Below, piece after piece: positions 1 through 37,497 of a DNA stretch of 37,497 nucleotides. Within the stretch, counting starts at the first letter, position 1; the number at the start of each line of letters is the position of its first letter. The DNA comes from a virus: IMG/VR virus record IMGVR_UViG_2917938226_000001; one strand, given 5' to 3'. A model generated the notes under the pieces. That model did not search any database. It worked only from the letters and a program-made list of their open reading frames with translations, and was not told where the DNA came from. The position numbers and the translations under genes are program-made.

Positions 1-95
1 GCCTTACCATGCCGGGCCTCGCCGCGATCCCCTCACCCTCACGGGATCATCGGGGGAAAGCCGTCATGGAGGTCTGACCCTCCACGGCGGTAAAC
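1..95. repeat. Terminal direct repeat, left copy (circularity overlap)
   Basis: 1-95 is identical to 37403-37497, including 25 bp unique to pentamer tract 1; indicates a circular contig of about 37,402 bp. Confidence 0.92.
26..95 (-). ncRNA. 70-nt double-hairpin constant unit of the pentamer array, copy A (also 37428-37497)
   Basis: Minus strand GTTTACC GCCGT GGAGG gtcaga CCTCC atg ACGGC TTTCCCCCGAT GATCCC gtgagggtgag GGGATC; 69/70 identical to 169-238. Confidence 0.75.
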
Positions 96-166
96 CCTGC
101 CATACCTTGCCTTGCCTTGCCTGGCCAAGCCAAACCTCACCGTACCTTACCTCAGCCTGCCGTGCC
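92..166 (-). ncRNA. GGY-NN pentamer tract 2 (15 units), putative guide RNA
   Basis: Plus strand NN-RCC in exact 5-nt register, 14/15 perfect; minus-strand NN series AC AG GA AA AC GA TT TT CA AA AA AA AT AG TT. Confidence 0.85.
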
Positions 167-168
167 TT

Positions 169-238
169 GATCCCCTCACCCTCGCGGGATCATCGGGGGA
201 AAGCCGTCATGGAGGTCTGACCCTCCACGGCGGTAAAC
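169..238 (-). ncRNA. 70-nt double-hairpin constant unit, copy B
   Basis: One mismatch to 26-95, located in the loop of the GATCCC/GGGATC hairpin. Confidence 0.75.
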
Positions 239-294
239 TCTGCCATACCTCGCCTAGCGCTGCCATGCCCGGCCTCGCCACACCTTGCCATACC
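235..294 (-). ncRNA. GGY-NN pentamer tract 3 (12 units), putative guide RNA
   Basis: 10/12 units perfect and register kept; minus-strand NN series AT AA GT GA CG AT AG TA GA AT AG TT. Confidence 0.82.
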
Positions 295-328
295 TCGGGC
301 GCCCCTTCGGAAATAACTCCTCAGAGGC

Positions 329-340
329 GTATAATATCTT
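329..340 (-). promoter_or_regulatory. Putative archaeal BRE/TATA promoter of the pentamer array
   Basis: Minus strand AAGA-TATTATAC; predicted start near 303-308, just upstream of tract 3. Confidence 0.55.
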
Positions 341-405
341 GTCCTCCTCTGTTATCATCTTAGCCTAAGATGTTTACATAGGGGATGTGAGGGATTTCTC
401 ACATC

Positions 406-723
406 TCAATAGAGCGTTAACTCCAGGCCGCACCGCGAGCAGTAGGCCCGGCGGTCGCCGTCCTCGGACATATATACTCTCAGGAGGTCGCACCCACAGT
501 AGTAGCACGCCACCTTCTCCCGGCCGGTCGTCTCCCGGCCTTCCTGCTTCTCGTAGTGCTCCCCGTAGACCAGATAGTAGAGGGCTCGGTCCTCGCGGTC
601 CTGAGTCGCCTCAGACTCCGGGTACTCCCGCAGCGGTCGGAGGCGCCGTTCTCGCTCCTCCGCAGGCATCTCGGCGACGATCTTCATGATGTCGTCCGGG
701 CTCATATTGCCTCCTACCCCCAT
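406..723 (-). CDS. Hypothetical protein with C-terminal Zn ribbon
   Basis: CYYCGC...CSRCG; start overlaps the upstream stop (TGATG). Confidence 0.7.
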   Translation of the reverse strand: MGVGGNMSPDDIMKIVAEMPAEERERRLRPLREYPESEATQDREDRALYYLVYGEHYEKQEGRETTGREKVACYYCGCDLLRVYMSEDGDRRAYCSRCGLELTLY

Positions 724-983
724 CAGAACCGCCTCTCCTTGACGCACTCGTCACACGCGAGGAGGACGCAACCGTCCTCCAGGTGGACGATGCTCAGTTG
801 CGCAAGCCGGTCGCAGACCTGGCAGCGCCCCTCGACGTTCAGGCGCTCGAACCGATCCACCCGCCGGTAGGGGCGGATGAACTTCCGGTTGCACCTCGCG
901 CACCCGATGTACTGGCCGGGTGCGGATTTACCGGAATACTCCCATTCGTGCCCGCAGTGCGAGCATATTACGTGTACACCCAT
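723..983 (-). CDS. Zn-ribbon protein
   Basis: CSHCGHEWEYSGK...QYIGCARC plus CQVC/CDEC; GGAG RBS; paralog of 33289-33549. Confidence 0.75.
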   Translation of the reverse strand: MGVHVICSHCGHEWEYSGKSAPGQYIGCARCNRKFIRPYRRVDRFERLNVEGRCQVCDRLAQLSIVHLEDGCVLLACDECVKERRF

Positions 984-1126
984 TGCGTCTCCTGTTGCCA
1001 TTCCTTCTGTGTCTCTGCGACCCGGATCGCCTCGTCGATCTGGCGTACCCTGGCGAGGAGGGCTTCGCGCTCTGCTTTCAGGATCGCAATCTCCTCGTCT
1101 AGATCTTCAAAACTCTTTTCGTTCAT
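968..1126 (-). CDS. Small coiled-coil protein (52 aa, not in ORF track)
   Basis: Translated by hand: MNEKSFEDLDEEIAILKAEREALLARVRQIDEAIRVAETQKEWQQETQWVYT; GGAGG RBS. Confidence 0.65.
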   Translation of the reverse strand: MNEKSFEDLDEEIAILKAEREALLARVRQIDEAIRVAETQKEWQQETQWVYT

Positions 1127-1197
1127 TGTTTTCCTCCTTCGCCGTCCTCAAGAGACGGATCCGGTAATGCCGGGGGAGAAAATACGCATATGCATTT

Positions 1198-1650
1198 TCA
1201 TCCCTCCCTGTGAAGGACAACTGTGTCCTTCAGCCATGATCCCTCTTCGCAGAGGTAGGCAAAGCCTACCACGTCTCCCTGTGGGAGCGGCGCGGTTAGT
1301 AGGGCGCACCACCCGCAGATCTTCCCGCAGTTGGGGGAGGATAACTGGTGAACGACGGCGGTCTCCCACCCGTCCGGGGACCACCCCCACGGAGGGCAGG
1401 CCTCATATACTGGCGCGAATTCCAATTTTGTCGCGCTCTCCTCCTCCGGGGTGAGGGGGCGGCACTCGTCGTACCCCCCACGGGTCGTCGCGAGGGCGGT
1501 GGGGAGGCGGTACGTGTGTACCTTCCCGTAGCAGTCTGTGACGCGTGCAAACGTCACTGTGTCCTTGAACTTCTGTTCGTCGAACGGCGTCATGCCGTCC
1601 AACGCCCCCCGGCCTGTGCCGGGGATGGCGATCTGGTATACTTCAGTCAT
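1198..1650 (-). CDS. Hypothetical protein
   Basis: ORF with GAGGTG RBS, co-oriented operon. Confidence 0.55.
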   Translation of the reverse strand: MTEVYQIAIPGTGRGALDGMTPFDEQKFKDTVTFARVTDCYGKVHTYRLPTALATTRGGYDECRPLTPEEESATKLEFAPVYEACPPWGWSPDGWETAVVHQLSSPNCGKICGWCALLTAPLPQGDVVGFAYLCEEGSWLKDTVVLHREG

Positions 1651-1662
1651 ACTTTTTTCACC

Positions 1663-2265
1663 TCATACTCCTACTTTGGCGGGGAGGTCCACGTCCTCCC
1701 CTATGTCCACAAACTCCTCAATCTCATCAATCTCGTCGCGGAACTCGGCGAGTTCCGCATCTATATCCTCCCCCACGTCGGGGAGGACGTACTCGCGATA
1801 GGGGATGAACTCAAGGTTCATCTCCGCGGGGTACCGCATCCCTGCGGAGAGATCCCATCCCTCCATCCCCTCAACGAAGTCCGCACATGCGCGGACGGCT
1901 TCGTTCAGGAGACCCTTCTCATACAGGGCCTCGATCACCCTCCCCTGGAGGGTTTCGGGGTCGCGATACAGTACCAGAGGGAGCGGGAGATGGCCCGCCC
2001 TGAACGTCGCGCAGACGTAGTATGGGTCGTCCCTCGGAAGGGCTCGAACCCATCCCTCCTCGGCCTGTATGGTGATCTCCAGGCCGACAAAGCCGGACTG
2101 GATTTTCCTAACCGCATCCTCGGCAAGGGTCGCCTCGCCGAGGATCATCTCTCTCGCAGAGGCCACGGCCCCCTGCTTCCTCGCCACATGCGCAAGGGAC
2201 GCCGCCCTGCGCTGGGCAATAATTTCCTTCTCCATCTCCATCACCTGTGGGGCCACTCGCCCCAC
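1663..2265 (-). CDS. Hypothetical protein, acidic C-terminus
   Basis: 200-aa ORF downstream of an AT-rich divergent promoter; start uncertain. Confidence 0.65.
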   Translation of the reverse strand: MGRVAPQVMEMEKEIIAQRRAASLAHVARKQGAVASAREMILGEATLAEDAVRKIQSGFVGLEITIQAEEGWVRALPRDDPYYVCATFRAGHLPLPLVLYRDPETLQGRVIEALYEKGLLNEAVRACADFVEGMEGWDLSAGMRYPAEMNLEFIPYREYVLPDVGEDIDAELAEFRDEIDEIEEFVDIGEDVDLPAKVGV

Positions 2266-2269
2266 AATA

Positions 2270-2281
2270 CTACAATTGTAG
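2270..2281. promoter_or_regulatory. Palindromic operator-like site CTACAATTGTAG
   Basis: Perfect palindrome related to the sites at 2427 and 2915. Confidence 0.5.
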
Positions 2282-2426
2282 GTATAGTATATATAATCTT
2301 CTATTTTGATCTGAAGAATTGAATAACATAATATAAATGGCGCAGACTATGGTCGAACTCACTCGAAATAGATCCCGTCCCCCCCTAGAACGGATAGGTT
2401 GTGCAGCATACGATAATGATATATGT

Positions 2427-2442
2427 TACTAACTACAATGTA
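2427..2442. promoter_or_regulatory. Operator-like direct repeat TACTAACTACAATGTA, copy 1
   Basis: Exact 16-bp repeat of 2915-2930, immediately upstream of the ATG at 2446. Confidence 0.6.
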
Positions 2443-2445
2443 ACT

Positions 2446-2904
2446 ATGAGGAGCATACAGAGTATGTATGAGATCACGGAAGAAGGGTTCCAGGCTGTGG
2501 TCGGGAAAAGATCAATTGTTTTCCAGAGATCCAATTATGAGGACGGCCGGTATTATTACGAGGGGGAAGCACTCGTCTCTGAATCGGGGCGCTTATCGTT
2601 TGTCGTTCGGTTCCGTACGCGTGAAGAGAATGTGATTCGGTCGCTTCTGATTGATGGTGAGGGGGAGCACGAGGCCCCCGACCTGGTGCTCCCTATCGAC
2701 GAGCAGACGCGCGAGAGATATTATGATTCGATATATCAATATCTCCTTGAGATGCTCATCGTCTCAGTATCGCAGCACCCGCTCACTGAATTTAGGGTAT
2801 TCGGGCACGAATGCATCACAAAAACAGTGAAGCCGGGATCGGGTGCAGGGCATATCTATACCCCCAAGGGTTGGATCGGGTCTACAGTCCAGATCATCAG
2901 GTAA
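2446..2904 (+). CDS. Protein with C-terminal DUF2080-like (AbrB-like) domain
   Basis: C-terminus ITKTVKPGSGAGHIYTPKGWIGSTVQII. Confidence 0.75.
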   Translation: MRSIQSMYEITEEGFQAVVGKRSIVFQRSNYEDGRYYYEGEALVSESGRLSFVVRFRTREENVIRSLLIDGEGEHEAPDLVLPIDEQTRERYYDSIYQYLLEMLIVSVSQHPLTEFRVFGHECITKTVKPGSGAGHIYTPKGWIGSTVQIIR

Positions 2905-2914
2905 TTATTTATAC

Positions 2915-2934
2915 TACTAACTACAATGTAGTTA
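2915..2934. promoter_or_regulatory. Operator-like site, copy 2, containing palindrome TAACTACA-A-TGTAGTTA
   Basis: Perfect 8-1-8 inverted repeat just after a TTATTTATA box. Confidence 0.62.
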
Positions 2935-2958
2935 TTAACGCACGGAGTGTGAGAAACA

Positions 2959-3366
2959 ATGTCTGAAGGGAATTATTTCATCCGGTTTAGGAATTCGCAG
3001 GGCAATGAGTACGAGATCGGTCTCGTCAACGACGAGATCGTGATCGACGTGGGGGAAGGAGGAGTCCTCTCCTTGGAAAGTTACTACAATTACGCGGACG
3101 CAGAGAGGGAGCGGATCTATTTCGAATTCATGGGGACCGAAATCCGGGACTCGATCCGCGAGGCGGCGGAGCACCCCGATCTACCCTATCTCGTCGGGAT
3201 CGAGGAGGAGGATTTGGTCAGCGTCGAGCGGATCACCCCTCGGAAGATAGAGATTGAGGGGTACGAACTCCTCGAAAAGAGGGCGGCGGCGTGCGGCAAC
3301 TCAGGACGCATCTACGTCCCCGCAGACTGGATCGGTCACCGCGTTGCGGTGATCCGGCTCGACTAA
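2959..3366 (+). CDS. Protein with C-terminal DUF2080-like domain
   Basis: EKRAAACGNSGRIYVPADWIGHRVAVIR; followed by a T-tract. Confidence 0.78.
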   Translation: MSEGNYFIRFRNSQGNEYEIGLVNDEIVIDVGEGGVLSLESYYNYADAERERIYFEFMGTEIRDSIREAAEHPDLPYLVGIEEEDLVSVERITPRKIEIEGYELLEKRAAACGNSGRIYVPADWIGHRVAVIRLD

Positions 3367-3380
3367 TCTCTTTTTTTCTC
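3367..3380 (+). terminator. Archaeal-type oligo-T terminator
   Basis: TCTCTTTTTTTCTC immediately after the stop codon. Confidence 0.5.
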
Positions 3381-3825
3381 TGTTTCAGAAACCGCCATGA
3401 CAGGTACGCCAAGAGCAGGGTAGGTAAGGAGGTAAGCCATGGTAGGTACGCAGGCTGAGGAAGGGCGGCAAGATCAACCAATCATCAACAATTTTCAACA
3501 AAAACGTGAGGGAGGAGTTATTTTGCCCGTCTCCTCCCCACCCCAAAATCACATCATGCGCTCAAATGAAGTTGCGGGGATACTCCGCCCAAAGTCGTTA
3601 CCCCGCAACCTAACCCCCGTTACCAGGAGCGTGAGAAGAGACCCTGAAGATCAGAGCCTCATAATCTCCATTGCTCTGGCCTATGATAACGGTTCCGATT
3701 TTTTTCGTATATATTAAATTGAATTTCGTATATATGAAAGTCTGATTGTATCCCAAAATGACCTATACAATCCGCAAAAAATGTATGTACAAGATCTATA
3801 CGTTTGTCAGAGTTTTGTACGCCGC

Positions 3826-4110
3826 TTAAAATGCGTCGGGATTGTTCGAATGCGTATGATGGTTCCCGCGCTCGTTTTCGGCCATCACGCCAAGGTCAAC
3901 AAATGTAAGGAGGACAAGCACCATCCCCAAAACGAAGACCCCGGCCGCGACGATCTTAACCACAACGCCATAATCCGCGAGGACTCCCACGGGACACGTG
4001 CGGTGGCCGCAACAGTCCCGACCGGCGCAAGCTCCGGCTCCCGCAAGGGAGGGGATGGAGAATAGCAGGATGCCTATGACGGGGATGCCGAGAAGGGTTA
4101 TGGGAATCAT
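3826..4110 (-). CDS. Small two-TM membrane protein
   Basis: Two hydrophobic segments flanking a CAGRDCCGHRTC loop. Confidence 0.55.
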   Translation of the reverse strand: MIPITLLGIPVIGILLFSIPSLAGAGACAGRDCCGHRTCPVGVLADYGVVVKIVAAGVFVLGMVLVLLTFVDLGVMAENERGNHHTHSNNPDAF

Positions 4111-4265
4111 CCGCCATCTCCTTTTTGCTTGGATATCTCTGCCTTCACCGCATGCCAGAGGGCTCCGGCGGTCTTGTAGATGGGGTCGTCGCTCCCCTCT
4201 TCGAGCCCGGAAAGAACCGGGTCGAGGTGCTTGAACCGCTCATACGCGGCATGAAGTTCATCCAT
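4107..4265 (-). CDS. Small hypothetical protein
   Basis: MDELHAAYERFKHL...; overlapping stop/start junctions, RBS. Confidence 0.6.
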   Translation of the reverse strand: MDELHAAYERFKHLDPVLSGLEEGSDDPIYKTAGALWHAVKAEISKQKGDGG

Positions 4266-4512
4266 CGCCATCGCCCCCAGGAGGAGCCTCCTTGGGGAGA
4301 AGGGCGTCCAGCCGGGCGATCTCCCCATACGTGAGATATGTCTGCATCTCGTGGACCGACAATACCAGCCCGGCGAGGCCCAACGCATAGCCCAGGGCAT
4401 CGCCTGTGTACGCGGCACAGGCTATGAGGGAAAATGATATCACAGCACAGGCTAACCCAGCAATCCGGGCGATTCTCCTTCTGCTCTCAATTTCTTTGGT
4501 TTTCCCTTTCAT
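4258..4512 (-). CDS. Small membrane protein
   Basis: Two hydrophobic helices; GGAGG RBS. Confidence 0.65.
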   Translation of the reverse strand: MKGKTKEIESRRRIARIAGLACAVISFSLIACAAYTGDALGYALGLAGLVLSVHEMQTYLTYGEIARLDALLPKEAPPGGDGDG

Positions 4513-4524
4513 GATCTATACCTC

Positions 4525-5064
4525 CTAACTGAGCTTGTCCTCTTTTCTTCTCCTGAAATCCGATTCAAACTCGGGTTTCAGTTTTCCCCCGAAGGAAAAC
4601 GGACACTTCCCCCGGACATAGCCCGGACAGTCCCCGTTGTTGCAGGGGCCGTCGTCGCCCTGCGGCCCCGATCTCCGGTGGGGGCAATGGCTGATGGCGC
4701 TCTGTCGGCCAACATACTCCCATCTTCCCCGTCTTTTGTTTTCCTCGGTTTTTCGCTGGAATTTTCTCAACTCGTCATACGTGCAGCGGGGGCAGACCAA
4801 CGTCGGTGCTATCTTTCGGGGGTCGTCCCAAACCACTTCTCGCCCACACTCCGAGCAATAGCGTAGGGCTTCTGGGATCTCGATGTAAGGGGCCACGTCC
4901 TCCTGGTCAACTACAAGGGATCCTTTGCCCTTTGTTTTAACTTCGGCCCACCATTTCGGGTTGTCGGGGGTGCCGTGGTTGCGGATCTCTTCGAACGTGC
5001 CGATGAGCGTGACTGCCACCTGATCGCCGGGGTGGAGGTCGGTTCGTTTTTCAGATGCCATCAT
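4525..5064 (-). CDS. Hypothetical protein with Zn-binding motifs
   Basis: CSECG...CPRC and a Cys-rich C-terminus; GAGGTG RBS. Confidence 0.7.
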   Translation of the reverse strand: MMASEKRTDLHPGDQVAVTLIGTFEEIRNHGTPDNPKWWAEVKTKGKGSLVVDQEDVAPYIEIPEALRYCSECGREVVWDDPRKIAPTLVCPRCTYDELRKFQRKTEENKRRGRWEYVGRQSAISHCPHRRSGPQGDDGPCNNGDCPGYVRGKCPFSFGGKLKPEFESDFRRRKEDKLS

Positions 5065-5065
5065 T

Positions 5066-5239
5066 TCACCTCTCCAACTCCTCCTGCCACACCTGCTCTA
5101 CCTCCTCGATGGCGGCTCTCGCCCCATGGGGAGGATGGATGATCGTGCATTTCCCGGAGGGGACGACGATCTCCGGGCCGTCAGGAGTCTCGTGGCGGCA
5201 GACCTTGCCGGAGCACACCCGGCATATGAAGAGAGCCAT
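5066..5239 (-). CDS. Small Cys-containing hypothetical protein
   Basis: MALFICRVCSGKVC; TGATG coupling with the radical SAM gene. Confidence 0.55.
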   Translation of the reverse strand: MALFICRVCSGKVCRHETPDGPEIVVPSGKCTIIHPPHGARAAIEEVEQVWQEELER

Positions 5240-5988
5240 CAGCAAACCCCCTCGCAATAGGGCCGAAGATCCTCCTTGATGTAGTAATCGGCACCAAGGC
5301 TCTCTAAGAGGCTCACAACCCCGTTCCCGAAGGCGTGCCAATCGGTCTCCTTCGCTCTCTGGTCGTAGTTCCACTTCCCGACCTTGAACAGGTCGGTATA
5401 GGGCGCCGCCTTCCTGATCAGGCTCATCGTCTGGTCGGGGTCGATCACAGGTTCGCACGACACCCACGTCCTGAACCCACACGCCTTCGCCTTCGCCAGG
5501 GCGTCAAGCCGCTCCTGCGTCGGAGCGGCGCCGGGCTCGTAGAGTTGCCGCTGCGCCTCGTCCTCGAAGGTGAGGGTCGTGGCGCAGGTGACAAGTTCGG
5601 CGTGCCTTTCGAGGATGTCGAAGTCTCGCAGGCTCCTGTTTCCTCCTTTGGTGAGGATCGTGACGGGTTGGTCGAAGGTGAGGAGCATCTTGAGGGCTTC
5701 GCGGGTGATCTTGTGCTCCTCGTCGGCCCGGCAGTAGGGGTCGCAGGTGAAGCAGAGGAGGATGGTTTTGTCGTTGTCTGCTTTGTTGAGCGTGTCGCAG
5801 TCGAGGAGGAGTTTATCCAGAATGTCTTTGCGGGGCTCTGCCGCCGCGAATGCCGGGCGCTTCATGTGGAGGACGCGAGGGCCGTAGCAGTAGGTGCAGC
5901 CGTGGTCGCATCCGCGATACAGGTTCAGGGCGAGGGGGGCGTATTCCCCTGCACGCCCTTTGGGTTCATATATGACTTTCAACTTCAT
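5239..5988 (-). CDS. Radical SAM protein, spore-photoproduct-lyase-like family
   Basis: NLYRGCDHGCTYCY (CxxxCxxC), TCDPY, ILTKG, VSCEPVI motifs. Confidence 0.88.
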   Translation of the reverse strand: MKLKVIYEPKGRAGEYAPLALNLYRGCDHGCTYCYGPRVLHMKRPAFAAAEPRKDILDKLLLDCDTLNKADNDKTILLCFTCDPYCRADEEHKITREALKMLLTFDQPVTILTKGGNRSLRDFDILERHAELVTCATTLTFEDEAQRQLYEPGAAPTQERLDALAKAKACGFRTWVSCEPVIDPDQTMSLIRKAAPYTDLFKVGKWNYDQRAKETDWHAFGNGVVSLLESLGADYYIKEDLRPYCEGVC

Positions 5989-6005
5989 TTTTTCACCTTT
6001 CCGTT

Positions 6006-6935
6006 TTACGCATGTGACGTATAGCCCAATTCGATCATGGCGATTCCTCGCAGGATAGGGTAGACCTGTTGCGGCACGACGGCGTTTCCGAGGGCTCGCA
6101 GTCGCTCCACCCGTCCGGAAACCCCATCAACCACTCGACCCACCGAGGGCTCAACTGCCCACTGGCCCCCTCGTGGATCAGAGCACCAGGTATCGAATCC
6201 CGATCCTTCTGTGACTGTGGGAGAGTCGAGTTCTTGGCGTCCTGGGCGCACGGCGTCGGGAACATCGCCGCCGCCTGAATCAATTTCATGGCGTGCCGGG
6301 TTTTCCCGGTATACTCCTTCCCCTTCAGATCTCCGCAGGTCGCATCGAAACGGGTTGGTGTCGGGAACATCGCCACGGCCGTCTGGAGGCCTGGTCCGCC
6401 CTCCCCGTGCACACATTTCCCCGTCGAGGAGTTCGCCCGCGGCGTGGGCCACAACGAACACTCTCTCTCTCTGGTGCGGGGCACCGACGCCCGCAGCCGG
6501 AATATGGAACGGCCGGCAGGTGTAGCCGATACGCTCCAGGTCAGCAATGCAATCGTCGAGTGCCAAGCTGATGATTCCAACAACATTCTCTCCAAACACC
6601 CAAGCGGGCCGGAGCTCCTGCACAATGCGGAGCATTTCCGGCCAGAGGAAACGGTCATCCTCTGTGCCTCGTCGCTGCCCGGCGAGGGAGAACGGCTGGC
6701 ACGGGAACCCGCCGGAGAGGAGGGTCGGGCGTTCGATGCCGGCGTCCCGGAGAGCGTCATTTGTAACGGTTCGCACATCGTCGAATCGTGGGACGTCTGG
6801 CCAGTGTTTCGCGAGGTCTTGCTGGCAGTACGGGTCTTGCTCGACCTGGGCGACGGTGCGGAATCCGGCCCACTCTGCGGCAAGGTCGATCCCGCCAATG
6901 CCAGTGAAGAGGCTGAGGTGTGTGAGGTCATTCAT
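6006..6935 (-). CDS. DNA (cytosine-5)-methyltransferase, alpha-type polypeptide
   Basis: Motif I LFTGIGG, IV GGFPCQPFS, VI ENV, VIII RER, X LGNAVVP; no motif IX. Confidence 0.93.
   Translation of the reverse strand: MNDLTHLSLFTGIGGIDLAAEWAGFRTVAQVEQDPYCQQDLAKHWPDVPRFDDVRTVTNDALRDAGIERPTLLSGGFPCQPFSLAGQRRGTEDDRFLWPEMLRIVQELRPAWVFGENVVGIISLALDDCIADLERIGYTCRPFHIPAAGVGAPHQRERVFVVAHAAGELLDGEMCARGGRTRPPDGRGDVPDTNPFRCDLRRSEGEGVYRENPARHEIDSGGGDVPDAVRPGRQELDSPTVTEGSGFDTWCSDPRGGQWAVEPSVGRVVDGVSGRVERLRALGNAVVPQQVYPILRGIAMIELGYTSHA
6035..6931 (-). CDS. Nested alternative-frame beta-type polypeptide of the C5 methyltransferase
   Basis: 298-aa stop-free frame with three (W/F)PTP repeats and motif IX-like QLSPRWVEWLMGFPDGW; real start may be internal. 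Confidence 0.7.
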   Translation of the reverse strand: MTSHTSASSLALAGSTLPQSGPDSAPSPRSSKTRTASKTSRNTGQTSHDSTMCEPLQMTLSGTPASNARPSSPAGSRASRSPSPGSDEAQRMTVSSGRKCSALCRSSGPLGCLERMLLESSAWHSTIALLTWSVSATPAGRSIFRLRASVPRTRERECSLWPTPRANSSTGKCVHGEGGPGLQTAVAMFPTPTRFDATCGDLKGKEYTGKTRHAMKLIQAAAMFPTPCAQDAKNSTLPQSQKDRDSIPGALIHEGASGQLSPRWVEWLMGFPDGWSDCEPSETPSCRNRSTLSCEESP

Positions 6936-7383
6936 CCTCTCCCCTCATCGAAGGTTGGCGTGCCTTGCGCCACTTCCATGCTCCAGGAGTACCCACAAAA
7001 ATCCCGTCGATGGAGGGGATGAAGGGGAGCACGTCCTGCGGGGTGATGCCCTCTTGAACGGCGAGATACCGGGGCATCTCCTCTGGGATCAGGGGGAGAT
7101 GTTCTTCAGACCGCTTCAGGGAGGCGAGGCCGCCCTTCACGATGTCAGGGATCACGACCCCATAGGGATGTAGCCCCGCGGCGTGGAATCTGGTCAGCAT
7201 CCGGTAGAACGCCTTCTCGTCCCACTCTTCGCCATGTTTCCACGCGGTGAAGGCGCCGTTGTCCAGCATGAACGTGGCGCCGGGCGGAGGGATAGTCGCG
7301 TACTCGGCGAGGATGTTGCGCTCGATGCCGTGGAGGTTGTCGGGCGAGGAGAATGGGCCGGAGATGTAGAGGAGGCGCATCAT
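6928..7383 (-). pseudogene. Truncated or chimeric DpdA/TGT-like (7-deazaguanine DNA insertion) gene
   Basis: FMLDNGAFTAWKHG, VVIPDIV, YLAVQEG, IFVG; ends soon after; N-terminus LYISGPF resembles DUF4406/NDT-like starts. Confidence 0.55.
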
Positions 7384-7628
7384 ATCCCTACCCCCCTGGT
7401 CGCACTGTAGAGTCCGATCACGGCGGTCAGCAGATAGAACGAGAACAGCCGGGCGATGTGCCGGTTGCCGGCCCGCCGACCGTATGCGACCCATGCGGTG
7501 TTGCCGACGAGCCAGACGGTGAACCCCGCCGCTCGCGCGAGGGAGGAGGGGAGGGCGACGAGGACCGCCCCGGTGACGCCCAGGGCCTCGCCGATGTACT
7601 GAAGGCGGTCAGAGGTCTGGTCGTCCAT
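7380..7628 (-). CDS. Small three-TM membrane protein
   Basis: 82 aa; GVTGAVLVA, GFTVWLVGN, LFSFYLLTAVIGLY. Confidence 0.65.
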   Translation of the reverse strand: MDDQTSDRLQYIGEALGVTGAVLVALPSSLARAAGFTVWLVGNTAWVAYGRRAGNRHIARLFSFYLLTAVIGLYSATRGVGI

Positions 7629-7978
7629 CACGCCGCCTCCAGCAAGCCCAGGCGGGCGGCGAGGTCGGCGGAGATCCGAACCTGCTTCGGGGGCGCCCTG
7701 CCGCGCCGGGGGTCGATGTCCTGGTTCAGACCTGCCTGCTGCATGGCGGCACGCACGGTGGCGCGAGCACATCCTATCTCTGCCGCGATGGTAGTGGCGG
7801 TCCCGCCAGCGGCGATCTTCGCGGCGAGCCAGTCGGGATCGTGTAGTTGTGGGTATTTCTGGGCGGCGCCCTCTTTTCTGAGGGCGAGACCGCGGGCGGC
7901 GAGGTGGCATTCGCGAGAGCAGTACTTCTTTTGGTGGCGACCGAGAGGGCGGCCGCAGAAGAGGCAGGTGCGGGACAT
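7628..7978 (-). CDS. Zn-finger plus HTH DNA-binding protein
   Basis: CLFCG...KYCSRECH then TATTIAAEIGCARATVRAAM. Confidence 0.72.
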   Translation of the reverse strand: MSRTCLFCGRPLGRHQKKYCSRECHLAARGLALRKEGAAQKYPQLHDPDWLAAKIAAGGTATTIAAEIGCARATVRAAMQQAGLNQDIDPRRGRAPPKQVRISADLAARLGLLEAA

Positions 7979-8066
7979 CACGGCACCCCCATTAGGGCGC
8001 ACGCCCCCATCAGACCGATGAGGGAGAACGAGACGATGGCGATGATGGCGCGGTCTGCGGCGGCAG

Positions 8067-8348
8067 TCATGGTAGCGCCCTCGCGGGGTCGTCGTCGTTC
8101 TGGACCGTCACGGGGTCGAGTTGGCCCTGTTTCCAGTAGCGGAGCACCGCGATGCGGTCTGTCGTTTTGTTCCGGCGCCGGGCGTCGGAGACGACCGAGA
8201 CGCAGCCGCCACATTCGGGGCAACGGAGGCCCGCCTGATCGATGCAACGGGTCTCTTCGTGCCCACATCGGCAGCAGCGGATCCATACAACTTCTTCCCG
8301 AGGGAGGAAGAGACGGTCGAAGTTCGTGAGGCGAGTCTGCGCGTTCAT
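8067..8348 (-). CDS. Zn-ribbon protein
   Basis: CCRCGH...CPECGG. Confidence 0.6.
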   Translation of the reverse strand: MNAQTRLTNFDRLFLPREEVVWIRCCRCGHEETRCIDQAGLRCPECGGCVSVVSDARRRNKTTDRIAVLRYWKQGQLDPVTVQNDDDPARALP

Positions 8349-8517
8349 GACCCTATCGCCTCCAGGAGAGCTTTGCGCTGGCCTTCCTCGGTGGTGGGGG
8401 GAATCCATACCAATTTCCCGCCGCCGGTCTTCCATTGAACGGTGCGTCCGCATTCGGGGCAATGCATGGTGTTTTTCCCGACGCGCTCCATCGCGGCGCC
8501 GCAGGTATGGCACTCCA

Positions 8518-8865
8518 TCACGCGTCACCCCCGATCATGTGCGGGCAATCCCTCTCCGTAGAGTTGTCGTAGGGGAAGTGCCGGCACAGGAGCGGCCGGT
8601 CGGGGCTGTCGTAGATGGCGCAGGAGTAGAGCCCCGTGTCGCTGTTCTGGCGGAGGTGCTTGCACGGGAAGTTGAACCGCAGCCAATAGCCGCCCTCTTC
8701 TTCGTGGATAGTGATCTTGTCGCCGATGCCGTCCAACATCTGGAACCGCTGGATCTCGGAGAGGACGAGGGGGTCGTTGTCTTTCGAGTACCAGACCTCG
8801 AAATATTTGCAGCACTCGCCGCAGGTGCGGCAGTGTGCCGGGTCGATGTAGGGAGAGGAGTTCAT
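8518..8865 (-). CDS. YkgJ-family cysteine-cluster protein
   Basis: CRTCGECC...PCKHL...CAIYDSPDRPLLCRHFP. Confidence 0.85.
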   Translation of the reverse strand: MNSSPYIDPAHCRTCGECCKYFEVWYSKDNDPLVLSEIQRFQMLDGIGDKITIHEEEGGYWLRFNFPCKHLRQNSDTGLYSCAIYDSPDRPLLCRHFPYDNSTERDCPHMIGGDA

Positions 8866-9167
8866 GGTGTCTCCTCCTTGCCTTCCAGGGCGGCGCATGT
8901 CGCTTGAATCGCATCAAAACACGCGTCGGTGAATCCCATGTCCTGCCAGCCAAGTGGTGCCGTGCGAATCGGACGATGGCGGCGTTTGTCGATGGAAAGA
9001 ATATACTCGTATGTGGTGGAGCATGTGGAAAGCTCTTGTAGTGAGGTGGTGTATGCGGACAGTAGGGCGTCGCGGCTAGCGGGATCGCTAATCTTTTTGG
9101 CCCGCTCGATCCTCCTGAGTAGATCTTTTCTGATTCTAGACCGAACCCGAGCATCCGAGAGAGACAT
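8862..9167 (-). CDS. Hypothetical protein
   Basis: 101 aa, coupled in operon. Confidence 0.55.
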   Translation of the reverse strand: MSLSDARVRSRIRKDLLRRIERAKKISDPASRDALLSAYTTSLQELSTCSTTYEYILSIDKRRHRPIRTAPLGWQDMGFTDACFDAIQATCAALEGKEETP

Positions 9168-9445
9168 CAGGCCACCCCCTCGCCGATCACCATCTCCAAC
9201 GCGGTGAGGCTCGCCTTCAGCCCCGACGCCCCGCCGCCGCCGGGTCCGGCGTAGAACAGGAACAGGCGTTCGACCAGACCCGGGATGGGGCGGCCTTCGG
9301 AGTCGAGAACGTCTTCCAGGAAGGAGGGATCGATCTCGATTTCCAGGCTCGCCTTCAGCACCACCTTCGGAGGGGTGGCGGTGAGGTGATCCACCGCGGC
9401 ACAGAAGTTTTGAGATGCGACTTGCACCTCGGCTTCGGTGGTCAT
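9167..9445 (-). CDS. Hypothetical protein
   Basis: MTTEAEVQ..., GGAGG RBS. Confidence 0.6.
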   Translation of the reverse strand: MTTEAEVQVASQNFCAAVDHLTATPPKVVLKASLEIEIDPSFLEDVLDSEGRPIPGLVERLFLFYAGPGGGGASGLKASLTALEMVIGEGVA

Positions 9446-9753
9446 GTGGTGGCCTCCTGGACGACCTGCTCCAGATCCACGGTGCCGGCCCGCACTGCGT
9501 TCACCGCCGCCCAGATTGCTTCGACGGTTTCGGGGACGCGGGGCTCGGGGACTCTCGCACTGATGAGGATGGTCTGCCGGAGTCTCCCGTGGGCGACGAC
9601 GGCGTGCAGCCGGACAAGGTTTGATGTGCCAAACTGCGGGCGCACGATCTTGATGAGGGCGAGGTCGTCGGCGAGGAAGGTTTGATCCCGGATCCTGCAG
9701 ATGGCAGGGGGTTGGAGGGCGACTTGGGTGGTCGCGGTTGTGGTGGCTGGCAT
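9442..9753 (-). CDS. Hypothetical protein
   Basis: ORF with GAGGTG RBS, coupled to its neighbours. Confidence 0.6.
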   Translation of the reverse strand: MPATTTATTQVALQPPAICRIRDQTFLADDLALIKIVRPQFGTSNLVRLHAVVAHGRLRQTILISARVPEPRVPETVEAIWAAVNAVRAGTVDLEQVVQEATT

Positions 9754-9957
9754 TCAGGCCACCTCGATGATGGGGGTGCGGTGCGATACCGGGACGCCGC
9801 TGCCAGCACCACGGATTCGCACCTCTGTGGGTGGCCGGTTCAAGATCTCGCGCTCTTTTATAGTACTGCAGCCAACGGTTACAATGGCAGTTCCCGCCCG
9901 GGCCGACCAAAGCAGGGGTTGAGGGCTGCCAATACTTTTTTTCATACGTTCTTTCAT
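9754..9957 (-). CDS. Small hypothetical protein
   Basis: First ORF after the divergent promoter, GGAGG RBS. Confidence 0.5.
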   Translation of the reverse strand: MKERMKKSIGSPQPLLWSARAGTAIVTVGCSTIKEREILNRPPTEVRIRGAGSGVPVSHRTPIIEVA

Positions 9958-10111
9958 TTTACTTCCTCCTTTTCTATACTACCGGGAGTATATCGCTCCC
10001 TTGTATAGGGCTATACCCATAACTACATAAATCTTTCTAATCGCACCGCCGCACACAAAACTACACAAAAAAATACATAAGTATATAATGTAATGGTGGA
10101 TATGATATTCC

Positions 10112-10324
10112 ATGCCCATTGTAACTCCCGAACTGTACAACCCCGAAGAAGTAGCCGAGATATTGGGTGTCAGCCCACATACTGTCCGGCAATGGTGCCG
10201 CGATGGAAGAATAAAGGCCATGAAAATTGGGAGATTGTGGAAGGTTCACAGAAGTGAGATTGATAAAATAATGGAGAATGGGCTACCTCTTGATGAGGAG
10301 GGGGAGACACAAGAGTATAAATAG
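10112..10324 (+). CDS. HTH_17/excisionase-like DNA-binding protein
   Basis: LYNPEEVAEILGVSPHTVRQWCRDGRIKAMKIGRLWKV. Confidence 0.9.
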   Translation: MPIVTPELYNPEEVAEILGVSPHTVRQWCRDGRIKAMKIGRLWKVHRSEIDKIMENGLPLDEEGETQEYK

Positions 10325-10355
10325 TATCGTTGATTATGTTGATCGTGTTGATCGT

Positions 10356-10577
10356 ATGGGTATGAAATGGGTGACACCTAATGTCGTGGGTGCCGAACTT
10401 GGGGTTCATCCTCAAACGGTGCGCCGCTGGATAAAGCAAGGAAAAATACGAGGGATCAAATACGGCCGCCAATGGCGTGTGCCGTTTGAAGAATTTGAAC
10501 GAATCGTAAGAGAGGGTGTTGATGTGGATAATCCAGATGAGGAAGGAGGTGTGGTGGTTGCAGCACCACGCCTCTAA
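10356..10577 (+). CDS. Second HTH_17/excisionase-like protein
   Basis: VGAELGVHPQTVRRWIKQGKIRGIKYGRQWRVP. Confidence 0.88.
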   Translation: MGMKWVTPNVVGAELGVHPQTVRRWIKQGKIRGIKYGRQWRVPFEEFERIVREGVDVDNPDEEGGVVVAAPRL

Positions 10578-10696
10578 TAGTAGTGCCGTTCCGTTCGCTG
10601 TCCCCAAGCTACACGCCTGGAGGGATAGCTGATGATATGTTGCCCCCCCCTGGTTGATATTGTTTTGGGTCATTGCGCTCTATGCGGGGTGAGTTT

Positions 10697-12988
10697 ATGA
10701 CCGAGGTTGGGGATCACGGCCACGGCGCAAAGATCACGGCATCTCGGGAGAAATACCTATACAGAATTGCCAGAGATCTGCATTCGCAGAACCCTGTCGA
10801 GAACTTTCTAGAGGATCTTCAAGACACAAATCGGAAAGTAATTTCGCCGCCCCTCCCTGAAGAGACGGTATCTCAAATCTATAAAGATGTGGCCGGGTGG
10901 AATCTCCAATTCACGCCGCAGATATACCAGATGCACGTGCCGCCAGGTTCAATATCTGCAATCGTAGAGGGCATGCGCCGGGTAGTGTCTGAAAATGATG
11001 GAGATCAGACTAAAAAGGAAAATACCCGGGCTATAGAAATTAGAATGTGCCACCGCCTCGACGATAAAGAGAATGGGGCCGTTGTGCCCATCGAGATCCC
11101 CCTCAGAATGGATCTCAGTACTCTCCAATATATCGAGGGGGCGGGGGCTCGGATTGTAGGCAATCCCTACCATGAAGTTGAACCCTACGAGGCAGTCCGA
11201 TTTACCAACGCGATGGATCTAGATCGGATATTTTACCATGCCCAATCTGTATACCAGGAGCGAAACGCCACAAATGCGCCGAAGATCATCACAGATGAAA
11301 ATCTGATGAAGATGAGAGAGGCGTTCATCGAACGCGCACGCGGGTACCTAGAGCGCGGGGATGATGAGTGCTCGGTCCTGAACGACCTCATCAACGAAGA
11401 CCGTGGGCACTATTTCTGGGAAATTCGGATCTCAGATATTGTTGGGGCTGCGAAGGATGCCGTCCAACGCGCCAATAGTAATGCTCGCCTTCAGAACAAT
11501 CCTCTTCTGAAACTAACTCCTGCAAGTGTTGCGGAGAGGTTTGTAGACCTAAAAGGGAAAGAGATCAGATTTGTCTACGATCTGAAGATCTGGAGAGTCT
11601 GGAACGGCATTCGGTGGGAAGATGACCCCGCCGAGGTGAAAATTCAGAAGAAAATTAAGGAAGTTGTCTCGAACTTGGCAAAAGAGGCCACGCTTACCGT
11701 GGAGGATGAAAAAATCTTGGGGGCGGTTACCAAATTCTTCAAGGGACTGCTCTCCAATGGAGGAATCAAGGGACTAATTGAGATTATATCACGAGATGAA
11801 AAAATTGCCACGAGTTATGGGCACTTCGACGCAGACCCGTACCTCCTGAACTTTGAAAACTGCACATATGACTTGCGAACGTTTACAGGCCGTCCACATT
11901 CCCCCGATGATCTGATCACCAATGTCGCGGGCCAGGGGACGGATCCCGACACTGGAGAAACCATGACAGTCAGGTACGACCCCTCGGCCAAGTGCCCCCT
12001 CTGGAAGAAGAGCCTCGAAGAATGGTTCCCGTTGGATCATGATCATAACCCACATGGGAAAAACGTAGACCGCGATACAATCGAATCCCTCCAGGTTCGA
12101 TTGGGATACAGTATTTCAGGAAATGCCATTGAAGACGACTTCCTGGTGTGGTATGGATTGAAGGGGCGAAATGGAAAGGGGGTATGCAAGGATATTACTA
12201 TGGCAGTTCTTGGAACCTATGCCACGGTATCTGACCGAACCTTAGTCATTGAAACGTATGAAACGGGGAAAGGAGGATCCAGAGGAGACCTCAAAAATCT
12301 CATTGGGAAACGCCTCGTTTTCGTAGATGAACTTAAAAGGAAAGATAGGTTGGACTGCGCGTTTGTGAAGGACTGGTGCGGGCACGGCATCATATCTTTC
12401 CGGCCGCCATACGGATCCAACGAAATCCATATGCGCCCCGCAGGATCCATCATACTCCTCACAAACAATCTGGGATCTATTGAAAGTGCCGACAGTATAT
12501 GGGACAGGTTGAGGATTGTCCCGTGGACCAAGTACTTTGGTGAGAACGAAAGGAAAAAGAATCTCAGATCCGAGTTGTTCAAAGAATTGCCGGGCATTAT
12601 AAACTGGTACCTTGAAGGCTACAAAAAATATACTCAACTAAAAAAATTGCCAGAATCCAACGCAATGCATGCATCACGGGTGAAATACATGGAGGACAAC
12701 AACCCTCTGGCAGACTGGATCGCCGATGAGATGATATTGGCGAATGAGGCCCCAAAATCTCAAAGGCACAAAATAAAAACTCTAAAATCGGAAGTTTACA
12801 CGTATTATAAAAACTGGGCGCTAAATGAAGGATATGATAAAAAAGAGTACCTTGGAAGAACCACATTCTACAAGGAACTTGAGGATAAATACAGAGGAGT
12901 GATCACCCTTAAAACCATACAAGGCAGTAGATTTTATCAAGGAATATGTCTTAGATATCGGTTTGAAAATGATAAACATACGCTCTAA
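10697..12988 (+). CDS. P4/D5-family primase-associated SF3 helicase (PriCT-like N-terminus, D5_N, helicase)
   Basis: PPLPEETV (PriCT-like), WRVWNGIRWEDD, YLLNFENCTYDL, Walker A GRNGKG, Walker B RLVFVDE, IILLTN, WDRLRIVPW; GGTGA RBS. Confidence 0.88.
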   Translation: MTEVGDHGHGAKITASREKYLYRIARDLHSQNPVENFLEDLQDTNRKVISPPLPEETVSQIYKDVAGWNLQFTPQIYQMHVPPGSISAIVEGMRRVVSENDGDQTKKENTRAIEIRMCHRLDDKENGAVVPIEIPLRMDLSTLQYIEGAGARIVGNPYHEVEPYEAVRFTNAMDLDRIFYHAQSVYQERNATNAPKIITDENLMKMREAFIERARGYLERGDDECSVLNDLINEDRGHYFWEIRISDIVGAAKDAVQRANSNARLQNNPLLKLTPASVAERFVDLKGKEIRFVYDLKIWRVWNGIRWEDDPAEVKIQKKIKEVVSNLAKEATLTVEDEKILGAVTKFFKGLLSNGGIKGLIEIISRDEKIATSYGHFDADPYLLNFENCTYDLRTFTGRPHSPDDLITNVAGQGTDPDTGETMTVRYDPSAKCPLWKKSLEEWFPLDHDHNPHGKNVDRDTIESLQVRLGYSISGNAIEDDFLVWYGLKGRNGKGVCKDITMAVLGTYATVSDRTLVIETYETGKGGSRGDLKNLIGKRLVFVDELKRKDRLDCAFVKDWCGHGIISFRPPYGSNEIHMRPAGSIILLTNNLGSIESADSIWDRLRIVPWTKYFGENERKKNLRSELFKELPGIINWYLEGYKKYTQLKKLPESNAMHASRVKYMEDNNPLADWIADEMILANEAPKSQRHKIKTLKSEVYTYYKNWALNEGYDKKEYLGRTTFYKELEDKYRGVITLKTIQGSRFYQGICLRYRFENDKHTL

Positions 12989-13023
12989 ACCTTTTTTCAA
13001 CTATTTTAGCCATATTTTGAAGA

Positions 13024-13063
13024 GATAATCAAACTATATAGATGATAATCGAACTATATAGAT
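13024..13063. repeat. AT-rich 20-bp tandem repeat x2
   Basis: GATAATC(A/G)AACTATATAGAT twice. Confidence 0.8.
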
Positions 13064-13092
13064 CGAAATGTTCACAGCGCTAACTTTTTGGG

Positions 13093-13190
13093 ACTCTGCA
13101 CCCTGACCCTACAACTCTGCACCCTGACCCTACAACTCTGCACCCTGACCCTACAACTCTGCACCCTGACCCTACAACTCTGCACCCTGA
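13093..13190. repeat. 21-bp iteron array (4.7 copies), putative replication origin
   Basis: ACTCTGCACCCTGACCCTACA x4 plus a 14-bp partial copy, directly downstream of the helicase. Confidence 0.9.
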
Positions 13191-13251
13191 ATATCCTCAT
13201 ATATCTGTTATTTTCTACTATACTCAGAGTATTATAGGAATCTACCCTATA

Positions 13252-13449
13252 AGGGTGCAGAGTTACCTTGTCATAACACTACACAGAGCGCATTTTCGCG
13301 TTCCCATAAGGTTTATAGAAATGGGGTGTAACTCTGCACCCTACAAATCATGAATATTACAATCTGCCGATCAATCCTGAAAAGAAGAGTGACATTTGTT
13401 CCGATTCATTTTGATTAGGGTGCAGAGTTTGATCTCAACTCTGCACCCT
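13252..13449. repeat. Dispersed and inverted copies of iteron core ACTCTGCACCCT
   Basis: Reverse at 13252-13263, forward at 13331-13342, inverted pair at 13417-13428 and 13438-13449. Confidence 0.85.
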
Positions 13450-13490
13450 GTCAATAGTATTATATATTAGATCGCACCTTCGGGAATGAA

Positions 13491-13805
13491 TTACAGAACC
13501 CCAACGATCTGCCCGACATTATTCACCACCGGCAGGAGCGACATCCCCCATGCCGCGAGCAGAGGGTACACCGCCCCGCCTGGCATCGACCGTTCGGCCA
13601 TGACCGCCACCCCTGCCATCAGCACCACCCCTACCAGTTTTGCCCCCAGCATCGTGTGAACCGACTCGACGACCGGGACCATGAGAGGGTTCGCCTCCTG
13701 CCCTCCTCGGTCCAGGGCGTACGCCGTGGTGGCGACATCGCAGCCCTGGAGCACCACCACCATCCCCAAGATCACCATCACCAGGTGCCGTTTCTCGATC
13801 TCCAT
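13491..13805 (-). CDS. DUF5658-like membrane protein
   Basis: DVATTAYALDRGGQEANPLM with three hydrophobic helices. Confidence 0.75.
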   Translation of the reverse strand: MEIEKRHLVMVILGMVVVLQGCDVATTAYALDRGGQEANPLMVPVVESVHTMLGAKLVGVVLMAGVAVMAERSMPGGAVYPLLAAWGMSLLPVVNNVGQIVGVL

Positions 13806-13990
13806 TACGCCTTAAATCGGGCGGATGCAATATAACCCTAACGCCTCTTCAGGATCAATTATTTTTGCTATGGAGGTTTTTTTGATGGGCTGATGACAAA
13901 AAAGTATATCAAAAGAACGCATCATATGACAACGAATATATGCCGTGACGTTATTTTAGATCTTATCCCGTAAAGGGAGTGTGAAAAACG

Positions 13991-14494
13991 ATGAATGTAC
14001 AGAAGAACGATGAAGCGGTTTCACCCGTGATCGGCGTCATCCTGATGGTTGCCATTACGGTGATCCTCGCGGCAATGGTCACAGTCCTGGTATTCAACGA
14101 GACCGACAAGATACAGCCTTCAGAAAAGTCTGTAATCCTCCAGGGTTCAGCCACGGGATCATCCGTGACGGTGGAACTGATTAGCGGAGCAGATGTCGTT
14201 GAATTAACTGCACTGAAGTTCTCGTTCGGTGCGGACTATCCCGAGGAGGACACTATAATTGCCAACGGATATATTGTTAATGAGGGGTACACGGTTACAT
14301 CAGGGCAACTAAGTCCCAGTGCTACAAACGGCACAGAGGGCTCATCTGTCGATATTTTCAGCGACAAGAAGTTTAGCGTCGGTGACACCTTCCAGATGGA
14401 TAACGATGGGGGGAAGTTCACCGTGGTCGGCATCTTCGCCGACGGCACCGAACAGGTGCTCTACACGAAGACATACCCCATAGTAACAGAGTAA
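13991..14494 (+). CDS. Archaeal type IV pilin (Pilin_N/DUF1628 class III signal peptide)
   Basis: KNDEA-VSPVIGVILMVAITVILAAMV. Confidence 0.92.
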   Translation: MNVQKNDEAVSPVIGVILMVAITVILAAMVTVLVFNETDKIQPSEKSVILQGSATGSSVTVELISGADVVELTALKFSFGADYPEEDTIIANGYIVNEGYTVTSGQLSPSATNGTEGSSVDIFSDKKFSVGDTFQMDNDGGKFTVVGIFADGTEQVLYTKTYPIVTE

Positions 14495-14673
14495 CCTCTC
14501 CAACCTCCTCTTTTTCCCCGCACCGCAACCCTTATCCCCCCACGCCCCCACCACTCTCCATCCTGCTCCCCACAAATGGTAAAATGTTCATCGAATTTCA
14601 CTCGCCCTGGGGTCGTCGCCCCGTGGCCGGGGAGCAGGCACTTTTTCCGACACCGAATTAAAAAAGAAGAAGG

Positions 14674-15090
14674 TCAAGCCTTTGGCACAGAGAACGGCAT
14701 CACCACTTGCCGCCGTCCATCGACCGGGATGAACGTCGCCTGATAATCGCCCATCGGGTGTGCAGGCGTGATCAGTATACCCGTTGCGTCCTCGGGCCAG
14801 ATATACGCCTCAGCGACGTCAGGGGAAGCGCGAGTGCGGTCGATCCTGCGGTATATCGAAACCTTCCCAATCCCCCACTGGTTCGCCGGCTCCATCTTGC
14901 GGATCTCTGCAGTATACCCCGCACCGAGGAACCCGACCATCATGGTATCGTTGTTTTCATGATCGGGGAAAAGAGCGAAAGAACACGGTTCGAGGTCGGG
15001 GCCGCTGGTGAGGACGAAGGCACCGGCGGCGAGAACCGCCACGATCACAACACCGGCGACAAGAATCACGCGAGAAGAAGATAAGTTCAT
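14674..15090 (-). CDS. Membrane-anchored hypothetical protein
   Basis: N-terminal TM or signal segment VILVAGVVIVAVLAAGAFVL. Confidence 0.65.
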   Translation of the reverse strand: MNLSSSRVILVAGVVIVAVLAAGAFVLTSGPDLEPCSFALFPDHENNDTMMVGFLGAGYTAEIRKMEPANQWGIGKVSIYRRIDRTRASPDVAEAYIWPEDATGILITPAHPMGDYQATFIPVDGRRQVVMPFSVPKA

Positions 15091-15362
15091 TCCCCCTCTC
15101 CTTCGGCATACAACGGATCAGTGTGCCGGACAGCACAATTCTCGACATCAGGGGACGAAGAGATGAACCCGCGGCACGCGGCAATGGTAATTCCACCGAC
15201 AAGAGCCGCCCAGAGCAACCCGAAGATCCCAAGAGAGGGGAGACCCATCATCGTCTGCGCGAGAGAATCAACGACACTTACGCCATAGAGTGCGACGGCG
15301 GCGGTGAGGGTGCCGAACAGAACAGAGAAGAAACGACCGCAGAGAGCGCGAGGGGCAATCAT
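15087..15362 (-). CDS. Small two-TM membrane protein
   Basis: Hydrophobic segments; GGAGG RBS. Confidence 0.6.
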   Translation of the reverse strand: MIAPRALCGRFFSVLFGTLTAAVALYGVSVVDSLAQTMMGLPSLGIFGLLWAALVGGITIAACRGFISSSPDVENCAVRHTDPLYAEGEGE

Positions 15363-15740
15363 AGATACCTCCGAGGATCGATGTTGTGCCGTTCACCATA
15401 CTCGGTAATGGCCCTTCGTGCAAGGTCCGATTTAGAGCAGGCCACCCCCTCAACAAGGGCACCGCGAACAATAGCCGACTCTTCTTTTCCCAGGACAAAC
15501 GTCTCTCTGGAGGGAGGCATAATATGAATATCGTCACAACTATATAATACCCTATTGTTATGTCTGAAAAATATAGGTGTTATAGGAATTTTCTCTGGAT
15601 ATCTTCGAGGCTATATTCCCCAACGCTTCGCCGGGCTCGCCGGTCGATCACGGGGAGCATGGTGCCGACGAGTTTGTCCAGACGAATGACCTGGCCCCCG
15701 AGAGGGCGCAGATCAATTAGATAATCGTTTTTCCGGGCCA

Positions 15741-16517
15741 TTAGACATACCTCCGATAGAGCGAATACCCTATGCCTATCAGGGCGGCGGCGGCGAATGC
15801 ATACCCCATCTCGGCGAATTCGGGCAGGATGTGCGGGATGATCACTCCTGCGATAAGGCCGCCGACCATGAACGGTATGACGACGTCGCCGGACCGCAGG
15901 AAGAGGACGATGAAGACCAACGCAGACAGGAGGGAGACGAAGACCATCACGCCGAAGTCTCCCCCGCCGAACTGGTCGCCGTAGGTGTCGGCCTCGGCCT
16001 CCCAGAATGCCGGGATTGAGAGGTTGCCGCTCATGAGCGTGTTGAAACGGTCGCCGTAGGTGGTACGGGGGCGTGGCGTGACAGAGGGGAGCGTGAAACT
16101 GACCTCAGAGGAGTACCCGCCGCCACACCCTGCCCGGGCATAGAACGTCTCGCCTGCGACCAGGGGGAAGGATTCGATGGTGGCAGTGTAGGACGAGGTG
16201 TTGGTGGAGATGATGGCAGACTGGTATCCGTAGTTGCCCGGAGCGGTGCCGAGGGCGATCCATACCTCCGAGTACGGAGTCGAACCCGAGAGCGTGACCG
16301 ACTGAGATGTGAGGCCTGAGGCGGCGACGGTGAGACCGTCGCAGAGCGTGTAGTCGGTGCCGGCCGTGCGGTGAATCACCAGGTCCTGCTGATAGGATGA
16401 TACGTCGGTGGCGTTGTAGTCGATGGTCTGGTAATAGTCGTAGCCGTCGAGGGCGGCGGCGGGGGCGGCGAGGAGGAGGAGGAGGGCGGCGCAAAGGAGG
16501 AGGACGCGGCGCATCAT
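15741..16517 (-). CDS. Putative virion protein: signal peptide, FN3-like beta domain, C-terminal multi-TM region
   Basis: MMRRVLLLCAALLLLLAAPAAA; YTATIESFPLVAGETFYARA...SEVSFT; hydrophobic C-terminus. Confidence 0.7.
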   Translation of the reverse strand: MMRRVLLLCAALLLLLAAPAAALDGYDYYQTIDYNATDVSSYQQDLVIHRTAGTDYTLCDGLTVAASGLTSQSVTLSGSTPYSEVWIALGTAPGNYGYQSAIISTNTSSYTATIESFPLVAGETFYARAGCGGGYSSEVSFTLPSVTPRPRTTYGDRFNTLMSGNLSIPAFWEAEADTYGDQFGGGDFGVMVFVSLLSALVFIVLFLRSGDVVIPFMVGGLIAGVIIPHILPEFAEMGYAFAAAALIGIGYSLYRRYV

Positions 16518-16894
16518 TTCGCCTGCCCCCATCCGAATTTGGTGGCCACCTGGATCAGAAACGTCACAATGGAAAGAACCACCGCGACCTGGAAGAACGC
16601 GGCGAGGGGCGGCGGCATGTGGAAAATGCCCACCATAGAGGGGTAGACGTAGACCATCGTGCAGATCATCTCTTTGAGCCACCCCAAGCCCGCGAGACCC
16701 AGGGATACCGCGAGGCCGAAATAGTCCAGGATCCCGATGTTGGAAGGGGCGGCCATGGACGACATTTCAGAGAGCTCGAACGCCGAGGTCTCGGGTGCGG
16801 TGTAGTAGTTGTGGGCGAAGATGCCCAGGCCGTTGAGGAGGGCAATGGCCGGCCCACAAAAAGTGAGAAGAGTTAGAATATCGTGGAATCTCAT
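16514..16894 (-). CDS. Putative virion membrane protein (three TM)
   Basis: 126 aa, hydrophobic, coupled in the structural operon. Confidence 0.68.
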   Translation of the reverse strand: MRFHDILTLLTFCGPAIALLNGLGIFAHNYYTAPETSAFELSEMSSMAAPSNIGILDYFGLAVSLGLAGLGWLKEMICTMVYVYPSMVGIFHMPPPLAAFFQVAVVLSIVTFLIQVATKFGWGQAK

Positions 16895-16900
16895 CTTTCA

Positions 16901-19594
16901 TCACCTGTAGAGTTTGTATTCGGATTTCCGCATGTATACGAACACTCCCAGGAACGTCAGTGCCGCGACGATGGGCGCGAGAGCGAGGGGGAGCCACCCG
17001 AGGAAGACCGGGAGCCCGCCGCCGAAGAGCGGGACGATGATCGCACCCTGTCGGACGCGAGGCCCTGAGAAGAGGCTACCGAGACCGATAATCCAGCAGA
17101 CCGAGATGAGCTGATACCAGAACTCATCTTCGAACCCGAGATCCACCAACCGTCCGGTGCCGTGAAGCGTAATCTCCCGGTAGTTGGAGATGGTGCCATA
17201 CTGCGTGTGCGTCGCGTTGAACCCGTAGGACGCGGTGGTCGGATGCGTGTTGTCGATGGCGTACGAGGAGTTGATCCATCCGGCGGCGTTTGGTGCAGAA
17301 GATTCAGTGTAGAGCACTGTGCCGGCCGCGTCCTTCACCCAGAAGTTGAGTGTTGTGGTGCCGTTGACGCCCTGTGGATCATGGTAGGAGAGGGCGAGCG
17401 AGATGGATTCGGGGGAGACTTCTGTTGCGGTGAGGTCGTAGGAGGGGTACTGTGCGCCGGCCGGAGCGTCACGAAGCCTGAACTGGATGGTGTACTCCGC
17501 CTCTTTCGGGAAGATAGAGAAGGTGGTGGACGTGTTCGAGACCGGATCGAAGGCGTCGATCTGGTAGCGGATGCACTCGATCATCAGGAAGTTGATCGAC
17601 CCGTCGAGGCCGGTGGTGCCGGAGAGCGTCGCGGTGGTGATGTTTGCGCAGTCACCGACCGGGACACCGATGAGGTTGCTGAGCCAGTCGTCAGGGTTGG
17701 ATATCTCGATGTAGGCCGCGGAGAGTTGGACGCCGGGCATCGGGGCGCCGTAGTCGTCGATGCAGTGGAACCGGACGGTCCGCGGGACGTAGTTCCCGGT
17801 AGACGGCGGCGCTGCGGCGGCCTGTTTGGTGAGTAGCAGCGTCACTTTCGTGTCCCGGTCAACGAAGGCGTAGGTGGATGTCGGGTAATATCCCTGCGCC
17901 GCGGCAGAGACCGTGTACGACCCGTAGCCGACGGTGAAGCGGGCGGTGCCGGAGGAGGTGACGGTTTCCTGCCCGTCGGTGAGTGAGACCGTGGTGGAGT
18001 TGGTGAGGATGGTGCCGGCCTCTGCGTCTTTGACGGTGACGTTGAGGGTGAACGACGAGGCGAGGGCGACGTTGCGCTGTGTGACTCCATCGACGACGAC
18101 CGTCTCGGTTATGCCGGTGTGCCCCGGTGCAGAGGCAGAGAGGGTGTACTGCCCGTTGGCGACGTCGGCGAACTCGTAGAACCCCGTGGAGGTGGTGACG
18201 GTGCTGTCGGACCATGAGGCGTTGTTGACCGCGACGGTGGCGCCGGAGATGCCCTGCGCTGAACCCTGAGCGTAGACCTGGCCGTAGAGGGATGTGGTGT
18301 TTGCCGGCGGCGGGGTGTCGGGGTAGAGGTAGAGGTTGATTGCCCAGGTGGAGAGGCGCGGGACGCTGGTATATTCAGTGGTTTGTGAGGTGTAACCGGA
18401 TTTGCTGACGGTGAACGAGACGGGGAAGTCGGGGTTGAGCGGTGTGATGCTGAAGTATCCGGCGCTGTCGGTGGTATCGCTGTCGCTGGTGCCTGCGGCG
18501 GGTTGTGCGGCGGAGACGGTGGCGCCCTCGATGACGGTGCCGGTGGTTACGTCGTAGACGAAGCCGGTGGCGGTGACGTTGGTTTTCGGGTCGATGTACA
18601 TGCCGCTGATCGTTGCGGTGGCAGAGGGAGAGGCGAGTTCTTTGAGCGAGGAGTCGTAGACGCGGCAGGTGATGGTGTGGCGCCCTTCGGAGGGGAAGGA
18701 GAGAGATTGTGTTTTTGCGGCGGCGGCTGTAGTGGCGTGGGAGTAGGTGCCGGTGAATTGGTCGTATTCGTACCATGTGGAGCCGTTGAGATGGTAGGTG
18801 TTGTAGAGGGCGCCGTCGGTGAACCACGAGATGTACGCGTATTCGGGGGCGTCGGCGGCGGCGGATAGGGTGGCCTGGATGGGTTCGTAGACGGCGGCGG
18901 TGGTGGGGGAGAGGGAGAGAATGAAATATGTGGTGTCGGGGTCGTTGGGGAGGTCGGGGGCAGGATCTACATAGACATAATCATAATCTCCCTGAGATAT
19001 AACATAAGCCCACGCCGCAGTACCAAACGTCGGATACATAGCAGACGGCGCAGACGTGGTTAAAACCCGCCAGTCAGCATCATCGATGGCAAATTTCAGA
19101 GTAGTACCTTCAACACGAAACTTATACACATGATAAGAAGAACCCGTTATACGCTCCTCATTAACTAACTTAGACGAACTAGACCCACTACAACGATAAA
19201 CATTGAACCCCGTAGACCATAAACCAACGTGAATCCCATTTCTCGTACTCACATCATACGCAGGAGAAGTACCCGTGAAAAGACCAAAAATGATCTGGTT
19301 CCCCCCAGCATGACGTACCCGAAAATGACATTCATAGGTCCCGCTCATCGAATTAGGATACTGATACCAGTTCCACCGCTTCGCAAGGGAACCCGAATTG
19401 GTCCAGATAGACGCAACACCGACATCCACCGACGACGATCCCCCCGAGACTCGATGATTCCAGACAGACGAGATGGATCCACCGAAGTCGTCCCTAAAAT
19501 CTTCGTAGGCGCTGACGGGGGCGACGGCACCGATCATCATCAATGCGAGGGCGGCGAGGATCACCAACCGTGGCGTGCCTCCTCCCGGCGTCAA
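16901..19594 (-). CDS. Large spike/adsorption-like protein (about 890-900 aa): signal peptide, lectin-like beta-sandwich, carboxypeptidase-regulatory-like repeats, C-terminal TMs
   Basis: LVILAALALMMIGAVAPVSA; GFVYDVTTGTVIEGATVS...TDSAGYFSI and GISGATV...TTSTGFYEF repeats; many N-x-S/T sequons; TTG start inferred. Confidence 0.8.
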   Translation of the reverse strand: MTPGGGTPRLVILAALALMMIGAVAPVSAYEDFRDDFGGSISSVWNHRVSGGSSSVDVGVASIWTNSGSLAKRWNWYQYPNSMSGTYECHFRVRHAGGNQIIFGLFTGTSPAYDVSTRNGIHVGLWSTGFNVYRCSGSSSSKLVNEERITGSSYHVYKFRVEGTTLKFAIDDADWRVLTTSAPSAMYPTFGTAAWAYVISQGDYDYVYVDPAPDLPNDPDTTYFILSLSPTTAAVYEPIQATLSAAADAPEYAYISWFTDGALYNTYHLNGSTWYEYDQFTGTYSHATTAAAAKTQSLSFPSEGRHTITCRVYDSSLKELASPSATATISGMYIDPKTNVTATGFVYDVTTGTVIEGATVSAAQPAAGTSDSDTTDSAGYFSITPLNPDFPVSFTVSKSGYTSQTTEYTSVPRLSTWAINLYLYPDTPPPANTTSLYGQVYAQGSAQGISGATVAVNNASWSDSTVTTSTGFYEFADVANGQYTLSASAPGHTGITETVVVDGVTQRNVALASSFTLNVTVKDAEAGTILTNSTTVSLTDGQETVTSSGTARFTVGYGSYTVSAAAQGYYPTSTYAFVDRDTKVTLLLTKQAAAAPPSTGNYVPRTVRFHCIDDYGAPMPGVQLSAAYIEISNPDDWLSNLIGVPVGDCANITTATLSGTTGLDGSINFLMIECIRYQIDAFDPVSNTSTTFSIFPKEAEYTIQFRLRDAPAGAQYPSYDLTATEVSPESISLALSYHDPQGVNGTTTLNFWVKDAAGTVLYTESSAPNAAGWINSSYAIDNTHPTTASYGFNATHTQYGTISNYREITLHGTGRLVDLGFEDEFWYQLISVCWIIGLGSLFSGPRVRQGAIIVPLFGGGLPVFLGWLPLALAPIVAALTFLGVFVYMRKSEYKLYR

Positions 19595-19860
19595 TACCCA
19601 TCCCTCCTGTACTGCACCTTCTGAATCACCACGCGCCAGATGTAGATCAGCGCTCCGACGCCGCAGGCGAGAATCAAGAAATAGAAGAACTTCGCGAGCA
19701 TGAACCAGGTATTGGCATACGGGTTCGGGCCGTTGGCACCGATATACATCGTGAACCAATCGAAGATAGGCCCGAAGCCGATCACCAGGGCGAAGAGGGC
19801 GACGATGGTGCCCAACCCCGCAATGATGGCGAAGATCACAGACGGTCCTCCGTCGCTCAT
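19591..19860 (-). CDS. Small helical-hairpin membrane protein, candidate minor capsid protein
   Basis: MSDGG then two hydrophobic helices and a basic tail. Confidence 0.65.
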   Translation of the reverse strand: MSDGGPSVIFAIIAGLGTIVALFALVIGFGPIFDWFTMYIGANGPNPYANTWFMLAKFFYFLILACGVGALIYIWRVVIQKVQYRRDGY

Positions 19861-19861
19861 A

Positions 19862-20137
19862 TCAGATCCCTCCGTCGTCGCTGCGGTTGGCGACAATGAC
19901 CGCGTACAGTCCGAGGGGGAGGAGGACGCCGAAGATGAGGAAAGTGCCGAAGATCAGGTTGAGATGGCCCATGGTGTCCTCGCGGTCCTGAGACATGGGG
20001 AAGGCGCCGTCGGCTTGGTCGATGTGTTGGTCGTTGAGGGTGTCGATGATCGGGCCGGAGGCGATGTAGAGGAAGCCGACGACGGCGAGGGCGACGGCGA
20101 GGTAGACGAGGACGCCGACACTGCCCGCGTCATCCAT
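19862..20137 (-). CDS. Small helical-hairpin membrane protein, candidate minor capsid protein
   Basis: MDDAG then two hydrophobic helices. Confidence 0.65.
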   Translation of the reverse strand: MDDAGSVGVLVYLAVALAVVGFLYIASGPIIDTLNDQHIDQADGAFPMSQDREDTMGHLNLIFGTFLIFGVLLPLGLYAVIVANRSDDGGI

Positions 20138-20330
20138 CGCTCTCCTCCTCCCCCTCGGGCGGCTGGATGATGCCGTAGTCTTTCATGATGTCGGTGAGGG
20201 TGGCGCCTACGACGCCGCCGGGGTAATCCTCGGCGAGGAGGGTGAGGACGGTGGCGACCCGGGCGCGGTAGGCCGCGGTGTTGGCTGCGGCGGTGACTTC
20301 ATCTTCGGTGTAGACGGTTTTGGAACTCAT
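20130..20330 (-). CDS. Small hypothetical protein
   Basis: 66 aa, coupled in operon. Confidence 0.6.
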   Translation of the reverse strand: MSSKTVYTEDEVTAAANTAAYRARVATVLTLLAEDYPGGVVGATLTDIMKDYGIIQPPEGEEESDG

Positions 20331-21922
20331 TTCTTCGACCTCTTTTTCTTTTTCTTGGCGGGAGTTTTCACGGGTGGCGGGACGATGGCGAAGGGGACGG
20401 GGGAGAGTTCGAAGAAGCCGATCCCGCCCTTTTTCGTGCTCTTCTTCTTGCTTTTCTTCTTACTCTTCTTCCGGCGGCGGCGCTCCTGGGATTGTGCGGG
20501 CGGCCCGAAGGAGAAGGCCGGAGGGTTTGCCGGCGGATAGCCCGGCGGGTTTTCGGGCGGGAAGTCGAACGGGTTGTCGAGGATGTTGATCTCGGGGATG
20601 GTGTCGGTGCCAATGATGGTGCTCGCGGCAGATGCGGGGGTCGCCAGTGCGGCCAGAATCGACGATGTGATCGGGACTGAGGGCGAGTGAGCATAGTCGA
20701 GCGGCGATGAGTGAGCGAAGGCTCCAGGTAGAGCGGCGTCGATCCCGCCGTCAAGGGCGTCGGCGACGCGGTCGGAGGGACGGTAGGAAGTAGTGTTTCC
20801 GGGTTTGACTTGCGTTTCGGGAGGAGTGACGAAAACGTACCGGGGAGACTCTGCGATTATGTCGGGCGTCACGACGGGGACGGTAGGCTGGACCAGCCGA
20901 TCCTCTGCGGTCGGTCGAGAGAGAGGTTGCGGACCGGTGGGGAATGCTGGGAAGGCGTCGGGGAAGTTAGACGGGCCGAATGGAGACTGCGGTGAAGGGA
21001 TGGCTTCGGTAGCCTGGAAGCGTGCTTTGGTTGTGTCGGGACGGGTGAAGATCTCAGCGCGACCGATGTTCCAGGCGTCGGGCGAGTAGGGGATCTCGGG
21101 GATGTGGTGATCTCTGGCGATCCGCTCGTTGGTGCCGGCGGGATTTTTCGGCGGGGTGATCGTTGCCCGGGAGATGTTCGGGCCGTTCCCGATCTCTGCA
21201 CCCCCTGGACTCCATTCACTGTTACCGGGCCGATGCGTACCGATATCGAAGGGCTCTTTACCGCCGAAAATCTCCTGTTCGGGTCGGCCGGTTGGGAATT
21301 GTGGTCCGGGGTTCGGTGTCGTGGGGAAGATTTCGGCGACCGCGAGAGGAAGCGTGGCGGCGGCACCGGCGGCGAGGGCTGTACCTGCCCCCGCTCCCAC
21401 CGTGCCCGCTCCCTGAGCGGTTGCGAACCCTGCGGCACCTCCTCCGGTGCGGCCGATTGTCGTGGCGACCGCGGGCCCTGCTGCTGCAGCGCCGCCGCCG
21501 ACCCCGAGCACTGCTCCGGCGGTCAGGGCGGTCCCGACGATCCCGGCACCGATGAGCGCACCTTTCCCGAGGTCTTCAGGCCGGGCGGCAAACTGGTACC
21601 GGGAGTCTTTTGGTAGGCCGGGGATGATGCCGAACACCGTGTCCATCCCTTTCCCGACCAGAAAGCCGAGGGCGGCGGGGCCGGCTTTGATGGCGACGTC
21701 TATGGGCGACGCGTGATGAGAAGAGGGGTTTGGCTGCTGGCGTGCGGCGCTCTGCGGTTCAGGCGGGCGCTGCGGACGAGGCGCGGGCTGCTGCTGAGGA
21801 GGAGGTTGGGGAACGGGAGGCTGTCCCCCGTTCTGCTGTATCTGGTGCTGTGCGGCGAGGCGTTGGGCGGCGAGCGCCTGCGGTCCCGGGTGCGTGACCG
21901 GGCGAGGAAGCGGAGTGGCCAT
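20327..21922 (-). CDS. Pro/Gln-rich protein with Gly/Ala hydrophobic middle and poly-Lys tail
   Basis: GGAGG RBS; C-terminal RRRRKKSKKKSKKKSTKK...KKKKKRSKK. Confidence 0.7.
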   Translation of the reverse strand: MATPLPRPVTHPGPQALAAQRLAAQHQIQQNGGQPPVPQPPPQQQPAPRPQRPPEPQSAARQQPNPSSHHASPIDVAIKAGPAALGFLVGKGMDTVFGIIPGLPKDSRYQFAARPEDLGKGALIGAGIVGTALTAGAVLGVGGGAAAAGPAVATTIGRTGGGAAGFATAQGAGTVGAGAGTALAAGAAATLPLAVAEIFPTTPNPGPQFPTGRPEQEIFGGKEPFDIGTHRPGNSEWSPGGAEIGNGPNISRATITPPKNPAGTNERIARDHHIPEIPYSPDAWNIGRAEIFTRPDTTKARFQATEAIPSPQSPFGPSNFPDAFPAFPTGPQPLSRPTAEDRLVQPTVPVVTPDIIAESPRYVFVTPPETQVKPGNTTSYRPSDRVADALDGGIDAALPGAFAHSSPLDYAHSPSVPITSSILAALATPASAASTIIGTDTIPEINILDNPFDFPPENPPGYPPANPPAFSFGPPAQSQERRRRKKSKKKSKKKSTKKGGIGFFELSPVPFAIVPPPVKTPAKKKKKRSKK

Positions 21923-21928
21923 GACAGA

Positions 21929-22645
21929 TCACGCCCCTCCTCCACCGCCGAAGATGTAGACAACTGCCATGATAGCGCAGATCACCATCTCGACCGCGAT
22001 GAGCGCCTTCATCCACCCCGGCCACGAGGACGTTTTGAGGTCGTCGGTCTCTTCGGCAACCCTCTCAGCGATGTGCCCTTCGAGATCTCCGGCACCGATG
22101 CGCTGAAGGTAACGCTCAATCTCGAAGAGAGGAACCTCAGAGACGGCCGGGATGAGGACGGGATCGTCGATTTTCCCGGCCTTGAGCAGATCCATCAGGT
22201 CGCCGTAGTTTGCAATCTGTTCATCTTCGTCGTGTGTCTTGTTCCAGTCAATTACGGCGGTTTTAACGGCGGTCTGGAGTTTCGGATCGGTGGAGATCCC
22301 CCAGGTGTCCAGGAAGATCTTGGCGTTAACGGCACCGAAACGGTGACTGTCGGGGGACCGCTGAATCCAGGAAAGTGGGAGACCGACGGCGGTGAAGATC
22401 CCGGCAACGTAGTCCATTGCCTTGAACTTCATGCGTCCCGACCGCTCAACGAGGACGCCGAGATCTGAACCGGTACGCGAGGCGGTCCAGTAGCCGTTCA
22501 CCGGCCCCATGGACCACCAGTACCAGATCCACGCACCGTTTGAGAGGAGCAAGAACACTCCGAAGGCCACGAAAGCCCACCAATACCATGCGAGCCCGAG
22601 GATCATCCCCTCGGTCGCCCCGGTTGTATATACGCTTACAGGCAT
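21929..22645 (-). CDS. Membrane protein with N- and C-terminal TM segments
   Basis: YWWAFVAFGVFLLL and WMKALIAVEMVICAIMAVVYIF. Confidence 0.75.
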   Translation of the reverse strand: MPVSVYTTGATEGMILGLAWYWWAFVAFGVFLLLSNGAWIWYWWSMGPVNGYWTASRTGSDLGVLVERSGRMKFKAMDYVAGIFTAVGLPLSWIQRSPDSHRFGAVNAKIFLDTWGISTDPKLQTAVKTAVIDWNKTHDEDEQIANYGDLMDLLKAGKIDDPVLIPAVSEVPLFEIERYLQRIGAGDLEGHIAERVAEETDDLKTSSWPGWMKALIAVEMVICAIMAVVYIFGGGGGA

Positions 22646-22649
22646 TTTT

Positions 22650-23135
22650 TTAACCTCTCTTTATGAAGGATAGGAACCCCCCGCCGACATCTTTCGGGAC
22701 GTCGGGCCGTCCCGCCGAGATAGTCTGTGAGATTCTGTTCTCGTTGAGGGCGTCGCGCTCTCTGCTGTGCCGAGTATACCCGATGGACTTGCCCGCGAGG
22801 ATGTCGCAGAAGACGAACCGGGCCATCCTCTCTGCTGCGTATTCGTCGGCGTCCCACTCTTTGACTCGCATAATGTCCGTGACGCGCCGCCGCAGTTTCT
22901 TGTGTGCCTCGGGCGTCGGGATGTTGGTGAGTTCGACGTGTCTGGCGACGGGACCGGAGAAGATCCACAGGTCGGCCAGGGATTTTGTGTTCGGGATGTC
23001 CGGGTCAAGGAGTTTCGCGAGGGTACGCTCGCCCAGAGGCATTCCTGCGGACGGCAGAGCGCGGTCCGGGTCGTTGGCCCGTTCCATGAGTTCTTCGTAT
23101 TCTTCATCTGAGATTTCGAGTGGCATGGGGTTCAC
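22650..23135 (-). CDS. Hypothetical soluble protein
   Basis: 161 aa, GAGGTG RBS, coupled. Confidence 0.7.
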   Translation of the reverse strand: MNPMPLEISDEEYEELMERANDPDRALPSAGMPLGERTLAKLLDPDIPNTKSLADLWIFSGPVARHVELTNIPTPEAHKKLRRRVTDIMRVKEWDADEYAAERMARFVFCDILAGKSIGYTRHSRERDALNENRISQTISAGRPDVPKDVGGGFLSFIKRG

Positions 23136-23614
23136 CTCATCGGCGGCATTTCGCCGCGTTCCATGAGTTTTGCATCTCTGATCGGGCGTAGATACTCCTC
23201 CCAGACCACGCGCCAGACGTTGATGACGCTCGCCAGAGTGACCGCGAGGAGAAGGTACGGGACGCCGGCGGGGTGGACAACCGTCTCGACCGGGATGACG
23301 TGGACCGCGCCGTCGATCACCTCGGTATAGGTGGCAGCGAAGGCAATGGCGGTGGAAAGGTAGGCGGCAGCGGCACTGAAGATGAACGCGAGGATAGCCC
23401 AGAGGTCATGTGCGCCGACGTTGGGATAAAGCGAGAGGAAGAGGAAAAGGAACGGCGCGATGGCGATAGGTAGCCAGATCTCGAAGGGGATGTATGCCGC
23501 GTCGGGAGGGAGGATCGTCGTGGTATCGGCGGCCGTGACGTTGATTGCCGCCGCCGGCGCTATGATGAAAGAGAAGAGCACTAAAAGGGGAAGAAATGAG
23601 ATTCGGGGGGTCAT
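23132..23614 (-). CDS. Multi-TM membrane protein with signal peptide
   Basis: Four hydrophobic segments. Confidence 0.72.
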   Translation of the reverse strand: MTPRISFLPLLVLFSFIIAPAAAINVTAADTTTILPPDAAYIPFEIWLPIAIAPFLFLFLSLYPNVGAHDLWAILAFIFSAAAAYLSTAIAFAATYTEVIDGAVHVIPVETVVHPAGVPYLLLAVTLASVINVWRVVWEEYLRPIRDAKLMERGEMPPMR

Positions 23615-23626
23615 GATTGCCCCCGG

Positions 23627-23992
23627 TTACTTCTGGCGCGGCATCAGGACGTAGAGCGCACCAAGGATACCGACAGCCGCCATGATGATCAGCGTGATCG
23701 CCAGGAGACCGTACCCGCTCTGGGTCGTGGTGGCCAGACTGGTCTGGATTCCGTGCCAGGACGAGTTGTCGGGGATGGCGGGGGTCCCTGCCTCGATGTT
23801 GTAGAGGATCACAACGCCGATAGCCATCACGACTGCCGCGACGATGAACCCGAGGACAACATTGACGTTGCCATCCTCCACGTCCATCTTGTACCGGTCC
23901 CTGACGGCGCTAGCGCCGCCGGTTGCGTATACGGCGAGGAGTTCCTTGCCGTACTTGGTGTACTTTTCAATCAGAGTCATCTTTCCTTTCAC
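23627..23992 (-). CDS. Candidate major capsid protein of spindle-shaped-virus type (propeptide plus hydrophobic helical hairpin)
   Basis: Charged 40-aa leader ending DVEDG, helix 1 VVLGFIVAAVVMAIGVVILY, linker with NSS sequon, helix 2 LLAITLIIMAAVGILGALY, basic end; own AT-rich promoter; next to the ATPase. Confidence 0.7.
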   Translation of the reverse strand: MKGKMTLIEKYTKYGKELLAVYATGGASAVRDRYKMDVEDGNVNVVLGFIVAAVVMAIGVVILYNIEAGTPAIPDNSSWHGIQTSLATTTQSGYGLLAITLIIMAAVGILGALYVLMPRQK

Positions 23993-24009
23993 CTCACTTG
24001 GTGAGGTAT

Positions 24010-24066
24010 TGGAAGATATACTATATAGATGTAGTTATGAACTATTTAGAATATATTTAGTATATT
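24010..24066 (-). promoter_or_regulatory. AT-rich promoter region for the structural operon
   Basis: Intergenic TATATA-rich stretch upstream of the GTGAGGTGA RBS of the capsid candidate. Confidence 0.55.
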
Positions 24067-24068
24067 GA

Positions 24069-25124
24069 CTATATTGACGCGGCATCTTCTGGTGGCGGGG
24101 CGGCGACAGTCTTCACAATTGGGGGTTGGTTCGGGATGCGAGTGAATGGGAGACGGCCGAACCGCTCTTTTGGCTCTTCGAGGATGGCCCACCCGTGCCG
24201 CGGGAGGATGCCGATCAGACGGGTGGAAACCATGCTGATCCTGCTCTTCGGGCGACTCCCCCGCAACCAGATGTAATAAGAGAGCCGGTCGGTGACGCGA
24301 TAATCCATGTCGTTGGTGTCCTGGGTGCCGATCATCATGGAGATGTTGTTTTTTCGGAAACTGATCATCGTCTCTGAGAACCAGCCTACCAGGTGCCAGA
24401 GGTCTCCCCGGGCGCAGGCCGGGAAGACCTGGTGCGCCTCGTCGATGGAGATAAGGAAGAACTCGTCCTGGTATTTCAGGCGGATCAGGGCTTCGAGGAA
24501 CTCATACCACCAGATTGCAGAGGGTGCGCGAACCGCCTCGGTAGGGCGCTTTTTCTGCCGGGTGAGGTCGGCGGCCATAATACGGTCCAGAACTTCAGGC
24601 GGGAGGTAATACTCCCGGGGTTCGTATACGATATTGATGCCGCCCATAAGGAGGTTAGAGTACAAATCCTCGACAGTGCCGTACGTAGTAATCTCTTCGA
24701 TGGGCTGAAGTTGGATCTGATACCTCTTTCGGTCGCGCTCTTCGTACCACGCGAGACGGTCTTTGTAATAGAGATGAACCCTAAGAGGTTTGACGTGTTT
24801 CGCATCGGGGAACGATTTCTGGAAGTTTTGCGGGATCTGGCAGTTCCAGTGGTCGTTCTCCAGGCCGCGGTGAATGACGGTTTCGGGATATTTCGGGGCG
24901 CCTCCAGAGGAATGCTTGTTGTATGGTGCCGGCAGGTACGTTGCTGCTTGTTCGAGTTGTACTATGAACGTGCTTTTCCCGCTACCGAATTTCCCGACAA
25001 GCCCCGTCATGGTTCCCCCGTAAGCGGTCACGCCGTCGTCATGCACGGAAATCTCATACGCCATCTCTCTGCCCTTCGAGGCCGACACTCTCTGAAGAGG
25101 GCGCGGGAGTGTGGATTCGTCCAT
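24069..25124 (-). CDS. P-loop ATPase (FtsK/HerA/Zot-like; putative packaging or assembly ATPase)
   Basis: Walker A GKFGSGKST, Walker B LISIDEAH, RKNNISMMIGTQ, DYRV. Confidence 0.88.
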   Translation of the reverse strand: MDESTLPRPLQRVSASKGREMAYEISVHDDGVTAYGGTMTGLVGKFGSGKSTFIVQLEQAATYLPAPYNKHSSGGAPKYPETVIHRGLENDHWNCQIPQNFQKSFPDAKHVKPLRVHLYYKDRLAWYEERDRKRYQIQLQPIEEITTYGTVEDLYSNLLMGGINIVYEPREYYLPPEVLDRIMAADLTRQKKRPTEAVRAPSAIWWYEFLEALIRLKYQDEFFLISIDEAHQVFPACARGDLWHLVGWFSETMISFRKNNISMMIGTQDTNDMDYRVTDRLSYYIWLRGSRPKSRISMVSTRLIGILPRHGWAILEEPKERFGRLPFTRIPNQPPIVKTVAAPPPEDAASI

Positions 25125-25522
25125 TATTCGCCACTTCCGCGCCTATCCTCTGCGGGGGAAGGTCTCTTGTTCAGGAGCATGTCGGAGAAGTACATGTCTT
25201 GCGATGCGATGGAGATCAAGTCTTCATTCAGGCATACAGTGACGAAATAGTCCATGATGTCTGAGGTTTTTGAGAGTGTTTCAGCCCAGAGGCTGCTATC
25301 GTTGGCAAAGGACGTTGCAACCTTATCCCACGTCTTCTTCCACTCAACCCAGTCTGAGAGGAATTGGGCGGGGGGCTTCCCTTTCTTTTTTTGAATAGCC
25401 GCCCATGTGAGGGACATGACGGAGCGGGACAACCGAAGCGCCTGGGCGGGATCCGTGGAGCATGACGCCACCACAATCAGGCGACCAAGAGCCTCTTTAT
25501 AATCATTGGGTATAATGCCCAT
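25124..25522 (-). CDS. Hypothetical protein
   Basis: 132 aa, TAATG coupling to the ATPase. Confidence 0.7.
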   Translation of the reverse strand: MGIIPNDYKEALGRLIVVASCSTDPAQALRLSRSVMSLTWAAIQKKKGKPPAQFLSDWVEWKKTWDKVATSFANDSSLWAETLSKTSDIMDYFVTVCLNEDLISIASQDMYFSDMLLNKRPSPAEDRRGSGE

Positions 25523-25682
25523 GCTATATACTTTTCGTGATTACATATATACTTCACTGGGGGGTGTAGGGCACCGTTAAGAGAACGAATTGTCCGAATC
25601 CCAGGGGGGCGGCGGCCGGCGTGACGGGAGAGGGATACATAAAGGGGAGAAATGAGAGAAAAAGAGAATTAGAGAAAGATTA

Positions 25683-26210
25683 TCACTTTTTCTTGCTCTT
25701 CTTCTTGGCACTCTTCTTCCGAGTCTTCTTCTTCGGGGCTGGCGCACCGAAGCCGAAGGGATCGTAGGATCCCATGTTGGCACCGAAGTCGGCGAAGTTT
25801 GCCCCGCCGGGGAGACCGCCGCCAGGACCGAGGTTGGCGTTGACGTTGCCACCAATTTCGCCAACATTGTCAAGGATGCCAGCGAAGCCAGAGGGTTTCT
25901 GCGCGGCGGCCCGCTCAGCTTTGGTAAGTTTGCGGACTTTGGGAGAAGTCTCGATCTTCGAGAGTTGCATGCCCGCTTTCCCCAGGGAGAGTTCAGACCT
26001 GGGGTTGGCATCGATGACGCGGTCGCCACCAGGGAGGAGGTAACGGCCGGGCGTCGAGGTCTTGCGGAGGTTGTGCTGCTTGACGAAGTTGTCTTCGCGC
26101 TCGCTGACGGCGCGTTCCTGCTCTCTTTTTAGTTTTCGCTCTTCGTTGCGGGTTGCGAGGGAGCGGCGGGCGTCGCCGCTCCAATTTTTAATGGAGCCTA
26201 GGATCCCCAT
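25683..26210 (-). CDS. Basic protein with poly-Lys tail
   Basis: C-terminal APKKKTRKKSAKKKSKKK. Confidence 0.7.
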   Translation of the reverse strand: MGILGSIKNWSGDARRSLATRNEERKLKREQERAVSEREDNFVKQHNLRKTSTPGRYLLPGGDRVIDANPRSELSLGKAGMQLSKIETSPKVRKLTKAERAAAQKPSGFAGILDNVGEIGGNVNANLGPGGGLPGGANFADFGANMGSYDPFGFGAPAPKKKTRKKSAKKKSKKK

Positions 26211-26262
26211 GGATATAGAGTAGCGAGAGTGTGACAAATAGTTATCGGTAGGAATATATAAT

Positions 26263-26844
26263 CTATGTACGGTTTATCCAGGCGCGTAACCGCTCCCAAA
26301 CCCCTTCTTTTCTCGCGGCCCGTATTTCCTTGATCTCCGCAGACATACAATCTATCTCCCCCCTCATTTTGCGGGCATCCTCGGCCGTCTGTACTCGATG
26401 CATTTCGCCCCGATTCAGATCCTCCCTCAACCCCTCGATCTCGCCGGCAAGTGCCTCCTCTCTCACCCGCCGGGCCTGCACCTCCTCCTCCAGGGCGACG
26501 ATCTTCCCCTGCTGCATCTCGAGTACCTCGCGCACCCGGGGGAGGAGGGCAACGGCCTCGAGTACTTCAGGCGCGAGGGCCGGTACCGCGGGGGGATCCT
26601 CGATCACCTCGGCGTCGAGGGTCGGGGCGAGGTCTCGCGCGAGGGCCTCCCGGATCTCCTCGGTGCCGAGCCCCTGATCATAGAGGCCGCGGACAGTCAT
26701 CACGGTCATCACCACACCATCATCATACATATTTCGCCGGCTCTCCTTCGTCGAGGGGCAGAACTCAGAGAACCTATTGAGATATCGCCGGGTGGTCTCG
26801 GTGGGGAGGTCCGCCGCCTCTGCCACCTCCTGCGTCGTCATCAT
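26263..26844 (-). CDS. MerR-type HTH plus coiled-coil DNA-binding protein
   Basis: TTQEVAEAADLPTETTRRYLNRF...SRRNMYDD; long heptad region. Confidence 0.8.
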   Translation of the reverse strand: MMTTQEVAEAADLPTETTRRYLNRFSEFCPSTKESRRNMYDDGVVMTVMTVRGLYDQGLGTEEIREALARDLAPTLDAEVIEDPPAVPALAPEVLEAVALLPRVREVLEMQQGKIVALEEEVQARRVREEALAGEIEGLREDLNRGEMHRVQTAEDARKMRGEIDCMSAEIKEIRAARKEGVWERLRAWINRT

Positions 26845-26903
26845 GCCAATAGATGTCGCGTCGGGGGAGAAAAAAAGGGATCGATCTGGTGCCGGGAGGC
26901 GTT

Positions 26904-26977
26904 GTCATCATCACGCTCATCACCCCGTGGTGCGCGTGATGATGACGTGGTGATGATGTGATGATGAGGTGATGAGG
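26904..26977. repeat. GTGATGATG repeat cluster with a 13-bp inverted repeat
   Basis: GTCATCATCACGC (26904-26916) and GCGTGATGATGAC (26934-26946); direct copies at 26950, 26958 and 26969. Confidence 0.8.
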
Positions 26978-26993
26978 ACGTGGTGTGTCGGCA

Positions 26994-27656
26994 TCAGAGG
27001 ACCATCGGGAGGGCGGCGACGGCGAAGTACGCGAGGACGAGCGCCCCGATCCAGGGGTGCCGCGCCTCCTCCATGGGGACGATGGCGCCCGCCCCCAGGC
27101 CGGCCAGCCACCCGCACCAGTGCCCCACCACATCGGTGTAGAAGGTTCTGCCGTCCCCGAGCACTGTCACCGGAGGGACGAGGAGCGGGACCACGACGAG
27201 GAGGGCGATGCCCGCGAGGATCCCCCGGGTCTTCCGGGAGGGGTGCCGGGCGACTTCGCCGACGAAGTACACTGTGATGATGCCGAGGAGGGCGAACACC
27301 ACGCCAGAGAGCCCCAGGCCGGTGCTCTGCATCCCGAGGCCGGTTTTGAGTAGGGCGGTCAGGAGCGGGACGAGGGCGAGGGCCAGAAGGAACTGTTTCG
27401 ATACGGTGGAGATGCCATCTTTCCCGGCCATGAGGAGGAGAGCGGGAGCGAGGATGGCGTACGCTTTGAGGTTCGACGCGAAGAAGGGCCATCCGTACGA
27501 TACGAAGGGAGCAATGAGGCATTTGGCGAACTGCGGGAGGCCCTGCACCCATGGGTAGAAGGTCGGCGGGAGCTGCGACTGGATGATGCCGAGGAGGAGG
27601 GGAACGGCGAGGAAGAGTCCTATCGGGGCGAAATCATGTAGAGGATGCCTTTCCAT
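26994..27656 (-). CDS. Rhomboid-family intramembrane serine protease
   Basis: GLSGVVFALLG (GxSG) and VVGHWCGWLAG (HxxGxxxG); about six TMs. Confidence 0.75.
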   Translation of the reverse strand: MERHPLHDFAPIGLFLAVPLLLGIIQSQLPPTFYPWVQGLPQFAKCLIAPFVSYGWPFFASNLKAYAILAPALLLMAGKDGISTVSKQFLLALALVPLLTALLKTGLGMQSTGLGLSGVVFALLGIITVYFVGEVARHPSRKTRGILAGIALLVVVPLLVPPVTVLGDGRTFYTDVVGHWCGWLAGLGAGAIVPMEEARHPWIGALVLAYFAVAALPMVL

Positions 27657-27871
27657 AGAAACCACGTCACGATTATGCCAAGGACGGCAAATGCTGCTCC
27701 CATTCCGATCTGCTCCCACGAGATCAAGGCGTATGGGCTACAGCCATAGTACCCATATGGTCCTGCAATTGCCGATATCATCTCTCGCATCAGAAAAACG
27801 GCGATCACACTGGCGATAAGGGCGGCAAAAAACCAACGTGCTGAGAGGTCCGACTTAGAACTCATCCCCAA
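27620..27871 (-). CDS. Small two-TM membrane protein
   Basis: Hydrophobic segments. Confidence 0.55.
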   Translation of the reverse strand: MGMSSKSDLSARWFFAALIASVIAVFLMREMISAIAGPYGYYGCSPYALISWEQIGMGAAFAVLGIIVTWFLWKGILYMISPR

Positions 27872-28167
27872 TCCTCAATTGATTTCCCGCCGTGTTGGTT
27901 CAGGACGGTCTGCATTGCTGTCCTCTCCTTTTCCCGGCGCAAACTCTCCCGCTCCTCTGCGTGGATCATAACGTGGCACTTGTGGCAGAGTGTCGTGAGG
28001 TTTTCCTTTGTGTTCGTCCCGCCAGCGTGTACGGGAACAATATGATGTACCTCTAAGGCATCTGTGGCCCCGCAGCGATTACATTTGTGCCCGTCTCTCT
28101 CCAGCGCCGCAACTGATGCAACTATGTCGTCGTGGTGGCGATTCAGGAAGTTCTGGAGGGAGTTCAT
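27862..28167 (-). CDS. HNH endonuclease
   Basis: CNRCG...EVHHIVPVHAGGTNTKENLTTLCHKCHVMIH. Confidence 0.92.
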   Translation of the reverse strand: MNSLQNFLNRHHDDIVASVAALERDGHKCNRCGATDALEVHHIVPVHAGGTNTKENLTTLCHKCHVMIHAEERESLRREKERTAMQTVLNQHGGKSIEDWG

Positions 28168-28682
28168 GGGGCCACCACCCTTACAATGTTACGGCCTTCG
28201 CCATCTCTCCCGAAGGAGACATAATACCGAGTGAACTCTGTCGAGTCTCCATCTCTTTTGGAAACTCGCACTTCATCCAGATCCATCAACAAGAATGATG
28301 CACTCTCGCTATATGCTAGATCGACGGAATACAGCGGCGTTGAGGAGAGAAATCCCCTCTCTATAATCTCGATGTTGGCGGAGGTGCCGGGGGCCGGGTT
28401 GGTGAAAGTAATTGTGTCGTTATCATAGGCAACTGAGAGGAGTTCTGGAGGGATAGATGAGGCGAAGGGGATGTAAGGCTCGGGCGGCGGGGGGCAAAGA
28501 ATATGGGACATGATAACAATGCAGAGTGCGCCTGCAAAGACCCCGGCCACGATGAGAAGCGGTCTGTGCCAAACATCTTCCCAAAGGGCAAGCAGTATCC
28601 CGACACATGCGAAGAAAAGAGCGATGGGCCAGAAGTCAAGACACTTCTCGGCGAAACAGATCTCTTCGTCATCGGAGATCAT
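28164..28682 (-). CDS. Membrane protein (two N-terminal TMs)
   Basis: Hydrophobic N-terminus, beta-rich C-terminus. Confidence 0.62.
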   Translation of the reverse strand: MISDDEEICFAEKCLDFWPIALFFACVGILLALWEDVWHRPLLIVAGVFAGALCIVIMSHILCPPPPEPYIPFASSIPPELLSVAYDNDTITFTNPAPGTSANIEIIERGFLSSTPLYSVDLAYSESASFLLMDLDEVRVSKRDGDSTEFTRYYVSFGRDGEGRNIVRVVAP

Positions 28683-28909
28683 GGGAGCACCTTCTTGAAT
28701 CGAATCGCGTCTTTCGGCACAAGAACCGTGTCGCCCTTCTTACGCTCTCGCCCCCCAGGAAGCCGCGTATCCTCGCCGAGGATGACGCGGTACTTCTTCG
28801 GGGTCTCGCCGATGATCTTGACGGGATGGCATGTGATGCCGACCCATCCGTCCAACGCAAGATATGCCTCCTCTCCAGTCATATTCTCCATACTTCCTCC
28901 TTCCCGCAT
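28679..28909 (-). CDS. Small SH3-like hypothetical protein
   Basis: PVKIIGETPKKYRVIL...GDTVLVPKDAI. Confidence 0.6.
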   Translation of the reverse strand: MREGGSMENMTGEEAYLALDGWVGITCHPVKIIGETPKKYRVILGEDTRLPGGRERKKGDTVLVPKDAIRFKKVLP

Positions 28910-28944
28910 TTACGGCAGTTTTTCAGTGTTCTCCAGGTCGTTCT

Positions 28945-29268
28945 TTATGAATGCTTGGCAGTTTCTTTCACGCAGGTGTCGGAAGACGGAAGTGTGGAAC
29001 TATCCGGTGATCCCAGATAGTTCATCATGAACTTCTCTTTCCACATATCGAGCCTTGCCCGAGCCTCTTCGGGGTGCCGTTTGTGATAATCTGCGGGCAA
29101 CGTGCCGAGGAAGGCGAGTTTGGTCTTGACATAGAATCCCTTGGATTTCAAGTCGTGTCCATACCGTTCGGTTTTCTTCTCGTCGTAGCCGACGACATCG
29201 CCGACCGAGAACTCATCTTTAGATGACGGGTGTACCCAGGTGACGATATGCCAATACGTCTTTTTCAT
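28945..29268 (-). CDS. Hypothetical protein
   Basis: MKKTYWHIVTW..., GGAGG RBS. Confidence 0.6.
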   Translation of the reverse strand: MKKTYWHIVTWVHPSSKDEFSVGDVVGYDEKKTERYGHDLKSKGFYVKTKLAFLGTLPADYHKRHPEEARARLDMWKEKFMMNYLGSPDSSTLPSSDTCVKETAKHS

Positions 29269-29272
29269 CGTC

Positions 29273-29680
29273 TCATCCCTCCACGAACCCGAAATCCCGA
29301 TCAACACACTGGATCAGGTCTTCGCAGGTCGGCAACCGGCTCATCAGTGGCCCGGTCCTTGATTCCCGCTCATGGAATGTCAGGCGAAGCCGGCCGACCG
29401 TCGCCCCTTCGATCACCATCCGCAACATCATTCGGTTGGCAGCAACCCAGATCTGAGACAGATCCCATTTGTCCCACGATGTCAGGCATCCCGACCACAC
29501 CACTTCGACACAGTGAGGATCGTCCCACTTCACGTTCTCATGCTTGATAGGGGCGTTGTATATCCCTCCTCCGGCAGCATATGCCAGAAGGACGGCCACT
29601 TTCTTTCCAAGGGGCGAGCATTTGCGACCGCTCGCACTTTCTACCCATGATACAGTTTCTTCATGATTCATTTTCTTCAA
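29273..29680 (-). CDS. Hypothetical protein
   Basis: 135 aa, coupled. Confidence 0.62.
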   Translation of the reverse strand: MKKMNHEETVSWVESASGRKCSPLGKKVAVLLAYAAGGGIYNAPIKHENVKWDDPHCVEVVWSGCLTSWDKWDLSQIWVAANRMMLRMVIEGATVGRLRLTFHERESRTGPLMSRLPTCEDLIQCVDRDFGFVEG

Positions 29681-30275
29681 CCTCCTTCAGTCTCTTATAC
29701 AGGGTCGTCCTCCCGATGCCGAACTTCTTGCAGATCGTTGTCTTCGGGACTCCCTCGGCAATCATCCGCTGTGCCTCCTTGATGTTCACCGTCTTGCGCC
29801 GCCGGCCGAACTTTACCCCTTTCTCCCTCGCGGCATCAAGGCCCAACTTGGTCCTCTCCATGATGAGTTCCCGTTCATATTCCGCGAGGGCGCCCATGAT
29901 GTAGAAGAAGAGCCGCCCCTCCTTCGTCGTGGTGTCGATGTTGTTGGTGATACTGATGAGGCCGACGCCGTGGTCTTCGAGGTATTTCGAGATGTTCATG
30001 AGGTCCTGGAGGGAGCGGCCCACCCGGTCCAACTTGTAGATCACGAGGGCTTCGGCACTGAGGGGGTTGTGTTCGAGATCCCGGATCATCTGCTGGAACC
30101 CGGGGCGGTCGATGTTCTTGCCGCTGGCCTTGTCGGTGTAGACCTTGACCAGTTCATAGCCTCTGAACTGACAGAACTTCGTGATCTGTTCTTGCTGTAT
30201 GTCGAGGTTTTGGTGATTTGTGCTTACTCTGGCGTATGCTATGACTCTCATGTATCTGTCCCCGGGGTTTATCAT
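29661..30275 (-). CDS. Small serine recombinase (resolvase/invertase) with C-terminal HTH
   Basis: AYARVST (catalytic Ser), DRPG, KLDRVGRS, ERTKLGL, GRRRK, ICKKFGIGRTTLYK. Confidence 0.93.
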   Translation of the reverse strand: MINPGDRYMRVIAYARVSTNHQNLDIQQEQITKFCQFRGYELVKVYTDKASGKNIDRPGFQQMIRDLEHNPLSAEALVIYKLDRVGRSLQDLMNISKYLEDHGVGLISITNNIDTTTKEGRLFFYIMGALAEYERELIMERTKLGLDAAREKGVKFGRRRKTVNIKEAQRMIAEGVPKTTICKKFGIGRTTLYKRLKEVEENES

Positions 30276-31870
30276 GTAGATTCCGTTATAGCTGGATAGA
30301 CGTTGTTGCAGGCCCCAAGATAGTACGGGGCATTGTGCAGCGTTTCGTTGTAGGCTGTTTCACCCTCGTAGTCGTCGATAACGGCCTTTTCTTCAACATC
30401 CAGATCCTCGTATGCCTTCCGTCCGTAGGTGGGCGGCAACCAATTCTTGTGCTGGCACCCATAGATGTTGAACCTCTTGAGCAGATCCTCGTCGGTGAAG
30501 GTGATGTGCGTCGTCCCCTTCTTGTAACAGGTTATCGTGAAGAACTCGAACGGGATGTTCTTGGTTGTTCTTTCCTCTTTTGCCTGCCTCAGAATTTCGG
30601 TCACGTCTGACGCGCCGTTCTGGTTTCCCGAGAGGTAATGCAGGGTCTTGTCGATGTCGATGAGTTCTTCCACCTCCCGGTAGGAATAGGGTGAATAATC
30701 CTGTGTCAGGTACTGGTAGAGGCGTATAGGGAGGATCACCTTCTTGTTGATCTTCCATGCCTTGTTCGTGGCCCATCCATTGAAGTAGTGCCGGTTCTTC
30801 TTGGTTTCCGGCGTCCAGTGATATTCGTGAGTTAGGGTGTCGAACAGTTTGATGATCGTCTCGTCCGTAGCCTTGATCATCTTCTGCGTCAGTTCCAGGC
30901 GAATGGCGTTGATGTTGTACTCGTTGAAGTCATAGTCCTGGAGGCGCTGCACATCCCCCCGGCACTGCTCCAGGAGATTCGAGGTGAACTTTGCGGTGAA
31001 CCTCGGGTTCATGAAGAGGTTTTCCCAGTACTTCTTCCGGGTCTGCTGGAGAAACTGGTTCTCATACAGATCGCTGCTGTCTTTGATCTTGAGTTCGAGG
31101 ATGGGCGAGGGGTACTCCCGGCACATCGAGTCGAGAATCAGCGGCTTGATGGTCTTGTAGTCCCGGATCAGTTGCAGACCGGCGCGAGTCTCCTCTCTGA
31201 ACGTCCGCACAACGGCCGTGATGTAGTCGTTGACATTCAGCGCGTTGCACTCTGCATCCAGTTCGTGGAGGGTAGGGCCGCGTTCGAGCGAGTCAAGGAT
31301 CACGCTGTCATGTTTCACCGGCGGGATCCACACCTTGATCAGCGCCACCTCAACGTCTGAGGTGCGTTCGGCTTGCCTGAACTCCCCGTCCAGATAGGCG
31401 ATGGAGGCACCGTAGTGGTTCAAGGTCTTGACGAGTTCTTGCCGGGCGTAGGTGCGAGGATTCCGAACCGTTTCGGCGTTCAGGAGACATACGATCCCGC
31501 CGCCGCGAGCCTGGAGTTCAAGTGCCTTCAGGAGATGCTTCTCACCGTCCGCGAAGGGCGGGTTCATGACGATCAGGTCGTAGTGCTTGAACGTCGAAAA
31601 GGCCAGGAAATTGTCGAACACCACGCGGTGTCCTTTCCCCTTCAGGACGTGCTGGAGGTCCGGGTTGATCTCGATGGTGTCGATGTCAGGGGTGACATCC
31701 CTCTGGCCCCACCGCTGCCTGCTGACGATCTTCTGTTTCACCGCGTCGGCGAGGTCGCCTTTGCCCGCCGACGGTTCGAGGACCGTGGCCACGATGCTGA
31801 AGTCTATCCCGTCCAGCATCTTCCTGATCATAGATGGGGGCGTCGGGTAGAAGGCGTCCAGGAGGGTCAT
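30272..31870 (-). CDS. N6-adenine DNA methyltransferase with DUF4942-like C-terminal domain
   Basis: FYPTP, VLEPSAGKG, DLIVMNPPF; C-terminal CYKKGTTHITF. Confidence 0.88.
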   Translation of the reverse strand: MTLLDAFYPTPPSMIRKMLDGIDFSIVATVLEPSAGKGDLADAVKQKIVSRQRWGQRDVTPDIDTIEINPDLQHVLKGKGHRVVFDNFLAFSTFKHYDLIVMNPPFADGEKHLLKALELQARGGGIVCLLNAETVRNPRTYARQELVKTLNHYGASIAYLDGEFRQAERTSDVEVALIKVWIPPVKHDSVILDSLERGPTLHELDAECNALNVNDYITAVVRTFREETRAGLQLIRDYKTIKPLILDSMCREYPSPILELKIKDSSDLYENQFLQQTRKKYWENLFMNPRFTAKFTSNLLEQCRGDVQRLQDYDFNEYNINAIRLELTQKMIKATDETIIKLFDTLTHEYHWTPETKKNRHYFNGWATNKAWKINKKVILPIRLYQYLTQDYSPYSYREVEELIDIDKTLHYLSGNQNGASDVTEILRQAKEERTTKNIPFEFFTITCYKKGTTHITFTDEDLLKRFNIYGCQHKNWLPPTYGRKAYEDLDVEEKAVIDDYEGETAYNETLHNAPYYLGACNNVYPAITEST

Positions 31871-32142
31871 GGGTTCGGACCCCCCGTCTCCCCGGGGGTC
31901 TGCCACACCTGCCCGGTCCCGTCGCAGTGAGGGCACGAGATCAGGCGCCCCTCTCCTTTCGGCCGCCGCCACAGCCTCCAGTGTGGCTCCCCATTACTCG
32001 CCCGAGGGTACTCCTCTAAGACAGCCTCCTGGCCGATACTCTCCAGCCACTCGGCCTCTTCGCGGGCCCGATCTTTGTAGGGGCCATAGGCTCCGGCAAA
32101 CTCGTACGTCTTCCCCTCAAAGATTTTTGTGAATCGGCTCAT
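31867..32142 (-). CDS. Hypothetical protein with CxxCxGxG motif
   Basis: CPHCDGTG. Confidence 0.6.
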   Translation of the reverse strand: MSRFTKIFEGKTYEFAGAYGPYKDRAREEAEWLESIGQEAVLEEYPRASNGEPHWRLWRRPKGEGRLISCPHCDGTGQVWQTPGETGGPNP

Positions 32143-32519
32143 GGCCCGCCCTCCTCACTCTTGATCCCTACTTTCCTTTGCGACAGGAGTTCAACAACGA
32201 CTGAATCGTCCTCTATGCCTACATTGATCTCGCCTTGAGGATCGTACTGGCGAAGGATGCTTATCGCCGTAGGGACTCCATCTTCGGCAATGTCATAGTC
32301 GGGATGGAATGTGATCGTGATCTGATGCTCATACTCTGGGATGTCGGGCCTGTTGACGATGATTGACGCCATGTGCGTCGTCAAGAATTCAATCGCGTCC
32401 ATTTCACTCACTGGCAAACTCCCCGCACCAATCATCCGCGAGAACCACCGGCCAGAGCCAGTCTCCTCCCCACGCCGGGGAGTGTCGGCGGCAAAGACCC
32501 TCATTTGTGATGCCAACAT
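32139..32519 (-). CDS. Hypothetical protein
   Basis: 126 aa, coupled. Confidence 0.58.
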   Translation of the reverse strand: MLASQMRVFAADTPRRGEETGSGRWFSRMIGAGSLPVSEMDAIEFLTTHMASIIVNRPDIPEYEHQITITFHPDYDIAEDGVPTAISILRQYDPQGEINVGIEDDSVVVELLSQRKVGIKSEEGGP

Positions 32520-32786
32520 CTGGCCCGTCGAAATAGATGCAGTCTTTGCATCTGCGTTTTTCTGATCTTGTGTTCATGTTGTTCACAAAGGAACATAATA
32601 TACAGCACTGTATATAATGGTTATCATTTGTGTTTTTAAAAACAGACATATACCATATTTCTAAACAGTGTTGAAAGTGTCGGGTTTGTGAACATCTATT
32701 CTTGAAAATACTTCTCAAAATAATACGTACATAAAACTAAGCGTTCTAAACATTAAATTTATTAATATATAACAACACTCTATTGT

Positions 32787-33053
32787 ATGCCTCCCAAAAA
32801 AGGGGCCTCCAAAAAGGGAGCGTCGAAAAAGAAGCCGGCAAAGAGCAAACCGTTCCAGAAGAAGCCGGGCCAGCAGAAACTTGGATCGTACGGCCCGAAG
32901 ACAAAGAGAGTGTACAAGCAGACCGGCAAAAGCAACGAATCAAGGGACAAGAAACGCAAAGCCAAAGCGCCCGGCTACCGGCGAACCGCACGCGGGACCG
33001 TGTATTACGAGACCCGGAAAAACAGAAGTGACATGCCAGGGAAGAAGACCTAA
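32787..33053 (+). CDS. Highly basic protein, candidate nucleoprotein
   Basis: KKGASKKGASKKKPAK; C-terminal APGYRRTARGTVYYETRKNRSD; own AT-rich promoter. Confidence 0.72.
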   Translation: MPPKKGASKKGASKKKPAKSKPFQKKPGQQKLGSYGPKTKRVYKQTGKSNESRDKKRKAKAPGYRRTARGTVYYETRKNRSDMPGKKT

Positions 33054-33292
33054 TCCTCCCAGGCCACTTCTTTCCTTTCTCCATTCACTGTGACAACCCC
33101 GGAATCTCCGGGGGTCACACTTTCCCTGTCAATTTTGACCCACCCCTCCGGGAGCGGATCGGTGGGCGCGTCGGTGTGAATCCACAGCACTTTTCTCCCT
33201 CGCGGTCGGACGGCCGGGATGATCACCCCGTCGCCGTCCCACTCTCGCGCGAGGGCGTGCTCGCGACGGGAGCACCGGAGATGGCGGGTCAT
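33050..33292 (-). CDS. Small hypothetical protein
   Basis: MTRHLRCS..., coupled. Confidence 0.5.
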   Translation of the reverse strand: MTRHLRCSRREHALAREWDGDGVIIPAVRPRGRKVLWIHTDAPTDPLPEGWVKIDRESVTPGDSGVVTVNGERKEVAWED

Positions 33293-33549
33293 CCCTGATC
33301 CCTCGCGACGAGGACACAGATCATGGCCCCCTCGTCGGTATCCTCGCGCGTCACGGACGCCCGGTGACGGGTGGCGGCGACGAGATCCCGTACCCCGTCC
33401 TCGATCTCGTCGGCGGGGCGCTCGTATTGGCGAGAGTCCGATAACTTGACCCGCGCGAGACACGCGGGGCAACAGATGTACTGGTCGCCGACGGCCTTCC
33501 CCCGGTAGTTCCAGGCGTGGCCGCACTTGGGACAGGTGCAGAGGGCCAT
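33289..33549 (-). CDS. Zn-ribbon protein
   Basis: CPKCGHAWNYRGK...QYICCPAC; paralog of 723-983. Confidence 0.75.
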   Translation of the reverse strand: MALCTCPKCGHAWNYRGKAVGDQYICCPACLARVKLSDSRQYERPADEIEDGVRDLVAATRHRASVTREDTDEGAMICVLVARDQG

Positions 33550-33797
33550 TAGAGGGCCCCCGATCCGCTGCGAGTATTAGGGGTCACGCGGAATACGATC
33601 TCCCCTTTCTTCTCGTCGATCCAGTACCGGAACCGGTACCAGTCTGCGAATCTCCTATGTTCGGGGGTATCCTCCAGTCGCACCACGAACGACGACCGGT
33701 AATTACCATCGTCCTCGGACATATATTCGTACTCCGAGAATCCCGCTGGGATTGGCTCGGAGTATGTGTTCCTGAAATTGGGAATACATTTCTGCAT
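33549..33797 (-). CDS. Hypothetical protein
   Basis: 82 aa with RBS. Confidence 0.62.
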   Translation of the reverse strand: MQKCIPNFRNTYSEPIPAGFSEYEYMSEDDGNYRSSFVVRLEDTPEHRRFADWYRFRYWIDEKKGEIVFRVTPNTRSGSGAL

Positions 33798-33908
33798 TTT
33801 TCATCTCCTTCCTTCACCGGCCCTTGCGGGCCGGATCCAGAATAAAGCGGCCGGGAGGAGTTAGCACCTCCCGCCGGGGCGTGGTTACCCCTGCCGCTGC
33901 ACCTCTTC

Positions 33909-34604
33909 TCAGTCCTCCCCGTTGGCCAGGATCCACCCGTCTTCCAGGAGGGCATCCTCCAGGTCATCCGCAGACACACGAGAGAGATAGTCTTCGATTG
34001 CCCTGATCCACTCCTGGTTGTTCTCGGGGCAATCCTCCCGATCCGGGGTCGCCTTCAGGACGACCCGCTCCTCTGCGGGCCCCCCCTTGCCAGCATCCCC
34101 ATTGTCGTTGCGGATCTCTATGGAGAGGTCCGCCTCCTCGTCGGCGATCCCGGTCTCCCCCGTCGCGTACGAGGGGACGGTCATCCTGAAAAACGGCTCC
34201 GACTCCTCCATCCCGTCCCTGCCCTCCGGGGGGAGGCGGTCGGAGTAGTCGCGGAGCGGGATGATGTCCGCGTACCCCTCTGCGGGATACAGGAGGATAT
34301 GGAACTCCCCGATCCACGCCTGATATCCTCCGTTGGAGGTAGAATACCAATCGACCGGGAGAGAGAGGAGGGATTTTAGATCATCCTCGGTGATCTCGAT
34401 CAGGCCGTTGGGGTCGTCCTCGGCCAGAGCCTGCCGGATCTCTCCATCCATCTGCTCGAAGTAGCCCCATTCTAGGGGTACCCCTGCGTACTCGAGGTAC
34501 TCAGATATTGTCATGTTTTCTCGCTCATTGTGATCGATCTTGATCAGCCCCCCGCCATCGAGTCTGATCTCATACTCGCGTCCCTGCGAGTTTTTCAGTC
34601 TCAT
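33909..34604 (-). CDS. Acidic hypothetical protein
   Basis: N-terminus MRLKNSQGREYEI resembles 2959-3366. Confidence 0.7.
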   Translation of the reverse strand: MRLKNSQGREYEIRLDGGGLIKIDHNERENMTISEYLEYAGVPLEWGYFEQMDGEIRQALAEDDPNGLIEITEDDLKSLLSLPVDWYSTSNGGYQAWIGEFHILLYPAEGYADIIPLRDYSDRLPPEGRDGMEESEPFFRMTVPSYATGETGIADEEADLSIEIRNDNGDAGKGGPAEERVVLKATPDREDCPENNQEWIRAIEDYLSRVSADDLEDALLEDGWILANGED

Positions 34605-34690
34605 TTTTTGATTCACCTCTTTTTTCTCGCGGCCCTGTGGCCGGATCCCTATTGGGTTTTCTCGCGCTCGCGCCACCAGGACGCGATGAA

Positions 34691-34734
34691 TGCGGGCCGG
34701 GGGATCGAACCCCGGTTGGGCCTACCCCTCCCGC
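34691..34734 (-). other. tRNA-like minihelix with canonical T-arm
   Basis: Minus strand GCGGG...CGGGG-TTCGATC-CCCCG-GCCCGC-A right after a stop codon. Confidence 0.45.
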
Positions 34735-35546
34735 TACCTCTCCAGGGCCGCCCGAAGCGCGGCCAAGTCCTCGCGGAACGCCCCCGCTTCAGATTCGTGG
34801 ATCTCGCCGGTCGCGACCCACTCCTCAACCACGTCCGCAGCTGCGGACAGGTACTCCTCCACGGTCTGCGGGATCTCCCCGCTCTCCCAGACCGCACACT
34901 GGTCGTCCCGGACCGATATCAGCGGGGACGACCACACCACGGGGGCCACCAGCCGCCCCGCACCCCCGTGCGCGTCAGCCCACCGGATCACCTCAGGCCA
35001 GGAGACCCCATCCGGGGAGGAGGAGGGGAGGACCGCGTCGATCCCCTTGATGGCCTCCTCGTACTCTGCGACCTCCTCGGGGGAGATTGAGACGGGCTCC
35101 TCGTGGGCCCACACGTCGAGGGCGAGAGTCACACCCTCCAGCGCGTCGAGTACGGTCGTTGGGATCTCCCCACTCTCCCATACCCAGTACTCGCGCCCGT
35201 CGTAGCAGGGGCGGACCGATACCTCAGGGGAGGCGACGACCTCCTGCACCGCTTTGAGGGCCTCAGGGATGTGCTCTGCGGCCCACTCACGCACCTCATC
35301 GAGGGTGACCGAGCCTGCAGCCCGCACCCGATACATGGGCTCGCCGGTCTCGATGAGCCCCTCCTCGGTGATCCTGCGGATAGTCTCTCCTGGGACGACT
35401 GCGAGGTCGATAGTCTCCCCCTCTCCCTCAAAGGCCCCGATGAGCCCTGCGGGGGTCCAGTCGTCCGCACCGTCGCGGATAATCGCAGTCTCCCCCAACG
35501 GAGCGCACAGACGGCGCACCGCTTCCAATTCCGTCATTACTGTCAT
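34734..35546 (-). CDS. Acidic hypothetical protein with internal duplication
   Basis: SVR...VWESGEIP motif occurs twice. Confidence 0.72.
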   Translation of the reverse strand: MTVMTELEAVRRLCAPLGETAIIRDGADDWTPAGLIGAFEGEGETIDLAVVPGETIRRITEEGLIETGEPMYRVRAAGSVTLDEVREWAAEHIPEALKAVQEVVASPEVSVRPCYDGREYWVWESGEIPTTVLDALEGVTLALDVWAHEEPVSISPEEVAEYEEAIKGIDAVLPSSSPDGVSWPEVIRWADAHGGAGRLVAPVVWSSPLISVRDDQCAVWESGEIPQTVEEYLSAAADVVEEWVATGEIHESEAGAFREDLAALRAALER

Positions 35547-35597
35547 GTTCTATCTCCCGTCTTCACCCTCCTCGCGAGAGGAGGGATCCAACGCAAG

Positions 35598-35646
35598 CCC
35601 TGGAGGGGGAGTCGGACCCCCTCGCGGCCACCTGGCCAGGGTACTC
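35598..35646. repeat. 49-bp structured direct repeat, copy 1
   Basis: CCCTGGAGGGGGAGTCGGACCCCCTCGCGGCCACCTGGCCAGGGTACTC, identical at 35999-36047. Confidence 0.9.
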
Positions 35647-35863
35647 AGTCGTAGAGGCTATACAGGTCGGGGTCGTCGTCGAGGATCTCGCGGATGAACC
35701 GCTCCAGAGCTTCGGGACTCAGAGGGAGACCCTCCCTCCAAAGAAACCGTGCGAGACTCTCCAGTACCTCCTGGGAGTCGCGGCCCTCGCCCCAATCCCA
35801 GCCAATAACTCCGCTATTGAGGACCTCGGTCCTCGCGTCCGTGATTGTAGTATAGTAACTCAT
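35645..35863 (-). CDS. Small hypothetical protein
   Basis: MSYYTTITDART..., GGAG RBS; lies between the two 49-bp repeats. Confidence 0.62.
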   Translation of the reverse strand: MSYYTTITDARTEVLNSGVIGWDWGEGRDSQEVLESLARFLWREGLPLSPEALERFIREILDDDPDLYSLYD

Positions 35864-35998
35864 TATCCATCTCCTGTAGAGCGCAGGGTCGGACCCCCCT
35901 TGGGGCCCCACCCCGCTCCACAATACTATGTTATACATAATACTATATATAACTTCCTCTCCCTTCACCGGTCCCCCGTGGGGACCGGATCCGGGAAA

Positions 35999-36047
35999 CC
36001 CTGGAGGGGGAGTCGGACCCCCTCGCGGCCACCTGGCCAGGGTACTC
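35999..36047. repeat. 49-bp structured direct repeat, copy 2
   Basis: Identical to 35598-35646. Confidence 0.9.
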
Positions 36048-36138
36048 CATACTACTACATTATACATACAAGTATTTATAATTAACTATCCGTACCATAT
36101 CAGTAAACTATATATAATATTATGTATAAGTTAGTAGT

Positions 36139-36564
36139 ATGGAGCATATGGAGCAGAAACAGGTACCTCTCTTCACGGAGGTGGATCTGATTTCGATCTA
36201 CACCAGGGAGGACGCAATTAGAGATGGCCTCCTGGTGGACGTATCAGAGATGGGCCGCGAGGCTGGGTTTAGGATCCCGGTCGCGGTCACGCGAAAGTTG
36301 TGGGACGAGTATATAGTACCTGACCCGCGCTCTGTCCCCTACGGCCAGAGTGTGGACGGTCGCCTCTGGGATACCCTGTGGATGAGCCACCTCGCGGCCC
36401 GCTGCAGGCCGGACACGGACCGCGTGCAGTACAGCGTGCAGTACAAGGTCATCTACATCATGAAAACCGCACAGCGGAGGGGGATCACTCTGGAGATGCG
36501 GGTCGGGGCCGCAGACCCACAGGGTCGCCCCTGCATCACGATCATGCTCCCGGGGGAGGACTGA
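36139..36564 (+). CDS. DUF6573-like protein
   Basis: IYTREDAIRDGLLVDVS...PVAVTRKLW...GRLWDTLWM...ITIMLPGED. Confidence 0.78.
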   Translation: MEHMEQKQVPLFTEVDLISIYTREDAIRDGLLVDVSEMGREAGFRIPVAVTRKLWDEYIVPDPRSVPYGQSVDGRLWDTLWMSHLAARCRPDTDRVQYSVQYKVIYIMKTAQRRGITLEMRVGAADPQGRPCITIMLPGED

Positions 36565-36791
36565 TGGACCCCGCCCCACATCCTCGGACCACCAGGATGC
36601 TGATCGGCGATGTGGAGATCGTCGATAGCGTCGAGGACAACCGCGTGCAGGTGTTTTTCCCCGGCAAGCCGGCCGAGGAGGTGCGCAAGCGGCTCAAGTC
36701 GTCCGGGTTCCGGTGGTCGCCCAGGAACGGGTGTTGGCAATCGTACCGCGGTGCGGGGTACCTCGCCGCGGCGCAAAAAATAGTTTCCTAA
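36564..36791 (+). CDS. Small protein resembling the C-terminal domain of DUF3560-type proteins
   Basis: NRVQVFFPGKPAEEVRKRLKSSGFRWSPRNGCWQ. Confidence 0.68.
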   Translation: MDPAPHPRTTRMLIGDVEIVDSVEDNRVQVFFPGKPAEEVRKRLKSSGFRWSPRNGCWQSYRGAGYLAAAQKIVS

Positions 36792-36797
36792 TCTACT

Positions 36798-37337
36798 CTA
36801 TTTTTCCCACTTCGTAACCATAAAGCGGCCAAACGGCCCCTTCCGTTCTGGCCGGAAGTCCAGAAGGCCGACCTTCGCCCCTGCATCATCCACGACCGTC
36901 CTGAGTTGCGCCTCCGTCAGCATTTCAGGATCGTAATCGAGGGTGAACCGAACTTCCCACTGGTCCAGACGCGGACGGTACCGAACTATCCGGCCCTTTG
37001 TCGCAGAGATCACGACGGGGCGCGCGTCGATCTTGTAGTCGGTCGTCCCCAGGCCGCACTGGTCCGGGGAAACGAACACGCAGGCCGCCACGGGTTTTTG
37101 CAGGCTGGCCCTGCCTTTCCCCTTCGAGTAGACCGCTGCGGCGATCAATGCCCTCTGGATCGCAACGCCAGGAATGTACAGTTCCTTCGTCTCTTCGTCG
37201 CGGTATGCGGCTATCTCTGCCTGTTCCTCTTTCGACTTCTTTTCAATCGCATGCACGGGTTCCATGGGGAATCGGTGCATAAGGAGAGCAGATCCCTCAA
37301 CGCCCTCAATTGTTACTTTAACTTTTTTTACAGCCAT
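36798..37337 (-). CDS. Stand-alone Cas7/RAMP-like protein, putative Vipr-type effector of the GGY-NN array
   Basis: N-terminal beta strand VKVTIEG..LLMH, LYIPGVAIQRALIAAA (RAMP YIPGSSxKG-like), W-V-F-L strand, C-terminal Gly-rich loop GAKVGLLDFRPERKGPFGRF; immediately downstream of the pentamer array. Confidence 0.8.
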   Translation of the reverse strand: MAVKKVKVTIEGVEGSALLMHRFPMEPVHAIEKKSKEEQAEIAAYRDEETKELYIPGVAIQRALIAAAVYSKGKGRASLQKPVAACVFVSPDQCGLGTTDYKIDARPVVISATKGRIVRYRPRLDQWEVRFTLDYDPEMLTEAQLRTVVDDAGAKVGLLDFRPERKGPFGRFMVTKWEK

Positions 37338-37340
37338 AAT

Positions 37341-37425
37341 TTACCTCGCCTCGCCGTGCCGTGCCTCGCCGTGCCGTGCCTCGCCATGCCAAACCTCACC
37401 TGGCCTTACCATGCCGGGCCTCGCC
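37341..37425 (-). ncRNA. GGY-NN pentamer tract 1 (17 perfect units), putative guide RNA or leader
   Basis: Minus-strand NN series GA CC AT AA CA GA TT AT GA AC AC GA AC AC GA GA AA; ends 3 nt before the ATG. Confidence 0.88.
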
Positions 37426-37497
37426 GCGATCCCCTCACCCTCACGGGATCATCGGGGGAAAGCCGTCATGGAGGTCTGACCCTCCACGGCGGTAAAC
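37403..37497. repeat. Terminal direct repeat, right copy
   Basis: Identical to 1-95. Confidence 0.92.

What the first reader, a model, noticed from the sequence alone, without database searches (positions are those of the whole stretch)
26..340. Multi-unit array: tract - double hairpin - tract architecture across the genome junction
Seen on the circularised minus strand: TATA (336-329), tract 3 (12 units), 70-nt constant unit, tract 2 (15 units), 70-nt constant unit, tract 1 (17 units), then the Cas7-like ATG. Constant units are 69/70 identical while NN content differs between tracts. The three deviant trimers (GCT, CGC, AGT) keep the 5-nt register, which suggests selection on phase rather than simple slippage. 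Inference: this is a CRISPR-analogous array in which the pentamer tract plays the spacer role, giving three different guides.
Basis: partly seen in the sequence, partly recalled or inferred. Interest (0 to 1): 0.92.

Follow-up and report, generated by a model that had tools for sequence, protein, structure and literature searches.

The report
Viral VIPR guides aimed at CRISPR genes
The repeat array is a VIPR guide-RNA array (a CRISPR-like system described in 2026) on a 37-kb circular element of a methanogen. Two of its three guides spell, in VIPR's gapped code, conserved parts of the host's own CRISPR genes, so it probably works as an RNA-guided anti-CRISPR.

Summary
On the minus strand of the circularised contig lie a TATA-like box, three tracts of 5-nt GGY-NN units (about 11-13, 15 and 18 NN), two 70-nt constant units (69/70 identical) and the ATG of a 179-aa protein.

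This is a VIPR system, known from 2026 preprints. The protein matches SUSP1 Vipr (PDB 36pp) and folds as a Cas7/Csm3-like RAMP. This scan has already noted VIPR arrays in at least 13 other genomes.

The new part is the targets. The same assembly holds the host, a methanogen with intact type I-C and I-E CRISPR-Cas systems. It carries seven perfect spacers against this element, six of them next to a canonical PAM.

- Under the published 1-nt-skip rule, tract 3 has its only strong chromosomal match in cas5c (22/26 NN).
- Tract 2 has its best match in cse1 (eight perfect units).
- Both matches are in frame, with the skipped base at the wobble position.
- Guides from related elements hit the same genes, one with 11 perfect units at the cse1 start.
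- Tract 1 has no target.

No RNA data exist. Silencing is inferred from experiments on SUSP1.

The constant unit is a covarying hairpin followed by a kink-turn hairpin.

The parts
330..337 (-). TATA-like box (ATATTATA) about 25 nt upstream of tract 3; probable archaeal promoter of the array-vipr unit
   Evidence: Read directly from the sequence. The same box with the same spacing is conserved in relative L019. The host is an archaeon. The transcription start is inferred, not shown.
240..304 (-). Tract 3 (candidate vrRNA guide 3): 13 in-phase 5-nt units. Its NN code matches host cas5c (type I-C).
   Evidence: for the tract. Target at chromosome 342479-342516: 22/26 NN, or 20/22 without the two conserved last units. 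It is the unique top hit. Permutation gives 7/3000 by total score and 1/170 by local score.
169..238 (-). Constant unit, promoter-proximal copy: hairpin 1 followed by a kink-turn-like hairpin (CCCC-GAU-GA-stem-GNRA-stem-GA-GGGG)
   Evidence: Fold. Five of seven hairpin-1 pairs change on both sides across 10 units from 6 elements. Kink-turn parse with compensatory C-stems.
97..168 (-). Tract 2 (candidate vrRNA guide 2): 15 NN. Its core of 8 units matches host cse1/casA (type I-E).
   Evidence: Target at chromosome 2023444-2023487: 22/30 NN with 8 consecutive perfect units, in frame. It is the genome-wide top local score, 16 against the next 12, with permutation 3/170.
26..95 (-). Constant unit, vipr-proximal copy (also present as 37428-37497 in the terminal overlap)
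   Evidence: Depth of twice the flanks for the shared piece.
37341..37427 (-). Tract 1 (its distal 25 nt also appear as window 1-25): 18 NN. It ends 3 nt before the vipr ATG, and its last units supply a GAGG Shine-Dalgarno-like motif. No target was found.
   Evidence: No match of 80% or better in the chromosome or in the element itself. None found in 251 and 41 related genomes, in IMG/VR, or in 185k species genomes beyond chance.
36798..37337 (-). vipr gene: 179-aa stand-alone RAMP (phrog_4652)
   Evidence: phmmer against PDB 36pp_D 'SUSP1 Vipr protein', E 1.4e-6. AF2 model with pLDDT 87, best fold matches Csm3/Cas7. The SUSP1 GGY-contact residues R138, D177, W178 and R179 align with R121, D160, F161 and R162 here. 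H17 probably corresponds to H21, judged by position only. All are invariant or nearly so in 29 homologues.
36775..36780 (-). Oligo-T (T6) about 20 nt after the vipr stop; probable archaeal terminator closing the roughly 1-kb unit
   Evidence: Read directly from the sequence. Function is inferred.

Best explanation
The array and the 179-aa gene form a VIPR system on a 37.4-kb circular extrachromosomal element (virus or plasmid) of a methanogenic archaeon.

Proposed mechanism:
1. One transcript starts at the TATA-like promoter. It is probably cut within the constant units into guide RNAs.
2. Vipr protomers polymerise along each GGY-NN tract, one protomer per repeat. They hide GGY and present the NN dinucleotides.
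3. The filament binds double-stranded DNA that carries the same NN series with one base skipped between them.
4. Guide 3 reads codon positions 1-2 of the conserved PEMKVERVSYD motif at the start of cas5c (type I-C).
5. Guide 2 reads codons 129-139 of cse1 (type I-E).
6. Each site lies in the first Cascade gene after cas3. A bound filament should therefore block transcription of the Cascade genes and disarm both CRISPR systems.

Both systems carry perfect spacers against the element, most of them next to a canonical PAM.

Status of each step:
- Shown here: the anatomy, homology to Vipr, the target matches and their statistics, and the spacers with their PAMs.
- Taken from the SUSP1 experiments: filament formation, the skip rule, and transcriptional silencing.
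- Inferred: transcription and processing here, silencing of the cas genes, and the role of tract 1. Tract 1 may be a guide against an unsampled target, or a Vipr-binding leader of the vipr mRNA.
For: VIPR identity:
- Vipr homology and RAMP fold.
- GGY-contact residues conserved.
- GGY-NN tracts precede homologues in 9 of 14 IMG/VR loci and in close relatives.

Host context:
- The host lies in the same assembly. It is an archaeon with two mcrA genes.
- Its I-C and I-E operons are intact.
- Seven spacers match the element perfectly. The PAMs are TTC for all three I-C spacers, and AAG, AAG, ATG and ACG for the I-E spacers.

Targets of this array:
- Tract 3 to cas5c scores 22/26 and is a unique outlier (next best 19). 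Permutation gives 7/3000. The match appears only with skip = 1.
- The same 11-unit pattern hits one site in 14 of 61 related genomes. The NN bases are constant and the skipped bases vary. The reversed-pattern control gives 0 of 61.
- Tract 2 to cse1 is the genome-wide top local score, permutation 3/170. It is the only zero-mismatch hit of the 8-unit core in 31 genomes.
- Permuted guides place a top hit in cas genes only 1.4-1.8% of the time.

Independent guides from related elements:
- L038 tract 1 matches 11 perfect units at cse1 codons 3-14, score 22 against a null maximum of 16.
- L065 tract B matches cas5c FTRPEMK and is the top hit in this chromosome.
- L065 tract A matches the cse1 N-terminus of relatives. 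Its CG (Arg) fits their DRW, whereas L038's CC (Pro) fits this host's DPW.
- L040 matches the cas7c NGNPNGDP motif.

All six pairs are in frame with the skipped base at the wobble position. In all six the guide has the sense of the mRNA, which excludes antisense pairing with the mRNA.

There is no self-match on the element.
Against: - No RNA data exist, so transcription, processing and RNA ends are unknown.
- Tract 2 reaches only 73-77% NN match, below the 80% cut-off the preprint used for natural targets.
- Tract 3 has two fixed mismatches in every genome examined.
- Tract 1 has no target.
- No vap accessory gene lies in the operon.
- No archaeal Vipr has been tested, and silencing of the cas genes has not been measured.
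- The cas class was noticed after the first hit, although tract 2 and the relatives' guides then served as tests.
- The element may also encode protein anti-CRISPRs. The assembly could also mix cells that differ in their spacers.
- Thirteen of the 19 guides examined have no target among the loci sampled.
Confidence: 0.7

Rival explanations
1. It is an ordinary VIPR array whose guides are aimed at competing mobile elements, which is the published role. On this view the matches to cas genes are coincidences.
For: All natural targets reported in the preprints are satellites, prophages or other VIPR systems. Tract 1 and most relatives' guides have no cas match. Tract 2 is below the 80% cut-off.
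Against: Five of 19 guides have their genome-wide top hit inside about 0.6% of the chromosome. Guides from different elements converge on the same codons, and guide and target covary. Exact 10-unit scans of IMG/VR found no viral target for any of the three tracts. That is a weak negative, because only exact matches are detected.
Confidence: 0.17
2. The tracts are mainly a cis-acting leader. Vipr, or a host protein, coats the 5' UTR of the vipr mRNA for autoregulation or stability, and the NN content has no targeting role.
For: Tract 1 abuts the ATG and contains the Shine-Dalgarno-like GAGG. The last tract abuts the start codon in 6 of about 9 close relatives. Tract 1 has no target.
Against: This does not explain the gapped matches of tracts 2 and 3, which are specific to skip = 1. 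It also does not explain L065's vipr-proximal tract B, which matches cas5c. It could hold for tract 1 alone, alongside the main explanation.
Confidence: 0.08
3. The feature acts as DNA (replication-origin iterons, a packaging site or G-quadruplex DNA), or it is an assembly artefact at the contig ends.
For: The array sits at the contig junction. GG tracts with 3-nt loops could in principle form two-tier quadruplexes.
Against: The position is fixed between a promoter-like box and the vipr ATG in many unrelated contigs, mostly away from contig ends. The hairpins show strand-specific covariation. Contig depth fits two real unit copies.
Confidence: 0.03

Closest known systems
VIPR systems (Vipr protein plus vrRNA), type II exemplar Escherichia phage SUSP1; bioRxiv 10.64898/2026.04.26.720920, .720927 and 10.64898/2026.10.15.759431
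   Same: A stand-alone minimal RAMP next to tandem GGY-NN repeats, with a conserved structured element after each tract. [quoted passage not shown] The system sits on a mobile element, and no guide matches that element.
   Different: The host is archaeal. The array lies upstream of vipr and is co-transcribed with it, and the last tract touches the start codon. The tracts are punctuated by a two-hairpin unit with a kink-turn, not the SUSP1 pseudoknot tail or a hammerhead. There is no vap gene in the operon. The inferred targets are host CRISPR-Cas interference genes rather than rival mobile elements.
CRISPR arrays and class 1 Cas7 backbones
   Same: A RAMP filament forms on a guide RNA, and variable guide segments alternate with constant structured segments in one array. 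The fold of the protein is closest to Csm3/Cas7.
   Different: The register is 5 nt with sequence-specific GGY capture, not 6 nt and sequence-independent. The target code is gapped. There are no repeat-spacer units of 60-79 nt, no cas1 or cas2, and no adaptation module.
Anti-CRISPR strategies: Acr proteins, RNA anti-CRISPRs (Racr, solitary repeat units) and Aca-type repression
   Same: The proposed outcome is the same: a mobile element survives although the host holds perfect spacers against it. That is the classic self-targeting signature of an anti-CRISPR.
   Different: The proposed mechanism is programmable, RNA-guided binding to the cas genes themselves, which silences transcription. It is neither a protein inhibitor of the effector nor a decoy crRNA. 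The VIPR preprints I read do not describe it.
Kink-turn RNA motifs (box C/D sRNA, U4 5' stem-loop, Kt-7) bound by archaeal L7Ae
   Same: A C-stem, a 3-nt bulge (GAU or AAU), tandem G.A pairs, a non-Watson-Crick 3b.3n position and an NC-stem, here capped by a GNRA loop.
   Different: There are no guide sequences for methylation and no D'/C' boxes. The motif sits directly 5' of each vrRNA tract. Binding by L7Ae is untested.

Membership tests
VIPR system | A Vipr protein: a stand-alone minimal RAMP (RRM core, G-loop, thumb) related to known Viprs | tested here: met
   phmmer against PDB 36pp_D 'SUSP1 Vipr protein', E 1.4e-6. AF2 model with pLDDT 87, Foldseek top hits Csm3/Cas7 at E about 1e-6. 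The contact residues R121, D160, F161 and R162 align with the SUSP1 residues and are conserved. H21 is assigned by position only.
VIPR system | A vrRNA gene beside vipr: at least 4 tandem YNNGG units with fixed GGY and variable NN | tested here: met
   Three tracts with 11-13, 15 and 18 NN. The NN bases differ between tracts and between relatives, while GGY is kept.
VIPR system | A conserved structured extension capping the variable tract | tested here: met
   A 70-nt unit. Hairpin 1 has compensatory changes in 5 of 7 pairs. The second hairpin is a kink-turn with compensatory C-stems. The architecture differs from the SUSP1 pseudoknot tail.
VIPR system | Natural targets under the 1-nt-skip rule at 80% NN match or better, and none on the element itself | tested here: inconclusive
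   Tract 3 reaches 85-91% (met). Tract 2 reaches 73-77% with 8 perfect units (below the cut-off). Tract 1 has none. No guide matches the element itself.
VIPR system | vrRNAs are expressed and bound by Vipr | not testable with these tools
   No RNA run holds the stretch.
VIPR system | A vap accessory gene in the locus (typical, not universal) | tested here: not met
   The next gene is a convergent DUF6573 gene (36139-36564, plus strand). No co-oriented partner follows vipr. In relative L025 a 253-aa gene does overlap the end of vipr.
VIPR array with interspersed hammerhead ribozymes | A hammerhead ribozyme between vrRNAs | tested here: not met
   Rfam found no ribozyme at the gathering threshold or at E up to 10. 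Only chance-level matches appeared.
CRISPR-Cas locus | A repeat-spacer array together with cas1/cas2 or effector cas genes | tested here: not met
   Nothing of this kind is on the element. The only RAMP is Vipr.
Kink-turn motif | A C-stem, a 3-nt bulge, tandem sheared G.A pairs and an NC-stem | tested here: met
   Ten strict instances in 6 elements, with C-stem covariation CCCC:GGGG, UGCC:GGCA and CCUC:GAGG. The fold itself and L7Ae binding cannot be tested here.
Anti-CRISPR (functional class) | Inhibits CRISPR-Cas interference against the element that carries it | not testable with these tools
   The evidence is indirect: seven perfect spacers, six with canonical PAMs, intact cas operons and co-residence of host and element, plus the guide matches to cas5c and cse1.

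The most novel reading that the evidence does not exclude
Mobile elements of Methanomicrobiales use VIPR arrays as programmable, RNA-guided anti-CRISPRs. Their guides read codon positions 1-2 of conserved Cas5c, Cse1 and Cas7c motifs and skip the wobble base. One guide can therefore silence the Cascade operon of many host species, and a single array can disarm type I-C and type I-E together. On this reading a relative of the CRISPR RAMPs is turned against CRISPR itself.
Probability: 0.65. Interest if true: 0.88.

Novelty: new variant of a known kind. Interest (0 to 1): 0.78.

Why it matters
So far VIPR has been described as a weapon between mobile elements. Here a host and its element lie in one complete assembly. 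The host holds seven perfect spacers against the element, and the element's guides spell conserved codons of the host's two Cascade operons.

If silencing is confirmed, three things follow:
- It would be the first RNA-guided anti-CRISPR that acts on the cas genes themselves.
- It would give a selective reason for the wobble-skipping code: a guide that skips wobble bases tolerates synonymous drift and hits a conserved protein motif across an entire host order.
- It would extend VIPR function to archaea, with a distinct guide scaffold built around a kink-turn.

It also offers a simple, testable pair of natural targets for an uncharacterised VIPR type.

Tried and rejected
- Rfam found no family for the constant unit: no hammerhead or other ribozyme, only chance-level hits. 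No tRNA or tmRNA was found.
- Skip rules of 0, 2 and 3 gave no target. Skip 3 returns only the tracts themselves.
- Tract 1 found nothing convincing:
  - The best total match is 25/36, inside an mcrA paralogue, permutation p about 0.4.
  - The best local hit is a tandem GAGACGACT repeat, out of frame.
  - Two 12-unit sub-patterns with up to 3 mismatches gave 0 of 251 and 0 of 41 related genomes.
  - The exact 10-unit scan of IMG/VR gave 0.
  - The exact scan of 185k species genomes gave 2 Pasteurellaceae hits, about the chance expectation.
- The tract 2 pattern of 13 units with up to 3 mismatches gave 0 of 251 genomes of the order.
- Exact 10-unit scans of IMG/VR for tracts 2 and 3 gave 0.
- The 8-unit core of tract 2 with 2 mismatches allowed was too noisy to use.
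- No RNA holder was listed for the stretch, so expression could not be examined.
- A leader hairpin upstream of tract 3 looks somewhat like a kink-turn. I dropped it because it probably lies upstream of the transcription start and is not conserved in L019.
- The 'tract' L039_0 ran into hairpin sequence. Its 16-point hit in a DxNGDG-repeat protein was discarded as spurious.
- L019 tract 2 at the end of cas3 (score 13 against the next 12, out of frame) is treated as marginal.
- A megablast of 10 kb of the element against GenBank phages found no match.
- The VIPR type (I-VII) could not be assigned, because the type definitions are in figures and supplements that are not held.

Full report
**1. 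Observation**

The window is a 37,497-nt contig whose first and last 95 nt are identical, so it closes to a 37,402-nt circle. It is the second contig (C2) of a two-contig assembly. The other contig is a 2.87-Mb chromosome.

Read on the minus strand across the junction, the order is as follows:
- a TATA-like ATATTATA at 337-330;
- tract 3 at 304-240;
- a 70-nt constant unit at 238-169;
- tract 2 at 168-97;
- a second constant unit at 95-26;
- tract 1 at 37427-37341;
- three bases, then the ATG (37337) of a 179-aa ORF.

Every tract is a run of 5-nt units. GG, followed by C or T, is fixed and the next two bases vary. The few deviant trimers (CCC, CGC, GCT) keep the register. The two constant units differ at one base.

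No comparable tract exists elsewhere in the window. No run of six or more perfect units exists in the chromosome.

In contigs of the probable source run, the 54-nt piece shared by both units has depth 500 against 226-269 for its flanks. The array therefore holds two units, and no copies were collapsed in assembly.

**2. What it is**

The ORF belongs to phrog_4652, a family of unknown function, and has about 1,350 homologues of similar length.

That led me to two April 2026 preprints. They describe Viral Interference Programmable Repeat systems as follows:
- a minimal RAMP, Vipr, polymerises on vrRNAs made of GGY/NN repeats that end in a structured tail;
- GGY is sequestered and the NN dinucleotides pair with double-stranded DNA;
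- one target base is skipped between dinucleotides;
- bound targets are transcriptionally silenced.

The 179-aa protein matches the PDB chain named 'SUSP1 Vipr protein' (36pp_D, E 1.4e-6). Its AlphaFold model (pLDDT 87) is closest to Csm3/Cas7 RAMPs.

In the phmmer alignment the SUSP1 residues that grip GGY (R138, D177, W178, R179) correspond to R121, D160, F161 and R162 here. H17 probably corresponds to H21, judged by position only, because the alignment does not reach the N-terminus. All five are invariant or nearly so in 29 homologues.

GGY-NN tracts precede the homologous gene in 9 of 14 IMG/VR loci and in the close relatives. This scan has already noted VIPR systems in at least 13 other genomes.

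**3. The constant unit**

Ten units from six related elements were aligned.

Hairpin 1 has a stem of at least 7 pairs. Two stem pairs and the loop (GGGUC..ACC) are conserved. Five of its seven predicted pairs change on both sides.

The second hairpin has the anatomy of a kink-turn:
- a 4-bp C-stem;
- a 3-nt bulge (GAU or AAU);
- tandem GA/GA;
- a non-Watson-Crick 3b.3n position;
- an NC-stem capped by a GNRA loop;
- compensatory C-stems CCCC:GGGG, UGCC:GGCA and CCUC:GAGG.

Each non-first tract begins 1-3 nt after a kink-turn hairpin. Each non-last tract is followed by hairpin 1. Without RNA ends I cannot say where the transcript is cut. The 4-8-nt linker between the two hairpins is the obvious candidate.

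Rfam finds no ribozyme here. My parse agrees with it.

**4. Host and conflict**

The chromosome is archaeal (SSU model at 1,565 bits) and carries two mcrA genes, so the host is a methanogen.

It has an intact type I-C locus (array, cas3, cas5c, cas8c, cas7c, cas4) and an intact type I-E locus (array, cas3, cse1, cse2, cas7e, cas5e, cas6e, cas1, second array). Three more I-E-type arrays lie elsewhere.

Seven spacers match the element perfectly. Three are leader-proximal I-C spacers, each next to 5'-TTC. Four are I-E spacers, next to AAG, AAG, ATG and ACG.

An element that coexists with such a host is the classic indicator of an anti-CRISPR.

**5. Targets**

I converted each tract into its NN series and scanned both strands of the chromosome with 0-3 skipped bases. 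Only the published 1-nt skip gave anything.

*Tract 3.*
- It matches 22 of 26 NN at 342479-342516. The next best score anywhere is 19. Only 7 of 3,000 permutations of unit order reach 22.
- The site is codons 22-34 of cas5c (TIGR01876, E 7e-55). It is in frame, with the skipped base on the wobble position, and spells PEMKVERVSYD.
- The last two units of tracts 2 and 3 are identical and probably belong to the constant part. Without them the match is 20 of 22.
- The 11-unit pattern with up to 3 mismatches hits exactly one site in 14 of 61 related genomes. The same two mismatches recur each time, and the skipped bases vary freely. The reversed-pattern control hits none.

*Tract 2.*
- Its best site is 2023444-2023487, inside cse1 (TIGR02547, E 6e-88). 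It is in frame and has eight consecutive perfect units.
- By an ungapped local score it is the unique genome-wide top hit (16 against 12), with permutation 3 of 170.
- It is the only zero-mismatch hit of that 8-unit core in 31 genomes. In relatives the homologous codon is TGG rather than TTC.
- Overall it reaches only 73-77% NN match, below the preprint's 80% cut-off.

Permuted guides put a top hit inside the cas interference genes in only 1.4-1.8% of trials.

*Tract 1.* It has no convincing target anywhere I could search.

**6. Independent support from relatives**

I extracted 16 further tracts from related elements.

- **L038 tract 1.** This contig is binned with a Methanoregula MAG, and its Vipr is 84-85% identical to this one. 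The tract matches 11 consecutive perfect units at codons 3-14 of this host's cse1 (LNLIADPWIPVR). The score is 22 against a permutation maximum of 16 and a next-best genomic hit of 12.
- **L065.** Like the window, it carries one I-E guide and one I-C guide. Tract B spells cas5c FTRPEMK and is the top hit in this chromosome.
- **L065 tract A.** It spells the cse1 N-terminus of related hosts. Its CG (Arg) fits their DRW, whereas L038's CC (Pro) fits this host's DPW. That is guide-target covariation.
- **L040.** It matches seven perfect units over the cas7c NGNPNGDP motif.

In all, 5 of 19 guides have their genome-wide top hit inside about 0.6% of the chromosome.

All six guide-target pairs are in frame with the skipped base at the wobble position. 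In all six the guide has the sense of the mRNA. That rules out antisense pairing with the cas mRNA and fits binding to DNA.

The other guides, including five from L019 and L025, show no cas match. They serve as non-cognate controls.

**7. Mechanism proposed**

One roughly 1-kb transcription unit runs from the TATA-like box through the array and vipr to a T6 stretch after the stop codon. It yields Vipr and two or three guides. Filaments on guides 3 and 2 bind the 5' part of the first Cascade gene of the I-C and I-E operons. That blocks transcription of the Cascade genes, so the spacers against the element become harmless.

The status of each step is listed under the best explanation. The anatomy, the Vipr homology, the target matches and the spacers are shown here. 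Filament formation and silencing come from the SUSP1 experiments. Everything else is inferred.

Tract 1 may be a guide for a target not sampled here. It may also, or instead, act as a Vipr-binding leader of the vipr mRNA. It supplies the Shine-Dalgarno-like GAGG, and in six of about nine relatives the last tract abuts the start codon.

**8. Comparison with what is known, and novelty**

The array is a member of the VIPR kind. It differs from the characterised type II systems in five ways:
- the host is archaeal;
- the array lies upstream of vipr and is co-transcribed with it;
- the tracts are punctuated by a hairpin plus a kink-turn;
- no vap gene lies in the operon (the neighbour is a convergent DUF6573 gene);
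- the inferred targets are host CRISPR-Cas genes.

I searched the three VIPR preprints (both April papers and the October competition paper) for anti-CRISPR and cas-gene terms, and the October language-model paper for VIPR and vrRNA. None of them mentions guides against cas genes. Notes from this scan had suggested guides against host defence: a CBASS motif in one genome, and a CRISPR repeat inside a VIPR array in another. I did not test those.

My rating is a new variant of a known kind. The array itself is ordinary for VIPR. The host-matched anti-CRISPR reading is the interesting part, and it still needs RNA data and a silencing experiment.

Noticed in passing
window 23634-23667, 25173-25205, 25329-25360 (I-C spacers); 6457-6488, 10785-10816, 17592-17623, 18295-18326 (I-E spacers): Protospacers that perfectly match seven spacers of the host chromosome's CRISPR arrays. 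The three I-C ones are flanked by 5'-TTC. The I-E ones are flanked by AAG, ACG, AAG and ATG. The I-C spacers are numbers 5-7 of 69 from the leader end.
   Followed up: yes
window 13093-13190 and 13024-13063: A perfect 21-nt tandem repeat of 4.7 copies and a 20-nt repeat of 2 copies lie just downstream of the D5-type primase-helicase gene (10673-12988). They may be replication-origin iterons.
   Followed up: no
window 36139-36564 (+): A DUF6573 gene lies convergent to vipr. DUF6573 and DUF3560 genes recur beside vipr in related contigs (L019, L024-L030), which suggests a conserved neighbourhood of unknown function.
   Followed up: partly
L040:1152-1271; L037:1276-1365; window 37341-37427: Some tracts contain internal duplications of guide blocks: an 8-unit block repeated twice in L040, a 4-unit block repeated twice in L037, and GA-AC-AC repeated twice in tract 1. 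Guides may grow by in-phase duplication.
   Followed up: no
L025:2300-2345 and L030 (same region): A 9-nt unit CCCCGATGA is repeated three times in L025 and five times in L030, just upstream of the kink-turn hairpin. The copy number varies between otherwise near-identical contigs.
   Followed up: no
L062:1-511 and L063:400-901: Vipr homologues about 70-75% identical to this one are preceded by a different conserved, structured leader of about 200 nt with almost no GGY-NN tract. This may be a guide-poor or alternative-repeat branch.
   Followed up: no
host chromosome C1:1400432-1400484: The best total match of tract 1 (25/36, in frame) lies in one of the two mcrA paralogues. It is not significant by permutation and is recorded only for completeness.
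   Followed up: partly

What the first reader, a model, noticed from the sequence alone, without database searches (positions are those of the whole stretch)
92..294. Testable gapped target code from the NN dinucleotides
If GGY is the scaffold and one target base is skipped per unit, the predicted targets (guide sense) are: tract 3 AT.AA.GT.GA.CG.AT.AG.TA.GA.AT.AG.TT; tract 2 AC.AG.GA.AA.AC.GA.TT.TT.CA.AA.AA.AA.AT.AG.TT; tract 1 GA.CC.AT.AA.CA.GA.TT.AT.GA.AC.AC.GA.AC.AC.GA.GA.AA. The NN are strongly A/T-rich against a GC-rich genome, pointing to a foreign AT-richer target or to promoters. Read as codons with the wobble base skipped, they give protein-like strings (for example I/M-K/N-V-D/E-R-I/M-R/S-Y-D/E-I/M-R/S-F/L), which would make targeting immune to synonymous escape. 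Tracts 2 and 3 share the last three units (AT AG TT), which may be scaffold. I saw no convincing self-target in a non-exhaustive look.
Basis: inference. Interest (0 to 1): 0.85.

Follow-up and report, generated by a model that had tools for sequence, protein, structure and literature searches.

The report
Viral guide RNAs aimed at CRISPR genes
The five-base repeats are guide RNAs of a VIPR system (a CRISPR-like RNA-guided DNA silencer published in 2026) on a 37-kb virus-like circle of a methanogen. Read with the published skip-one-base rule, two of the three guides point at the host's own CRISPR genes, so the circle probably uses them to switch off the immunity that targets it.

Summary
Tracts of 10 or more units occur nowhere else in the 2.9-Mb genome.

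The gapped code is not new. It is the published VIPR "1-nt skip" rule (bioRxiv 10.64898/2026.04.26.720920). The adjacent 179-aa gene is a Vipr homologue: it hits the PDB chain of SUSP1 Vipr at E 1.4e-6 and has a Cas7-like fold.

- **Skip length:** only the 1-nt skip gives hits above shuffled controls.
- **Tract 3:** matches host cas5c (type I-C) at 20/22 NN bases.
- **Tract 2:** matches host cas8e (type I-E) over 8 consecutive perfect units, 21/28 overall.
- **Frame:** both hits are in frame, with the skipped base at the wobble position.
- **Tract 1:** no target found.
- **Independent replicate:** a related VIPR locus from a Methanoregula MAG carries a different guide that matches this host's cas8e at 22/22.
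- **Reciprocal targeting:** the host's I-C and I-E arrays hold 7 perfect spacers against the element, six of them with canonical PAMs.

Best reading: a natural RNA-guided anti-CRISPR that silences the Cascade operons.

A neighbouring finding of this scan (e1-5828973) had already reached the same reading on this DNA. I re-tested it independently.

The parts
36798..37337 (-). vipr gene (179 aa), a Cas7-like RAMP protein that would coat the GGY repeats
   Evidence: phmmer hit to PDB 36pp_D 'SUSP1 Vipr protein', E 1.4e-6, with thumb R121 and G-loop D160-F161-R162 aligned to SUSP1 R138 and D177-W178-R179. AF2 pLDDT 85.5; top Foldseek hits are Csm3/Cas7, prob 1.0; phrog_4652; 1350 homologues.
37338..37427 (-). 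Tract 1 (guide A): 18 NNGGY units running up to the vipr start codon, with no 3' tail. Its last 25 nt are duplicated at window 1-25 by the assembly overlap.
   Evidence: No target above shuffles anywhere searched. Tail-less tracts abutting vipr are common in relatives.
26..95 (-). Constant 70-nt element (3' tail of the tract-2 vrRNA), two hairpins; identical copy at 37428-37497
   Evidence: hairpin 1 keeps pairing through two compensatory changes in the Methanoregula MAG tails.
96..168 (-). Tract 2 (guide B): NN AA AC AG GA AA AC GA TT TT CA AA AA AA AT (+AG TT scaffold)
   Evidence: Best genome-wide local hit is in frame in host cas8e (C1:2023444-2023484): 8 consecutive perfect units, 21/28 overall. 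Within the cas loci, p = 1/3000 local and 13/3000 full length.
169..238 (-). Constant 70-nt element (3' tail of the tract-3 vrRNA)
   Evidence: 99% identical to the other copy. Stable hairpin CCGUGGAGG/CCUCCAUGACGG.
239..296 (-). Tract 3 (guide C): NN GA AT AA GT GA CG AT AG TA GA AT (+AG TT scaffold)
   Evidence: 20/22 at host cas5c codons 23-33 (C1:342482-342514), in frame, next best hit 17. Shuffles reach 20 in 2/1500 and 3/1000 genome-wide, and 0/3000 within the cas loci.
331..338 (-). Candidate archaeal TATA box (ATATTATA on the minus strand), about 35 nt upstream of the first unit of tract 3
   Evidence: Read directly from the sequence. Inference only; no expression data.
23634..23667 (.). 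Protospacer: 100% match to host type I-C spacer no. 6 from the leader, with 5'-TTC PAM
25173..25205 (.). Protospacer: 100% match to host type I-C spacer no. 8, with 5'-TTC PAM
25329..25360 (.). Protospacer: 100% match to host type I-C spacer no. 7, with 5'-TTC PAM
17592..17623 (.). Protospacer: 100% match to a host type I-E spacer, 5' flank AAG
18295..18326 (.). Protospacer: 100% match to a host type I-E spacer, 5' flank ATG
6457..6488 (.). Protospacer: 100% match to a host type I-E spacer, 5' flank ACG (not a canonical PAM; my spacer boundary may be off by one)
10785..10816 (.). Protospacer: 100% match to a host type I-E spacer, 5' flank AAG, inside the D5-like primase-helicase gene

Best explanation
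This is a VIPR locus, consisting of a vipr gene and an array of three vrRNA tracts, on a circular 37.4-kb virus- or plasmid-like element of a methanogen.

Proposed mechanism, step by step:
1. The minus strand is transcribed from about 305-340 through tract 3, tail, tract 2, tail, tract 1 and vipr (inferred).
2. The transcript is cut into vrRNAs, each a run of NNGGY units with a two-hairpin 3' tail (inferred from conservation and the published architecture).
3. One Vipr protomer binds each GGY and presents the NN pair (by homology to SUSP1 Vipr; the thumb Arg and the G-loop Asp-aromatic-Arg are conserved).
4. The NN pairs base-pair with the template strand of host genes while skipping every third base (shown computationally). 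Guide C matches cas5c, the second gene of the type I-C operon. Guide B matches cas8e, the second gene of the type I-E operon. In both, the skipped base is the wobble position.
5. The bound filament blocks transcription, as published for VIPR. Cascade genes from the bound gene onward (cas5c or cas8e and the genes after it) are therefore not made (inferred).
6. This disarms both CRISPR systems, whose arrays carry seven perfect spacers against the element, and lets the element persist (inferred).

Because wobble bases are ignored and conserved protein motifs are targeted, one guide fits cas genes across many genera.
For: VIPR identity:
- PDB hit to SUSP1 Vipr with key RNA-binding residues conserved.
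- Cas7/Csm3 fold.
- NNGGY tracts of 10-31 units on the same strand as vipr in 17 of 18 related loci.
- The constant tail lies 3' of the tract and shows compensatory pairs.
- The published definition of vrRNAs and the 1-nt skip rule.

Targets:
- Guide C matches cas5c at 20/22, in frame, with the next best hit at 17. Shuffles reach this in 2/1500 and 3/1000 genome-wide.
- Guide B's best local hit in the genome is in frame in cas8e. Its p is 1/3000 within the 15 kb of cas loci.
- Skips 0 and 2 give nothing.
- The guide C pattern with up to 3 mismatches hits 48 of 301 genomes of the class, against 3 hits for the reversed control. Almost all are the cas5c motif EMKVERVSYDV with varying wobble bases.
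- The guide B site is homologous in 5 of 6 same-genus cas8e genes.

Independent replicate: a guide of the Methanoregula MAG VIPR (Vipr 81% identical) matches this host's cas8e codons 4-14 (NLIADPWIPVR) at 22/22, with 0/150 shuffles reaching it.

Motive:
- Three perfect I-C spacers with TTC PAMs and four perfect I-E spacers (flanks AAG, AAG, ATG, ACG) target the resident element.
- The cas genes tested (I-C: cas3, cas5c, cas8c, cas7, cas4; I-E: cas3, cse1, cse2, cas7, cas5e, cas6e, cas1) give full-length family matches.
Against: - There are no expression, binding or silencing data.
- Guide B reaches only 75% NN identity over 14 units, below the published 80% line. Its genome-wide local score is marginal on its own (6/120 shuffles).
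- Guide C has two A-for-G mismatches that recur in every cas5c seen.
- Guide A has no target.
- No accessory vap gene was recognised. None of ten neighbouring ORFs is conserved in the related loci.
- The published VIPR papers report satellites, prophages, viruses and other VIPRs as targets, not cas genes.
- Protein anti-CRISPRs on the element could explain the coexistence instead.
- The mismatch tolerance of this clade is unknown.
Confidence: 0.75

Rival explanations
1. It is a VIPR system, but its real targets are competing viruses, satellites or plasmids as in the published cases. The matches to cas5c and cas8e are coincidences.
For: All natural targets published so far are mobile elements. 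Guide A has no host target. Guide B is below 80% identity, and 6/120 shuffles reach its local score genome-wide.
Against: The top hits of two guides both fall in frame in the 0.5% of the genome that encodes the two Cascade operons. A third guide from another element hits cas8e perfectly. The element is targeted by exactly these two CRISPR systems. No IMG/VR or metagenome target was found for guide A.
Confidence: 0.08
2. VIPR binds the cas genes, but tolerance of the element is mainly due to something else: protein anti-CRISPRs on the element or an otherwise silent or inactive CRISPR-Cas. VIPR binding would then be redundant, regulatory or a relic.
For: Many small unannotated ORFs sit on the element. 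Guides B and C are imperfect. No functional data exist.
Against: cas-targeting guides are kept in two diverged elements at three different conserved sites, which argues for selection on this function.
Confidence: 0.12
3. The period-5 tracts act at the DNA level (iterons, a centromere or an operator bound by a DNA-binding protein) or as a protein-titrating leader of the TRAP/CsrB kind, and not as guides.
For: The tracts lie directly upstream of a gene. This was my first reading.
Against: A separate iteron-type origin exists at 13093-13197 next to the primase-helicase gene. The adjacent protein is a Vipr/Cas7 homologue. The NN content matches specific genes only under the 1-nt skip.
Confidence: 0.02

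Closest known systems
VIPR systems (Vipr + vrRNA), with Escherichia phage SUSP1 type II as the experimental exemplar (bioRxiv 10.64898/2026.04.26.720920, .720927 and 10.64898/2026.10.15.759431)
   Same: - Vipr RAMP protein with conserved GGY-binding residues.
- YNNGG tandem repeats with variable NN and a constant structured 3' tail.
- Array beside vipr on the same strand.
- Carried by a virus-like element.
- 1-nt-skip matches in coding DNA with the skip at the wobble position.
   Different: - The matches are to host CRISPR-cas genes, not to satellites, prophages or viruses.
- The tail is two hairpins, not the SUSP1 pseudoknot (prediction only).
- No vap gene was recognised.
- The host is archaeal (a methanogen).
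- One tract has no tail and abuts the vipr start codon.
- I could not assign one of the seven published types, because the type tables are not in the held text.
Class 1 CRISPR effector backbones (Cas7/Csm3 filaments on crRNA)
   Same: RAMP fold, with top structural matches at prob 1.0. One protomer binds per repeat of the guide. A thumb interrupts pairing periodically.
   Different: There is no CRISPR array, no spacer acquisition genes, no Cas5/Cas6/large subunit and no nuclease. The period is 5 nt of RNA to 3 nt of target, rather than 6 to 6.
Anti-CRISPRs, including RNA anti-CRISPRs (crRNA-repeat mimics) and self-targeting spacers as a sign of an inhibitor (from my own knowledge, not tested here)
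   Same: A mobile element coexists with perfectly matching, PAM-flanked host spacers. That is the classical signature of an encoded CRISPR inhibitor.
   Different: The proposed inhibitor is a programmable RNA-guided transcriptional block on the cas operons. It is not a protein that binds Cas complexes, nor a decoy repeat RNA.
Phage-encoded CRISPR-Cas aimed at host defence islands (Vibrio phage ICP1 against PLE; from my own knowledge)
   Same: A virus uses an RNA-guided system against a host anti-viral locus.
   Different: ICP1 uses a complete type I-F CRISPR-Cas that degrades DNA. Here a single-protein VIPR would bind and silence, and the target is CRISPR-Cas itself.

Membership tests
VIPR | Vipr protein: a minimal RAMP (RRM core, G-loop, thumb) homologous to characterised Vipr | tested here: met
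   SUSP1 Vipr (PDB 36pp) E 1.4e-6; R121 aligns with R138, and D160-F161-R162 with D177-W178-R179; confident model with Csm3/Cas7 as best folds.
VIPR | vrRNA tract: at least 4 (typically 9-16) tandem YNNGG units with conserved GGY and variable NN | tested here: met
   10, 14 and 18 conforming units. NN differ between tracts. These tracts are unique in the genome.
VIPR | Tract followed by an invariant structured 3' tail | tested here: met
   Met for tracts 2 and 3 (70-nt element, 99% identical copies), with two compensatory pairs against the Methanoregula MAG tails. Tract 1 has no tail, as in several relatives.
VIPR | Tracts flank vipr on the same strand | tested here: met
   true here and in 17 of 18 related loci.
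VIPR | Natural targets under the 1-nt skip rule (at least 80% NN match), with skip bases mostly at the wobble position and no self-target on the source contig | tested here: met
   Guide C 91% (20/22), in frame. Guide B 75% over 14 units, or 82-86% over units 4-14 or 1-11, in frame. Guide A none. No hit on the element itself..
VIPR | vrRNAs are expressed, processed and co-purify with Vipr; binding silences transcription | not testable with these tools
No wet-lab data.
VIPR | Accessory vap gene next to vipr (typical, not universal) | tested here: not met
   None of 10 neighbouring ORFs has a homologue in 18 related loci. Pfam gives only weak zinc-ribbon hits. The paper says loci 'typically' carry vap, so I do not treat it as defining.
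Anti-CRISPR (functional class) | Inhibits CRISPR-Cas interference against its carrier | not testable with these tools
   Circumstantial only: 7 perfect spacers with PAMs coexist with the element, and the guides match cas5c and cas8e.
Hammerhead-interspersed vrRNA arrays (VIPR types I/V) | A hammerhead ribozyme between vrRNAs | tested here: not met
   Rfam found nothing at the gathering threshold or at E<=1 on 1-420.

The most novel reading that the evidence does not exclude
A clade of methanogen viruses and plasmids uses VIPR as a natural, programmable RNA-guided anti-CRISPR. vrRNAs written against conserved motifs of cas5c and cas8e, with wobble bases ignored, would silence the Cascade operons of two CRISPR types at once and across host genera. 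This lets the element live with a host that carries perfect spacers against it. On this reading, a relative of the CRISPR backbone protein, which the VIPR authors regard as the more ancient form, is turned against CRISPR.
Probability: 0.7. Interest if true: 0.85.

Novelty: new variant of a known kind. Interest (0 to 1): 0.75.

Why it matters
The code itself is already published, so on that point the finding only re-derives known biology. What is new is the target class.

The VIPR papers held here describe war between mobile elements, plus host-domesticated antiviral VIPRs. None reports guides against host cas genes.

If true, this would be the first natural RNA-guided transcriptional anti-CRISPR. 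It would show why a gapped code that skips wobble bases is useful: one guide covers a conserved protein motif across species and resists synonymous escape.

The case is unusually complete. Host spacers against the element and element guides against the host's cas genes sit in one sequenced strain. Knock-outs could therefore test it directly.

Tried and rejected
- **First reading.** I first thought of a leader or DNA operator bound by an oligomeric protein (TRAP/CsrB-like, or iterons). I dropped this after the Vipr hit and the target matches. A separate iteron origin lies at 13093-13197.
- **Other skip lengths.** Skips 0 and 2 are not above shuffles. Skip 3 finds only the array itself.
- **Guide A in the host and its relatives.** The genome-wide best of 25/36 is reached by 19/60 shuffles. 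The local best is a low-complexity ETTETT stretch at the 3' end of hemA. No hit with up to 3 mismatches in 12 genomes of the genus.
- **Guide A in public collections.** Exact scans of IMG/VR gave 0 hits for units 1-10 and 4 hits for units 4-13. Those 4 lie in unrelated ORFs and do not extend (23-26/36), so they are chance. Two metagenome scans gave 0 hits.
- **Guide B at full length.** No hit with up to 3 mismatches in 301 genomes of the class.
- **Ribozymes and known RNA families.** Rfam found no hammerhead or any other family in the array.
- **Close relatives of the element.** Megablast of the element against the plasmid and phage collections found nothing.
- **Guides of relatives.** Guides of the 15 IMG/VR loci and the Anaerolineaceae locus do not match this host's cas loci. 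Only the Methanoregula MAG guide does.
- **VIPR type.** Supplementary tables to assign the type were not available.

Full report
**What is there**

The window is contig C2 of a two-contig genome (2.87-Mb chromosome C1 plus this 37.5-kb contig). Its first and last 95 nt are identical, so it is a circle of 37,402 nt.

The host is a methanogen, with two mcrA genes above the family cut-off. The element carries a D5-type primase-helicase, a serine recombinase, a DNA methyltransferase and adhesin-like proteins. It has no close relative in the plasmid or phage collections.

Read on the minus strand across the junction, the order is tract 3 (296-239), a constant 70-nt element (238-169), tract 2 (168-96), the same 70-nt element (95-26 = 37497-37428), tract 1 (25-1 / 37427-37338), then the ATG of a 179-aa gene (37337-36798).

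GGY conformity is 10/13, 14/16 and 18/19 units. No other tract of 10 or more units exists in the genome on either strand. NN are 68% A+T.

**What it is**

My first reading was a protein-titrating leader or operator. A note from a neighbouring finding of this scan (e1-5828973) pointed me to VIPR, and I checked that in the literature and in the sequence.

VIPR systems were described in 2026 (10.64898/2026.04.26.720920):
- a Vipr RAMP protein;
- vrRNAs of 9-16 YNNGG repeats with variable NN and an invariant 3' tail;
- DNA targets that match the NN with one skipped base per unit, mostly the codon wobble base;
- at least 80% NN identity taken as the criterion for a natural target;
- no PAM, and either DNA strand can be targeted.

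Cryo-EM shows one protomer per repeat. The GGY is held by thumb R138 and G-loop D177-W178-R179, and the filament forms a gapped R-loop triplex (10.64898/2026.04.26.720927).

The evidence that this locus is a VIPR system:
- The 179-aa protein hits the PDB chain 'SUSP1 Vipr protein' at E 1.4e-6. R121 aligns with R138, and D160-F161-R162 with D177-W178-R179. These residues are invariant or nearly so among 22 homologues.
- Its AF2 model (pLDDT 85.5) has Csm3/Cas7 backbones as best structural matches.
- In 17 of 18 related loci from IMG/VR and genomes, NNGGY tracts of 10-31 units flank vipr on the same strand.
- The closest locus is a Methanoregula MAG with Vipr 81% identical. It has the same tract-plus-tail design. 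Hairpin 1 of the tail keeps pairing through two compensatory changes.
- Rfam finds no ribozyme or other family in the array.

**Testing the code**

I scanned both strands of the whole genome with each guide. I counted NN matches for skips 0-3 and used shuffled-guide nulls, which is the same logic as the published method.

| Guide | Result under skip 1 | Controls |
|---|---|---|
| C (tract 3) | 20/22 at C1:342482-342514; next best 17 | Unit-order shuffles reach 20 in 2/1500; guides drawn from the pooled NN in 3/1000 |
| B (tract 2) | 8 consecutive perfect units, 21/28 overall; best local hit in the genome (16 against 12 for the next) | 6/120 shuffles genome-wide |
| A (tract 1) | nothing above chance | see below |

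Skip 3 finds only the array itself. Skips 0 and 2 give nothing.

- **Guide C target.** The site is codons 23-33 of cas5c (E-M-K-V-E-R-V-S-Y-D-V), in frame, with the skipped base at the wobble position. The gene sits in a full type I-C locus: array, cas3, cas5c, cas8c, cas7, cas4.
- **Guide B target.** The hit lies in frame in cse1/cas8e (K-V-K-D-N-T-D-F-F-Q-K-R) of a full type I-E locus.
- **Hypothesis-driven test.** Once guide C had pointed to cas genes, the appropriate test was to search only the 15 kb of the two cas loci. There guide C gives 0/3000, and guide B gives 1/3000 (local) and 13/3000 (full length). Guide A and skips 0 and 2 give nothing.
- **Strand and position.** In both hits the guide has the sense of the coding strand, so it would pair with the template DNA strand and cannot pair with the mRNA. 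Both sites are in the second gene of the operon, just after cas3. I expect a transcriptional block there to be polar on the remaining Cascade genes.

**Breadth and replication**

- The guide C pattern with up to 3 mismatches occurs in 48 of 301 genomes sampled from the class (16 of 42 genera). The reversed control gives 3 hits. Nearly all real hits are the same cas5c motif, with wobble bases varying and NN constant.
- The same two mismatches (guide AT against target GT, units 7 and 11) recur everywhere. Unit 11 lies in the tail-proximal stretch (GGTATGGCAG) that is identical in tracts 2 and 3, so I suspect its NN is fixed by the scaffold rather than by the target.
- The guide B site is homologous in 5 of 6 cas8e genes of the genus, scoring 19-21/28.
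- Independent replicate: tract 2 of the Methanoregula MAG locus (NN AA CT AT GC GA CC TG AT CC GT AG) matches this host's cas8e codons 4-14 (N-L-I-A-D-P-W-I-P-V-R) at 22/22. It is the best hit in the genome, and 0/150 shuffles reach it.
- So two diverged elements carry three guides against three conserved sites in Cascade genes.

**Motive**

- The host's type I-C array (70 repeats) holds three spacers identical over their full length to the element. They are nos. 6-8 from the AT-rich leader end. Each protospacer has a 5'-TTC flank, the canonical I-C PAM by my own knowledge.
- The five I-E arrays (118 spacers) hold four more perfect spacers, with 5' flanks AAG, AAG, ATG and ACG.
- The cas genes I tested in both loci (cas3 through cas4 in I-C, cas3 through cas1 in I-E) give full-length family matches.
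- A resident element facing seven perfect spacers implies an inhibitor. Guides against exactly these two systems supply one.

**What remains open**

- **Guide A.** It has no target in the host, the genus, IMG/VR or the metagenome scans. The four IMG/VR hits to units 4-13 lie in unrelated ORFs and do not extend, so they are chance. Guide A lacks a tail and abuts the vipr RBS, as in several relatives. It may be a vrRNA with an unsampled target or a leader element.
- **Guide B strength.** Guide B is below the published 80% line over 14 units. It reaches 82-86% if the degenerate third unit or the tail-proximal units are excluded.
- **Missing parts and data.** No vap gene was recognised.
- **Promoter.** The TATA-like motif at 331-338 is read by eye only.

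**Verdict**

The gapped code is right but already published.

Skipping the GC-rich third codon position (host GC 0.66/0.45/0.74 by position) explains part of the NN composition, and I attribute the rest to the K/E/D/N/T-rich motifs that are targeted.

The new point is the target class, the host's CRISPR-cas operons. It is supported by statistics, an independent replicate and reciprocal spacers.

Noticed in passing
window 13072-13465: Four to five tandem 21-nt repeats (ACTCTGCACCCTGACCCTACA) plus dispersed and inverted copies of AACTCTGCACCC. They sit in an AT-rich stretch just downstream of the D5-type primase-helicase gene (10673-12988). This is probably the replication origin with iterons.
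   Followed up: partly
G000 C1:335369-339954 (L004 1369-5954): The three element-matching spacers of the type I-C array are consecutive, nos. 6-8 from the AT-rich leader side, and the far end has degenerate repeats. This looks like a recent burst of acquisition against this element. I found no cas1/cas2 directly after cas4 in this locus, although only one ORF was tested.
   Followed up: partly
G000 C1: 1832346-1833384, 1844176-1846007, 1898105-1898776, 2018412-2020122, 2029078-2031030: Five type I-E-style arrays with 118 spacers are scattered over 200 kb. Besides the four perfect matches, several spacers match the element partially: 27/32 with 2 mismatches at window 26941-26967, and 32/32 with 4 mismatches at window 24396-24427. 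These may be older or escaped targets.
   Followed up: partly
window 1-95 and 37403-37497: There is an exact 95-nt terminal overlap of the contig, so the record is a circle written with redundant ends. The true number of 143-nt array units could be two (as joined here) or more if the assembler collapsed copies.
   Followed up: partly
window 35595-36145: A 52-nt direct repeat (98% identical, 401 nt apart) sits beside AT-rich inverted repeats of 43-44 nt (35915-35958, 36045-36087, 36102-36145), between small ORFs and about 650 nt from the vipr stop codon. Their function is unknown.
   Followed up: no
window 2401-3366: Two adjacent paralogous ORFs (167 and 135 aa) each begin after a similar 41-nt AT-rich upstream sequence (2407-2447 and 2895-2935). 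The second has a weak DUF2080 hit at its C-terminus.
   Followed up: no
L022 2227-2291 (Methanoregula MAG): The first guide of this related VIPR locus (NN AA GG TA TA AA AC TC TC) has no match in this host. The last three units of both its tracts (GA GA AA) are identical and may be scaffold, like AT-AG-TT here.
   Followed up: partly
homologue list: Vipr homologues at 60-70% identity to this archaeal protein occur in bacterial MAGs (Deltaproteobacteria, Anaerolineaceae, Chloroflexota) and in many IMG/VR contigs. That is unusually high conservation across the two domains for a viral protein.
   Followed up: no

What the first reader, a model, noticed from the sequence alone, without database searches (positions are those of the whole stretch)
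36798..37497. Stand-alone Cas7/RAMP-like gene directly after a perfect GGY-NN pentamer tract: candidate programmable RNA-guided viral system (VIPR-like)
Seen: 17 consecutive minus-strand pentamers (37425 to 37341) are all GGC or GGT followed by a freely varying dinucleotide, and end 3 nt before the ATG of a 179-aa protein. Knowledge: the protein has RAMP/Cas7 hallmarks (LYIPGxxIxxAL, a C-terminal Gly-rich loop), and Cas7 proteins polymerise on RNA with a fixed nucleotide periodicity. No cas1, cas3, cas5, cas6, cas8, cas10 or CRISPR array was recognised. Inference: each subunit clamps one GGY and presents the NN, so the NN series is a gapped guide. This matches my recollection of recently reported VIPR (Viral Interference Programmable Repeat) systems, which I cannot verify here. 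An instance in an archaeal, probably spindle-shaped virus would be notable either way.
Basis: partly seen in the sequence, partly recalled or inferred. Interest (0 to 1): 0.97.

Follow-up and report, generated by a model that had tools for sequence, protein, structure and literature searches.

The report
Archaeal VIPR system aimed at CRISPR genes
The lone Cas7-like gene and its five-base repeat tract are a VIPR system (a CRISPR-like RNA-guided DNA silencer described in 2026) on a 37-kb circular element of a methanogen, and its guides appear to be aimed at the host's own CRISPR genes, so it probably works as an RNA-guided anti-CRISPR.

Summary
There are 17 perfect GGY-NN pentamers (37425-37341, minus strand) ending 3 nt before the ATG of a 179-aa ORF; simulated sequence gave runs of 5 at most.

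The VIPR reading is supported. A profile of the protein family matches the solved SUSP1 Vipr (E 2e-22), the fold is Csm3/Cas7-like, and the GGY-reading residues are conserved. 17 of 18 homologous loci carry GGY-NN tracts. VIPR was published in 2026, and this scan has noted it in at least 195 genomes, so the instance itself is a new member of a known kind.

Several things go beyond that:
- The window is a circular 37.4-kb episome of a methanogen. Two more guide tracts lie upstream across the junction.
- Hairpin plus kink-turn modules separate the tracts.
- No vap gene was found.
- Guide A best matches host cas5d (type I-C; 17/18 over its variable units). Guide B best matches host cse1 (type I-E; 8 perfect units).
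- A relative's guide matches cse1 22/22.
- The host carries 7 perfect spacers against this episome, 6 of them with a usable PAM.

The likely function is RNA-guided silencing of the host Cascade genes. The flagged tract C has no identified target. Another agent working on this window reached the same anti-CRISPR reading.

The parts
36798..37337 (-). vipr gene: 179-aa Vipr (minimal RAMP/Cas7-like) protein
   Evidence: ORF. The family profile hits PDB 36pp SUSP1 Vipr at E 2.1e-22. BLASTP against SUSP2 Vipr gives E 1e-12. AF2 pLDDT is 97.2. Foldseek top hits are Csm3/Cas7 at E 2e-7. H21, R121, D160, F161 and R162 align with SUSP1 H17, R138, D177, W178 and R179.
37341..37425 (-). Guide tract C: 17 perfect GGY-NN units with no 3' hairpin. 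Its last units supply a GAGGT Shine-Dalgarno-like motif for vipr.
   Evidence: It contains an internal 15-nt duplication. No target stood above the null in the host genome, in 301 Methanomicrobiales genomes, in IMG/VR or in the metagenome collection.
26..91 (-). Inter-tract module 2 (also present as 37428-37497 because of the terminal overlap): a 12-layer hairpin with loop GUCAGA, followed by a kink-turn hairpin at 54..30
92..166 (-). Guide tract B: 15 units, one of them deviant (GCTGA). Units 3-10 match host cse1 (type I-E).
169..234 (-). Inter-tract module 1: hairpin followed by a kink-turn hairpin at 197..173. It differs from module 2 at a single base.
235..294 (-). Guide tract A: 12 units, two of them deviant (CGCTA, AGTTT). 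Units 1-9 match host cas5d (type I-C) 17/18.
329..358 (-). AT-rich promoter-like stretch (TATTAT/TATA-like) about 35 nt upstream of tract A. This is the inferred start of one transcript covering A, B, C and vipr.
   Evidence: consensus match only, inferred
23634..23667 (+). Protospacer: a perfect match to host type I-C spacer 6, with a 5'-TTC PAM
25173..25205 (+). Protospacer: a perfect match to host type I-C spacer 8, with a 5'-TTC PAM
25329..25360 (-). Protospacer: a perfect match to host type I-C spacer 7, with a 5'-TTC PAM
6457..6488 (+). Protospacer of a host type I-E spacer (perfect match, 5' flank ACG)
10785..10816 (-). Protospacer of a host type I-E spacer (perfect match, 5' flank AAG)
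17592..17623 (+). Protospacer of a host type I-E spacer (perfect match, 5' flank AAG)
18295..18326 (+). Protospacer of a host type I-E spacer (perfect match, 5' flank ATG)

Best explanation
The flagged gene is vipr, and the tract is one of three vrRNA guide tracts of a VIPR system carried by a 37.4-kb circular episome (virus or plasmid) of a methanogenic archaeon.

Steps taken from published relatives: Vipr protomers polymerise along the GGY-NN RNA. Each GGY is flipped out and held by the G-loop, thumb and RRM sheet. The NN dinucleotides pair with double-stranded DNA while skipping every third base, and binding blocks transcription.

Steps inferred here: one promoter upstream of tract A drives A, module, B, module, C and vipr as a single transcript. 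Each module is a hairpin plus a kink-turn hairpin. The modules punctuate or cap the guides and may recruit host L7Ae.

Guide A reads cas5d of the host type I-C operon, and guide B reads cse1 of the host type I-E operon. Each target is the first Cascade gene downstream of cas3. The host holds seven perfect spacers against this episome, so silencing both Cascade operons would let the episome persist. That makes this an RNA-guided anti-CRISPR.

Tract C, the one flagged, has no known target. It is either a guide against an unsampled rival element or a Vipr-binding leader that throttles vipr translation.

The confidence given (0.6) is for the whole statement including the anti-CRISPR function. For the VIPR identity alone it is about 0.95.
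For: Membership in VIPR:
- PDB SUSP1 Vipr hit at E 2.1e-22; Csm3/Cas7 fold.
- Conserved GGY-contact residues.
- Tracts present beside 17 of 18 homologs.

Targeting (1-nt-skip code, guide sense equals coding strand, in frame, skip on the wobble base):
- A units 1-9 match cas5d 17/18. The genome-wide runner-up scores 15. Shuffled unit order reaches 17 in 1 of 500 trials. All 11 units score 19/22, reached in 8 of 700 shuffles.
- B units 3-10 match cse1 16/16. This is the unique longest perfect run in the genome; the null reaches 8 units in 1 of 100.
- With one uniform local score, the single top hit of A is cas5d and the single top hit of B is cse1. The two cas operons make up about 0.5% of the chromosome.
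- Skip 0, 2 and 3 controls give nothing comparable.
- Independent relative: the 11 variable units of L016 tract 2 match G000 cse1 codons 4-14 (NLIADPWIPVR) 22/22. Four other genomes have the same motif at 2 mismatches. The reversed-pattern control gave 0 hits in 301 genomes.
- The cas genes were confirmed by Pfam.

Selective pressure on the episome:
- 3 type I-C spacers (leader-proximal, all with TTC PAM) and 4 type I-E spacers (flanks AAG, AAG, ATG, ACG) match the episome perfectly.
- There is no integrated copy in the chromosome.

The mismatches of A and B fall mostly in the 3'-terminal units. Those units are AA/AG-rich across the whole family, so they look like scaffold rather than guide.
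Against: - There is no expression, binding or silencing data for this system or for any archaeal VIPR.
- Guide B matches only 20/30 overall, below the 80% rule used in the papers. Whether 8 matched units are enough for binding is unknown.
- Guide A has an A-versus-G mismatch at unit 6 in all 7 genomes of the genus that carry the site.
- The score-only p-values are modest: 0.05 for A and 0.19 for B with the uniform statistic. The strength of the case comes from where the hits lie and from the relative's 22/22 match.
- Spacers and episome could coexist because the culture is a mixed population, or because of an unrecognised protein anti-CRISPR.
- The only other Vipr-bearing genome among 201 Methanomicrobiales (G104) showed no match to its own genome with 2 guides tested.
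- Tract C has no target.
Confidence: 0.6

Rival explanations
1. This is an ordinary VIPR used only against rival mobile elements, as in the published cases. The matches to cas5d and cse1 are chance, or by-products of guides shaped like codons. The episome survives the seven spacers for some other reason, such as a protein anti-CRISPR, a silent CRISPR locus or a mixed culture.
For: Published natural targets are satellites, prophages and other VIPR systems. The score-only significance of A and B is modest. B falls below the 80% rule. Tract C and most relatives' guides have no cas match.
Against: The unique top hits of two of the three guides fall in about 0.5% of the chromosome, one in each of the two CRISPR systems that hold spacers against this element. 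A relative's guide matches cse1 22/22, with a chance expectation of about 3e-7 per genome. No rival-element target was found in IMG/VR or in metagenome scans.
Confidence: 0.25
2. The flagged tract C is not a DNA guide. It is a cis-regulatory leader: Vipr polymerises on the GGY repeats of its own mRNA, covers the GAGGT ribosome-binding site and limits its own translation. Alternatively, cleavage of the leader leaves a short-leader vipr mRNA.
For: Tract C ends 3 nt before the ATG and lacks the hairpin that follows A and B. The same tail-less last tract abutting the ATG is seen in L021, L025 and L030. Tract C has an internal duplication and no target.
Against: In G104 the last tract does have a hairpin and sits about 45 nt from the ATG. 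In L016 and L033 a module, not a tract, precedes the ATG. 17 perfect units with varied NN look like a maintained guide. No experiment bears on this.
Confidence: 0.3
3. The locus is a decaying or inactive remnant with no present function.
For: Three deviant units occur in tracts A and B. No vap gene was found.
Against: The ORF is intact and 80-87% identical to many relatives, with contact residues conserved. Tract C has 17 perfect units. The two modules differ at one base, while homologous modules in relatives show compensatory changes.
Confidence: 0.04

Closest known systems
VIPR systems (Vipr + vrRNA), with the type II system of Escherichia phage SUSP1 as experimental exemplar (bioRxiv 10.64898/2026.04.26.720920, .720927, 10.64898/2026.10.15.759431)
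   Same: Shared features are a small single-RRM RAMP protein homologous to SUSP1 Vipr with the same GGY-contact residues, GGY-NN tracts of 11-17 units beside the gene, and a conserved structured element after the tracts. The element is carried by a mobile element. The matches found here fit only the published 1-nt-skip code, with the skip on the wobble base.
   Different: - The host is an archaeal methanogen.
- No vap gene was found.
- All tracts lie upstream of vipr, apparently in one transcript.
- Tracts are separated by a hairpin plus kink-turn module instead of a pseudoknot tail or hammerhead. Rfam gave no ribozyme hit, and the core lacks GAAA.
- The last tract has no tail and abuts the ATG.
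- The predicted targets are host Cascade genes, not rival elements.
- The VIPR type (I-VII) could not be assigned because the papers' tables are not held.
Class 1 CRISPR backbone proteins Csm3/Cas7
   Same: RRM core, thumb and glycine-rich loop. Foldseek E 2e-7 and TM 0.52-0.62 to Csm3 chains. There is also a weak profile hit to Csm5.
   Different: The protein has 179 aa and no extra domains. The element has no CRISPR array and no cas1, cas2, cas3, cas5, cas6, cas8 or cas10. The RNA periodicity is 5 nt with three bases flipped out, rather than 6 nt with one.
Mobile-element-borne nucleic-acid-guided counter-defence: RNA anti-CRISPRs (Racrs, solitary repeat units) and the phage ICP1 CRISPR-Cas that targets the Vibrio PLE island (from my own knowledge; Racr is also cited in scan note e1-3271626)
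   Same: A mobile element uses RNA, or an RNA-guided machine, against a host defence system. The presence of self-matching spacers points to an inhibitor.
   Different: Racrs act as decoys that trap Cas proteins, and ICP1 cuts DNA. The proposed action here is transcriptional silencing of the cas genes themselves by a gapped-code guide.
Archaeal kink-turn RNAs bound by L7Ae (box C/D and H/ACA sRNAs, RNase P RNA; established knowledge)
   Same: The consensus is C-stem, 3-nt bulge (RAU), tandem G.A/A.G pairs, non-canonical stem that often starts with U.U or U.G, then a GNRA loop. It covaries across about 12 distinct copies. The host encodes L7Ae-family proteins.
   Different: There are no box D or guide elements. 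The location is between VIPR guide tracts. L7Ae binding has not been tested.

Membership tests
VIPR system | Protein homologous to an experimentally characterised Vipr | tested here: met
   The profile of 75 family members hits PDB 36pp_D 'SUSP1 Vipr protein' at E 2.1e-22, positions 1-175 against 1-189. BLASTP against SUSP2 Vipr gives E 1e-12 over the thumb and G-loop region. tblastn hits Felixounavirus/Suspvirus phages.
VIPR system | Minimal RAMP fold: single RRM core, thumb, glycine-rich loop | tested here: met
   AF2 model with pLDDT 97.2 and pTM 0.91. The top Foldseek hits are all Csm3/Cas7 chains at probability 1.00.
VIPR system | Residues that read G1, G2 and Y3 (SUSP1 H17, R138, D177, W178, R179) | tested here: met
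   H21, R121, D160, F161 (aromatic in place of W) and R162 align with them. R121 is invariant and R162 nearly invariant in the family alignment.
VIPR system | Adjacent tandem GGY/NN (YNNGG) repeat tracts of about 9-16 units on the gene strand | tested here: met
   Tracts of 12, 15 and 17 units directly upstream. The simulated maximum run is 5. 17 of 18 homologous loci have such tracts.
VIPR system | Invariable structured 3' tail after each tract | tested here: inconclusive
   Tracts A and B are followed by a conserved hairpin plus kink-turn module. The flagged tract C has none. Whether the module acts as a 3' tail, a 5' handle or a processing site cannot be settled without RNA ends.
VIPR system | vipr-accessory (vap) gene next to vipr | tested here: not met
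   There is no co-directional gene after vipr. The downstream ORFs are convergent (DUF6573 at 36139-36564). Relatives L025-L029 and L033 do have an overlapping downstream gene. The paper says loci 'typically' have vap and names six vap families for seven types, so vap does not appear to be obligatory.
VIPR system | Non-contiguous DNA recognition with one skipped base per unit | tested here: met
   This was tested by computation only. The cas5d (17/18), cse1 (16/16) and L016-to-cse1 (22/22) matches appear only under skip 1; skip 0, 2 and 3 stay at background. Binding itself cannot be tested with these tools.
VIPR system | vrRNA expression and Vipr-vrRNA ribonucleoprotein formation | not testable with these tools
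   This needs small-RNA sequencing and a pull-down.
CRISPR-Cas (class 1) | CRISPR repeat-spacer array and other cas genes in the locus | tested here: not met
   There are none on the 37.4-kb element. The only CRISPR-Cas loci are on the host chromosome.
Hammerhead-interspersed VIPR arrays (types I and V in the paper) | Hammerhead core (CUGANGA ... GAAA ... UH) between tracts | tested here: not met
   There is no Rfam hit at E up to 10. The position equivalent to G5 varies between G and A, and GAGG follows the stem where GAAA would be.
Kink-turn RNA motif | C-stem, 3-nt bulge, tandem sheared G.A pairs and NC-stem, kept by covariation | tested here: met
   The pattern is present in every full inter-tract module of the window, L016, L021, L025, L026, L030, L033 and G104. 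Stems vary (CCC/GGG, GCC/GGC, GCU/GGC; UCCC/GGGU, CCCGG/CCGGG, UCUC/GAGA). The background rate in the host chromosome is 126 hits in 5.74 Mb. The match is to the sequence and structure consensus only; the 3D fold and L7Ae binding are untested.

The most novel reading that the evidence does not exclude
A mobile element of a methanogen uses VIPR, the proposed evolutionary forerunner of CRISPR effectors, against CRISPR itself. Its gapped-code guides bind conserved codons of the first Cascade gene of both host systems (cas5d of type I-C, cse1 of type I-E) and shut the operons down. This lets the element live in a cell that holds seven perfect spacers against it. The guides are delivered from a polycistronic array punctuated by kink-turn modules that may borrow the host protein L7Ae.
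Probability: 0.6. Interest if true: 0.85.

Novelty: new variant of a known kind. Interest (0 to 1): 0.72.

Why it matters
VIPR itself has been in print since April 2026, so a further instance is ordinary. The predicted target class is what matters here. None of the four VIPR papers held in the library mentions guides aimed at cas genes or any archaeal experiment.

If the reading holds, VIPR is also a programmable anti-defence weapon. Its wobble-skipping code is then suited to hitting conserved protein motifs of immune genes across host species.

The strain offers a clean natural test bed: a complete genome, an episome, two CRISPR systems with seven matching spacers, and two matching guides. 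The kink-turn modules would be the first link between VIPR RNA and a host RNA-binding protein, and they bear on how guide arrays are processed without Cas6.

Tried and rejected
- Pfam gave no family for the protein. PHROGs gave only phrog_4652, of unknown function.
- Rfam gave no ribozyme or other family for the modules. The weak Antizyme_FSE and sR24 hits are noise.
- ARAGORN found no tRNA-like gene in the window or in six relatives.
- megablast of 24 kb of the element against the phage and plasmid collections found nothing.
- Target searches that found nothing:
  - all three guides against the episome itself;
  - 47 relatives' guides against the episome;
  - guide B against 12 genomes of the genus at up to 3 mismatches;
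  - guide C against 301 genomes of the order;
  - 10-11-unit exact patterns of A, B and C in IMG/VR, and of B and C in the metagenome collection.
- The 11-mer CCGATGATCCC occurs 15 times in the chromosome. All copies are coding (GIIG-type codons), so they are irrelevant.
- Guide C's best host hit (25/34, inside an MCR-alpha gene) is within the null, with p about 0.08-0.10.
- The L016 tract 1 hit in cas4 and the L021 tract 3 hit at the cas3 end are tied, scattered matches and were treated as chance.
- Two G104 guides gave no hit in the G104 genome.
- No complex prediction was run.

Full report
**Observation.** On the minus strand, 37425..37341 is 17 consecutive GGC/GGT-NN pentamers. Three bases later comes the ATG of a 179-aa ORF at 36798..37337. 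In 200 Markov simulations of the window the longest such run was 5. Window bases 1-95 equal 37403-37497. The window is therefore a complete 37,402-bp circle, and it is contig C2 of a two-contig genome whose other contig is a 2.87-Mb chromosome.

Reading the minus strand across the junction gives this order:
- an AT-rich TATA-like stretch (about 358-329);
- tract A (294..235, 12 units);
- a 66-nt module;
- tract B (166..92, 15 units);
- a second module that differs at one base;
- tract C (the flagged 17 units);
- vipr.

**What it is.** VIPR (Viral Interference Programmable Repeat) is real and was published in 2026. It consists of a minimal RAMP protein, Vipr, and vrRNAs of alternating GGY/NN. 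The NN read double-stranded DNA while skipping one base per unit, and binding silences transcription.

The 179-aa protein has no Pfam family. It does belong to a very large family, with 1,350 hits in one search and 2,252 cluster representatives in another. Membership rests on the following:
- A profile of 75 members matches the solved SUSP1 Vipr chain (PDB 36pp) end to end at E 2.1e-22.
- The AlphaFold model (pLDDT 97.2) is most similar to Csm3/Cas7 chains.
- The residues that the cryo-EM paper shows reading G1, G2 and Y3 are conserved: H21, R121, D160, F161 and R162 correspond to H17, R138, D177, W178 and R179.
- 17 of 18 homologous loci from viral and genome collections carry GGY-NN tracts on the gene strand next to the gene.

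The scan has already noted VIPR in at least 195 genomes.

**Host and element.** The chromosome encodes two MCR-alpha genes and L7Ae-family proteins, so the host is a methanogen. It belongs to an order whose sampled genomes rarely carry vipr: 2 of 201. The nearest named homolog is from a Methanoregula sp. MAG.

The episome encodes a D5-type primase-helicase, two DNA methyltransferases, a radical-SAM protein, a rhomboid and a 952-aa surface-type protein. No recognisable capsid, portal or terminase came up, so virus versus plasmid is open. It has no vap gene; the ORFs after vipr are convergent.

**Array architecture.** Each module has two parts:
- a 12-layer hairpin with a conserved GUCNNA loop. 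RNAalifold counts 8 of 14 pairs with compensatory changes across ten copies;
- a hairpin that fits the kink-turn consensus: C-stem, RAU bulge, GA, NC-stem, mostly GNRA loop, GA, C-stem.

The kink-turn pattern is found in every full inter-tract module of the window and of the close relatives L016, L021, L025, L026, L030, L033 and G104. The stems covary between copies. The host chromosome shows the pattern only once per about 46 kb of strand. It is not a hammerhead. The VIPR papers do not mention kink-turns or L7Ae.

The last tract before vipr lacks the hairpin in the window, L021, L025 and L030, but not in G104. The three 3'-terminal units of tracts are AA/AG-rich across the family, which suggests a scaffold role.

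**Targets.** I decoded the guides with the published 1-nt-skip rule.
- There is no target on the episome itself.
- In the chromosome, guide A's best site is 342485-342517, in frame in cas5d of a type I-C operon (cas3, cas5d, csd1, cas7, cas4; Pfam). Units 1-9 match 17/18. The runner-up scores 15, and shuffled unit order reaches 17 in 1 of 500. All 11 units score 19/22, reached in 8 of 700 shuffles. The same site, with different wobble bases, is present in 7 of 12 genomes of the genus.
- After reading scan note e1-5828974, I looked for a second match. Guide B units 3-10 match cse1 codons 132-139 of a type I-E operon 16/16 (Pfam). This is the unique longest perfect run in the genome (null 1 of 100), although the whole tract scores only 20/30.
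- With one uniform local score, the single top hit of A is cas5d and the single top hit of B is cse1. The two operons are about 0.5% of the chromosome.
- Both sites lie in the first Cascade gene after cas3.
- Independent support comes from a relative. The 11 variable units of tract 2 of L016 (Vipr 81% identical) match G000 cse1 codons 4-14 (NLIADPWIPVR) 22/22. The remaining units are the block shared with L016 tract 1. In 301 genomes of the order this pattern hit only cse1-type N-L-I-x-D-x-W-I-P-V sites, and the reversed control hit nothing.
- Guide C has no match above the null anywhere I could search.

**Why an anti-CRISPR is expected.** The type I-C array (70 repeats) has three consecutive leader-proximal spacers that match the episome perfectly, each next to a 5'-TTC PAM. 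The five type I-E arrays (116 spacers) have four perfect matches, with flanks AAG, AAG, ATG and ACG. The chromosome holds no integrated copy of the element. An element that persists beside seven perfect spacers in two intact interference systems needs a way to disable both. Its two tailed guides point at exactly those two systems.

**Limits.**
- Nothing here shows expression, binding or repression.
- B is a partial match.
- A has one internal mismatch.
- A mixed culture or a protein anti-CRISPR could explain the coexistence.
- The one other Vipr-bearing genome of the order gave no self-match.
- The VIPR type could not be assigned because the supplementary tables are not held.

**Verdict.** This is a bona fide VIPR system (confidence about 0.95). 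It is a new variant in its architecture and its likely target class. The anti-CRISPR reading stands at about 0.6.

Noticed in passing
window 13093-13190: A perfect 21-nt tandem repeat (4.7 copies) lies just downstream of the D5 primase-helicase gene (10673-12988). It may be replication-origin iterons.
   Followed up: no
window 26-96 and 169-239 (minus); L025:2713-2760, L026:2700-2790, L033:2311-2350: The first hairpin of each module is a 12-layer stem with a T-loop-like loop (GUCNNA, or UUCGAG in some relatives). This resembles a tRNA acceptor/T-arm minihelix, which is a possible RNase P/Z-type processing signal. ARAGORN calls no tRNA. A scan note on an actinophage VIPR also reports tRNA-like tails (e1-5360981).
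   Followed up: partly
G000:C1:1400431-1400481 (minus): Guide C's best host match (25/34, in frame) lies in the N-terminal part of one of the two MCR-alpha genes. It is within the shuffled-guide null (p about 0.1), so it was treated as chance.
   Followed up: partly
L034:11530-13300 (G000:C1 about 346530-348300): The host type I-C operon ends with cas4, and no cas1 or cas2 ORF follows it. A cas1 sits in the type I-E operon. Yet the I-C array has leader-proximal spacers against the episome.
   Followed up: no
window 36139-36564 (+) and L021-L029: A DUF6573 gene, and in L021-L024 also a DUF3560 gene, recurs next to vipr in the archaeal clade in varying orientation. This is likely synteny of related elements rather than a vap gene.
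   Followed up: partly
L030: 4551-4573 and 5000-5022 (minus): Two identical further kink-turn-pattern hairpins (GCCGATGATCGCCTGCGGGAGGC) lie about 450 nt apart on the opposite strand, away from the VIPR tracts.
   Followed up: no
L032:3040-3364: A relative from a bacterial-type phage context has one uninterrupted tract of 58 good units out of 65, downstream of vipr. It may be the 'staggered array' form named in the paper.
   Followed up: no
L026:2800-2846 (also L027-L029): The 5' half of the kink-turn (CCCCGATGA) is triplicated in tandem before the first tract.
   Followed up: no
window 26994-27719 (minus), 5239-5988 (minus), 6006-6935 (minus), 30272-31972 (minus): The episome encodes a rhomboid-domain protein, a radical-SAM protein, a C5 DNA methyltransferase and a second methyltransferase with DUF4942.
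   Followed up: no
G000:C1:335369-339985, spacer 44: A further type I-C spacer matches the episome imperfectly (22/24 at 31735-31758). This suggests older contact with a related element.
   Followed up: no
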